This document shows, piece after piece, positions 1-38,216 of a stretch of DNA of 38,216 bases. This stretch comes from Gemmatimonadota bacterium (lineage in GTDB: Bacteria > Gemmatimonadota > Gemmatimonadetes > Gemmatimonadales > GWC2-71-9). The notes under the pieces were generated by a model. It was given only the letters and a program-made list of their open reading frames with translations. It had not been told where the DNA came from and searched no databases. The stretch covers positions 1 to 38,216 of the forward strand of contig QHTW01000075.1 of NCBI GenBank assembly GCA_003220955.1, read 5' to 3'. A program made the translations under genes and the position numbers. Each line of letters opens with the position of its first letter. The stretch's first letter is position 1.

Positions 1-96
1 TTGCGCCGACGGCACCATTGCATTGAATACCCATGAGGCCCCGCGCGCCGTCACCGCGGCAGGCGCGGTTACCTTTGTGACGCGAGAACTTACTCG

Positions 97-654
97 ATGG
101 GTATAGAGAAAGTGGAATCAAGCGACGCAGAGCTGGTGCGCCGGGTCCGGGCCGGCGACATCGGCGCCTACGGCGTGCTGGTTTCGCGCTACCGCGATCG
201 CCTGGGACGTTATGCGATCCACATGATTGGTGATCGCGAGGACGCGGAGGAAGCGTTGCAGGACAGCTTCGTGCGCGCGTATCGCTCGCTCGCGCGGTGC
301 GACGATCCCGCACGGTTTGGCGCCTGGCTCTATGGCATCCTGGTCAACCGCTGCCGGACGACAGGCGCGCGCGCCGCCCGCCGCCGCCGGATGTTCGTCC
401 GGGACCCCGATGGCCGGCACGGCGCCGCCCACGCCGACCAGAGCGAACGCCTGGAATGGACCGACGCGGTGGATCGCGCCCTGGCACGCCTCGCGCCCCA
501 GCACCGCGAGGCGTTCTTGTTGAAGCACGTGGAGGACCTGGAGTACGAGGAAATCGCGAAGGTGACCGGTGCCGGTGTCTCGGCGCTCAAGATGCGCGTG
601 AAGCGGGCTCGCGAGCAGCTCCAGCGATACCTCAGAGAGGCGGAGCATGTTTGA
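97..654 (+). CDS. ECF-type RNA polymerase sigma factor (sigma-70 family)
   Basis: 185-aa ORF. Region-2-like DAEEALQDSFVRAY...FGAWLYGILVNR and region-4 HTH LEYEEIAKVTGAGVSALKMRVKRAREQL. Overlaps the next gene by 8 nt. Confidence 0.9.
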   Translation: MGIEKVESSDAELVRRVRAGDIGAYGVLVSRYRDRLGRYAIHMIGDREDAEEALQDSFVRAYRSLARCDDPARFGAWLYGILVNRCRTTGARAARRRRMFVRDPDGRHGAAHADQSERLEWTDAVDRALARLAPQHREAFLLKHVEDLEYEEIAKVTGAGVSALKMRVKRAREQLQRYLREAEHV

Positions 655-1129
655 GCAAGAAGACGATATCGTCGAACGGATGATCCAGCAGCTGCGGCGG
701 CCGGTGGCCGTGGATCCGGGCCTGGATGCGCGCGTCCTGCAGGCGATCACCGCGCCTCGCCCTTCGCAAAGAGGCGTCTGGCCATGGCTCGCCGCAGCGG
801 CCCTGCTCGGGGCACTGACGATTTGGCGGCCCTGGTCGCGAGGTTCTGGTGCCGATCGACCCGATACTCTGCAGTTTGTGCTGGTCGCACCGCAGGCGAA
901 TTCGGTATCGCTGGTCGGTGACTTCAACGATTGGGACCCGAAGCGCTCTCCGATGCGCACGGCCAACGGTATTTGGGCCGCCGTCGTTCAGCTTGCGCCG
1001 GGTCGCTATCGCTACGCGTTTCTGGTGAATGGCGTCGAATGGCGCGCCGATCCCGGTGCACCGGCAGCGCGGGACGACGAATTCGGAACGCCGAGCTCCG
1101 TGGTAACGGTGGGAGGAAAGGGATCATGA
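647..1129 (+). CDS. Putative single-pass anti-sigma-like membrane protein with C-terminal CBM48/AMPK-beta-type (glycogen-binding-like, E-set) domain
   Basis: Start overlaps the sigma gene stop. Short N-terminal segment, one hydrophobic helix (WPWLAAAALLGALTIW), then VSLVGDFNDWD...GRYRYAFLVNGVEWRADP...DDEFG, typical of CBM48. There is no Cys, so no zinc-type HxxxCxxC anti-sigma motif. Confidence 0.65.
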   Translation: MFEQEDDIVERMIQQLRRPVAVDPGLDARVLQAITAPRPSQRGVWPWLAAAALLGALTIWRPWSRGSGADRPDTLQFVLVAPQANSVSLVGDFNDWDPKRSPMRTANGIWAAVVQLAPGRYRYAFLVNGVEWRADPGAPAARDDEFGTPSSVVTVGGKGS

Positions 1130-1731
1130 TTCTCGCCGTGCTGCTCATCGCCACGCAGGTCGCGGCTCAGGACCCGCGACTCGACCGCCTCGATCCGGAC
1201 ACGCGTACGCAGGTGACGGTCGTCGTGGATTCGGCTCGGCGCATGGGTCTGCCCGCCGAGCCGCTCATTCAGCGCGCGCTGGAAGGTGCGACCAAGGGCG
1301 CCCCAGGTCCCCGCATCGTAACCGCGGTCCGCAGGCTGTCGGCGGATCTCGGCACGGCACGTGCCGCGCTCGGCGACGGCGCTTCAGTGCCTGAGCTCGA
1401 GGCAGGGGTCGCCGCGTTGCGCGCCGGCGCGACCCCACAAGTCCTCGCCAAGCTCCACAGCGTGCGCCGCCCGCCGCTGACGATGGCGCTCTCCGTGCTC
1501 GCCGACCTGGTCGCGAGCGGCGTCCCGGCCGACAGCGCCGCCGTGGCCGTACTCGCGCTCGCGCCGAAGGCGCGCGACGCCGATCTGGTGGAATTCCGGC
1601 GCGCGGTGGAGCGCGACATCGCGCTCGGCGCACCCCCGGCTGCGGCAACCTCGGTTCGTGTGAATGCCGGCGCCGACGTGCTCAATGCCGCCAGTCCTCC
1701 TCCCGGTCCCGCTCTACCCCGCCGGCCGTAG
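1126..1731 (+). CDS. Hypothetical secreted, Ala/Arg-rich helical protein
   Basis: ATG at 1126 overlaps the upstream stop (ATGA) and has GGAGGA just upstream. N-terminal signal-like MILAVLLIATQVAAQ. I recognise no family. The track ORF 931-1731 is trimmed to this start. Confidence 0.55.
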   Translation: MILAVLLIATQVAAQDPRLDRLDPDTRTQVTVVVDSARRMGLPAEPLIQRALEGATKGAPGPRIVTAVRRLSADLGTARAALGDGASVPELEAGVAALRAGATPQVLAKLHSVRRPPLTMALSVLADLVASGVPADSAAVAVLALAPKARDADLVEFRRAVERDIALGAPPAAATSVRVNAGADVLNAASPPPGPALPRRP

Positions 1732-1743
1732 ATCCGTCGCCCA

Positions 1744-2886
1744 GTGCGGACCCTCGCACTCATCGCATTAGCGTGCGGGGCCCCCGCCAGCGTCCATCGG
1801 TTAGTCGCACAGGTCGCAGCCAACATCGAAGCCGGGATTTCAGAAGTCCGCTACGACGGGTTTTTGGCGTCGGCAGCGGCGTCCGTCTCGCCGACGATAC
1901 GGTGGGAGCACCCCGGAGGCCGTGGCTTGCTGAGCGCTCGCGGCACGTATCTGCGATTCGAGAGCGGGCGCCACAGTCTCGACGGCTCGGCGAACGGTTC
2001 CTGGTTCAGGCCACTGGCTCGGCATTGGCGCGGCGAGCTCGGCGTCTCCGCCGGCTCGAGTCAGTACGCCAACATCGCGAGCTTCAGTCACAGCGAAGCA
2101 GCCGCGCGTCTCCACCTGATGGACGACGACCGCGGCGGCTGGGTCGGGGCGACGGTGGGACGCGCCATCTTCAGTGGCGCACCACGACGCGTGATCGTGG
2201 TCGCAGCGGGCGTGTGGTTGCTGCGTCGTGACCGGACCATGTTCGTCTCGTTCGACCGCTCATTCGTCGGCGAGACCGCGTATACCGATGTGCGGTCGTC
2301 GGGCCGCTGGCAGACGGCTGGCATCGTGCTCGAGGGGATCGTGGGCGCGCGTATCTGGAGCCGCGGCGGCGGGCGTGGCGTGTTCGGAGAGGGCAGCGCG
2401 ACGGTGCCCCTCGGCCCCGACGCCGCCCTCGTCCTGTCTGCAGGCCGTTACCCCACCGATGCCGTCAGCGGCAGCATCGCCGGCCGATATGTCACCGCGG
2501 CGGTGCGCCTCGGCACGATCCGCGTTCGCAAGCCTGCCACGCAGGGACAACCGATCGATGCGCCGGTCCCTGCGGGATCAAATTCGGCGGCGGCCGCTCC
2601 GGAGACTCGCCTGGCGATTCAAATTCGCCGAGATGACGTGCTGCTCTCTGTGTACGCCCCCGGGGCGAGCACGATCGAGATTACGGGCGACTTCACCGAT
2701 TGGCAGCTTGTCCGGCTGGGCAGGAATAACGCAGATGAAGAATCCTGGGCCGGAACGTTCCGGATCTCGAGTGGCGTTCACCGCATCAACGTCCGTCGTG
2801 ACGGAGGAGCCTGGCTGGTGCCCGGAGGCACGAGACGGAGCGCCGACGACTACGACGGAGAAGTCGGGATCTTCGTCGTTCCTTAA
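1744..2886 (+). CDS. Secreted protein: Gly/Ser/Arg-rich beta-like N-terminal region plus C-terminal CBM48/AMPK-beta-type domain
   Basis: GTG start 12 nt after the previous stop. Signal-like MRTLALIALACGAPASV. C-terminus LLSVYAPGASTIEITGDFTDWQLV...HRINVRRDGGAWLVP...DDYDGEVG is paralogous to the domain in 647-1129. Confidence 0.65.
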   Translation: MRTLALIALACGAPASVHRLVAQVAANIEAGISEVRYDGFLASAAASVSPTIRWEHPGGRGLLSARGTYLRFESGRHSLDGSANGSWFRPLARHWRGELGVSAGSSQYANIASFSHSEAAARLHLMDDDRGGWVGATVGRAIFSGAPRRVIVVAAGVWLLRRDRTMFVSFDRSFVGETAYTDVRSSGRWQTAGIVLEGIVGARIWSRGGGRGVFGEGSATVPLGPDAALVLSAGRYPTDAVSGSIAGRYVTAAVRLGTIRVRKPATQGQPIDAPVPAGSNSAAAAPETRLAIQIRRDDVLLSVYAPGASTIEITGDFTDWQLVRLGRNNADEESWAGTFRISSGVHRINVRRDGGAWLVPGGTRRSADDYDGEVGIFVVP

Positions 2887-4091
2887 CGGGCACCACCCGC
2901 CATCTGGCGGGCCTCGGGACGCCCGCGCAATACCAGCATTGCCCAGACGCCGATTACCGGCCCGATAGCCAGGACACTCATGCTCCAACGCCATCCGATG
3001 GCGGCCGCGACGTTCGGGAGCAAGTAGATCGTCGCGCAGGTGAGGAGGAATCCCAAACTGGTTTGGAGCGTCAAGGCGGTGCCGACGTAGTCGCGGGGAG
3101 CCAGCTCGCTCACCGCCGCGGAAAACTGCGCTGAGTCGGCCACGACGGTGATCCCCCAGAGCAGGAGCAATGGAAGCAGCGCGGCCAGAGACGCGCCGAA
3201 GAGCAATCCCACCACGACCGCACAGCTGCCCGACAACACCATCGCGGCGCTGGTCACCCAGGTGCGGCCCCAGCGGTCGGCGTACTTTCCGCCGAGCCAG
3301 CAACCGATCGCTCCGCTGCCCACCACGGCGAATGTGACCAGGGCGGCGGGCCCGGTGACGTCGGCTTGGGCGCCCCGGCGCGCGTGTTCGCTCGCCGCGA
3401 CGAACACCGCGATCCATGTCCACATCGCGTACAGCTCCCACATGTGGCCAAGGTATCCGAGGTTGGCGAGCGCCACGGCGCGGTCTCTGAGGATGCGAGG
3501 GGCGGCGGCGAGAGAAAACGGCGGCGAAGGGGCGGCGAAGGGTCCATCGTTTGGCACGAGGAGGACCAACAGTCCGCCCGCCAGCGCGCTGGCGGCAGCA
3601 ATCACGAGGACTATGCGCCAAGCCGTTAGCGAAACCGCCCACCGCACGAGATGCGGACTTGCCGAACCGAGAGTCAAGGCGCCGACCAGAATGCCGATCG
3701 CCAGCCCTCTTCCTTCTTTAAACCATCCGGCCGCGATCTTCATGCCCGGCGGATAGACGCCAGCCAGCGCGGCGCCAGTCAGGAGCCGACACGCGATCCC
3801 CAGCTCGATGCCGCCCGCCGCCGCGACTCCCAGCGTCGCGAGGGCAGCGAGCAGCGCACAGCCGGCAATTAGACGCCGGGCCGAGAGCCGGTCCGCGAGG
3901 GTGAAGATCGCGCTGATCAGGGCGCCGACGACGAACCCTAACTGCACGGAAATCGTGAGCCACGCGCTGCCGGCGGGCGAGAGCTGCCAGACACGCGCGA
4001 GTGCGGGGGCGACGGCGGACGCGCTGAACCACGGGGCCATTGCCAAGAGCTCGGCGATGGCTAGCACTGCCAACACGCGCCGCGACGTCAC
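2883..4091 (-). CDS. MFS transporter
   Basis: 402-aa ORF that is hydrophobic throughout, with about 12 predicted helices and MFS-like loop motifs. Start overlaps the nif3 stop by 4 nt. Confidence 0.85.
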   Translation of the reverse strand: MTSRRVLAVLAIAELLAMAPWFSASAVAPALARVWQLSPAGSAWLTISVQLGFVVGALISAIFTLADRLSARRLIAGCALLAALATLGVAAAGGIELGIACRLLTGAALAGVYPPGMKIAAGWFKEGRGLAIGILVGALTLGSASPHLVRWAVSLTAWRIVLVIAAASALAGGLLVLLVPNDGPFAAPSPPFSLAAAPRILRDRAVALANLGYLGHMWELYAMWTWIAVFVAASEHARRGAQADVTGPAALVTFAVVGSGAIGCWLGGKYADRWGRTWVTSAAMVLSGSCAVVVGLLFGASLAALLPLLLLWGITVVADSAQFSAAVSELAPRDYVGTALTLQTSLGFLLTCATIYLLPNVAAAIGWRWSMSVLAIGPVIGVWAMLVLRGRPEARQMAGGAR

Positions 4092-4843
4092 AAACCAGTA
4101 GGATGATCCAGAAAGACCCAGGGCAAATCGAACTTCTTGGAGACGTGCGTCGCGAGCGCTTTGATGCCCACAGTCTCCGTGGCATAGTGGCCCGCGTAGA
4201 ACACGTTGAGCCCCAGCTCTTCAGCGTCGAAGAACGTCCAGTGCTGGCCTTCACCGGTGACGAATGTGTCGAGTCCGGCGGCAGCCGCCTGCGGGATCAG
4301 CGACCCGCCCGAACCGGTGACGATCCCGACCCGTTGGACGCGCTCTGGTCCGAACGCAAAAATGCGCGGCGCGGACCCCAATGTTCTCGTCAACGCCCAA
4401 GTGAGCTCGTCGCGCGTGCCTCGATACTCGCCCCACACGCCCGCCGGCGCTCCGTGGTATGATCCGAAATCGCCGCGGACCTTGATGTCGAGCAGTCGAG
4501 CCAGGACGTGGTTGTTGCCGACGTCGGGATGACGATCCAATGGGAGGTGAGCGGCGTAGAGCGCGATGTTCGCGTGAATGAGACCGGCAACACGACGATA
4601 GGCGGGACCCACCAGTGGTCTGAGACCACTCCAGAAGATCCCGTGGTGGACCAAAAGGCAGTCGGCGTGCTGCTCCGCTGCCAGGCGAACAGTGGCCTCG
4701 CACAGATCGACGGCCGCAGCTAGACGATTGACCTCGCCGGAGTTGCTGACCTGGAGGCCGTTGAGCGCCTCGCGTGCGTCAGCCACCTCTGCTGCTGTGC
4801 GGAGATACTCGTCGAGAAAACTGACCAAGGTGTCTAGGCGCAC
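4088..4843 (-). CDS. Nif3-like dinuclear metal center protein (YbgI/GTP cyclohydrolase I type 2 homolog family)
   Basis: 251 aa. N-terminus ...NGLQV...LLVHHGIFW and C-terminus ...VTGEGQHW...AGHYATE are typical of NIF3/DUF34. Confidence 0.9.
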   Translation of the reverse strand: MRLDTLVSFLDEYLRTAAEVADAREALNGLQVSNSGEVNRLAAAVDLCEATVRLAAEQHADCLLVHHGIFWSGLRPLVGPAYRRVAGLIHANIALYAAHLPLDRHPDVGNNHVLARLLDIKVRGDFGSYHGAPAGVWGEYRGTRDELTWALTRTLGSAPRIFAFGPERVQRVGIVTGSGGSLIPQAAAAGLDTFVTGEGQHWTFFDAEELGLNVFYAGHYATETVGIKALATHVSKKFDLPWVFLDHPTGL

Positions 4844-4932
4844 TTAAGACACCGTAGACACACTATCGTGGCAGTTGCGAACTTTCCACACGGCGCAGAT
4901 CCGTAACTGAGCGTTACGTAATAGCTTAGAGA

Positions 4933-4963
4933 ATCCACATCCGGCAAGCGCGGCCGTGTGGAT
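4933..4963 (-). terminator. Candidate hairpin terminator after the bactofilin gene
   Basis: On the minus strand, ATCCACAcGGCcgcgcttGCCggaTGTGGAT followed by TCTCTAAGC. It starts 3 nt after the bactofilin stop. The U-tract is weak. Confidence 0.35.
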
Positions 4964-4965
4964 AT

Positions 4966-5391
4966 CTATGCGCGGGCTAAAGCTTGGCCGCTGCGCTCAG
5001 TCACCTGCGGGGCCTGACCGGCATCCTCGCCCATCCTCAGCACGCCGTTCATCTCTCCACCTTCTTGGATGAGCAGTTTCTTCGTGTGCACGTCGCCGTG
5101 GACGACGCTCGTGGCTTGCAGCTCGACGCGTTCCTCGGCGTAGATGGCACCGCGCACCTCGCCGCCTATGATGGCTTCGCGGCTGATGACGTCGCCTTCC
5201 ACTTCCCCACCCCGTGCGACAAGAACCTGCTTCGCGGCGCGGACCGTGCCGTTCACCGAGCCCTCGATCTTCACGACGCCATCTGCCGAGATGTCGCCAA
5301 CGACGCGCATGCCCGCGCCGATGATCGACAGACCGGGAACGCCTTCACGACCTGCGCCGGATCCTGTGGTTTTTTCCGAGAACACCGCCAT
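4966..5391 (-). CDS. Bactofilin (polymer-forming cytoskeletal protein, DUF583)
   Basis: 141 aa with repetitive beta-helix pattern GxxxxVxGDIxxxGxVxIxGxVxG. Start shares 1 nt with the M23 gene stop. Confidence 0.9.
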   Translation of the reverse strand: MAVFSEKTTGSGAGREGVPGLSIIGAGMRVVGDISADGVVKIEGSVNGTVRAAKQVLVARGGEVEGDVISREAIIGGEVRGAIYAEERVELQATSVVHGDVHTKKLLIQEGGEMNGVLRMGEDAGQAPQVTERSGQALARA

Positions 5392-6218
5392 CAGCGCGTC
5401 TCCTTCACGAGGTCAAGCGGATCGACGGACTTGCCGTCGTGACGAATCTCGAAATGCAGGTGCGGGGCTGTCGACCGCCCGGAGTTGCCGGACAGACCGA
5501 TCACTTGTCCGGCCTGCACATCATCACCCTCTACGGCCAACAGCCGTGACGTGTGACCATACATCGTCTCATACCCGGACGGATGTCGCAAGAGGACGAA
5601 CAACCCGTAGTCGGGATCGTAGCCGGCGGCGGTAACCGTGCCGCCCCCGGAGGCGCGGATCGGCGTGCCGACCGGAACGGCAATATCGATTCCCGGATGG
5701 GACTCGTCCACAACGCCTGGGCGGACCTGCCCGCGCGTCACGAAACCCGCGACGTCGAGTGGCCAATGCGACGGAATCGACGCCGCGGTCTCGTAGCGAT
5801 TCGTCACTCCGGGCAGCCCTGCCCGGATCGGGACCGCGCGCATGGCGGACGTCAGATCGGCATTCCGAGCGACCGACCCGCCCTTGCCCTGCGCGGGAGG
5901 CGCTTTGACGCCAAGCATCTGCCGCAGCTCCTGATAATTCGCTTCGGCGCGATTCAACGCGGACGCGAGCTGCTGCACGCGACTGTTTTCGACGCGCAGC
6001 CGCGACACCTCGCGCTCGAGTCCGGGGACCCGGGCCGCGTTGCGGAAGATCGGTCCCGCGAACGCGAAGAACAGGACGACAGAGACGGCAATCGCGCCGG
6101 CGCCCCACTTCCCCGTCTCGACTGCCCAGCGCGGGAAGCGGTACTGTTTGGATTCAAGATCGCCGTCGGCGTGGACGACGATCGTGACGCCGCGAGTGCC
6201 CCTCTTTCCCTTCTTCAT
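5391..6218 (-). CDS. M23 (LytM-type) metallopeptidase with N-terminal TM helix and coiled coil
   Basis: HPGIDIAVP (HxxxD) and APHLHFEIRH (HxH) motifs are intact. Coiled-coil LEREVSRLRVENSRVQQL. Start overlaps the parB stop by 4 nt. Confidence 0.9.
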   Translation of the reverse strand: MKKGKRGTRGVTIVVHADGDLESKQYRFPRWAVETGKWGAGAIAVSVVLFFAFAGPIFRNAARVPGLEREVSRLRVENSRVQQLASALNRAEANYQELRQMLGVKAPPAQGKGGSVARNADLTSAMRAVPIRAGLPGVTNRYETAASIPSHWPLDVAGFVTRGQVRPGVVDESHPGIDIAVPVGTPIRASGGGTVTAAGYDPDYGLFVLLRHPSGYETMYGHTSRLLAVEGDDVQAGQVIGLSGNSGRSTAPHLHFEIRHDGKSVDPLDLVKETR

Positions 6219-7099
6219 CCTTCGAACGGCGCGCCGAGGATGACCTCGAGGAGCCGGGCGAGGTCCTCGTTCGAATAGAACGACACATGGATCTGGCCTT
6301 TGCCTTTGGCGCGCAACGTCACGCGCACGTCCGTGCCGAGGCGGCGGCGCAACGCGTCCTCGACGCGGCGCACCTCGGGCGCGACGCCGAGCCCGCGTTT
6401 CATCCGCGGCCGGCGCTCCGGCGCACGACCGCCCCGCACCCGATCCTCCACCTCCCGCACCGAGAGCCCCTGCGCGACGGCTTCGCGCGCGAGGTTCGTG
6501 ACGATGCGCTGATCTTCCAACCCGAGCAGCGCGCGCGCGTGCCCCACCGACAACTGCCCCTCATGCAGCATCTGCAACACGACTTCCGGCAGCTTGAGAA
6601 GGCGGAGGGCATTCGCGACGGTTGAGCGGTCACGACCGACGGCGTCCGCAACATCCTGCTGCGCGAGCTTGAACTCGGCGATCAATCGCTCGTAGCCGCG
6701 CGCCTCGTCTACAGGGGAGAGATCGTCGCGCTGCAGATTCTCGATCAGGGCCAGCGTGAGCAGCGTGCGGTCATCGGCGTCACGCTGCACCGCCGGAATG
6801 CGCTCCCAGCCGAGTTGCTGGCAGGCCCGCAGTCGTCGCTCACCGGCGATCAGCTCGTAGCCTCCATTCGCGCGCCGCACGACGACCGGCTGCAGCAGAC
6901 CAGCTTGTTTGATAGAGGACACCAGCTCGTCCAGCGCGCCCGGGTCAACCGTCTTGCGGGGTTGGAACGGGTTCGGCTTGATCTCCTTGATGGGGAGTTC
7001 GACGAGGCTGCCTTCTCGCTCTGCCTCCTCGCGAGTCGGCCCAAGCAGCGCCTCGAGGCCGCGGCCGAGGCGGCGTCTTCCTGCGGCGGTTTCCGTCAT
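6215..7099 (-). CDS. parB: Chromosome partitioning protein ParB
   Basis: LGRGLEALLG N-terminus, ParB box ...GYELIAGERRLRA..., HTH and C-terminal dimerisation region. ATGA overlap with parA. Confidence 0.95.
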   Translation of the reverse strand: MTETAAGRRRLGRGLEALLGPTREEAEREGSLVELPIKEIKPNPFQPRKTVDPGALDELVSSIKQAGLLQPVVVRRANGGYELIAGERRLRACQQLGWERIPAVQRDADDRTLLTLALIENLQRDDLSPVDEARGYERLIAEFKLAQQDVADAVGRDRSTVANALRLLKLPEVVLQMLHEGQLSVGHARALLGLEDQRIVTNLAREAVAQGLSVREVEDRVRGGRAPERRPRMKRGLGVAPEVRRVEDALRRRLGTDVRVTLRAKGKGQIHVSFYSNEDLARLLEVILGAPFEG

Positions 7100-7947
7100 G
7101 CTGGCACCTCCGGGGGGGGCAGCGGGGGCATCGGGGGCAGCTGTTCAATTGCGGGGAGGCTTGGCGAAGGCGGAGCGTCCTGCTCGACTCGCCGAATCAA
7201 CTCCTGGGCGACTGCCAAGTAGCTCTTCGCGCCAACCGACTGCACGTCGTACAGGATGATCGGCTTTCCGAAGCTCGGCGCTTCTGCCAAACGCACGTTG
7301 CGGGGAATCGTGACATTGAACATGCGGCCGCCGAAATATTCTTTCGCTTCCTCGGCGACCTGCTTGCACAGATTCAGGCGTGCATCGTACATCGTCAGCA
7401 GCACGCCTTCGATCGCGAGCGTCGGATTGAAATTGCGCTGCACGAGTTTCACGGTGTTCAACAGCTGCGACAACCCTTCGAGCGCATAGTACTCGCACTG
7501 AATCGGGATGATCACGCTGTCTGCAGCCGTCAGCATGTTCAGCGTGAGGAGGCCGAGCGACGGCGGGCAGTCGATGATCACATAGCCGTACTCGTCGCGC
7601 AGATCCCCCAGGGCCTCGCGCATCCGCGTCTCGCGGGCACGTTGATTGACGAGCTCGAGCTCGGCGCCGACCAGGTCCTGCGTCGCGGGCACGACGTCGA
7701 GATAGGGGAAATGCACGTGGGGGAAGCGCGACTGCGCGAGCGACGCGCCATCGATGAGCGATTCGTAGAGCGACTTCCGGATGCGATCGCGTTCGATGCC
7801 GACGCCGCTCGTCGAGTTACCCTGTGGATCCGCGTCGACGAGCAGCGTCTTGCGCTCGGCCGTGGCGAGCGAGGCCGCGAGGTTTACGGCAGTCGTCGTT
7901 TTTCCTACGCCGCCCTTTTGGTTGGCTATCGCGATTACGCGTGACAT
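7096..7947 (-). CDS. parA: Chromosome partitioning ATPase ParA/Soj with Pro-rich C-terminal tail
   Basis: Deviant Walker A IANQKGGVGKTTTAVNLA. 283 aa, of which the last ~30 are DAPPSPSLPAIEQLPPMPPLPPPEVPA. Confidence 0.95.
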   Translation of the reverse strand: MSRVIAIANQKGGVGKTTTAVNLAASLATAERKTLLVDADPQGNSTSGVGIERDRIRKSLYESLIDGASLAQSRFPHVHFPYLDVVPATQDLVGAELELVNQRARETRMREALGDLRDEYGYVIIDCPPSLGLLTLNMLTAADSVIIPIQCEYYALEGLSQLLNTVKLVQRNFNPTLAIEGVLLTMYDARLNLCKQVAEEAKEYFGGRMFNVTIPRNVRLAEAPSFGKPIILYDVQSVGAKSYLAVAQELIRRVEQDAPPSPSLPAIEQLPPMPPLPPPEVPA

Positions 7948-8011
7948 GACAAGTAGTTGATATACAATGAGTTATGTAGTACGCAAATGGATGCGGATTC
8001 CAATATATGTT

Positions 8012-8027
8012 CGTTTCACGTGAAACG
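8012..8027. promoter_or_regulatory. parS: parS site 1 (cGTTTCACGTGAAACg)
   Basis: The 14-nt core matches the canonical parS palindrome tGTTTCACGTGAAACa. Located between parA and mnmG. Confidence 0.85.
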
Positions 8028-8037
8028 AAAGAGCGTA

Positions 8038-8053
8038 CGTTTCACGTGAAACT
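8038..8053. promoter_or_regulatory. parS: parS site 2 (cGTTTCACGTGAAACt)
   Basis: Second copy of the same palindrome, 26 nt from the first. Confidence 0.85.
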
Positions 8054-8067
8054 GCAACATTCTGGGT

Positions 8068-9939
8068 CTAAGCGACCCTCCGCCGCCAGCGTGTCGCCTC
8101 GAGTACGAGGTTGTGGAGATCGCTGGGTGTGACACCCGGGACACGCGCGGCCTGCGCGAGGGAGCTGGGACGCACACGATCGAGCTTCTGCCGTGCCTCC
8201 GTCGCGAGTGTGCGCAGCTCGAGATAGGGCAGGTCAGGGGGCAGGATGAACGCCGCGAGCTCGGCGAGTCGCGCGGCCGCCTCGCGCTCTCGCGCCAGAT
8301 AGCCGTCGTACTTGATCTCGATTTCCGCCGCCACGATCGCCTCGGCGGCAGCGTCGGTCCCAACTCCGGCCGCAGCGAACAGCGCGGCCAACGACACGCC
8401 GGGCCGCTTCGCGACCACGGCAATCCGATCACTCTCCGTGAGCGTCGTACCGCTCGCGGCGAGTGGGCCCGTCGCCTCTTCCGGAGTGATCGTCGTCTCG
8501 CGCGCGAGCCGCAGTGCTGACTCTTCCGCCTCGAGCCGTCGCTCCGCGGCGCGCAGCTCGTCGTCGGTCAACAGACCGAGTCGCTCCGCGAGGGGCAGTA
8601 GTCGACGCAGCGCATTGTCTTGGCGGAGGAGCAGGCGGAACTCGGACCGCGACGTGAACAGGCGGTAGGGCTCGTCGACCCCGCGAGTCACGAGATCGTC
8701 GACGAGCACACCGATGTACGCGTCATTACGGCCGAGGACCACTGGCTCCGCGCTGCGGATGCGACGAACGGCGTTGATGCCCGCCACCACACCTTGTCCC
8801 GCCGCTTCCTCATAACCCGTCGTCCCGTTGATCTGACCAGCGAAGAAGAGATGCTCGACGCTCTTCACCTCCAGCCACGGCGTGAGCTGTGTCGGTGGAT
8901 AGTAGTCGTACTCGATCGCATACCCTGGGCGCGTCATTCGCGCGTGCTCGAGCCCTGGGACCGCGTGCAAGAACTCGAGCTGCACGGCCACGGGGAGCGA
9001 TGTGGACAGCCCGTTCACGTACAGCTCGGTTGTGTCGAGCCCTTCGGGCTCGAGGAAGATCTGGTGCCGCTTTGCGGCGGGGAACTTCACGATCTTGTCC
9101 TCGACCGACGGGCAATAGCGTGGCCCGCGACCACTGATCGCGCCGCCGTACAACGCGGACTCCTTCAAGTGTCGCTGGATGATGTCCTTCACCTCTTCGC
9201 CGGCCCACGTGATCCAGCAGGACACCTGACGCGGCCGCTCGATGCGCTCGTGGAAGGAGAAGCGAAAGTCCTCGTTGTCGCCGTCCTGCCGCTCGACGTT
9301 GCTCCAATTCACGGAGCGGCCATCCACGCGCGGCGGAGTCCCGGTCTTGAAGCGTGACACTGTAAGTCCTGTATTTTCAATGATTTGTGCCATCTCTAGC
9401 GATGGCTGATCACCGGCGCGGCCCGCGGCAATTTGCGTGTCGGTGCCGAGGTGGATGCGCCCGCGCAGAAAAGTGCCGGCGGTGATGATCACGGCCCGGG
9501 CCGTGAACCGACGTCCGTCGCCCGTCTCGACTCCGCTGATCCGAGTGCCGCCCTGATCGAAGAGCAGATTTGTGACCATGCCTTGCGTGAGCTCGAGGGC
9601 AGGGAATTGCTCGAGCAACGATCGCACGGCGCGACGGTAGAGCGTGCGATCGGCCTGGGCGCGAGGAGCCCAGACTGCCGGGCCCTTGGAGCGATTCAGC
9701 ATCCGGAACTGAATCGTCGCGCGATCGGCAGCGCGGCCCATGAGACCGCCGAGGGCGTCGACCTCGCGGACGACAGTACCCTTCGCGATCCCGCCGATGG
9801 CGGGATTGCAGGACATCTGCCCGATCGTGTCGAGGACGGAAGTGACCAGCAAAGTCCTGGCGCCGAGGCGCGCTGACATGGCAGCGGCCTCGGTGCCGGC
9901 GTGGCCGCCGCCTACGATGATTACGTCATAGTCGAACAT
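8068..9939 (-). CDS. mnmG: tRNA uridine-5-carboxymethylaminomethyl synthesis enzyme MnmG (GidA)
   Basis: 623 aa. FAD motif DVIIVGGGHAGTEAA and full-length GidA-like sequence. Confidence 0.95.
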   Translation of the reverse strand: MFDYDVIIVGGGHAGTEAAAMSARLGARTLLVTSVLDTIGQMSCNPAIGGIAKGTVVREVDALGGLMGRAADRATIQFRMLNRSKGPAVWAPRAQADRTLYRRAVRSLLEQFPALELTQGMVTNLLFDQGGTRISGVETGDGRRFTARAVIITAGTFLRGRIHLGTDTQIAAGRAGDQPSLEMAQIIENTGLTVSRFKTGTPPRVDGRSVNWSNVERQDGDNEDFRFSFHERIERPRQVSCWITWAGEEVKDIIQRHLKESALYGGAISGRGPRYCPSVEDKIVKFPAAKRHQIFLEPEGLDTTELYVNGLSTSLPVAVQLEFLHAVPGLEHARMTRPGYAIEYDYYPPTQLTPWLEVKSVEHLFFAGQINGTTGYEEAAGQGVVAGINAVRRIRSAEPVVLGRNDAYIGVLVDDLVTRGVDEPYRLFTSRSEFRLLLRQDNALRRLLPLAERLGLLTDDELRAAERRLEAEESALRLARETTITPEEATGPLAASGTTLTESDRIAVVAKRPGVSLAALFAAAGVGTDAAAEAIVAAEIEIKYDGYLAREREAAARLAELAAFILPPDLPYLELRTLATEARQKLDRVRPSSLAQAARVPGVTPSDLHNLVLEATRWRRRVA

Positions 9940-9972
9940 GGTGAGAAACTACAGAGCGAGGACCGGCAAATG

Positions 9973-10017
9973 CTAGACGTCGAGACGTCGAGTGGGATCT
10001 AGCGGGAGGTTGGAGGT
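9973..10017. repeat. Left inverted repeat of the four-helix-bundle cassette; contains the CTAGACGTCGAGACGTC core
   Basis: CTAGACGTCGAGACGTCgagtgggaTCTAGCGGGAGGTTGGAGGT. The reverse complement of 10456-10493 reads CTAGACGTCGAGACATCTAGCGGCGGGAGGCTGGAGCT. Confidence 0.7.
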
Positions 10018-10382
10018 AGACGCGCTGCGCTCGCGGTGATCTTTCTGAGCAGACCAAAGAGAGTTTTCCCGGTTTCCGTGGCCAGTGCTTCCAACCTGCC
10101 GAACTCTGCCGGATCGATGTATTCCAGTCGTCGTGCTAAGCCCAGGGCAGTCTCCACCTCCGCTAACGAACCATGTGCCATGTCGAGAAACTTTCGATAC
10201 TCGCGTGAGCCCCTGCGCGAACTCCCCTCGGCGATGTTCAACACAACACTATATGCTGCGCGACGCAGCTGATCCGCCAAACGTTCCTGCTCGTAATCGG
10301 GAAATGCTTTCGAGACACGAGCGCATTCGATCGCGAGTCTTTCGGCGTGTTGCCACGCCTTGAGTGTCTTGTAGGGTGCCAT
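9999..10382 (-). CDS. Four-helix-bundle protein (23S rRNA intervening-sequence protein / Avd-like family)
   Basis: MAPYKTLKAWQHAERLAIE...QLRRAAYSVVLNIAEGSSRRGSREYRKFLDMAHGSLAEVETAL is the family signature. Track ORF trimmed to Met18. Visibly lower GC than its neighbours. Confidence 0.85.
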   Translation of the reverse strand: MAPYKTLKAWQHAERLAIECARVSKAFPDYEQERLADQLRRAAYSVVLNIAEGSSRRGSREYRKFLDMAHGSLAEVETALGLARRLEYIDPAEFGRLEALATETGKTLFGLLRKITASAARLPPTSR

Positions 10383-10455
10383 CGAATAAAGATTGAGACA
10401 CAAAACAAGAAGCACGACACCGAAATCACACATGCCGTGCCTTTCCTATGCCTTC

Positions 10456-10493
10456 AGCTCCAGCCTCCCGCCGCTAGATGTCTCGACGTCTAG
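10456..10493. repeat. Right inverted repeat of the four-helix-bundle cassette
   Basis: Inverted copy of 9973-10017 (see that entry). Lies 13 nt below the ABC permease stop. Confidence 0.7.
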
Positions 10494-10505
10494 TCTTTGC
10501 AGGTC

Positions 10506-11750
10506 CTAGGCCGTACGCACCCAGCGTACCAACTCCTTCACCGTTGGCCGTTTCCCGGTCATGAGAATGCCCACCCTATAAACCCACGTGACCGCCACGA
10601 TTCCAATCGCGAGTATCACAAGTGACGCCGCCAATTCCCAGGTCGGCATGCTGCCCGCCGTCCACCGTACTGGCGTCGCGATCGGCGTCGTAAACGGCAC
10701 GAGCGAGAGTGTCCTCGCAAACGTCGAGCTGGGATCGTTCGTGAGCCCGAGAATCGAGAGGTACGAAACCATCAGAAGGTAGGTAACCGGCTGCTGCGCC
10801 TGACGCGCCTCCTGCTCGTTGCTCGACATCGCACCCACTGCCGCGAACATCGCCGAGTACAGGAGAAAACCGCCAAGGAAGAACGCGATAAAGACCGCGA
10901 GGGTCGCGGCTGGAATGTGTGGCAGCACCATCGTCTGGACCGAGGCGGGGTCGGCGCCCAGCGCCCGCGCGATCGGACCCCGGAGCGAAAGCAACACGCG
11001 CGCCGAGACGCCCCAGATCACGAATTGAAAGAAGGAAACGGAACCCGCTCCCAGAATCTTGCCGAGCATGAGCTGGAATGGACGAATCGACGAGACGAGC
11101 ACCTCGATGATCCGGGTCGTCTTTTCCTCCAGCACCGAGCTCATGACGTTCACCCCATACAGCAGAATCGCCATGAACAGCAGGATCGCCATGAAATAGG
11201 CCATGAAGAACGATTGCGTCGCGCTGTCGGACACGGCCTTGCCGTGCGATATCTTCTTTTGGTCCAACGCGATACGTATCTGGGCCCAGTCAACGACTCC
11301 GGGGTTCACACCCCTTTGCTCGAGGCGCGCCTTCACGACCAGTTTGCCGAGCGTCCGCTGCAACGACTCGATAGTCTGCATGCCGAGGTTGGATGCCTGA
11401 TACTCGGCGCGACCCGTTTGGACCAAGTCGTCTGTGATGATCAAAAATCCGTTCAACTGTTTCGACTCGACGAGGTTACTGAGGGAATCGATCACACCCG
11501 GACCCGCGGCCGCGAGCGTCGCCCGGAACGAGCCGCTGGCGTCCAACGCTTCGATGACTTTCGGGCCCAGCTTGTCGGTCGTGCTGTCCACCACGGCGAC
11601 GTTCCGGACGGCCCCGCCCATGGACTGGACGATCTGGAAGACGATGATCCCGGCGAAGAGCACGGGACCCAGGATCGCCGATACCCAGAACCACTTGGTC
11701 CGCACGCGCTCGACGAACTCGCGGCGAACGACCGCCCAGATCTTATGCAT
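10506..11750 (-). CDS. ABC-2 type transporter permease (NatB-like)
   Basis: Starts MHKIWAVVRREFVERVRTKWFW. One N-terminal TM helix, a large loop, then 5 C-terminal TM helices. Track ORF (502 aa) trimmed. ATG overlaps the ATPase stop by 8 nt. Confidence 0.85.
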   Translation of the reverse strand: MHKIWAVVRREFVERVRTKWFWVSAILGPVLFAGIIVFQIVQSMGGAVRNVAVVDSTTDKLGPKVIEALDASGSFRATLAAAGPGVIDSLSNLVESKQLNGFLIITDDLVQTGRAEYQASNLGMQTIESLQRTLGKLVVKARLEQRGVNPGVVDWAQIRIALDQKKISHGKAVSDSATQSFFMAYFMAILLFMAILLYGVNVMSSVLEEKTTRIIEVLVSSIRPFQLMLGKILGAGSVSFFQFVIWGVSARVLLSLRGPIARALGADPASVQTMVLPHIPAATLAVFIAFFLGGFLLYSAMFAAVGAMSSNEQEARQAQQPVTYLLMVSYLSILGLTNDPSSTFARTLSLVPFTTPIATPVRWTAGSMPTWELAASLVILAIGIVAVTWVYRVGILMTGKRPTVKELVRWVRTA

Positions 11751-12663
11751 TGGCGCCGCCGTTTGCGCCGCGAGCGCCGCTCGCCGCCGCCGTGGCAGCC
11801 TCGGGACCAACGAGATCCACGAAGATTTTGTGCAGTGAGGGGCTTGCCAACTCGAAGCGGGCGAGCCGCGCTCCAGAGTTGACCAGTGCCTTGAGGATCT
11901 CCTGGGCATCGGCCCCCGTCGCGAGCTCCAGCTCCGCCTGCTGGCCGAAGTCCTGCAGCTTCGCCACGAGCTGCCGGTCCGCGAAGATCTGCCGCGCGTT
12001 CCCCTGGGTGCCATCGAACTCGACGATCACGTGCTTGCCACCATGCGTATGCTTGACCTCGGCCAGCGTGCCATCGATGAGCTTTTTGCCGCGCGCGATG
12101 ATGCAGAGGCGGTCACAGAGTTTTTCCGCATGCTCCATGATGTGAGTGGAGAAGAGGACAGTCTTGCCCCGGTGCCGGTAGTCGACGACGGTGTCGCGGA
12201 GCACCTGAGAGTTCACGGGATCGAGTCCCGAGAAGGGCTCGTCAAGGATGACGAGATCGGGATCGTGCAGGATCGTAGAAATGAACTGCACCTTCTGCTG
12301 CATGCCTTTGGAAAGATCGGAGACTTTGCGCAGACGCCAGTCGGCGAGCCCGAGCCGCTCCAGCCATTCCAGTGCCTTGACGCGCGCAGCTCGACGCGAC
12401 ACGCCCTTCGCCTCCGCGAGGAAGACGAGCACGTCGAGGACCCGCATCCGCGGGTACAGCCCGCGCTCTTCCGGCAAATAGCCGATGCGCGCCGAATGTA
12501 TCCGGCCACCCCCGACCTGATCGAACAGCCGGATCGAGCCCGCATCGGGCTCGTAGATGTCCATGATCATGCGCAGCGTGGTCGTCTTGCCGGCGCCGTT
12601 CTCGACTGCGGTGTGACCCGAGAAGCGCTTGGTGACGCGATCGACGACGACGGGTTCAGGCAT
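11743..12663 (-). CDS. ABC transporter ATP-binding protein (NatA-like), lacking the segment just before Walker A
   Basis: NGAGKTTTLRMI, signature LSKGMQQKV, Walker B LVILDEPFSGLD and H-loop STH are present. The N-terminus reads KRFSGHTAVE-NGAGKTT, about 17 aa shorter than family members here. Confidence 0.8.
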   Translation of the reverse strand: MPEPVVVDRVTKRFSGHTAVENGAGKTTTLRMIMDIYEPDAGSIRLFDQVGGGRIHSARIGYLPEERGLYPRMRVLDVLVFLAEAKGVSRRAARVKALEWLERLGLADWRLRKVSDLSKGMQQKVQFISTILHDPDLVILDEPFSGLDPVNSQVLRDTVVDYRHRGKTVLFSTHIMEHAEKLCDRLCIIARGKKLIDGTLAEVKHTHGGKHVIVEFDGTQGNARQIFADRQLVAKLQDFGQQAELELATGADAQEILKALVNSGARLARFELASPSLHKIFVDLVGPEAATAAASGARGANGGANA

Positions 12664-12673
12664 GCCCAACAAG

Positions 12674-12729
12674 CTAGACGTCGAGACGTCTAGACGTCCA
12701 GACGTCTAGCGGCGTGGGGAAGTGGCGGA
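12674..12729. repeat. Tandem/palindromic AGACGTC repeat element (four octamer units plus TCTAGCGGCG extension)
   Basis: CTAGACGTCGAGACGTCTAGACGTCCAGACGTCTAGCGGCGTGGGGAAGTGGCGGA. Same core and extension as the cassette inverted repeats. Located just 3' of sufS. Confidence 0.75.
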
Positions 12730-12733
12730 AGGG

Positions 12734-13960
12734 CTAGGCCGGTACGCCGAACAGCTCGCCGGCCTTTCGAACTGCGGTCACCAAAGCATCGATATCGTCG
12801 AGGTCATTGTAGATGTAGAAGGACGCGCGCGCGGTCGCGGCGACGCCGAGCCGCCGCATCAACGGCTGCGTACAGTGGTGGCCCGCCCGAATACAGACGC
12901 CGTCCTTGTCGAGGATCGTCGCGAGGTCGTGGGGATGAATGTCGCCGTAGGTAAACGGTACGACGCCGGCGCGGTGATCGGGCGGTCCGTAGACCGTGAC
13001 GCCCTCGATCTGACTGAGCCGGTCGACGGCAATCCGCGCCAGCTCCTGTTCGTGCGCCGCCACGCGTTCCATTCCTAACTTTTCCAGATATGCGATGGCG
13101 GCCCCTAGGCCGACCGCCGCCTCCACATTCGGCGTCCCGCCCTCGAACTTGTGCGGGATCTTGTTCCAGCTGGAGCGGTCGTCCCAGACCCGCTCGATCA
13201 TCTCGCCGCCGCCGTGGTACGGCGGCATCGCTTCGAGGAGCGCCGGCTTGGCGATCAGCGCTCCGCTCCCCATCGGCGCGAGCATCTTGTGACCGGAAAG
13301 GGCGTAGAAGTCGCAGTCGAGCACCTGCACATCAACCCGGAGATGTGGACTGGACTGCGCCCCGTCGACGACGGTCACCGCGCCCGCCGCACGGGCCAGT
13401 TTGATCAGCTGCGCGGCCGGATTGACTGTCCCGAGCGAATTCGAGACACACGGAAAGGCGACGAGTTTCGGCTTCGCCTCGAGGGCGCGTCCAAAGTCGG
13501 CTAGATCGATGCGGCCGTCCGCGGTGATCTCCACCATCCGGAGTGTGGCGCCCTTTTCCTGACACAGGATCTGCCACGGAACGATGTTCGAGTGGTGATC
13601 CATCGCCGTGACGACCACCGTATCACCGCGCCCGACATTGGTCCGGCCCCACGACGCGGCGACGAGATTGATGGATTCGGTCGTGCCGCGCGTGAAGACG
13701 ACGCCCTCGCGAGCCCACGCGTTGACGAAGCGGGCGACGGCCGTGCGGGCGGCCTCGTAGGCATCGGTGGCTTCGACCGCGAGCGCGTACGCGCCGCGGT
13801 GGACGTTGGCGTTGTGGAACGTGTAGTAGTGGACGATCGCGTCGATGACCTTCCGAGGCTTCTGACTGGTCGCCGCGTTGTCCAAATACACCAGGCGTTG
13901 CCCGTTCTCCTGCCGCCCGAGAATCGGGAAGTCGGGGCGGATTCTGGCGGTGTCGAGCAT
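12734..13960 (-). CDS. sufS: Cysteine desulfurase SufS (class II aminotransferase V)
   Basis: MLDTARIRPDFPIL...YLDNAATSQKP...ALSGHKMLAPMG...RAGHHCTQPL. The 622-aa track ORF is trimmed to Met215, whose ATG shares 1 nt with the sufU stop. Confidence 0.95.
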   Translation of the reverse strand: MLDTARIRPDFPILGRQENGQRLVYLDNAATSQKPRKVIDAIVHYYTFHNANVHRGAYALAVEATDAYEAARTAVARFVNAWAREGVVFTRGTTESINLVAASWGRTNVGRGDTVVVTAMDHHSNIVPWQILCQEKGATLRMVEITADGRIDLADFGRALEAKPKLVAFPCVSNSLGTVNPAAQLIKLARAAGAVTVVDGAQSSPHLRVDVQVLDCDFYALSGHKMLAPMGSGALIAKPALLEAMPPYHGGGEMIERVWDDRSSWNKIPHKFEGGTPNVEAAVGLGAAIAYLEKLGMERVAAHEQELARIAVDRLSQIEGVTVYGPPDHRAGVVPFTYGDIHPHDLATILDKDGVCIRAGHHCTQPLMRRLGVAATARASFYIYNDLDDIDALVTAVRKAGELFGVPA

Positions 13961-14430
13961 CAGAAATCCTTCGCCGATTCGGTCGTCACCGGCTCGGCGC
14001 TGCCCTCTAGCGCCGCGTGCAGCGCGTGCCAGGCGAGATTCGCGCACTTTATCCGGCTTGGAAACGCGCGCACGCCCGAAAATGCCGCGAGTTTGCCCGG
14101 CGCGTTCGCCCCGCCCGCGAGCATGGTCCGAAACGCCTCGAACATCGCTTCGGCATCGCCCATCCGCTTGCCCTTGACGGCTTCCGTCATCAGCGAGGCG
14201 GATGCCTTGGAGATCGCGCACCCGGAGCCCTGGGGCATCTGAAAGCCGACGTCGCTGATCGTGTCGCCGTCGAGCTGCACGTATAGCTGAATGCGGTCGC
14301 CGCACAGCGGATTGTTCCCCTCGGCTTTGCGATTCGCCGATTCGACGCGCTTGAAATTTCGCGGATTGCGGTTGTGGTCGAGGATGACCTGCTGGTAGAG
14401 CTCGCTGAGGTCTGGTGGGGCGCTGCTCAT
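13960..14430 (-). CDS. sufU: SUF system Fe-S assembly scaffold SufU (NifU/IscU-like)
   Basis: 156 aa. LYQQVILDHNRNPRN, PLCGD, GSGCAISKASASLMTE and RIKCANLAW motifs. ATGA overlap with the end of sufD. Confidence 0.9.
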   Translation of the reverse strand: MSSAPPDLSELYQQVILDHNRNPRNFKRVESANRKAEGNNPLCGDRIQLYVQLDGDTISDVGFQMPQGSGCAISKASASLMTEAVKGKRMGDAEAMFEAFRTMLAGGANAPGKLAAFSGVRAFPSRIKCANLAWHALHAALEGSAEPVTTESAKDF

Positions 14431-15705
14431 TGCTCCGCCAGTCGACCGCGCACGATTGCGTCGAGCTGCAACCGGAGCGACGCGACGTCCATGCGACCGA
14501 GGATTTCGGCGGCAAACCCGTATGTGAGCAGGCGGCGCGCTTCGTGTTCGCCGATGCCGCGGCTGCACAGGTAGAACAGCGCGCGCGGATCGAGCGGCCC
14601 AACCGTCGAGCCGTGCGTGCACTTCACGTCGTCGGCGTAGATCTCGAGCTGCGGCTGGCTGTCGGCGTGCGCGTCTGTCGACAGCAACAGGTTGTTGTTG
14701 GTTTGCTTCGAATCGGTCTTCTGCGCACCGGGCCGGACGATGATGCGGCCGGTGAACACGCCGCGCGATTTCTCGTCGAGCACACCGTTGAAGTATTCGT
14801 GGCTCTGGCAGTGATCGGCCGCATGATCGATCGTTGTGTGGTGATCGGCGTGTTGCTGACCCGCGAGGAGATACAGGCCATTGAGGATCAAGGTCCCGCC
14901 CGGACCGGCCATCACGGCGCCGATATCGTGGCGCGCGAGTTTTCCACCGAACGCGACGAAGTGAAGATTGAGTGTGCTGTCCCGTCCCTGGTGCGACTGG
15001 GTCGCCGCGACGTGATAGGCCCGATCGCTTTCGCGCTGCACGCGGTGGTAGTCGAGGCGGGCACCATCCCCAACCACGATCTCGGTGACCGCGTTGGTCC
15101 AGTAGGCAGGTCTCGACAATCGCGGCCCGCGCCTCGCGCTCTATGACCACGAGATTGCGAGGATGAGTGACCACCTGCTTGTCGCCAGTCGTCAGGAACA
15201 CCAGCTGGACCGGCTCGGCAACCGTCGCCTTGGCCGGCACGTGAACGAATGCTCCGTCGCTCACGAACGCGGTATTGAGCGCGGAGAACGGCCGGTCCTG
15301 CGTTGCGGCGTACTTGGCGAGATGCTGGCGAACGAGATCCTGCCGATGCGTGACGACGTGGGCGAGACTCTGAACGTCGTCAAAAAAAGGCGTCGAAAGA
15401 GAGCGTTGAAAAAAACCGTCAACAAAGACGAGCCGGTATCCGGCTTCGAGCACGAGAAACCGGCGGATCTCTTCGAGCGACGGAATCCGCGTCGGCGGTT
15501 TCGCCAGATCGAAGGCGCCCTCGGCGATCGGCGCGACGCTGGTGAAGCGCCACGCCTCCTGCTTCATGTTCGGAAAACCGAGATCGTGAAAGCGGGCGAT
15601 GCTGCCTTCGCGCAGATCCTTCAGCCAATCTGGAGCGCGCGACGCGCCGTTCGAGGCCCAGGCCCGGTACGATCCTACCAGCTGTTCTACATGCGCCATC
15701 GTCAC
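14427..15705 (-). pseudogene. sufD: Fe-S cluster assembly protein SufD, interrupted by an apparent 1-nt frameshift near 15105-15115
   Basis: The N-terminal ~198 aa are in the frame of track ORF 13960-15705 (to ...ARAAIVET). The C-terminal ~228 aa (AYWTNAVTEIVVGDGARL...CTHGSTVGPLD...) are in the frame of ORF 14427-15119. This could be a sequencing error rather than true decay. Confidence 0.8.
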
Positions 15706-16475
15706 GACACCATGGCGGCATCACGAAGCCAGTCGTAGCCTTTTGCCTCGAGTTCGTGTGCCAATTCCGGGCCGCCGGACTTCACGATCCGGCCGTCCGC
15801 TAGGACGTGGACGACGTCGGGTGTGATGTAGTTCAGCAACCGCTGGTAGTGCGTGACGATCAAGAACGCACGACTGGGCGCGCGCAGCTTATTGACGGTC
15901 TCGGCGACGGTTTTCAGCGCGTCGATGTCGAGCCCGGAGTCCGTCTCATCGAGGATCGCCAGGCGCGGCTCGAGGACCGCAAGCTGCAGGATTTCGTTGC
16001 GCTTCTTTTCGCCGCCGGAGAACCCTTCGTTCACCGGACGGTTCATCATCGAATCGTCCCAGCCGATCGCCTTGAGCTTCTGCTCGAGAAACTGGAGGAA
16101 GTCGATCGGATCGAGCTCCGCTTCCCCCCGCTCCCTGCGCAGCGCGTTCAGGGCCGACCGCAGGAAGTAGGAATTCGTGATCCCGCGAATCTCCACCGGG
16201 TATTGGAACGCGAGGAAGACGCCGGCGCGCGCCCGCTCCTCCGGTTTCATGTCGAGTAAGTCCTTGCCCTCGTACTTCGCGGTCCCGGCGAGCACCGTGT
16301 ATGCCGGGTGGCCGGCGAGCACCTGTGCCAGCGTGCTCTTGCCCGAGCCATTCGGTCCCATGATCGCGTGCACTTCGCCATCGCGAATCGCGAGATCGAC
16401 ACCCTTGAGGATCTCGTTGCCCGCAACGGCGACGCGAAGGCCTTGGACTTCGAGTAGCGCCTTCCCTTTCGTCAC
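15702..16475 (-). CDS. sufC: Fe-S cluster assembly ATPase SufC
   Basis: [29 protein letters not shown] and [12 protein letters not shown] motifs. Confidence 0.95.
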
Positions 16476-17905
16476 CCGACACTCCCTTCCAAGCTGATTC
16501 CAAGCAGCCGAGTGGCTTCGACCGCGAATTCCATCGGCAGCTCTTTGAAGACTTCCTTGCAGAACCCGTTCACGATCATCGACACCGCGTCCTCGGACGA
16601 CAGCCCACGTTGGCGCAGGTAGAAGATCTGGTCCTCGCCGATTTTCGACGTCGACGCCTCGTGTTCCATGATCGCCGTGCTACTGCGCACGTCGATGTAC
16701 GGGAAGGTGTGCGCGCCGCACTTGTCGCCGATGAGCATCGAGTCACACTGCGAGTAGTTCCGCGCGCCCTCGGCGCCCTTCATGATCTTTACCAACCCTC
16801 GATACGTGTTCTGGCCGCGGCCCGCGGAAATCCCCTTCGAGACGATCGTCGAGCGCGTGTTCTTGCCGAGGTGAATCATCTTGGTCCCGGTGTCGGCCTG
16901 CTGCTTGTGACTCGTTACCGCCACCGAGTAGAACTCGCCGATGGAGTTGTCACCCTGGAGGATGCAGCCCGGATACTTCCACGTGATCGCCGACCCCGTC
17001 TCGACCTGGGTCCAGGAAATCTTCGAGTTGCGTCCGGCACACTTGCCGCGCTTCGTGACGAAGTTGTAGATCCCGCCTTTTCCTTCATCGTCGCCCGGAT
17101 ACCAGTTCTGGATCGTCGAGTACTTGATCTGCGCATTGTCCAGCGCGATGAGCTCGACGACCGCCGCGTGGAGCTGATTCTCGTCGCGCATGGGCGCCGA
17201 GCAACCCTCGAGGTAGCTGACATAGCTCCCCTCGTCGGCGATGATCAGCGTCCGCTCGAACTGGCCGGTCGATGACGCGTTGATGCGGAAATAGGTCGAG
17301 AGCTCGAGCGGGCACCGCACACCCTTCGGCACGTACACGAACGAGCCGTCGGTGAACACCGCGGTGTTGAGCGCCGCGAAGAAGTTGTCGTTGTGCGGCA
17401 CGACGGTGCCGAGGTACTTCTGCACGAGATCGGCATGCTCGCGGATCGCCTGTGAGATCGGCATGAAGATCACGCCGAACTTCGCGAGCTCCGCCTGGAA
17501 CGTCGTGGCGACCGAAACGCTGTCGAACACGGCGTCCACCGCGACGCCGGTCAGACGCTTCTGCTCCTCGATAGGGATCCCGAGCTTCTCGAAGGTCTGG
17601 ACGAGCTTCGGATCGACCTGCTCAAGCGAGTCGAGCTTGGGGCGCTGCTTGGGCGCGGCGTAGTAGCTGATCGCCTGATAGTCGATCGGGCCATACTTCA
17701 CGTTGGGCCAGTGCGGCTCGCTCATCTTGAGCCAGTTGCGGTAGGCCTTCAGGCGCCACTCCAGCATCCATGCCGGCTCGCCCTTTTTGGCCGAGATCAG
17801 CCGGATGACGTCCTCGTTCAAGCCGGCCGGCACGACCTCGGATTCGATGTCTGTGACGAAGCCGTACTTGTACGGTTGCTGGACGTGAGCTTCAATACTC
17901 GTCAT
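16472..17905 (-). CDS. sufB: Fe-S cluster assembly protein SufB
   Basis: 477 aa with a full-length SufB-like sequence (…TIQNWYPGD…AHTFPYIDV…[13 protein letters not shown]…). Confidence 0.95.
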
Positions 17906-17967
17906 GCTGGCTCCGGAAGTCCTTAGCGGACATAAGCTTGGCAGTCAAATCGACTGTCCATTTGGGA

Positions 17968-17995
17968 ATCCTAATGGTTTTGTCGGGATTGTCAA
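17968..17995 (-). promoter_or_regulatory. Candidate suf operon promoter (TTGACA-16 nt-TAGGAT)
   Basis: Minus strand gTTGACAatcccgacaaaaccatTAGGATtcc, about 65 nt upstream of the sufB ATG. CAGTC-gattt-GACTG inverted repeat just downstream. Confidence 0.3.
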
Positions 17996-18000
17996 CCGAA

Positions 18001-18612
18001 CTAGTAAATGTCTCGATTCCACTCTCGAACCAGCCGTTCATAGTCGTCCGGCGTGTTCAGCTCATCGATGACCGCCGGATCGTCGACGGCGACGCTCACC
18101 ACGTCCTTTTTGTGCTTGTGCACGACAGCGCGAGCCCCCTCGCGTGTCGCCTCGGGGCTCTCCAATAGCTCCGCAAACAACGCCGATCCCCAGATCACCG
18201 GATGACCGCGACGCTCCGCGAACGTTGGAACGATGAGTTTTGCCCCGGTCCGGCGATGCGTTTCGAGGATTCGCTCGACGGTCGCGACGCGCACGTGTGG
18301 CAGGTCGACCGGCCAGACAAGCACGGCGCTCGGCTGGAGCGGCTGAAGGGCGCGGAGGGCGCCTCGGAGGGAGGCTATCGGGCCGGTCTCCGGCTCCGGA
18401 TTCTCCACGATGATGCAGTCATGGTCGGCCAAAACCGGTTGGATGCGCGGGGCATCCGGGCCAACCACCACGACACGAGTTTTCACCTCGAGCGCTTCCA
18501 ACGCTTGCAGGATCCGCACGACGAAAGGAAGGCCGAGGAAGTCCAGGAGGGCCTTAGGGGACCCCATTCGGGCCGACCGGCCAGCCGCCAGCACGACGCC
18601 CGCCATACTCAT
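18001..18612 (-). CDS. MobA/MocA-like nucleotidyltransferase (molybdenum cofactor cytidylyl/guanylyltransferase family)
   Basis: GVVLAAGRSARMGSPKALL N-terminal NTP-transferase motif. 203 aa. Confidence 0.8.
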   Translation of the reverse strand: MSMAGVVLAAGRSARMGSPKALLDFLGLPFVVRILQALEALEVKTRVVVVGPDAPRIQPVLADHDCIIVENPEPETGPIASLRGALRALQPLQPSAVLVWPVDLPHVRVATVERILETHRRTGAKLIVPTFAERRGHPVIWGSALFAELLESPEATREGARAVVHKHKKDVVSVAVDDPAVIDELNTPDDYERLVREWNRDIY

Positions 18613-18700
18613 AGGGGCTAAGAGACTACGCCGCTAAGTGGCGTTATCGCTAGAGGGTAGTTGCATGACGCGCCGAAAGGGGCAATTTTGGCGCGCCCAC

Positions 18701-19246
18701 ATGGCTGTGCGACGCATTCGCCAACTCGGCGACCCGATCCTACGGGTCCGCTGCACCCCGGTTGAAGACCCCAAGTCGCCGGCGGTGCGGCTCCTTTCGG
18801 ACGACCTCCGGGATACGCTGCGCGCCGCCCGCAAGAAGTACGAGATGGGTCGCGCTCTCGCCGCGCCACAGATCGGAGCGCCGGTGCGCGTGGTCCTCGT
18901 GGAGATCGGGAAGTTCCGCGCGACGATGATCAATCCCGAGATCACCGACGTGGGTGCCGAGGATTTTCATGTCTGGGACGACTGTTTCTCGTTTCCCAGT
19001 CTGCTCGTGCGGGTCAATCGCGCCTTTCGCGCGACCCTGCGCTACACAGACATGAAGGGGAAGATCGTGATGATGGACCTCGAGGGGCCGATGGCGGAGC
19101 TGTTGCAACACGAGCTGGACCATCTCGACGGGATTCTCGCGATTGACCAGCCCAGCGGGCTGGATCCTTTCGCCTACCGGGCCGAATGGGAAAAGAATCA
19201 CAAGCCGACGGAGCGCTACGGACCGCCACGCCCGCGCGAAGTCTGA
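18701..19246 (+). CDS. def: Peptide deformylase (divergent motif 2)
   Basis: MAVRRIRQLGDPILR start. Motif 1 GRALAAPQIG and motif 3 QHELDHLDG are present. Motif 2 reads DDCFSFP instead of EGCLS. Track ORF trimmed from 18638. Confidence 0.8.
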   Translation: MAVRRIRQLGDPILRVRCTPVEDPKSPAVRLLSDDLRDTLRAARKKYEMGRALAAPQIGAPVRVVLVEIGKFRATMINPEITDVGAEDFHVWDDCFSFPSLLVRVNRAFRATLRYTDMKGKIVMMDLEGPMAELLQHELDHLDGILAIDQPSGLDPFAYRAEWEKNHKPTERYGPPRPREV

Positions 19247-19249
19247 CCC

Positions 19250-19269
19250 CTAGACGTCGAGACGTCTAG
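19250..19269. repeat. Solo copy of the palindromic repeat core CTAGACGT-CGAG-ACGTCTAG
   Basis: 8-bp arms with a 4-nt centre, 3 nt after the def stop and upstream of the TPP riboswitch. Confidence 0.7.
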
Positions 19270-19279
19270 GTTACATTCC

Positions 19280-20717
<1,438 letters not shown>

Positions 20718-20722
20718 CGCCC

Positions 20723-23668
20723 TCAGGGTCCGCGCTTCACGAAAAACTCGTACGCGGTCTTGCCCACGCCGAAGCCTTGCTGGCCGAACACGTGCGCGCG
20801 TATGACGAACGTGCCGCTCGTAGGTACTGTGAACGAGCCTGGCGATCCAAACGTTGATCCAAAGAACGCCGCGTTGCTTCCGATCAATGCTCCCCCAGGG
20901 GTGCTCGGGTCGATGACCTCGAGCACAACGGCGCTGTCGAGGGGGGACTGCGCCAGCAGCCGGACAAATGGCGTCAGCACCTCGCCCGGGGTTCCCGAAG
21001 ACGTGAACTCGTCGATGTCTCCGACGGGATCAATGGTCTCACCGCGTACCGTATCACCGACGGTGTAAGCGGCCGGGTTGTTCTCGGGAGCACGATTGAC
21101 GGGCACGACGTGGAATCCATACGGGCCCACGAAGCTGAAGCCGCTACACATGGGGTCAAAACAAACGGCAGATAACCCTCGGGGTTCGCCCACGACAATC
21201 TTGAACTGCCCCCCGGGAGGCACACGGAACGGCCCCGCGATCCGGTGAAATTGGGCGGGCTGTTCCGCCAATGTGTCGAACGTGACTGGATCCAACACCC
21301 CCACGCGGATGAATGGGCCAACGTATCCATCACGGCCGTCGACAACGACGCTCACGTCCTGGCCCGGCGGTCCCGTCACTGTGAACTCATCAATGTCACC
21401 CAGAACATCGATTGGTTCAGTGGTCACCGAATCACCGATTCCCAATGCGGCGCTCACATGCTCCGGCCCCGGGTCAATGGGCTGCACTGTAAAACGGTAG
21501 GGACCACGCTCACTAAACGCCCCCGTGTAGCCGGCAACCTCAACGGTGTACCAACCGGTGGCAGGCAGGTCGACACGCCCCGACTGCCGGTCCTGCAAGG
21601 CGTTTGTCGAGGTCGGAGCGAACATGACCACACCGTGATCGCTGAAGCCCGGCGGCGGGGTCACCCAAAACTGAAAAGCACCTGAGGAAGGAGTGCTGAG
21701 TCCCTGGACCATGATATTTACGTGCTGGTCGCGGACACCATAGAAGTGGAACCGATCCGCGTCACCCCAGGGCTCGATCGCTTCGCCGGAGACGGTATCA
21801 CCGATTGCAAACGTATCGGACACCACCTCAGGCCCGAAACCGAAGCGATAGAACCACAAGCGGTAGGGGCCTCGCAAGATGGACCGATCGAGCGGCTGGC
21901 TGCCATCAACGCGAACGACGTAAGTGCCGGGCGCCACGCGCATGCGTCCCATTGCCGCGCGACCGGCGGCGTACGTGGTTGACGTCCCGATGATACGGCG
22001 CGTCGCGGAATCGACGAGCTGCACCGTGAGCACACCCTCCGGGGGATTGTCGAGCGCGAAGGCAAGGTTGGCACCGCTCGAATCGGTCACTCTTACAAAG
22101 AATTCGTCAACGTCGCCGGGGAGGTCGATCGCCTCGCCGCTCAGACTGTCGCCGAAGCCGAGGGTGCTCGGAATGGACTCCGGCCGCGGATCGACCCGGT
22201 ACAGAAACAGCCGATACCCGCCGCGGTAGTCCGGGATGGTAAAGGGCTTCAAGCCTGTGACGCGGAGGCGGTATGTGCCTGTGAAGGGAAGCCTAAATCT
22301 ACCGGTTGGTAGGCGGATAAGACTTGTGTCTGTGCCCTTGCTCTCGACGGCTGCCAACAGTCTCCCAGCCGGGTCAAGTACTTCGAGCCGTGCGGACGAC
22401 TCCGGCAGCCCGTTCTGCGCCTGCAGAAACACGTCGTATTCATCGCCCACTGCGCCCGTGAACGTAAACTCGTCGACGTCGCCCGGAAACCCGATGTCTT
22501 CTCCGATGACCGTATCGCCGCCGGCAATTGTGGAAGGCACGTGCTCTGGTCGCGGGTCGATGGCGTACAGGTATAGCCGATAGGCGCCGGTGTCCGCCAC
22601 TTGGCTCGGCTTCGTGGCGGTCACTCGGAGGACATACGTCCCGCCGTTTGTGACGTGGAAGCGGTTCGTTGCGTGCGCGAACAGGGCCGTGTCGCCTGGT
22701 TCGCTCGAACCGATCGCGAGCGTGGCACCGCCCTGGGGTGCCACTTCCACCTGAAAGGTGGGTGAGCTGCCCTGCACGAAGGCGTTGTAGTCCGCGCCCG
22801 CCGTCGCCTGAAACGTGAACTCATCGACATCACCGGCCCGATCGATCCGCTCGTTCGCGATCTCCCGGTCGAACGGAATCGAGGGGGCGCCATGCTCCGG
22901 CTGTGGATTCACGACGTAGGTCCAGAAGCGGTAGGGACCGCGGTAGCGGGGATAGATGTTGCCGCTGACCGAACTGGCTGTGAACTGATAATCACCCGAC
23001 GACGGAAGGCGCATGCGTCCAGTCGTTAGTGAGGTCGCGGTTCCTGCGTCCGCAAAGACGTAGCCCAGAAATGTCTTCGTAGTGGGATCCACCACGTTCA
23101 GGGCGACCGATCCCGATCCCACAGGGCCCGGTGTCTCCGCGACCGCGACGATCTGCTCTCCCGCGTTCCCGTGCGCGATGAACTGATCTATATCCACGCG
23201 CGGTTCGATGGTCTCGCCAGCGACCGTGTCCCCAAATGTGAATGAAACGGGCACGTGCTCCGGCGCTTGGTTGATTTGGTAGATCCTGAAACGATAGCGA
23301 CCCAGACTGTCCGGTGGGGACACGCGTACTCCCACACGATAGACCGTACGCGTTTGCGTCCCGAACGTGGCGCTCGGATTGTCATCCAAAGGCGGACCCC
23401 CGGCGCCGGCGGTGAGCACCGGACCATTGAAGAAGGGGTGTATGGAGTCTTGGACTGAAAGAAAAACGCGCCCCCGCAACGCCTCGAGGAATACCGCGCT
23501 GAACGAGTACCATTTGATCGAGCCGGTTACGACTGAATCCTGGATGACAAGACCGATCGGCACCCGCTCGCCTTCGCCGTGCGGCTCGAACGGCGAGCTC
23601 TCACAGCCGGCGAGCATTGTCGCGAGCGCTAGGGCGACCGCGAGGCGTATGGTCATCGCGTGGGGCAC
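20723..23668 (-). CDS. Large lipoprotein built from ~8 tandem ~120-aa PPC-like (pre-peptidase C-terminal type) repeats
   Basis: Lipobox ATMLAGC near the N-terminus. Repeat boundaries fall at PEH/PES/PEV/PEN (aa 136, 257, 374, 496, 613, 735, 861). Each unit carries GDTVxGExI...GD(V/I)DEFTF...GxYxxxV...GPYR(F/L). No catalytic domain recognised. Confidence 0.8.
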   Translation of the reverse strand: MPHAMTIRLAVALALATMLAGCESSPFEPHGEGERVPIGLVIQDSVVTGSIKWYSFSAVFLEALRGRVFLSVQDSIHPFFNGPVLTAGAGGPPLDDNPSATFGTQTRTVYRVGVRVSPPDSLGRYRFRIYQINQAPEHVPVSFTFGDTVAGETIEPRVDIDQFIAHGNAGEQIVAVAETPGPVGSGSVALNVVDPTTKTFLGYVFADAGTATSLTTGRMRLPSSGDYQFTASSVSGNIYPRYRGPYRFWTYVVNPQPEHGAPSIPFDREIANERIDRAGDVDEFTFQATAGADYNAFVQGSSPTFQVEVAPQGGATLAIGSSEPGDTALFAHATNRFHVTNGGTYVLRVTATKPSQVADTGAYRLYLYAIDPRPEHVPSTIAGGDTVIGEDIGFPGDVDEFTFTGAVGDEYDVFLQAQNGLPESSARLEVLDPAGRLLAAVESKGTDTSLIRLPTGRFRLPFTGTYRLRVTGLKPFTIPDYRGGYRLFLYRVDPRPESIPSTLGFGDSLSGEAIDLPGDVDEFFVRVTDSSGANLAFALDNPPEGVLTVQLVDSATRRIIGTSTTYAAGRAAMGRMRVAPGTYVVRVDGSQPLDRSILRGPYRLWFYRFGFGPEVVSDTFAIGDTVSGEAIEPWGDADRFHFYGVRDQHVNIMVQGLSTPSSGAFQFWVTPPPGFSDHGVVMFAPTSTNALQDRQSGRVDLPATGWYTVEVAGYTGAFSERGPYRFTVQPIDPGPEHVSAALGIGDSVTTEPIDVLGDIDEFTVTGPPGQDVSVVVDGRDGYVGPFIRVGVLDPVTFDTLAEQPAQFHRIAGPFRVPPGGQFKIVVGEPRGLSAVCFDPMCSGFSFVGPYGFHVVPVNRAPENNPAAYTVGDTVRGETIDPVGDIDEFTSSGTPGEVLTPFVRLLAQSPLDSAVVLEVIDPSTPGGALIGSNAAFFGSTFGSPGSFTVPTSGTFVIRAHVFGQQGFGVGKTAYEFFVKRGP

Positions 23669-23720
23669 ATAGTGGACTGATACATTGCCGGTGCTTGCCG
23701 AGCCATGAATTTACTTGCGA

Positions 23721-25571
23721 TCACCAAGCGATCCCGTAATCCTCCCCATGATTCGACGAGCCGCCCCATAACGAGCCGTGCTTCCAGTCGAAAAAGATTG
23801 CGTTGATGGGCCCGGACGTCCTGTCGTCGAACTCAAGTTTGTACCCCATCGCCCGCAGCTCCTGCCGAGTCCATGCGGGTGTGTCATCACGCAGTGTCAA
23901 CCGACCGGGTTCGGTCTTGTGCTCGCCAAATGAGTTGCGCATCTGATAACTCGTGATGTTTGCCGCTTCGACGGCCTGCTGCACGTTCATGCCGAACTCG
24001 ACGACATTCAGAAAGAATTGCAGCAGGTTCTGATCCTGGGTGTCGCCGCCCTGCACCGCAAATGCCAGGAACGGCTTGCCGCCCTTCATCGCCAGACTCG
24101 GCGTCAACGTCACGCGCGGACGCTTGCCTGGGACGATCACGTTGAACGGATTGTCGGCGCTGTCGACGACGAATTGCTGCGCGCGCTGGCTCACCCCGAT
24201 GCCGGTATGACCCGCGATCATCGCCGGAATCCAGCCGCCTGACGGTGTCACCGAAACCACCCAACCCGACGTGTCCGCCGCTTCAATCGATGTCGTCCCG
24301 CGCCGGAAGGCCTCGTTGAAGGCGGCGAGCGCCGCCGCGTCATCGCCCCCTTCGGACGTCGTCACCGGCCGAGGAGACCAGCGCTGCAGGAGCGGTAAAT
24401 AGGGATTGGTGCCACCCTGAAAAGGATACGGATCGCCCGGTTTGATGTCCGGATCGTTGCGGTCGGGATTGATCAGCTTGGCGCGCTCGCGCGCATACTC
24501 CTTCGACAGCAGTCCCCGGATCGGCTCCTCCGGCGGAAATGCAGGATCGCCGTAGTAGAAGTCGCGATCGGCAAATGCCAGGTTCATCGTCTGATACAAC
24601 GTATGGATGTAGCGCGTGCTGTTATAGCCCATGGCCTTCAGATCGAACCCTTCGAGGATGTTGAGCGCCTGCAGCATGGCGGGCCCTTGCGACCATTGCT
24701 GCAGTTTGTAGACCTCGATGCCGCGATACGTCGTCATGAGCGGCTCTTCGATCTTGACGCGCCAGCTCGCGAGATCGGCGAGCGTGACGAGGCCACCTTC
24801 CTCCTGCACTCCGCGCACAAATTCTTGTGCGATATCGCCGCGATAGAATCGATCGTAGGCGGCCATGATCGCGTCATGCCGGTTCTTGCCGCGCCGCAGC
24901 GCCTGTTGCTCGGCTTCAACCAGCTTCCGGAGCGTCGCGGCGAGATCGGGTTGGCGGAAGATTTCACCCCCTTCGGGTGCTTCGCGCGCTTCCCCCGCAT
25001 GCGGCAGCATGACCGCGCGCGAATAGCGCCACTGCTTGAGCCAGCGCTTGTTGCGCTCGATCGAATTCGCTGTCTCGTCTTCTATCGGATAGCCCTCGGC
25101 CATGCTGATCGCGGGCTCCAACACTTCGCGAAGACTCAGCTTGCCATACTCGGCGAGCATCACCATGAGTCCGCCAGGCGTGCCGGGCGTGATCGCGGCG
25201 AGTGGCCCATACTCGGGCGGGAAGCGCATCCCCTTGGAACGGTAGAAGTCGGCCGTCGCGCCAGTCGGCGCAACGCCGAGGGCGTTGATAGCGATGACTT
25301 TCCTGGTGTGGGGATTGTAGATCAGGGCCTGCGTCTCGCCGCCCCAGGAGAGCACGTCCCACATCGTGGTGACCGCGGCGAGCATCGCGCACGTGGCGTC
25401 CACCGCGTTGCCGCCCTTTTGGAACATCATGGCGCCTGCTTCGGCGCCGAGTGGCTTGCCGGTGATCGCGACCCAGTGGCGGCCGTGCAAGGCCGGCTTC
25501 TGAGTGCGCTGCGCCACAAGCGTGGTCGGAAGAACGAGGAGAGCGAGCAGCAGGCAGCGACGGACGGCCAT
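23721..25571 (-). CDS. ggt: Gamma-glutamyltransferase family protein (secreted)
   Basis: Signal peptide, N-terminal GGNAVDA motif, autoprocessing/nucleophile region GTTSIEAADTSG. Confidence 0.9.
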   Translation of the reverse strand: MAVRRCLLLALLVLPTTLVAQRTQKPALHGRHWVAITGKPLGAEAGAMMFQKGGNAVDATCAMLAAVTTMWDVLSWGGETQALIYNPHTRKVIAINALGVAPTGATADFYRSKGMRFPPEYGPLAAITPGTPGGLMVMLAEYGKLSLREVLEPAISMAEGYPIEDETANSIERNKRWLKQWRYSRAVMLPHAGEAREAPEGGEIFRQPDLAATLRKLVEAEQQALRRGKNRHDAIMAAYDRFYRGDIAQEFVRGVQEEGGLVTLADLASWRVKIEEPLMTTYRGIEVYKLQQWSQGPAMLQALNILEGFDLKAMGYNSTRYIHTLYQTMNLAFADRDFYYGDPAFPPEEPIRGLLSKEYARERAKLINPDRNDPDIKPGDPYPFQGGTNPYLPLLQRWSPRPVTTSEGGDDAAALAAFNEAFRRGTTSIEAADTSGWVVSVTPSGGWIPAMIAGHTGIGVSQRAQQFVVDSADNPFNVIVPGKRPRVTLTPSLAMKGGKPFLAFAVQGGDTQDQNLLQFFLNVVEFGMNVQQAVEAANITSYQMRNSFGEHKTEPGRLTLRDDTPAWTRQELRAMGYKLEFDDRTSGPINAIFFDWKHGSLWGGSSNHGEDYGIAW

Positions 25572-25622
25572 CGGTGCTCCAAGAGAGGATCGGCTGGAAG
25601 GTACCGAAGTCGGACCGCCCGC

Positions 25623-26876
25623 TCAATCCAGCCGTCGTTCGGCGGAGCGCGCGTGACCCTCGAGCCCTTCGACCCTCCCGAACCACGCGGCGTCTTCGAC
25701 GAGTGGACGCGCGGCCGCGGAGTCGTCGATGCGCAGCCACGTGCGTACTCGCAGAAACGTGTAAACCGATAGGCCGCCCTTCGACCGCGCAGTGCCCGCG
25801 GTCGGAAGCACGTGATTGGGACCGGCACCGTAGTCCCCCAGCACCTCTGCCGATCCGCTGCCGATGAACAGCGCGCCGTAATTTCCAAGTAGCGGCGCGA
25901 CGGCGGCCGAGTCCTGGAGGCAGAGCTCCAGGTGCTCGGGCGCAAGCGCATCGCATGCCGAGATGCCTTCCTCTACACTCGCGACCACCACAACACCGCC
26001 ATTCGCGAGCGCCGCCCGAGCGACCTCGGCGCTGGGCAAGTTGCCAAGCTGGCGAGCGAGCTCCTTGTCGACGCAATCGGGCTGTGCAGGATCGAGCGTG
26101 ACGAGCACGGGCAGCGCGTCGGGGTCGTGCTCCGCCTGCGCGAGCAGATCAGCCGCAATCACTGCAGGAGAGGCGGTGGAGTCGGCGAAAACAACCAGCT
26201 CCGACGGGCCCGCGAGCATATCGATTGCAACGCGCCCCGCGACGAGCTGTTTCGCCGCCGTGACGTAGCGATTTCCGGGTCCCGCAATCACGTCACAAGG
26301 AGGAACCGGGCCCGCGCCGAACGCGAGCGCCGCAATTGCCTGCGCGCCGCCCGCCGCGAGGAGACCGTCGGCGCCGGCGATGGCCGCGGCGGCGAGCGTC
26401 ATCGGTCCCGGCTTGGGGCTCGTGACCCAGATCTCCTTCACGCCCGCCGCCCGCGCCGTCACCGCCGTCATCAGCACCGACGAGGGCAGTGGATAGCGCC
26501 CGCCGGGCGCGTAACAGCCAGCGCGCTCCAGCGGTGCGATCCAATGACCCGCCGCTCCACCAGGCACCGTGACGGTCACCGCATTCAACGCGCGCTTCTG
26601 CGCCTCGGCGAATGTCAGGATTCGCGCAGCGACGCGCTCGAGTCGCGTGCGGTCGCCGGCGGCCAAGCCATCGAGCGCCCGCGCAAGCTCGGCTCGATCC
26701 AAAAACAACGGTCCTCCGGCGGGCACGTCGCCGTGCCGCTCGGCGTGCTCCCGTAGCGCGCTCTCGCCGCGCGCGCGCACTGCGTCGACGATCGGCGCGG
26801 CGACCGCCAAGGCCTCGGCCGGCACACCGGCCGTGCGACGACGCACGAGTTCGGCAACGGAACGACGGTTCAGCAC
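25623..26876 (-). CDS. hisD: Histidinol dehydrogenase
   Basis: 417 aa; ...AGPSE...DLLAQAEHD...GDYGAGPNHVLPT... motifs. GTG start overlaps the upstream gene by 7 nt. Confidence 0.95.
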   Translation of the reverse strand: MLNRRSVAELVRRRTAGVPAEALAVAAPIVDAVRARGESALREHAERHGDVPAGGPLFLDRAELARALDGLAAGDRTRLERVAARILTFAEAQKRALNAVTVTVPGGAAGHWIAPLERAGCYAPGGRYPLPSSVLMTAVTARAAGVKEIWVTSPKPGPMTLAAAAIAGADGLLAAGGAQAIAALAFGAGPVPPCDVIAGPGNRYVTAAKQLVAGRVAIDMLAGPSELVVFADSTASPAVIAADLLAQAEHDPDALPVLVTLDPAQPDCVDKELARQLGNLPSAEVARAALANGGVVVVASVEEGISACDALAPEHLELCLQDSAAVAPLLGNYGALFIGSGSAEVLGDYGAGPNHVLPTAGTARSKGGLSVYTFLRVRTWLRIDDSAAARPLVEDAAWFGRVEGLEGHARSAERRLD

Positions 26877-28138
26877 GCGGAGGTCTTTCTGACCATCGGC
26901 CGCCGATTCACGGCCCCGTGACGACGGGCCAACTCCGCACGAACGTCGGCCAGCGTTCCGCCGCCGCGCGCCAACGCGACGAGTGCCATGTACAACACGT
27001 CGGCCGTCTCCCGCACCACATCTCCGGTCGACTCAGCCCGCGCGAGCTCGTCCGCTTCTTCGCGAAGCTTCGCCGCAAGCAGCGCTCGATCGGTCAGCAG
27101 CCGCGTGGTTCCGGAGCCCGTGACGGGCCGGGCCGCCCGGTCCGCGAGCGTCCGTTCGAGATCGAACAGATCGAACTCCGACGGCCAGCACGAGCGGCGA
27201 TTCAGGTGACAGAACCCGGCGCCCACCTGGCGCACGGTGAAACGCAGCGCATCGCGATCGCAGTCGAGGTCCACGCGCACGAGGGTCTGCGCGTTTCCCG
27301 AAGTCGCGCCTTTTTCCCAAATCGCCTGGCGCGAGCGCGACCAGTAGATCCCGCGCCGCTCAGCCACCGCGCGCGCGAGCGACTCCCGCGAACTCCAGAC
27401 GAGACCGAGTGTGCGGCTCGCGTCGTCGCACACCACGGTCGGCCACACGTCGCCTGGCAACGGCTTCGTGAGCGGCGCGGCGACCGCGTCGCCAAGCGAT
27501 AGCGTGCCGGTGTAGAGCGCCATGCCGACCTGGGCATCGGCGCCAATGCGATCGAGCTCGGCCACTTCGCCCGCAGTGGTGATACCACCCGCGGCCGTCA
27601 CGCGGGCGCCTGCCGCGGCGCGCACTACTGACTCCACGGCGGCACCGTCGTAGCCCAGCATTTCCCCCTCGTTCTCCACCTGAGTGAAGAGGAACCCACC
27701 GACAACGGGCGCAAGCTCGCCGACGCGCTCGAGCACCGGGACACCGGTCGTCCGGCGCCAACCGTCCACTACGATCTCGCCGCGTTTGGCATCCACGGCT
27801 GCGACAACGCGCTCCCGCGGCAAGGCGCCGCAGAACTCCGGCGTCGCTGCTGTGCCGATCACGATCTGGACGGCGCCGTCGTCGAGCCAGCGGCGCGCGC
27901 TGTCGAGATCGCGGATGCCTCCGCCCACGCGACACGGCGCGCGGCGGACGAGATCCCGGATCACGTCGGCGTTCGAGCCCCGGCCAAGTGCGGCGTCCAA
28001 ATCGACGACGGCCACCTCACCCGCGATTGCGAACTCCTCCAACCGCTCGACGGGATCGCCGCCGTCGAGGACGAATTCCTTGCCGCGCCGCAACTGCACC
28101 GCGCGTCCGCCCATGATGTCGATGCTCGGTACGATCAT
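26870..28138 (-). CDS. hisA-hisIE: Fusion protein HisA-like ProFAR isomerase + PR-AMP cyclohydrolase (HisI) + PR-ATP pyrophosphatase (HisE)
   Basis: 422 aa from [16 protein letters not shown].
- aa 1-~222: HisA/His6-type TIM barrel.
- aa ~228-322: [20 protein letters not shown]...LDCDRDAL...CHLNRRSCW (HisI).
- aa ~325-410: GSGTTRLL...KLREEADEL...[11 protein letters not shown] (HisE).
Track ORF trimmed. ATGA overlap with hisHF. Confidence 0.85.
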
Positions 28139-29517
28139 CGCCGCACCCGAATTCCCCGGACGGCGAGGTCCGCTTTGATGCCGTCCACCGTCTCGTCGCG
28201 GTCGTGAAAGACCGATGCCGCGAGCACCGCGTCCACGCCGGCTGCAAAGGCCGCGGCGACGTGTTCCCGCGTTCCAACGCCGCCCGAGGCGATGACGGGG
28301 ACCCGAACCGCTTCCAACGCAGCGCGCAGCAGCCGGATGTCGTGTCCCGCCCGCGTTCCATCGCGATCCCAGCTCGTAAGCAGGATCTCGCCCGCGCCCA
28401 GATGCTCGCCCTCGCGAGCCCACATCACCGCGTCGGGTCGGGCGACCTCGCGCCCGCCGATGACCAGCACCTCCCAGCAATCCGCGGCGCAGCGCGCATC
28501 GATCGCGAGGACGACGCACTGGCGGCCGAACGCGTCGGCGAGCTCGGTCAAGAGCTCAGGGCGGCGCACCGCAGCCGTGTTGACGCTCACTTTGTCTGCG
28601 CCGGCGGAAAGGAGACAACGCGCGTCATCCACGCTGCGGACGCCTCCGCCCACAGTCAGCGGAATGCGGAGCGCCGCCCGCACGCGCCGCACCGTCTCGA
28701 CCTGCGTGCCACGGCCGCTGGCGGACGCCGCGACGTCGAGGATTACGATCTCGTCGGCACCTTGGGCTTCATACCGCGCCGCCTGCTCGGCGGGGTCGCC
28801 GGCGTCGCGCAGGTCCTGGAAGCGGATGCCTTTCACCACGCGGCCATCCTTCACATCGAGGCACGGGATGATACGACGCCGCAGGCCCGACGACCCGTTC
28901 GCTGCCGGCAAGGGTCGCGCCGTTCGACCCGTAAGCCAGCGCTCGAGCAGATCCGCGCCATACGCACCCGATAGCTCGGGGTGAAACTGGCAAGCGAGCG
29001 TATGCCCGCGTTCAAGCGCGGCGAGGAATGGCACGCCGTGCGTGGTCCAGGCGGTGGTCCATCCCGGCGGACTTTCACGCAGCGCGTAGGAGTTCGCGAA
29101 CGCCGCGACCCCGGGAGTCAGCAAACGCGCTTCTGGTTCGGGCGTCACGCTGTTCCAGCCGAGATGCGGGATCCGCACATGGGGTGGCAACCGGCGACAG
29201 GTTCCCGCCACAACGCCGAGTCCCGCCACCCCGGGCGCCTCCTCACTCGCCTCGCATAACATCTGCATGCCGAGACAAATGCCGAGGATCGGTGTGCCGC
29301 GTGATCCGTGATCGCGAATGGCGGTTTCAAGACCGCGAGATCGGAGCGCCGCCATGCCAGTGCCAAACGCGCCGACACCAGGCAAAACGATGCGTGCCGC
29401 GTCGCGCACGGTTGCAGGATCGGCGGAGATGATCACGCCAGCGTTGAGGCGTCGAAAGGCGCCGGCAATCGACGCGAGATTGGCGACGCCCGAATCCACG
29501 ATCACGACGTCACTCAT
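28135..29517 (-). CDS. hisHF: Single-chain imidazole glycerol phosphate synthase (HisH glutaminase fused to HisF cyclase)
   Basis: 460 aa from [10 protein letters not shown]. HisH motifs are GICLGMQ and QFHPE. A ~15-aa linker [15 protein letters not shown] follows, then His[17 protein letters not shown]...ASGGVG. No stop between the domains. Confidence 0.9.
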
Positions 29518-30115
29518 GACTGGCAGCTCCGAGCGTGCCTTTGGTTGACGGCACGTCTTCGAATCCCGACACCCCCACCGCCTGACGCAGCGCCAGAGCG
29601 GTGGCCTTGAACGCCGCTTCGGCACGATGATGATCGTTTTCGCCCTTTAGTACATCGACATGCAGCGTCATGCGCCCCGCCGTCGCCAGCGAACGCAGGA
29701 AATGCCCGACATTCTCACACGCGAGGCCACCGATTGCCTGGCGTTGCAGGCTGAGCGCGACGTCTGAAAACGGCCGGCCGGAAAGATCGACGACCCCCCG
29801 TGCTAACGCCTCATCGAGCGGGGCGAGCGCCCAGCCGAAACGGTTGACCCCGCGCCGCTCCCCCAGGGCGCGGTCGAGTGCCTCTCCCACAGCGAGCGCA
29901 CAATCCTCGGCGGTGTGGTGATCGTCGACCTGCAGGTCCCCCTCGCACGTGAGCTTCAGGTCAAACCGCGCGTGGCGACCCAGCGTGTCGAGGAGATGAT
30001 CGAGGAAACCGATCCCCGTCTTTATCGTCGTCTTCCCGGTGCCATCGACATCGAGCGAGAGGTGAATCGATGTCTCGCGGGTGGTGCGCGTGACCGTGCC
30101 AGTGCGGGGATTCAT
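29510..30115 (-). CDS. hisB: Imidazoleglycerol-phosphate dehydratase (monofunctional)
   Basis: 201 aa. TRETSI...GIGFLDHLL...[10 protein letters not shown]...[14 protein letters not shown]. Confidence 0.95.
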
Positions 30116-31851
30116 GACAGCAACTCCTCCAGATCGGCCAGTTGATCGAGCACGCGAGCGGCGCCCGCGTCGGCGAGAGCAGCGGCGGTTGCAGCGAGGT
30201 CATCGCCGGGCGCCACGACGCCGAGCGGCAGCACGTCGGCGCCGGCGGCGGCCCGGATGTCATCGGGGGCATTGCCCACCATCCACGCCCGTCGAGCTCG
30301 CAGGCGCGTGAGTGCGAGGCGAACCGGCGCGGGGTCCGGTTTGCGCGCGGCGTCTTCCATGCAGACGACAGCGCGGAACAGGTCCGCGACACCCTCGCGC
30401 TCGAGGAACCAGCGCGCCTCCTCGCGCGGCCGCCCCGTGACGACGGCGAGCGGCAGCCGCTTCGCGAGTCGTTCGAGCAGCGCGCGTGGCACGATCAGGC
30501 GCTCGCGTTCGCGCAACCCGGGCGATCCGGCCGCGCCGAGGTACAGCGCCTGGAAGCGTGTGGTGACGCTCGCGAGCTCGGCCTGGACGCCGCGCGCCGC
30601 GATCAGGCGCTGCGTCACGATCCAATCGTTCGCCGCGTCGCCCGCGCGCAACGCATCCTCGATGTCTTCCATTGTTACGTTCACGCCGTAGGTCTCGGCG
30701 GTTGCAATCATGGCCGCGCGCTGCGACTCGCGCACGTCGGCGAGCACGCCGTCGAGATCGAAGACGAGCGCCTCAGGCGCGAGCACCGTGTCGAGGGCGC
30801 TCGTGAGGCGCTCGAAGGCGGTCGGTTCACCGGGCAGCGTGATACGCAGCGCCGTGACGATGCCGGGCCGGTCGGGAAACTCGCGGACCAGCACTCGGAG
30901 CGCGGCGAGGCCGGCGGCACAGAACCTCGCGCGTCGGCCGCACTCGACGAAGACGAAGTTTGCCTGCGACGCGCGAGGAGAGAGTCCGAGCGACGCCAGC
31001 TGCCGGGTGAGTGCCGCGCGCTCCTCACGCACCCGCGCTACGTGCGCCGCGAGCGGCCCCGCACCGCGCTCGAGCTGTCGCATCGCCAGCGCCAGCGATG
31101 GGGCGGCGACGGGATAAGGGCCGCCCGCCGCGCGCAGCACGGCGACGACGTCCGCATTGCCAACCGCGTAGCCGACCCGGCACCCCGCGAGCCCCCACGC
31201 CTTCGAGAGCGTGCGGAGCACGAGGACGTTGGGGATGTCGAGCACGGCAGCGGTGAGATCGTAATTCGCATACTCGACGTAGGCATGATCGAGCAGGACG
31301 AGAGCGCCGGGCGCCGCGGCGGCGAGCCGGCGCACGTCCGCCAGCGTGGCCACGCCACCCGTCGGATTGTTGGGCGACACGATCGCGACGACCGCGGTGC
31401 GGGCGTCGATGCGCTCCGAAAACGCGCCGGTGGGAAACGCGTCACTCGGCCACGGCACGCGCACCAGTTCGCCCCCGGCGAGCGCCGCGTAGCGATCGAG
31501 CATTTCGAAACTCGGGTCGGGAAGCAGCAGGGTGCGGCCGGGCGTGAGGAATGCGCGGCAGGCACGATCGATCGCTTCATCCGCTCCGGCGGTGACGATC
31601 ACGCGCTCGGGCGCGACGCTCCAGTGCGCGGCGAGGCGGCCAGTCAGCTCGGCAACGTCGGGGTAACGACGAAGCACCTCTGGATCGGCCTGCGCCAACT
31701 CGGCCAGCACGGCCGGCGACGGCAGGAGGCCCTCGTTCCGGTCCAGTCGCAGCATGCCGGCGCCGCTGCGGACCGGCTGGTCATACGCAGACGCGGGATT
31801 GATCCACGAACGTGGCCCGCTCCTTTCCCCGGTCCTCGTCGCGGTCGTCAT
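30112..31851 (-). CDS. hisC: Histidinol-phosphate aminotransferase fused to a C-terminal HAD-superfamily phosphatase domain
   Basis: aa 1-~355 is a class II aminotransferase (SPNNPTG, PLP-Lys in RTLSKAWGLAG). aa ~360-579 is a HAD fold with FDLDGVL (motif I), VVTG (II), RKPDP (III) and VGNAPDD (IV-like). Confidence 0.9.
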   Translation of the reverse strand: MTTATRTGERSGPRSWINPASAYDQPVRSGAGMLRLDRNEGLLPSPAVLAELAQADPEVLRRYPDVAELTGRLAAHWSVAPERVIVTAGADEAIDRACRAFLTPGRTLLLPDPSFEMLDRYAALAGGELVRVPWPSDAFPTGAFSERIDARTAVVAIVSPNNPTGGVATLADVRRLAAAAPGALVLLDHAYVEYANYDLTAAVLDIPNVLVLRTLSKAWGLAGCRVGYAVGNADVVAVLRAAGGPYPVAAPSLALAMRQLERGAGPLAAHVARVREERAALTRQLASLGLSPRASQANFVFVECGRRARFCAAGLAALRVLVREFPDRPGIVTALRITLPGEPTAFERLTSALDTVLAPEALVFDLDGVLADVRESQRAAMIATAETYGVNVTMEDIEDALRAGDAANDWIVTQRLIAARGVQAELASVTTRFQALYLGAAGSPGLRERERLIVPRALLERLAKRLPLAVVTGRPREEARWFLEREGVADLFRAVVCMEDAARKPDPAPVRLALTRLRARRAWMVGNAPDDIRAAAGADVLPLGVVAPGDDLAATAAALADAGAARVLDQLADLEELLS

Positions 31852-32726
31852 GGCACGATCTGCGACAGAGCGGAGACGACGACGTCAGTGCCGCCGGCCG
31901 CTTTCACCGCGGGAATCACCTGTGGCAAGAGCTCACGCGGCACGGCGGCCTTTACTGCGTATCCGGTGTCGCCAAACAGTCGGGATACTGTCGCTTGGCG
32001 CATGGACGGCAGCACGGCCACCACGGCGTCGAGACACGCCCCCGACGCGTTCACTTCGAGCATGACGCGCCGACGAGCCTCGAGCACGGAGTTGATCAGC
32101 AACACTAGATCGTCGATGTAGCGGCGGCGTGTCGGATCATCGAGTGCCGCGCGGTGCGCATACAGCCGCGTGGATGAGGGCATCAACACGTCGACAATCG
32201 CGAGTCCGTTAGCGTCGAGGGTCGCACCGGTGGCGGTGTTGTCGACGATCACGTCGGCGTCTTCGGGAGGAAAGACTTCTGTCGCGCCGTAAGAGCGGAC
32301 GAACTCGGCGCACACCTTCTTTGCGTCGATCCAGCGGCGCGCCATCCGCTCGTATTCCGACGCGACGACGAGACGCCGCGCGGGCAGTCGCCCGCCTTCG
32401 AGCAGCGCGACGGGAGCAGCAGCCACGAGTTGCACGGGGTCGAGGCCCGTGTCGAGCAGCTCGACGACGTCGGCTTCCAGCTCCGCCACCCAGTCGGCGC
32501 CGGCGAAGCCCACATCGCGGCTGCCGAGCGCAAGCATTTCGACGATGTTCTGGGGTTTCAGGAGCTTCGCCTCGGCCCCGGGCAGTCCCACGTCGGGCCG
32601 ATAGCCCCGGGCGCTGGGACGCACGCGGATGCCGGCATCGGCGAGAAGGGTCAGCACGCCCTGCTCCATCCGGCCCTTGGGCAGGCCGAGGCGAAACGGG
32701 ACGGCGCGGCGGACGATTGTGGACAT
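31848..32726 (-). CDS. hisG: ATP phosphoribosyltransferase, long form with C-terminal regulatory domain
   Basis: 292 aa. LGLPKGRM..., DVGFAGADW, VDNTATGATL. GGAG sits 7 nt upstream of the ATG. Confidence 0.9.
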   Translation of the reverse strand: MSTIVRRAVPFRLGLPKGRMEQGVLTLLADAGIRVRPSARGYRPDVGLPGAEAKLLKPQNIVEMLALGSRDVGFAGADWVAELEADVVELLDTGLDPVQLVAAAPVALLEGGRLPARRLVVASEYERMARRWIDAKKVCAEFVRSYGATEVFPPEDADVIVDNTATGATLDANGLAIVDVLMPSSTRLYAHRAALDDPTRRRYIDDLVLLINSVLEARRRVMLEVNASGACLDAVVAVLPSMRQATVSRLFGDTGYAVKAAVPRELLPQVIPAVKAAGGTDVVVSALSQIVP

Positions 32727-32780
32727 CGATCGGCTCCATGTTGGCCGAACCGGAGTCCCCCAGAGTCCCGCGACGCCGCC

Positions 32781-32822
32781 CCAAAAAGCACGACGCCGGC
32801 CCTGGGGGGACCGGCGTCGGTG
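32781..32822 (-). terminator. Intrinsic terminator in the hisG leader (candidate attenuator)
   Basis: Minus strand CGACGCCGG-UCCCCCCAGGG-CCGGCGUCG followed by UGCUUUUUGGGG. About 55 nt upstream of the hisG ATG. No upstream co-oriented gene to terminate. Confidence 0.6.
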
Positions 32823-32848
32823 ATGATCAAGACTCTACACGCCTCCGG

Positions 32849-32905
32849 CTATCCCCCGTGTTCCGAGTGACCGTGGTGATGCCGGTGCGAAGAAGTACGC
32901 TTCAT
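32849..32905 (-). CDS. Candidate his operon leader peptide MKRTSSHRHHHGHSEHGG
   Basis: 18 codons plus TAG, read by hand (not in the ORF track). 6 His codons in the last 12 positions. Sits between a promoter-like element and the terminator. Confidence 0.55.
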   Translation of the reverse strand: MKRTSSHRHHHGHSEHGG

Positions 32906-32912
32906 TGACCGT

Positions 32913-32941
32913 GATATAGCGCAGTGGCGAAACTGTGTCAA
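32913..32941 (-). promoter_or_regulatory. Candidate sigma-70-type promoter of the his leader (TTGACA-17 nt-TATATC)
   Basis: Minus strand caTTGACAcagtttcgccactgcgcTATATCacggtcaATG. The -10 ends 7 nt before the leader ATG. Overlaps the start of the divergent M28 gene. Confidence 0.4.
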
Positions 32942-33963
32942 TGCGCATCGGCCTCATACCTCGGACGCGCTGGGGGCTGATCCGGATGATCGCGCTCGCC
33001 GGGATTCTGCCACTCCTCTTCCTCATCATCTGGCTGTTCACCGTCCGCATGCCGGGCCCGGCATTCTCGGGGCCGCTGCCGCCGCTCACGCCCAATCAGA
33101 TGCTCATCCGCGCGGGGCTGGAACGCCACGTCCGAGTGCTCGCGCACGATATCGGCGTGCGCAGCGATGCGACGTATTCCAACGTCCTCCGGACATCAGC
33201 TTACATCGAACGCCGCCTGCAGGATCTCGGGTATACAGTCGACACGCAGGAGTTCTTCGCCCTGGGTCGCTCCTATCGCAATATAGAAGCGACGCTGCCC
33301 GGGGCGCCCGGGCATGCGCATGAAGTCGTCGTGCTCGGTGCCCACTACGACACCGCCGAAGAAGCGCCTGGCGCCGACGACAACGCGAGCGGCGTGGCGG
33401 GCGTGCTCGAGCTGGCTCGAGTGTTCGCCCACGAGCGCCTGGCTCGCACTGTGCGATTTGTCTTTTTTTCAAATGAGGAGCCGCCGTCGTTCCCGACGGC
33501 CGACATGGGGAGCCGGCATTACGCCACCGCTGCGCGGGCGCGCAACGACCAGATCGTCGCGATGCTGTCGATCGAGTCGATTGGCTACTACGACACTGAG
33601 AAGGGCAGCCAGCGATATCCCTTCCCGCTCAACTACGCGTACCCGGATGTCGGCGACTTTATCGGATTCGTGTCGAATCTCAAGTCGCGCGCGCTGCTGC
33701 ATCGCGCGATCGCGGCGTTTCGCGCGCACGCTACTCTGCCGACGCAGGGCGCAGCGGCGCCCGCATGGGTGCCGGGCGTCTGGTGGTCGGATCATTGGTC
33801 GTTCTGGCGGGAAGGCTATCGGGCGATCATGATCACCGATACCGCGCCGTATCGGAATCCGTTCTACCACACTCCGCAGGACACGCCCGACAAGCTCGAC
33901 TACGACCGCATGGCGCGGGTGGTGCACGGATTGTCGTACGTCGTGCGCGCGCTGGCAAATTGA
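32935..33963 (+). CDS. M28 family zinc aminopeptidase, membrane-anchored
   Basis: VVLGAHYDT...GADDNASGVAGVLELAR...FFSNEEP...GSRHY. GTG at 32935 or ATG at 32941. Confidence 0.85.
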   Translation: MSMRIGLIPRTRWGLIRMIALAGILPLLFLIIWLFTVRMPGPAFSGPLPPLTPNQMLIRAGLERHVRVLAHDIGVRSDATYSNVLRTSAYIERRLQDLGYTVDTQEFFALGRSYRNIEATLPGAPGHAHEVVVLGAHYDTAEEAPGADDNASGVAGVLELARVFAHERLARTVRFVFFSNEEPPSFPTADMGSRHYATAARARNDQIVAMLSIESIGYYDTEKGSQRYPFPLNYAYPDVGDFIGFVSNLKSRALLHRAIAAFRAHATLPTQGAAAPAWVPGVWWSDHWSFWREGYRAIMITDTAPYRNPFYHTPQDTPDKLDYDRMARVVHGLSYVVRALAN

Positions 33964-33970
33964 GGAACGC

Positions 33971-34636
33971 CTAGCGGTCCAGTCGCGCAAACGCGCGCAC
34001 CGGAAAGCTCCCCATCCCTTTTACCCGTGGCGGCACCGCGAAGAAGCGAAAACCGCTCTCGGGCAAAGCGCCGAGATTCGTCATGTGCTCGACGATCGCC
34101 ACGCCCCCCCCCAACAGGATCGTGTGGGCGGGTCGGTTCCCGTCCTTGTCGTCATCGATGTTGAGCGAATCGATCCCCACAAGCGCCGCCCGCGCCTTCA
34201 CCAGGTACTCAGCAGCGTCGCGGGTCAGGAACGGATGTTGGCCGCTGGAATAGGTGTCGGTGCGCCAGTGCGCGTCCCACGCCGTGTGCACGAGGACAGC
34301 CTTTCCTTTTAGATCGAGCGTGCTGAAGCGCGCAGCGTCTATGCCTCGACCCGCCGCATCCTTCACCCGCACCACGATGCCGGGCAGGTCGGCTACCGCG
34401 TCGAGCGCATATCCCGCGACGTCGCGGCCGTCCGGGTATCGATGAAACGGCGCATCGATGTACGTGCCGGTGTTGGCGAGGAGGTCGATCTTGCCGATCT
34501 GGAAAGTGGTTCCCGCGGCGTAGCGCGCCGTTGATGCGTCGCGGGACAGCCAATCGCTGATCGCCGGGGCGGGAAGGCCGCGATACGTCACCATCCCGTG
34601 CTCGATCTCGTGACTGAGATCGATTAGCTGGGCCAT
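33971..34636 (-). CDS. Cyclase family protein (kynurenine formamidase-like fold, degenerate metal motif)
   Basis: 221 aa. IDLSHEI..., NTGTYIDAPFH where the family motif is HxGTHxDxPxH, and VGIDSLNID. Confidence 0.8.
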   Translation of the reverse strand: MAQLIDLSHEIEHGMVTYRGLPAPAISDWLSRDASTARYAAGTTFQIGKIDLLANTGTYIDAPFHRYPDGRDVAGYALDAVADLPGIVVRVKDAAGRGIDAARFSTLDLKGKAVLVHTAWDAHWRTDTYSSGQHPFLTRDAAEYLVKARAALVGIDSLNIDDDKDGNRPAHTILLGGGVAIVEHMTNLGALPESGFRFFAVPPRVKGMGSFPVRAFARLDR

Positions 34637-35016
34637 ATCCGTGCGAGCGCCTTAAGCAGCTGTCCCTCCGGGGTCGAACCTTCGGGAGCTTCGGAAAGCA
34701 CAGTCACCAGACGCCGTCGCAGGAGCGGATCCCGCGCCGCCTGAGCCGCGAACTGCACCGTCAGAGGAATGAACCAAGCTGCCTGCCGCGCCCCGGACCC
34801 GGCGCGGGCCACTGCGGCATACTGCTCGAAGAGCGCCAGCAGGAAAGCGCCCTTGGATGGGAAATGTCGATAGATTGCACCCTTGGTGAAGCCGGCAGCG
34901 AGCGCGACTTCGTCGAGGGTTGCGATTTCGAAGCCACGTTCGGCGAACAGCTCCAACCCGGCCGCCACGAGCAGAGCGCGAGTCTCGGCCTTACGTCGCT
35001 GGTGAATGATTCCCAC
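34624..35016 (-). CDS. TetR family transcriptional regulator (short, 130 aa)
   Basis: TetR HTH: LVAAGLELFAERGFEIATLDEVALAAGFTKGAIYRHFPSK. Overlaps the cyclase gene start by 13 nt. Confidence 0.85.
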   Translation of the reverse strand: MGIIHQRRKAETRALLVAAGLELFAERGFEIATLDEVALAAGFTKGAIYRHFPSKGAFLLALFEQYAAVARAGSGARQAAWFIPLTVQFAAQAARDPLLRRRLVTVLSEAPEGSTPEGQLLKALARIWPS

Positions 35017-35057
35017 GAGTATCTAGGATACCTGTCGGCACCTTTGACGCAAGACTC

Positions 35058-35077
35058 TGGATACCTTCCGGTATCCA
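35058..35077. promoter_or_regulatory. Candidate TetR operator TGGATACC-TTCC-GGTATCCA
   Basis: Perfect 8-bp inverted repeat 42 nt upstream of the tetR start. Extra GATACC half-sites at ~35026 and ~35078. Confidence 0.5.
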
Positions 35078-35170
35078 AGATACCGCTTGGTCCCTTGACT
35101 GAGCTAAGCGTCAGTCTAGGTTTGCGATTCGCCGCCCGCTTGCACCACAGTTACGCGCTCAGGAGAAGCA

Positions 35171-35443
35171 ATGCCGTACATCATCGCCGAGCCGTGCATA
35201 AATGTTAAGGACCGATCCTGCGTCGACGTGTGTCCGGTGGACTGCATCTACGAAGGCCCGGACATGCTGTACATCCACCCCGACGAATGCATCGACTGCG
35301 GCGCGTGCGAACCGGAGTGCCCCGTGACGGCGATCTTCCCCGAGGAAGACACCCCGCCGCAATGGAAGGACTACATCGCGAAGAATCGCGACATCTTCCA
35401 AAGCGAAAACCCGCCCGGCAAACCGCAGCGCAAAGGCTCCTAA
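35171..35443 (+). CDS. fdxA: Ferredoxin (7Fe-type, [3Fe-4S][4Fe-4S] FdxA-like)
   Basis: [27 protein letters not shown]...[17 protein letters not shown] 7 nt upstream. Confidence 0.9.
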
Positions 35444-35444
35444 C

Positions 35445-36191
35445 TCAGAGTTGAGCCAGGAAGGCGTTCAAGGCGTCGTTCACCGCCTGCGGTTGTTCCA
35501 GCGGCGACAGGTGACCCGATCCAGGGATGACCGTGAACTGTGCGCCAGGAATAGCGCGAGCCATTTCCTCCATCCCTTCGGCCGGCGCAATCTGATCGTC
35601 GTCGCCCGCAACCACCAGAATCGGAATCCGAATCTGTCCAAGTACGGGCGTCGAATCGGGGCGGTCTCGGAGTGCGCGCAGCGAGACGACCATTCCATTC
35701 ACCGGCTGCCTCTCGATCATCGTCGTCACCTCGCGCACGACCGCCGGTTGACGTTCTCGCGTGACCCGTGCGAGGACCTTCGGCACGAGCTCCGCAGCGA
35801 TCGCCCCCGGGCCCTCGCGTTCGGCTTTTGCGGCCATGGTGTCGCGTGAGCGTTTTGCCTCCGGGGTGTCCGCGGTCGCTTTCGTGTGGCAGAGAACCGC
35901 TGCGCGCACACGCGTCGGGAACGCGCGGAGCAACTCGAACACGATGTAACCTCCCATCGATTGACCGCACACCACTACCTGGTCGACCTGCAAATCATCG
36001 AGGATACCGACAAGCCGAGTTGCCTGATCGGCGATCGAGTACGGACCCGCTGCAGCGAGAATATTCACCAGTCCCGCGCCCCACAGGTCGGGAACGATGC
36101 GTTCCCATTGCGACAGCGCGGCGATTTGGTGTCGCCACATCGCACTGTCGAACGGGAAACCATGAATGAAGAGTACCGGGAGATCGATCAT
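35445..36191 (-). CDS. Alpha/beta hydrolase
   Basis: LFIHGFP and nucleophile elbow GQSMGG. 248 aa. Confidence 0.85.
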   Translation of the reverse strand: MIDLPVLFIHGFPFDSAMWRHQIAALSQWERIVPDLWGAGLVNILAAAGPYSIADQATRLVGILDDLQVDQVVVCGQSMGGYIVFELLRAFPTRVRAAVLCHTKATADTPEAKRSRDTMAAKAEREGPGAIAAELVPKVLARVTRERQPAVVREVTTMIERQPVNGMVVSLRALRDRPDSTPVLGQIRIPILVVAGDDDQIAPAEGMEEMARAIPGAQFTVIPGSGHLSPLEQPQAVNDALNAFLAQL

Positions 36192-37150
36192 GGCCAGGCA
36201 AAGGTATGCCAGAATACGACTCGTTGAACCTTCACGTCGGCACGTTGCAAAAAGCCGAAGGCCTTTGCCCCATAGGTCGGATCGAGACGCACGGCGTACT
36301 CTGCCGCGAGCGCGCGGGCCCGCTCGCCCTCCCGCGTGGGATGGCCATAACCCTTCCCCATTGCATCGACCACCCGGACGCGAATCGCCGATCGCGGAAC
36401 GTTGAACTCAATCCCGGTCTGACGGATGAGCGCGGCAGTTTTGCGCGCGAGGCGCAGCGTGCGCCACCGATTGGCGACGAACCATGGCGCGACGCGCACC
36501 GCGATTACCTCCGTGGACCAACCGAGCCACGCGATGGCGAGCGCGATGCCGGCCGCTGTGCCGCCGGTGCCCAGCGGTACAACAATGACGTCGGGAGCTG
36601 GAGCAAGTTGTGTCTCCAATTCGAGCGCGGCGAGCACGTGTCCGATCACCGCACGCGGGTCCGCGCCGCCACCAGGAATCCAGTGCGGTGTTCCCGAGCC
36701 GAGCCGCTGCGCCGCGCGCCAGGCGCGGAGCGCCGCCCACGGCAGCCCGATCAGGCTGCGCGCGCGAATCACGACAGTCGCCGCCTCGGCTGTGGCGCGG
36801 GCGATCCGACCGCTCGCCTCCGTCTCCGGCTGAGGAAACAGCGCGACCGCCGTGTGATGCCCGCGAGCCCGAGCGCACCGGGCGGTCGTGAGACAGTGAC
36901 TCGACCCCGTTGCGCCCACCGTGACGAACACCGATTGCGGCGGCACACCGGCGAAGAGGAACTCGAGGCCGCGCACTTTGTTTCCGCCGGCGCGATCTTC
37001 CCGCTTGAGCCACAACGTGCCGAGACCCAGCGCCCGCGCGAGCGACGGCTGCTCCTCGAGCGGTGTCGGCCACGCGCCGAGACTGCACGGCGCGAAGGCG
37101 GCGCGTATCTTTGTGGCCAACACTGCGGAGCGATCCATGCGAGTTGCCAC
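36188..37150 (-). CDS. PLP-dependent enzyme, ACC deaminase/D-cysteine desulfhydrase family
   Basis: PTPLE...LWLKREDRAGGNKVRGLEF (PLP-Lys context). 320 aa. Alternative ATG at 37138. Confidence 0.85.
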   Translation of the reverse strand: MATRMDRSAVLATKIRAAFAPCSLGAWPTPLEEQPSLARALGLGTLWLKREDRAGGNKVRGLEFLFAGVPPQSVFVTVGATGSSHCLTTARCARARGHHTAVALFPQPETEASGRIARATAEAATVVIRARSLIGLPWAALRAWRAAQRLGSGTPHWIPGGGADPRAVIGHVLAALELETQLAPAPDVIVVPLGTGGTAAGIALAIAWLGWSTEVIAVRVAPWFVANRWRTLRLARKTAALIRQTGIEFNVPRSAIRVRVVDAMGKGYGHPTREGERARALAAEYAVRLDPTYGAKAFGFLQRADVKVQRVVFWHTFAWP

Positions 37151-37307
37151 CGATTACATACGTCACGCGGCGCGAGCCGCCCGCAAGTGCGCGGGCGATC
37201 CGCTCGGCGGAGCCCCTGAGGCTCCAGACCCCGACTTTTACAAGACGTTGGCTAAGGCGCTGGAAGAAATCGCCGCCGGGCTGGAGGCGCTAGGGAAGGA
37301 GGAGTGA
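37137..37307 (+). CDS. Possible small protein (56 aa), translationally coupled to rnd
   Basis: MRVATDYIRH...ALEEIAAGLEALGKEE. The stop overlaps the rnd GTG (GTGA). No recognisable family. The start overlaps the divergent gene. Confidence 0.3.
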   Translation: MRVATDYIRHAARAARKCAGDPLGGAPEAPDPDFYKTLAKALEEIAAGLEALGKEE

Positions 37308-38216
37308 GCGCTCCGCTCTACATCGACACGGCTCCCGAGCTGGCGGCGTTCGTCGCCGCCGCCCGACGCGAACGACAGGTCGGCGTCGATACGGAAGCCG
37401 CCAGCTTCCATCGTTACCACGATCGTATCTACCTCCTCCAGATCTCGAGCCCAACCCAGACGGCGCTTATCGACCCCGTCGCCATTGCCGCCCCGGAGTT
37501 GGCGCCCGTCGGCGCGTTGCTGGCGGATCCGCAGCTCGAAAAGACCTTCCACGACGCCGACTATGATTTGCGCGTGCTCGACCGCGACTACGGCTTTCAT
37601 GCGGTTCACCTGTTCGACACCCGTATCGCGGCACAGCTCACCGGCGAGCCCGGAATCGGACTGGCGGCGCTGCTCGAGAAGTACCTGGGCGTGAAGCTCC
37701 AGAAAGAGCACCAAAAGGCGGACTGGTCGATCCGACCCCTGACTCCTCCGATGCTCGCGTATGCCGCCGCCGACACCCGGTTTCTGCTCGCGCTACGGGA
37801 TGCGCTCGAGCAACGCCTGACCGCGTTAGGCCGTCTTCCGTGGGCATTGGAGGAATTCAAGCAGCTCGAGTCGTTGCGGTGGACGGGGCCCGGGATCGGT
37901 GGAGAGGGAGAAGAAGAAGCGTACTTGAGGCTCAAAGGGGCGAAGGGACTGTCGCCACGGAGCCTGGCGGCGCTACGACTGCTGCATCGCTGGCGCGATA
38001 CTGTCGCTGAACGGGACGACAAAGCTCGCTTCCGCATCATCGGCAACGACGCCTTACTGGCGGTGAGCCGCGCGCTGCCGGCGACGCGCGCCGAGCTCAC
38101 CCAGATCAAGGACCTGCCCGGTTCACTCGCGCGGCGTCACGGCGACGCACTGCTCGATGCCGTGCTGCGCGCGAAGGCACTCCGCGAAAACGAGCTGCCG
38201 CGCGTCGAGCGCCGCC
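37304..38216 (+). CDS. rnd: Ribonuclease D (DEDD 3'-5' exonuclease + HRDC), 3'-truncated by the window end
   Basis: Read by hand, since the open-ended ORF is absent from the track. GTG start after GGAAGGAGGAG. VGVDTEA, FHDADYDL, ADWSIRPL...YAAADT, then HRDC-like LRLLHRWRDTVAERDD. Confidence 0.85.
   Translation, partial: MSAPLYIDTAPELAAFVAAARRERQVGVDTEAASFHRYHDRIYLLQISSPTQTALIDPVAIAAPELAPVGALLADPQLEKTFHDADYDLRVLDRDYGFHAVHLFDTRIAAQLTGEPGIGLAALLEKYLGVKLQKEHQKADWSIRPLTPPMLAYAAADTRFLLALRDALEQRLTALGRLPWALEEFKQLESLRWTGPGIGGEGEEEAYLRLKGAKGLSPRSLAALRLLHRWRDTVAERDDKARFRIIGNDALLAVSRALPATRAELTQIKDLPGSLARRHGDALLDAVLRAKALRENELPRVERR

Follow-up and report, generated by a model that had tools for sequence, protein, structure and literature searches.

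The closest described relatives of the enzyme presented here are two archaeal HAD phosphatases: nmHisN, assayed by Kinateder et al. 2024, and toHisN of the Thermococcales, whose assay they cite, both being specific histidinol-phosphate phosphatases (HolPases) (PMC10804674). The toHisN assay, in the form in which Kinateder et al. 2024 cite it, is that of Lee et al. 2008 (PMC10804674). nmHisN hydrolyses neither phosphoserine nor PLP, and its cap bears a fingerprint consisting of Y24, D25 (or R), K56 (or R) and E64 (or D), in which the Y24A substitution cuts kcat/KM about 300-fold and K56A about 4000-fold (PMC10804674). In GapMind, histidinol-phosphate phosphatase was a low-confidence step in 28% of 148 prototrophic microbes (PMC7311316).

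The window, that is the whole stretch of 38,216 nucleotides analysed here (contig QHTW01000075.1 of a Gemmatimonadota MAG), contains a his operon in which a HAD domain follows HisC on a single chain. The fused HAD domain probably supplies the "missing" histidinol-phosphatase step of the his operon of this soil-type bacterium.

The hisC-HAD gene and its operon

A sequence-only reading of the window had reported a HAD phosphatase domain fused to HisC, and the fusion stands: the gene is an uninterrupted ORF (Table 1) in which Pfam locates both domains: residues 38-343 match Aminotran_1_2 (E 8e-47), and residues 360-539 match HAD_2 and Hydrolase (E 3e-15 and 2e-14). An assembly or frameshift artefact joining two separate genes might be suspected in a MAG broken into 326 contigs, all the more as unfused adjacent hisC and HAD genes are present in one family of the survey (f10). 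However, the in-frame fusion recurs, with 95% identity, in a 99%-complete congener; over 120 close homologues and the majority of the top 150 cluster representatives have it as well. Since hundreds of homologues share the two-domain architecture, the probability of an artefact is negligible.

The HisC part scores 228.9 bits against TIGR01141, under the 276.55 cut-off, but this is still its top family, and the same part is the best HisC match of the whole MAG. At E <= 1e-20 the HisC part matches 12 PDB entries, each of them a HisC or a closely related aminotransferase; ten are named histidinol-phosphate aminotransferase (outright, probable or putative) and one putative phenylalanine aminotransferase. 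K217, in SKAWGLAG, aligns to SKAFALAG of 7szp. For the HAD domain, the best NCBIfam match is TIGR01548, with 125.6 bits (122.3 for the whole protein), under the 140.2 cut-off, in an alignment that spans model positions 2-195 of 197. HMM searches and structure prediction, which the sequence-only reading had proposed as checks, thus returned an aminotransferase and a HAD-IA domain from Pfam and NCBIfam and an AF2 model of the HAD domain with a pLDDT of 96.2. The model has helices between motifs I and II, and Foldseek matches it with probability 1.00 to many HAD-IA structures, 6iah among them; the predicted fold is that of a Rossmann-like core with a C1 cap, subfamily IA. The four motifs cited in the earlier reading (FDLDGVL, VVTG, RKPDP and VGNAPDD) are all present in the domain.

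The stop of hisG overlaps the start of hisC-HAD in an ATGA, as does the stop of hisC-HAD with the start of hisB. The latter gene had been described as monofunctional, a dehydratase of 201 aa, in agreement with Pfam, which finds just the IGPD domain.

Table 1. Features of the his operon and of the hisC-HAD gene (positions in the window)
Feature	Position	Strand	Basis or remark
hisD, histidinol dehydrogenase	25623..26876	-	Pfam Histidinol_dh, E 3e-124; its substrate is the phosphatase product
hisA-hisI-hisE fusion, 422 aa	26870..28138	-	Pfam His_biosynth + PRA-CH + PRA-PH
hisH-hisF fusion, 460 aa	28135..29517	-	Pfam GATase + His_biosynth
hisB, IGP dehydratase only, 201 aa	29510..30115	-	Pfam, IGPD domain alone
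hisC-HAD fusion gene, 579 aa + stop	30112..31851	-	single uninterrupted ORF; Pfam Aminotran_1_2 + HAD_2/Hydrolase
HAD-IA phosphatase domain, residues 360-579, candidate histidinol-phosphate phosphatase	30115..30774	-	TIGR01548, AF2, Foldseek, hhalign
HAD motif IV VGNAPDD, residues 525-531; N527 for first Asp, D530 and D531 kept	30259..30279	-	alignment
HAD motif III RKPDP, residues 503-507 (K504)	30331..30345	-	K invariant
HAD motif II VVTGRPR, residues 470-476 (T472)	30424..30444	-	V-T-G-R invariant
Cap segment ALRAGDAANDW; L401 for family Lys (nmHisN K56 position)	30622..30654	-	family alignment
Cap helix 1 RESQRA; Q377 for family Tyr (nmHisN Y24 position), R378 the family-invariant Arg	30715..30732	-	family alignment; PMC10804674
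HAD motif I FDLDGVL, residues 364-370; putative nucleophile D365, putative acid/base D367	30742..30762	-	both Asp invariant in 310 family domains
HisC (histidinol-phosphate aminotransferase) domain, residues 1-355	30787..31851	-	TIGR01141, PDB matches
HisC PLP lysine K217 in SKAWGLAG	31183-31206	-	motif alignment
hisG, long form with C-terminal domain	31848..32726	-	Pfam

Family membership and co-occurrence with the his pathway

In profile-profile comparison (hhalign), the HAD domain matches the Thermococcales his-operon HADs with a probability of 99.6% and an E of 7e-25, cap included. Its best PDB sequence match is 6iah (E 5e-16), the structure of Tt82 from Thermococcus thioreducens, with which it shares 33% identity (BLASTP, E 1e-16) and whose gene lies directly after hisC in a complete Thermococcus his operon. 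Because Tt82 is the closest solved relative and is encoded after hisC, the HAD domain is placed in the toHisN/nmHisN family, a relation bridged via Tt82 and the Thermococcales his-operon HADs, T. onnurineus not being among the named matches. PDB 6iah is probably already a histidinol-phosphatase structure. Family positions 18, 19, 42 and 50 (domain numbering, in which position 1 is residue 360) align to Y18, D19, R48 and D56 of Tt82. The family consensus at these positions, Y-R-K-D, is the fingerprint of Kinateder's cluster II and delta-proteobacterial sequences, and some HisC-HAD fusions bear an exact Y-D-R-D or Y-D-K-D; the wider bacterial family displays one of these three forms. A contig scan for counterparts of nmHisN (Nmar_1556) and toHisN gave bacterial loci only, among the matches listed, and an ESM Atlas look-up for their relatives gave only generic HAD clusters.

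The family, which extends from Thermococcales to eukaryotes, has been joined to histidine enzymes repeatedly and independently. Elsewhere it is fused to IGPD, to HisD and IGPD, in a HisD-HisC...IGPD arrangement or in HisA-HisIE-HisD-HisC, and in eukaryotes it is part of whole His chains. The HisC-HAD fusion itself is present at no fewer than 413 confirmed loci in hundreds of species-level genomes, from phyla that include Gemmatimonadota, Planctomycetota, Myxococcota, Acidobacteriota and Methylomirabilota, and also in protists. These homologues are mostly named just "histidinol-phosphate aminotransferase" or "HAD hydrolase", JGI using the TIGR01548 name for many, and no description of the fusion was found in a literature search.

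Among 121 Gemmatimonadota genomes, IGPD is encoded in all 23 that carry the HAD domain, in 22 of which the domain lies just upstream of IGPD, and the domain occurs in none of the 44 genomes devoid of IGPD. In two congeners that have no his operon the HAD domain is missing, whereas a generic IMPase and a GmhB-like HAD are kept. The sequence-only reading had proposed the fused domain as the missing histidinol-phosphate phosphatase; Thermococcales homology, recurrent independent fusions, strict co-occurrence with IGPD and the finding of no other known HolPase type in near-complete congeners support this as a predicted function.

That last point is borne out by searches at three levels. The earlier reading had found no PHP-type or IMPase-type phosphatase in the operon, and none matching TIGR01856 or TIGR02067 is present anywhere in the MAG, which is only 75.5% complete. 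TIGR01261 has no match over cut-off in the MAG or in the 121 genomes of the phylum; TIGR01656 gives 32.4 bits on the fused domain, against a cut-off of 84. The search for other histidinol-phosphatase families that had been suggested was likewise negative in congeners 95-99% complete, which encode neither a PHP HisJ nor a SerB-like protein, and in which no HisB-N match passes the cut-off and no HisN-like IMPase reaches 190 bits.

Three candidates were set aside. For the HisB-N type, the MAG has a single match (L001), of 52 bits; the congeners' counterparts, at about 76-84 bits, are GmhB-like, and a congener without his operon (G050) also keeps one. A generic IMPase of about 140 bits is considered unlikely to be the pathway enzyme because that congener and another (G058) keep it without IGPD and HisC. 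The SerB/paHisN type has no match in the genus.

Complementarity between the HAD domain and the other HolPase types is only partly clean. Other Gemmatimonadota carry HisN or PHP types, the HisN gene adjoining IGPD. Genomes of family f10 nevertheless carry a TIGR01548-like HAD and PHP HisJ together, 12 IGPD-negative genomes have a strong HisN-like IMPase, and 18 IGPD-positive genomes have none of the known types. Some related genomes must therefore use an unrecognised HolPase, which the genus under study could have as well.

Five changed active-site positions in a genus-level clade

Five active-site changes co-occur in the genus-level clade to which this domain belongs: Y18Q, K42L, A43R, N48A and D168N. 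The last affects motif IV, whose acidic pair in the HAD superfamily is DD, GDxxxD or GDxxxxD. The motif reads G-N527-A-P-D530-D531 here and GDTxND in Thermococcales relatives, that is with one amide among three positions. The first Asp, replaced here by Asn, normally helps Mg2+ binding.

The sequence-only reading had regarded this GN as a point of doubt, justifiably: GN is a fixed trait of about 136 sequences that form a clade, and the position of the first motif IV Asp is N in 136 of 144 sequences of the Q group and D in 159 of 159 Y-group sequences. The doubt reaches further than it supposed, since two of the five changes hit the four experimentally defined fingerprint residues of nmHisN. 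The corresponding residues are Q377, R378, L401 (with R402 adjacent) and D409, so that the nmHisN fingerprint is matched at two positions out of four. In the cap segment ALRAGDAANDW, R402 and A407 are clade-specific and D409 and W410 family-invariant. R19, D50, W51 and the catalytic residues have all been retained, the catalytic D, D, T, K, D and D being invariant in 144 of 144 members, and the new residues Q, L, R and N are conserved within the clade. From homology, the five changed residues are expected to cluster in space.

The ratio dN/dS is 0.16-0.37 for the HAD part, no higher than for the HisC part (0.22-0.58), and 0.13-0.19 for the cap alone against congeners. Purifying selection on the HAD domain is therefore no weaker than on HisC. 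This bears on the possibility that in this clade the HAD domain has little or no catalytic activity and persists for a structural or regulatory role attached to HisC, as might be suggested by its score under the family cut-off and by the disappearance of the cap Tyr and Lys and of one of the Asp residues that bind Mg2+. Relaxed selection, however, would not conserve the new residues themselves, and the invariance of the nucleophile and of the core motif residues in 144 sequences also argues against a dead domain, which is thus very improbable.

Another explanation is that the HAD has been remodelled for another substrate or metal, e.g. phosphoserine or another amino-alcohol phosphate, histidinol phosphate being served by a different promiscuous or unrecognised enzyme. 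Five near-invariant active-site positions were indeed altered together on one branch, two of them experimentally important, 18 related genomes manage without a known HolPase type, and the genus has no SerB-type phosphoserine phosphatase match. Yet the domain stays fused to HisC and was lost along with the his operon in congeners, R19, D50, W51 and the catalytic residues are unaltered, and nmHisN is inactive on phosphoserine and PLP. Moreover, HisC-type genes are also the fusion partners of the intermediate forms QRIRAD, YRTLND and YRVLND, which points to gradual drift inside one function. A shift of substrate or metal requirement is consequently unlikely.

I read the five changes as a putative compensated rewiring, which would preserve a basic residue in the cap (R402, beside the lost Lys) and leave motif IV with two carboxylates out of three. 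The five-position rewiring of the genus-level clade is new here. That the clade forms a distinct mechanistic subtype, with a rewired site and either a different metal, or charges differently arranged, or a substrate range that has widened or shifted, is a tentative suggestion with perhaps a slim chance of being right. The cap Lys would then have moved by one position to become Arg, Tyr, Asn and the Mg2+-binding Asp being replaced by Gln, Ala and Asn, respectively, a sequence of events that is just as doubtful. With the same reserve, its path might be traced via surviving forms, YRKxND to YRV/TLND to QRIRAD to QRLRAN.

Because five active-site changes are found under selection that is still strong, the function of HolPase is probable, not certain. 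In weighing it, the Asn borne by Thermococcales enzymes at another acidic position of motif IV was counted in favour, as were substitutions that appear repeatedly in other family members, namely Gln, Phe or His for position 18 and Thr, Val or Ile for position 42. Counted against were the two lost nmHisN fingerprint positions, the replaced Mg2+-binding Asp, the TIGR01548 score, the f10 overlap of HAD and PHP HisJ, the 18 genomes without a known type and the incompleteness of the MAG.

Proposed function and comparison with described enzymes

The gene likely encodes a bifunctional HisC and histidinol-phosphatase, activity on histidinol phosphate in this clade being a prediction from sequence. The PLP-dependent HisC domain would convert imidazole-acetol phosphate and glutamate to L-histidinol phosphate, which the HAD domain would split into L-histidinol and phosphate, histidinol then being oxidised by HisD. 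By the standard HAD mechanism, D365 would attack the phosphorus to form an aspartyl-phosphate, with D367 as general acid/base, T472 and K504 holding the phosphate, and N527, D530 and D531 holding Mg2+, while the helical C1 cap (about residues 372-455) would close over the substrate's imidazole and amino groups.

If this is true, the fusion fills a common annotation gap, at the step most often blank in amino-acid pathway reconstructions, and its tie to an assayed archaeal family makes the gap testable by one enzyme assay. With two successive steps naturally united in one polypeptide, it could serve to ask about channelling of histidinol phosphate. The rewired site, as a natural mutational path, could reveal which cap residues truly set specificity.

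Like toHisN and nmHisN, the domain has a HAD core with a single helical C1 cap and belongs to a his operon, beside hisC; it shares with them S17, the Asp matching E64/D64 and the T-G-R and K-P motifs. Those enzymes are stand-alone, whereas the domain is fused to the HisC C-terminus, its cap is shorter (about five helices versus seven to nine), its fingerprint is Q-R-L(R)-D rather than Y-D-K/R-E/D, and its motif IV is GNxPDD. Tt82, the closest solved structure by sequence, is also a Foldseek match, and its gene too follows hisC. It differs in being a stand-alone protein of 241 aa with a cap insertion of about 35 residues and a GDTxND motif IV, and its PDB entry calls it a generic phosphatase rather than a HolPase. 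The best-scoring model, TIGR01548 (HAD-SF-IA-hyp1), is a hypothetical equivalog with no function assigned, whose cut-off is reached by none of the 121 Gemmatimonadota genomes. IMPase-type HisN and PHP-type HisJ/K act at the same pathway step with unrelated folds. In E. coli and Salmonella HisB (HisNB), the HolPase is, as proposed here, a HAD domain fused to another His enzyme, but one of another subfamily (IIIA, DDDD, without the C1 helical cap), and its partner is IGPD, which catalyses step 6, whereas the partner here is HisC, which catalyses step 7, so that the fused steps are consecutive.

The his operon of the window

On the minus strand of the window lies a compact his operon, consisting of hisG, hisC-HAD, hisB, hisH-hisF, hisA-hisIE and hisD. 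ATGA stop/start overlaps join hisC-HAD to hisG on one side and to hisB on the other. Since hisH and hisF, as well as hisA, hisI and hisE, are also fused, all ten steps would be specified by six overlapping genes; the hisH-hisF fusion resembles eukaryotic HIS7. The sequence-only reading had proposed that the HAD domain fused to HisC is the missing histidinol-phosphate phosphatase (HolPase), and it rightly took hisB to encode the dehydratase (IGPD) only.

Coordinates of the his genes in the window
Gene	Positions	Strand	Product
hisG	31848-32726	minus	
hisC-HAD	30112-31851	minus	579 aa
hisB	29510-30115	minus	IGPD only
hisH-hisF	28135-29517	minus	fusion, 460 aa
hisA-hisIE	26870-28138	minus	fusion (hisA-hisI-hisE), 422 aa
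hisD	25623-26876	minus	

The class I/II aminotransferase domain of the hisC-HAD product occupies residues 38-343 (Pfam). Its top family is TIGR01141 (229 bits, below the 276.55 cut-off), its PDB matches are mostly HisC enzymes with which the PLP lysine motif aligns, and it is the top HisC candidate of the whole MAG; this half looks like a working HisC. The HAD domain spans residues 360-539 (Pfam), and the four HAD motifs named in the sequence-only reading were all found in place. The profile searches and structure prediction which that reading had recommended agree on a HAD-IA-type domain. The best NCBIfam model is TIGR01548 (125.6 bits, slightly below the 140.2 cut-off), a hypothetical equivalog without assigned function (NCBIfam). 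The AlphaFold2 model, built with 17 homologues as input, is confident (pLDDT 96.2). Its core is Rossmann-like, and helices located between motifs I and II form a C1 cap; Foldseek matched the model to HAD-IA phosphatases.

Relatives of the HAD domain

Among solved structures, Tt82, a phosphatase from Thermococcus thioreducens, is nearest in sequence (PDB 6iah; E 5e-16 in the PDB sequence search, and 33% identity with E 1e-16 by BLASTP). The Tt82 gene (L101:6001-6726, protein P0393) comes last in a complete his operon, where it overlaps the hisC end. This context of 6iah was worked out here, and the generically named structure may be an already-solved one of a probable HolPase. Profile-profile comparison of the bacterial HAD family with the Thermococcales family gave a probability of 99.6% (E 7e-25), with 35% identity over 172 columns, cap included. 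In archaea, Nmar_1556 (nmHisN) was shown to be a specific histidinol-phosphatase and was grouped with the previously assayed T. onnurineus toHisN as one HolPase family, with a cap fingerprint Y24, D25, K56, E64 that reads Y-D-R-D in toHisN and Y-R-K-D in euryarchaeal and delta-proteobacterial clusters (Kinateder et al. 2024, PMC10804674). In alignments, family positions 18/19/42/50 (domain numbering, position 1 being residue 360) correspond to Tt82 Y18/D19/R48/D56. The bacterial consensus at these positions is Y-R-K-D, and several HisC-HAD fusions have exactly Y-D-R-D or Y-D-K-D.

Among 1.84 billion cluster representatives searched, 504 matched at E <= 1e-30, the best 150 of which are mostly HisC-HAD fusions of 540-600 aa, and a genome scan confirmed at least 413 loci, in Gemmatimonadota, Planctomycetota, Myxococcota, Acidobacteriota, Methylomirabilota and other phyla. 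The fusion is common in sequence databases, where it is mostly named for its first half alone; a literature search found no description of it. The same HAD also occurs in HAD-IGPD (the oomycete Lagenidium), HisD-HAD-IGPD, HisD-HisC-HAD-IGPD (1401 aa) and HisA-HisIE-HisD-HisC-HAD (Protostelium, 1501 aa) fusions, which are eukaryotic multi-enzyme His proteins (P0299, P0373, P0372/P0390, P0375, P0382). In HAD-bearing multi-His chains, the phosphatase is the sole His step without an enzyme, and these fusions are independent evidence for a probable role of the HAD in histidine synthesis.

Co-occurrence with IGPD in Gemmatimonadota

The window's MAG and 120 other Gemmatimonadota genomes were surveyed (119 of the 121 with completeness of 90% or more and contamination of 5% or less); counts are given without a statistical test because kin are not independent. 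IGPD is present in 77 genomes. Strong TIGR01548-like matches (E <= 6e-20; next best 5e-13) were found in 23 genomes, all IGPD-positive, and in none of the 44 IGPD-negative ones; in 22 of the 23 genomes IGPD follows shortly after the match, in the same orientation. Strong HisN-like IMPases (190 bits or more) occur in 36 other IGPD-positive genomes, adjoining IGPD in about 17, and a single genome has both a strong HAD match and a strong IMPase of this kind. No HisB-N domain scored above cut-off in any of the 121 genomes. Eighteen IGPD-positive genomes have none of the known HolPase types, and an unrecognised phosphatase must therefore exist in Gemmatimonadota. One of them, G118 (L018, G118:C1:499500-516000), has the operon hisC-hisB-hisH-(NUDIX domain)-hisF, in which the NUDIX gene is a possible substitute for HisE. 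A caveat to the survey is family f10, where the HAD is unfused and separates hisC from hisB; in 8 of its 9 genomes a PHP-type HisJ over cut-off is also encoded elsewhere. In the exception, G008, the TIGR01548-like HAD between hisC and hisB (L019:5810-6853, protein P0392) has a long cap insertion (SFR...K..NNDW...GDVPDD); an unfused HAD in this position is also known from Thaumarchaeota.

All five genomes of the window's genus that have a his operon carry the HisC-HAD fusion (95% identity to the window in G004). The search for other HolPase families advised by the sequence-only reading found no PHP HisJ, SerB-like protein or over-cut-off HisB-N in this genus. Two congeners, G050 and G058, have neither IGPD nor HisC-HAD. 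Both keep a generic IMPase (~140 bits) and G050 keeps a GmhB-like HAD (no match in G058 at E <= 1e-20), so that neither protein is histidine-specific. With the Thermococcales homology, the multi-His fusions and the co-occurrence with IGPD, among other evidence, the original proposal gains support: the HAD domain is probably the cell's histidinol-phosphatase.

Three further observations concern these genomes. Judging by the 44 that lack IGPD, G050 and G058 among them, many members of the phylum seem to be histidine auxotrophs, and this trait seems to vary within a genus. SerB-type phosphoserine phosphatase (TIGR00338) was not found in the whole genomes of G000, G004, G007, G069, G097 and G050. 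In the congener G042 (L016/L017, G042:C4:278937-283582), the HisC-HAD match breaks into two frames around residues 491-510, which lie between HAD motifs II and III; the cause is a frameshift or an error of assembly.

A remodelled active site

The sequence-only reading had regarded GN in motif IV as its point of doubt. The substitution is real, but it does not stand alone: it is one of five linked changes, which appeared when 310 extracted family domains were split by the residue at position 18.

Residues at linked positions of the HAD domain
Position	Gln-18 group (n=144)	Tyr-18 group (n=159)
42	Leu/Met/Phe/Ile in 139	Lys in 125
43	Arg in 138	Ala in 77; Arg never among top residues
48	Ala/Ser/Thr in 133	Asn in 151
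168	Asn in 136	Asp in 159

Fully remodelled sequences form a single FastTree clade (136 tips, support 0.98). Its successive sister groups, QRIRAD (3 tips), YRTLND (5), YRVLND-like (14) and then canonical YRKxND, suggest a stepwise path, in a midpoint-rooted phylogeny whose deeper steps have supports of just 0.70-0.83. Among the phylum genomes surveyed, only the window's genus shows the remodelled signature, the other fusion-bearing genera having Y-R-K, Y-D-R or Y-R-I. Across the Gln-18 group there is no variation at the core catalytic residues D6, D8, T113, K145, D171 and D172, nor at S17, D50 and W51; 140 of the 144 members retain R19, and the newly acquired residues show conservation of their own. 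Pairwise dN/dS of the HAD part (0.16-0.37) does not exceed that of the accompanying HisC part (0.22-0.58) by NG86, a rough method given the GC content and divergence. Elsewhere in the family, Phe/Gln/His recur at position 18 and Thr/Val/Ile at position 42, and Thermococcales members have Asn at a different acidic position of motif IV (GDTxND). Two of the changed positions belong to the fingerprint shown by experiment to be critical (PMC10804674), so specificity or efficiency could be altered in the clade. I read the remodelling as a putative compensated rewiring of a working site, a clade-specific feature worked out in this analysis.

The enzyme family is already known from the archaeal HolPases nmHisN and toHisN. 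E. coli HisNB likewise joins a HolPase to another His enzyme, but its HAD subfamily and its fusion partner differ from those of HisC-HAD.

Follow-up and report, generated by a model that had tools for sequence, protein, structure and literature searches.

A candidate ribosome-mediated histidine attenuator with a predicted leaderless leader peptide, upstream of hisG in a Gemmatimonadota bacterium and its relatives

The window, i.e. the whole stretch of DNA that was analysed, comprises 38,216 nucleotides of a Gemmatimonadota bacterium (contig QHTW01000075.1, assembly GCA_003220955.1) and has a G+C content of 65%. A complete his operon, whose genes abut or overlap, is encoded on the minus strand and carries a short leader element at its head. 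Upstream, the element is flanked only by a divergently oriented gene for an M28 peptidase, the start of which is separated from the leader ATG by merely 30-36 bp. The locus is composed of the following features, with the basis of each assignment given in brackets.

32936 to 32941, minus strand: -35 hexamer TTGACA (direct reading, spacing kept in homologues)
32913 to 32918, minus strand: -10-like hexamer TATATC (17-nt spacer from the -35 hexamer, 7 nt to the leader ATG)
32849 to 32905, minus strand: leader peptide ORF MKRTSSHRHHHGHSEHGG with UAG stop (direct reading, ORF scan, covariance model)
32858 to 32887, minus strand: regulatory His codons 7, 9, 10, 11, 13 and 16 (conserved CGG Arg codon inside the run)
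32791 to 32819, minus strand: intrinsic terminator hairpin CGACGCCGGUCC-CCCCA-GGGCCGGCGUCG, regions 3:4 (consensus scan)
32782 to 32790, minus strand: U-rich tail UGCUUUUUG (direct reading, terminator scan)
32734 to 32737, minus strand: Shine-Dalgarno sequence GGAG of hisG (direct reading, 7 nt before the ATG at 32726)
25623 to 32726, minus strand: regulated his operon hisG, hisC::HAD phosphatase, hisB, hisH::hisF, hisA::hisIE, hisD (ORF list, Pfam scan)

The leader ORF starts with ATG at 32905, ends with UAG at 32851-32849, and contains 18 codons, six of which encode His (5 CAC, 1 CAU), exactly as the initial annotation of this DNA had read it. The same annotation had put a GC-rich hairpin with a tail about 30 nt past the ORF and about 55 nt ahead of hisG. 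A hairpin of 12 pairs (10 G-C) with a 5-nt loop and an energy of -24.4 kcal/mol was found to begin 29 nt past the leader stop; TGCTTTTTGG was located directly 3' of it by the consensus terminator scan, and the end of the U-run (about 32783) lies 56 nt from the hisG ATG. An intrinsic terminator (32819-32782) thus follows the leader ORF and precedes hisG, the first structural gene. It serves no co-oriented upstream gene, as had also been claimed, because the only upstream neighbour is divergent.

The proposed promoter, TTGACA and TATATC with a spacer of 17 nt and 7 nt to the leader ATG, is present, with the caveat that TATATC is a weak -10 hexamer which matches the consensus at 4 of 6 positions and lacks the terminal T. 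This promoter was not among the output of the consensus promoter scan of the window, because the scan demands T as the last -10 position. By direct reading, the leader ATG in the window is devoid of a Shine-Dalgarno sequence, whereas hisG possesses GGAG.

Six or more His codons within 12 consecutive codons, in any frame, occur at two sites only in the 38-kb window. The palindromic stem CGCCGG-N(4-14)-CCGGCG was detected at the leader and in one further copy at position 139, and nowhere else in the window. A generic repeat or mobile terminator was considered as an origin of this stem and rejected; in the loci of relatives the stem is found mostly at the leader and is not dispersed.

Known RNA families were searched for with Rfam 15, a check that had been proposed for His_leader and T-box and that matched neither. 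At gathering thresholds, no His_leader (RF00514) and no T-box was detected in the whole window. A scan of positions 32600-33100 at E<=10 returned noise only, including neither of the two families, and in ten homologous loci, searched at E<=0.1, no family matched over the leader and no His_leader or T-box was detected. The element therefore lies below the gathering score of the RF00514 covariance model, and the match to a specifier loop and T-box sequence model that marks T-box leaders was not obtained. The sole gathering-threshold match in the window was a TPP riboswitch, located elsewhere than the leader.

Relatives were collected by a hisG-based scan with one genome per GTDB species, resulting in 80 hisG loci. 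The nearest relatives are Gemmatimonadales MAGs with a HisG identity of 76-93%. His-rich short ORFs were detected by ORF scan 5' of hisG in about 60 of the 80 loci, including almost all loci of Gemmatimonadales. Carriers belong to the Gemmatimonadota (including Longimicrobiales), Acidobacteriota, Planctomycetota (including Phycisphaerae), Myxococcota, Eisenbacteria, Sumerlaeota, Rhodothermia and Spirochaetota (Spirochaetaceae), and some carrier loci, labelled Longimicrobiales, Myxococcota and Planctomycetales, are located on megabase contigs or complete chromosomes. The leaders comprise 18-29 codons with 4-10 His, the first His usually being codon 7. Terminator-like hairpins follow 60 of the 63 leaders from the ORF scan and begin 14-40 nt (mostly 21-40 nt) past the stop; the terminator stem (G)ACGCCGGCC/GGCCGGCGU(C) is kept across phyla.

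A covariance model, R1, was built from 40 leader sequences. Searching the window with R1 gave a single match at 32784-32905 (77.5 bits, E 7.7e-14). Over the 80 hisG loci, 65 were matched and one was marginal, with one match per locus and each match upstream of hisG; conservation of the short ORF and its His run in relatives, on which the initial annotation had made its proposal depend, was hence found in 65-66 of the loci. Five held-out loci (L006, L008, L058, L077, L078) were matched with E-values between 1.8e-07 and 4.8e-15, and R1 recovered the loci L006, L008, L058, L060, L077 and L078, which the ORF scan or the terminator scan had missed. Among these, the leader of L008 is degenerate and contains 3 His, the U-runs of L006 and L078 are weak, and no terminator was called in L058.

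The spacing of the promoter relative to the leader is conserved as well. Of 58 distinct upstream regions, 53 contain a match to TTGACA (at least 5 of 6 positions) whose first base lies 34-39 nt ahead of the A of the leader ATG; the mode is 36, which is also the distance in the window. The end of the best -10 candidate is found 6-11 nt 5' of the leader ATG across the loci (modes 7 and 9). SD-like 4-mers are found upstream of only 4 of the 58 leaders, and position -1 of the leader ATG is C in 69% of the loci. The kept -35 spacing and the near-absence of Shine-Dalgarno sequences indicate that the layout of a leaderless sensory short ORF, with a promoter placed for a start at the start codon, is conserved in the window and its relatives; the leaderless or nearly leaderless arrangement suggested initially agrees with these sequence features. 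The transcripts are predicted to have their 5' end at the leader AUG or to carry a 5' UTR of at most about 4 nt, and the leader mRNA is very probably leaderless.

The same attenuator might be encoded on a leadered mRNA, transcribed from an upstream promoter, with the ORF translated via a non-SD, standby or other leadered route. Such an mRNA would be in line with the poor, unlisted -10 hexamer of the window, and the predicted distances between the -10 hexamer and ATG imply that some members have a 5' UTR of 1-4 nt. The placement of TTGACA, however, is kept over at least eight phylum-level lineages, the C at -1 provides a pyrimidine-purine start site, SD-like motifs are rare ahead of the leaders while hisG has one, and in the window the divergent M28 start is only 30-36 bp away from the leader ATG. 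A leadered mRNA is therefore regarded as unlikely, and the leaderless form of the attenuator is preferred.

Coding constraint on the leader was assessed from its CAY triplets. Within the 58 distinct leaders, 372 of these triplets are in the frame of the ATG and 13 and 37 are in the other frames, a count which is partly circular since the ORFs were picked for in-frame His, although the ATG is fixed independently by the promoter distance. CAC and CAU swap freely among the leaders, and the choice between them does not differ meaningfully from that of the genes in the window (CAU 44% in leaders, 37% in window genes). Past the run of His codons, GGGGGG(C)AGCCGGAGGCG is conserved at the nucleotide level and translates to GGQPEA(HTR) or GGSRRR(T), depending on the locus, while the His codons stay in frame. 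As the reading frame of these nucleotides differs between loci, the constraint at this place is on the RNA and not on the peptide.

These data bear on the proposal of a functional His-rich micropeptide, e.g. a metal binder, with the hairpin merely ending a short transcript. A conserved His-rich peptide would bind metals, and trans-acting leader peptides are known, e.g. peTrpL of Sinorhizobium (PMC7298713). The peptides of 18-29 amino acids are, however, not conserved beyond the His run, the conserved nucleotides following it fall into differing frames, the ORF is directly 5' of hisG in every case, and the overlap of an antiterminator with the terminator, described below, would be left unexplained. 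We consider a micropeptide function exceedingly improbable compared with attenuation.

Alternative RNA structures of the leader transcript were assigned to three regions in addition to the terminator hairpin.

32865 to 32885, minus strand: region 1, His-codon segment (CCGGC ... UC.CUC), pairs with region 2 (RNAalifold consensus, duplex energy)
32834 to 32857, minus strand: region 2, GGGGGAUAGCCGGAGGCGUGUAGA, 5' arm of the antiterminator, holds the leader stop codon (constrained folds)
32804 to 32823, minus strand: region 3, 3' arm of the antiterminator, consisting of the terminator 5' arm, the loop CCCCC and 4 nt upstream (constrained folds)

Ribosome positions were simulated by mask folding, in which the transcript, ending at the terminator loop, was folded and the A-site codon plus 13 nt were barred from pairing. 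For a ribosome on a central His codon, the antiterminator of 60 loci had a median energy of -32.8 kcal/mol and 74% of the terminator 5'-arm nucleotides were sequestered; when the stop codon occupied the A site, the median was -4.8 kcal/mol and 25% were sequestered. The corresponding values in the window were -22.3 kcal/mol with 9 of 12 terminator-arm nucleotides sequestered for the His stall, and -3.9 kcal/mol with 0 of 12 for the ribosome at the stop, where region 2 is covered in the model. The fold obtained for the His stall is a long helix in which region 2, a G-rich segment around the ORF end, pairs with region 3, formed by the 5' arm and loop of the terminator. An antiterminator which shares nucleotides with the terminator and forms only on a His stall was hence obtained in the folds of 60 loci.

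When no ribosome was present, region 1 with the His codons paired with region 2 in many loci, i.e. a helix over the regulatory codons captures the antiterminator arm. The RNAalifold consensus of 27 Gemmatimonadales sequences consists of this helix 1:2 and the terminator. In helix 1:2, CCGGC of CAC-CGG-CAU pairs with GCCGG and the helix extends beyond this core, one pair being represented by CG in 15 and by UA in 12 of the sequences; the Arg codon CGG is conserved within the His run because of this pairing. A resemblance of the His stretch to the region of the terminator 5' arm, noticed at the outset, was borne out by this pairing of the His-codon segment with the antiterminator 5' arm. The helices of the window are nearly isoenergetic, with -22.5 kcal/mol for 1:2, -23.3 kcal/mol for 2:3 and -24.4 kcal/mol for 3:4. 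The leader stop is located within or just 3' of region 2 in all loci, and in many members outside the Gemmatimonadales it is a UGA embedded in a stretch of the GGUGAUGG type with complementarity to the His codons. Compared with other Gemmatimonadales, about 24 nt of the antiterminator have been lost from the subgroup to which the window belongs, and the antiterminator is therefore weaker there; a CAG-to-UAG change has shifted the leader stop upstream in this subgroup.

The involvement of His codons in pairing, together with the high conservation of the helix sequences, would also be expected of a 5' UTR switch that consists of RNA only or is protein-bound, and that responds to tRNA-His, histidine or a regulator; the ORF would then be untranslated and the CAY repeats would be pairing partners. 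This proposal does not account for the position of the CAY triplets in the frame of an ATG fixed by the promoter, for the free interchange of CAC and CAU, or for the stop codon always being in or just past region 2, and neither a T-box nor any other Rfam family was matched in the window region (E<=10) or the ten loci (E<=0.1). Such a switch is very improbable, and a translated leader that senses histidine by ribosome stalling is retained as the explanation.

The significance of the folds was evaluated with shuffled sequences. Folding of the whole leader of the window gave a z-score of -1.29, with a minimum free energy structure that pairs the leader with downstream sequence, and was neither special nor informative. 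The antiterminator energy was equalled by 15% of the dinucleotide shuffles of region 2, and the energy of the 1:2 duplex by 16% of dinucleotide shuffles. G-rich and C-rich segments pair readily in DNA of this G+C content. The case consequently rests on the comparison with relatives, given these results and the loss of about 24 nt in the subgroup of the window. Of the folding check proposed initially, the mutually exclusive antiterminator and terminator were obtained in the mask folds, but the window alone performed no better than shuffles.

Within the Gemmatimonadales, 85% of the antiterminator cells are paired, compared with 36-56% in slid controls; no pair has changed on both sides, so that conservation and not co-variation was observed at that depth. 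In the comparison between phyla, terminator-loop nucleotides vary jointly with the 5' flank of region 2 (CCCC/GGGG, CUCG/CGAG, CCGC/GCGG, CCUC/GAGG). The loop nucleotides play no part in terminator pairing. For the outer antiterminator helix, a cross-phylum mini-alignment of 28 sequences showed 81% of cells paired and two-sided changes in 7 of 10 pairs, the inner four pairs being favoured by the anchoring of this alignment on structure prediction. The co-variation score was attained by 0 of 500 shuffles and slid controls were much lower. RNAalifold applied to a cross-phylum MAFFT alignment of truncated (antiterminator-state) sequences returned zero pairs, the alignment being too gappy. The compensatory stem changes that had been sought are accordingly found across phyla and are absent from the antiterminator within the Gemmatimonadales. 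An alignment-free test, which the G+C content of lineages could inflate, compared cognate with non-cognate duplexes of 52 non-redundant loci: R2:R3 duplexes had -29.8 kcal/mol and -25.0 kcal/mol, respectively, and R1:R2 duplexes -25.0 kcal/mol and -20.9 kcal/mol (permutation p<=1e-4 in each case).

Unremarkable folding statistics in DNA rich in G+C are what a chance ORF next to an unconditional terminator or an RNA-stabilising hairpin, without regulatory role, would produce. Yet the element is conserved in 65-66 loci of several phyla, a His run of comparable density arose in only 2 of 200 block shuffles of the window, and an unconditional terminator ahead of a complete biosynthetic operon would silence that operon. 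The probability assigned to a chance arrangement is practically negligible. The candidate ribosome-mediated His attenuator put forward in the initial annotation is thus supported, with all of its sequence-level parts present and conserved in relatives: a short ORF rich in codons of the end product (6 His in 18 codons) ahead of a full his operon, a terminator, and an antiterminator that co-varies across phyla.

From these parts, the following course is inferred for transcription initiation, leader translation, in vivo termination and the histidine response. Transcription would begin at, or a few nucleotides from, the A of the leader AUG, and the ribosome would therefore load on a 5'-terminal start codon and translate the 18-codon leader with its six His codons. 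At low charging of His-tRNA, the ribosome would stall on codons 9-13 and leave region 2 (GGGGG-AUA-GCCGG-AGGCGUG, including the stop) free. Region 2 could then pair with the 5' arm and loop of the terminator (CAC-CGACGCCGG-U-CCCCC), whereby no terminator would form and RNA polymerase would enter hisG. At high charging of His-tRNA, the ribosome would reach UAG and mask region 2; if the ribosome had already gone, region 2 would be captured by the His-codon segment in helix 1:2, around the CCGGC of CAC-CGG-CAU. With region 2 masked or captured, the 12-bp terminator would form and transcription would end at the U-run.

It is highly probable that the element is a ribosome-mediated transcription attenuator which controls the complete his operon. 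Such an attenuator explains the presence of a strong terminator ahead of an essential operon. We further lean, with considerably more reserve, towards the view that the element is an instance of one sequence-conserved family of leaderless His-attenuator RNAs with a nearly unchanging terminator stem (ACGCCGGCC/GGCCGGCGU), a family that is found neither in Rfam 15 nor in the literature searched and that accompanies one long-form hisG clade in at least eight phylum-level lineages. If true, the family would have an ancient origin, or hisG and its sensor would have been co-transferred repeatedly, and 5'-terminal (70S-type) initiation would be the usual way of loading the sensing ribosome outside the proteobacteria.

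Regulation of his genes elsewhere involves T-boxes in Firmicutes and Actinobacteria and the HisR repressor; no his regulator is given for Gemmatimonadota, Planctomycetota, Acidobacteriota or Myxococcota in the same source (PMC9413887). The literature search yielded nothing that joins Gemmatimon*, leader peptide and attenuation, and attenuation surveys in Russian-language or subscription journals might cover some of the phyla. For lineages without a reported his regulator, the element represents a candidate that can be tested, and about 65 aligned examples are at hand for a covariance model. Leaderless sensory ORFs would be extended to new phyla and to histidine, through a short ORF that gene callers overlook. 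The mechanism itself is textbook knowledge and not new; the element belongs to a conserved cross-phylum family outside Rfam.

The his leader of E. coli, with hisL, is led by a Shine-Dalgarno sequence, comprises 16 codons, among them 7 consecutive His codons, and folds into a more extended set of alternative helices (A:B, C:D, E:F versus B:C, D:E). The element described here agrees with the his leaders of E. coli, Salmonella and other gamma-proteobacteria (RF00514) in the clustering of His codons within a short ORF 5' of hisG, in an intrinsic terminator that precedes the structural genes, in control of the whole his operon, and in the choice between mutually exclusive helices by ribosome position. 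Homology to RF00514 is undetectable (no match at E<=10). In contrast to E. coli hisL, the His run is interrupted (HRHHHGH..H), a Shine-Dalgarno sequence is lacking and the start codon is predicted to be 5'-terminal, and in contrast to the E. coli his leader the layout consists of three trp-like helices (1:2, 2:3, 3:4) with the stop codon in region 2. The four-segment, three-helix logic is the same as in the trpL attenuator of E. coli, including the helix 1:2 that captures region 2 in the absence of a stalled ribosome; trpL, however, uses Trp codons, is led by a Shine-Dalgarno sequence and is unrelated in sequence, whereas His codons are used here.

Outside the gamma-proteobacteria (RF00514), candidate His attenuators have been described in the B. 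cereus group, Peptostreptococcaceae and Erysipelotrichales (PMC9413887), and candidate His leaders in bacilli are located upstream of hisZ and of a hisS paralogue (hisS*) (PMC2965389). These Firmicutes candidates are likewise independent, non-RF00514 leaders with His codons and a terminator/antiterminator pair, found by comparative genomics only. They differ in belonging to other phyla, in the low G+C content of their sequences, in their narrow taxonomic range, and in not being described as leaderless in these papers. No RNA element was detected ahead of his operons when Actinobacteria were surveyed (PMC1262725).

A leaderless variant had been expected to be unusual, but leaderless leader peptides are not without precedent. 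In Deinococcus deserti, 14 leaderless leader peptides have been predicted, with transcription start sites mapped at AUG (PMC4007540), and leaderless poly-Cys sORFs of mycobacteria have been tested by mutation (bioRxiv 10.1101/834739). A literature search on leaderless leader-peptide attenuators also gave hits in Corynebacterium, in Streptomyces and for trpL of Sinorhizobium; the word 'histidine' is absent from the main text of one of the compared sources. Common to the leaders of Deinococcus and mycobacteria and to the element in the window is a sensory short ORF without Shine-Dalgarno sequence at the 5' end of the transcript (a position that is predicted here), and the logic by which stalling at codons of the end product controls downstream genes. 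The mycobacterial Cys elements act on translation via sequestration of the ribosome-binding site and not on termination. Compared with these other leaderless leaders, the element upstream of hisG is specific for His, ends in a predicted intrinsic terminator, and shows sequence conservation that spans several phyla.

The putative His-rich leader ORF upstream of hisG (minus strand, ATG at 32905) and the divergent M28 peptidase gene on the plus strand are preceded by promoters that are arranged in mirror symmetry on both strands of window 32905-32943. The following elements were read from the sequence:

32905-32941, plus strand: M28 promoter; TTGACC (32905-32910), 18 nt, GAAACT, 6 nt, ATG at 32941
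32941-32905, minus strand: His leader promoter; TTGACA (32941-32936), 17 nt, TATATC, 7 nt, ATG at 32905

The A of each start codon complements the first T of the -35 box of the opposite promoter (CATTGAC...GTCAATG). The M28 mRNA therefore looks leaderless as well, and the two promoters, fully overlapping by sequence, may be mutually exclusive. The same spacing was present in six related loci (L001, L002, L003, L006, L007, and L026).

Within the window, a single other run of at least six His codons in 12 was found on the minus strand at approximately 30060-30130. It reads CAC TGG CAC GGT CAC GCG CAC CAC CCG (HWHGHAHHP) in the +2 frame, spans the stop of the hisC::HAD gene and the start of hisB, and is probably a by-product of the hisB Thr ACN codons.

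Three apparent gene fusions were observed in the his operon (window 25623-31851, minus strand):

minus strand, 579 aa: hisC aminotransferase carrying a HAD phosphatase, likely histidinol-phosphatase, at its C terminus
minus strand, 496-aa ORF: GATase and His_biosynth domains, hisH-hisF
minus strand, 549-aa ORF: His_biosynth, PRA-CH, and PRA-PH domains, hisA-hisIE

The ORF starts were set mechanically and are possibly too long, so that part of these fusions may represent overlaps between separate genes. Elsewhere in the window, a TPP riboswitch (RF00059) was detected at 19279-19377 on the plus strand with 66.5 bits (gathering score, 54.3).

In L008, a locus of a close relative (89% HisG identity; element at 1968-2078), the promoter, the predicted antiterminator 5' arm (region 2), and the terminator are retained. 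The leader contains only 3 His codons (MSTPFHRHGHSVLGG), and may thus be a weakened or decaying sensor. At columns 80-101 of alignment A1, which comprises 27 Gemmatimonadales leaders, the 12 sequences of the window's subgroup share two co-occurring changes: a CAG-to-UAG change, which shortens the leader from approximately 26 to 18 codons, and a deletion of approximately 24 nt relative to the other Gemmatimonadales, through which the inner part of the predicted antiterminator is lost.
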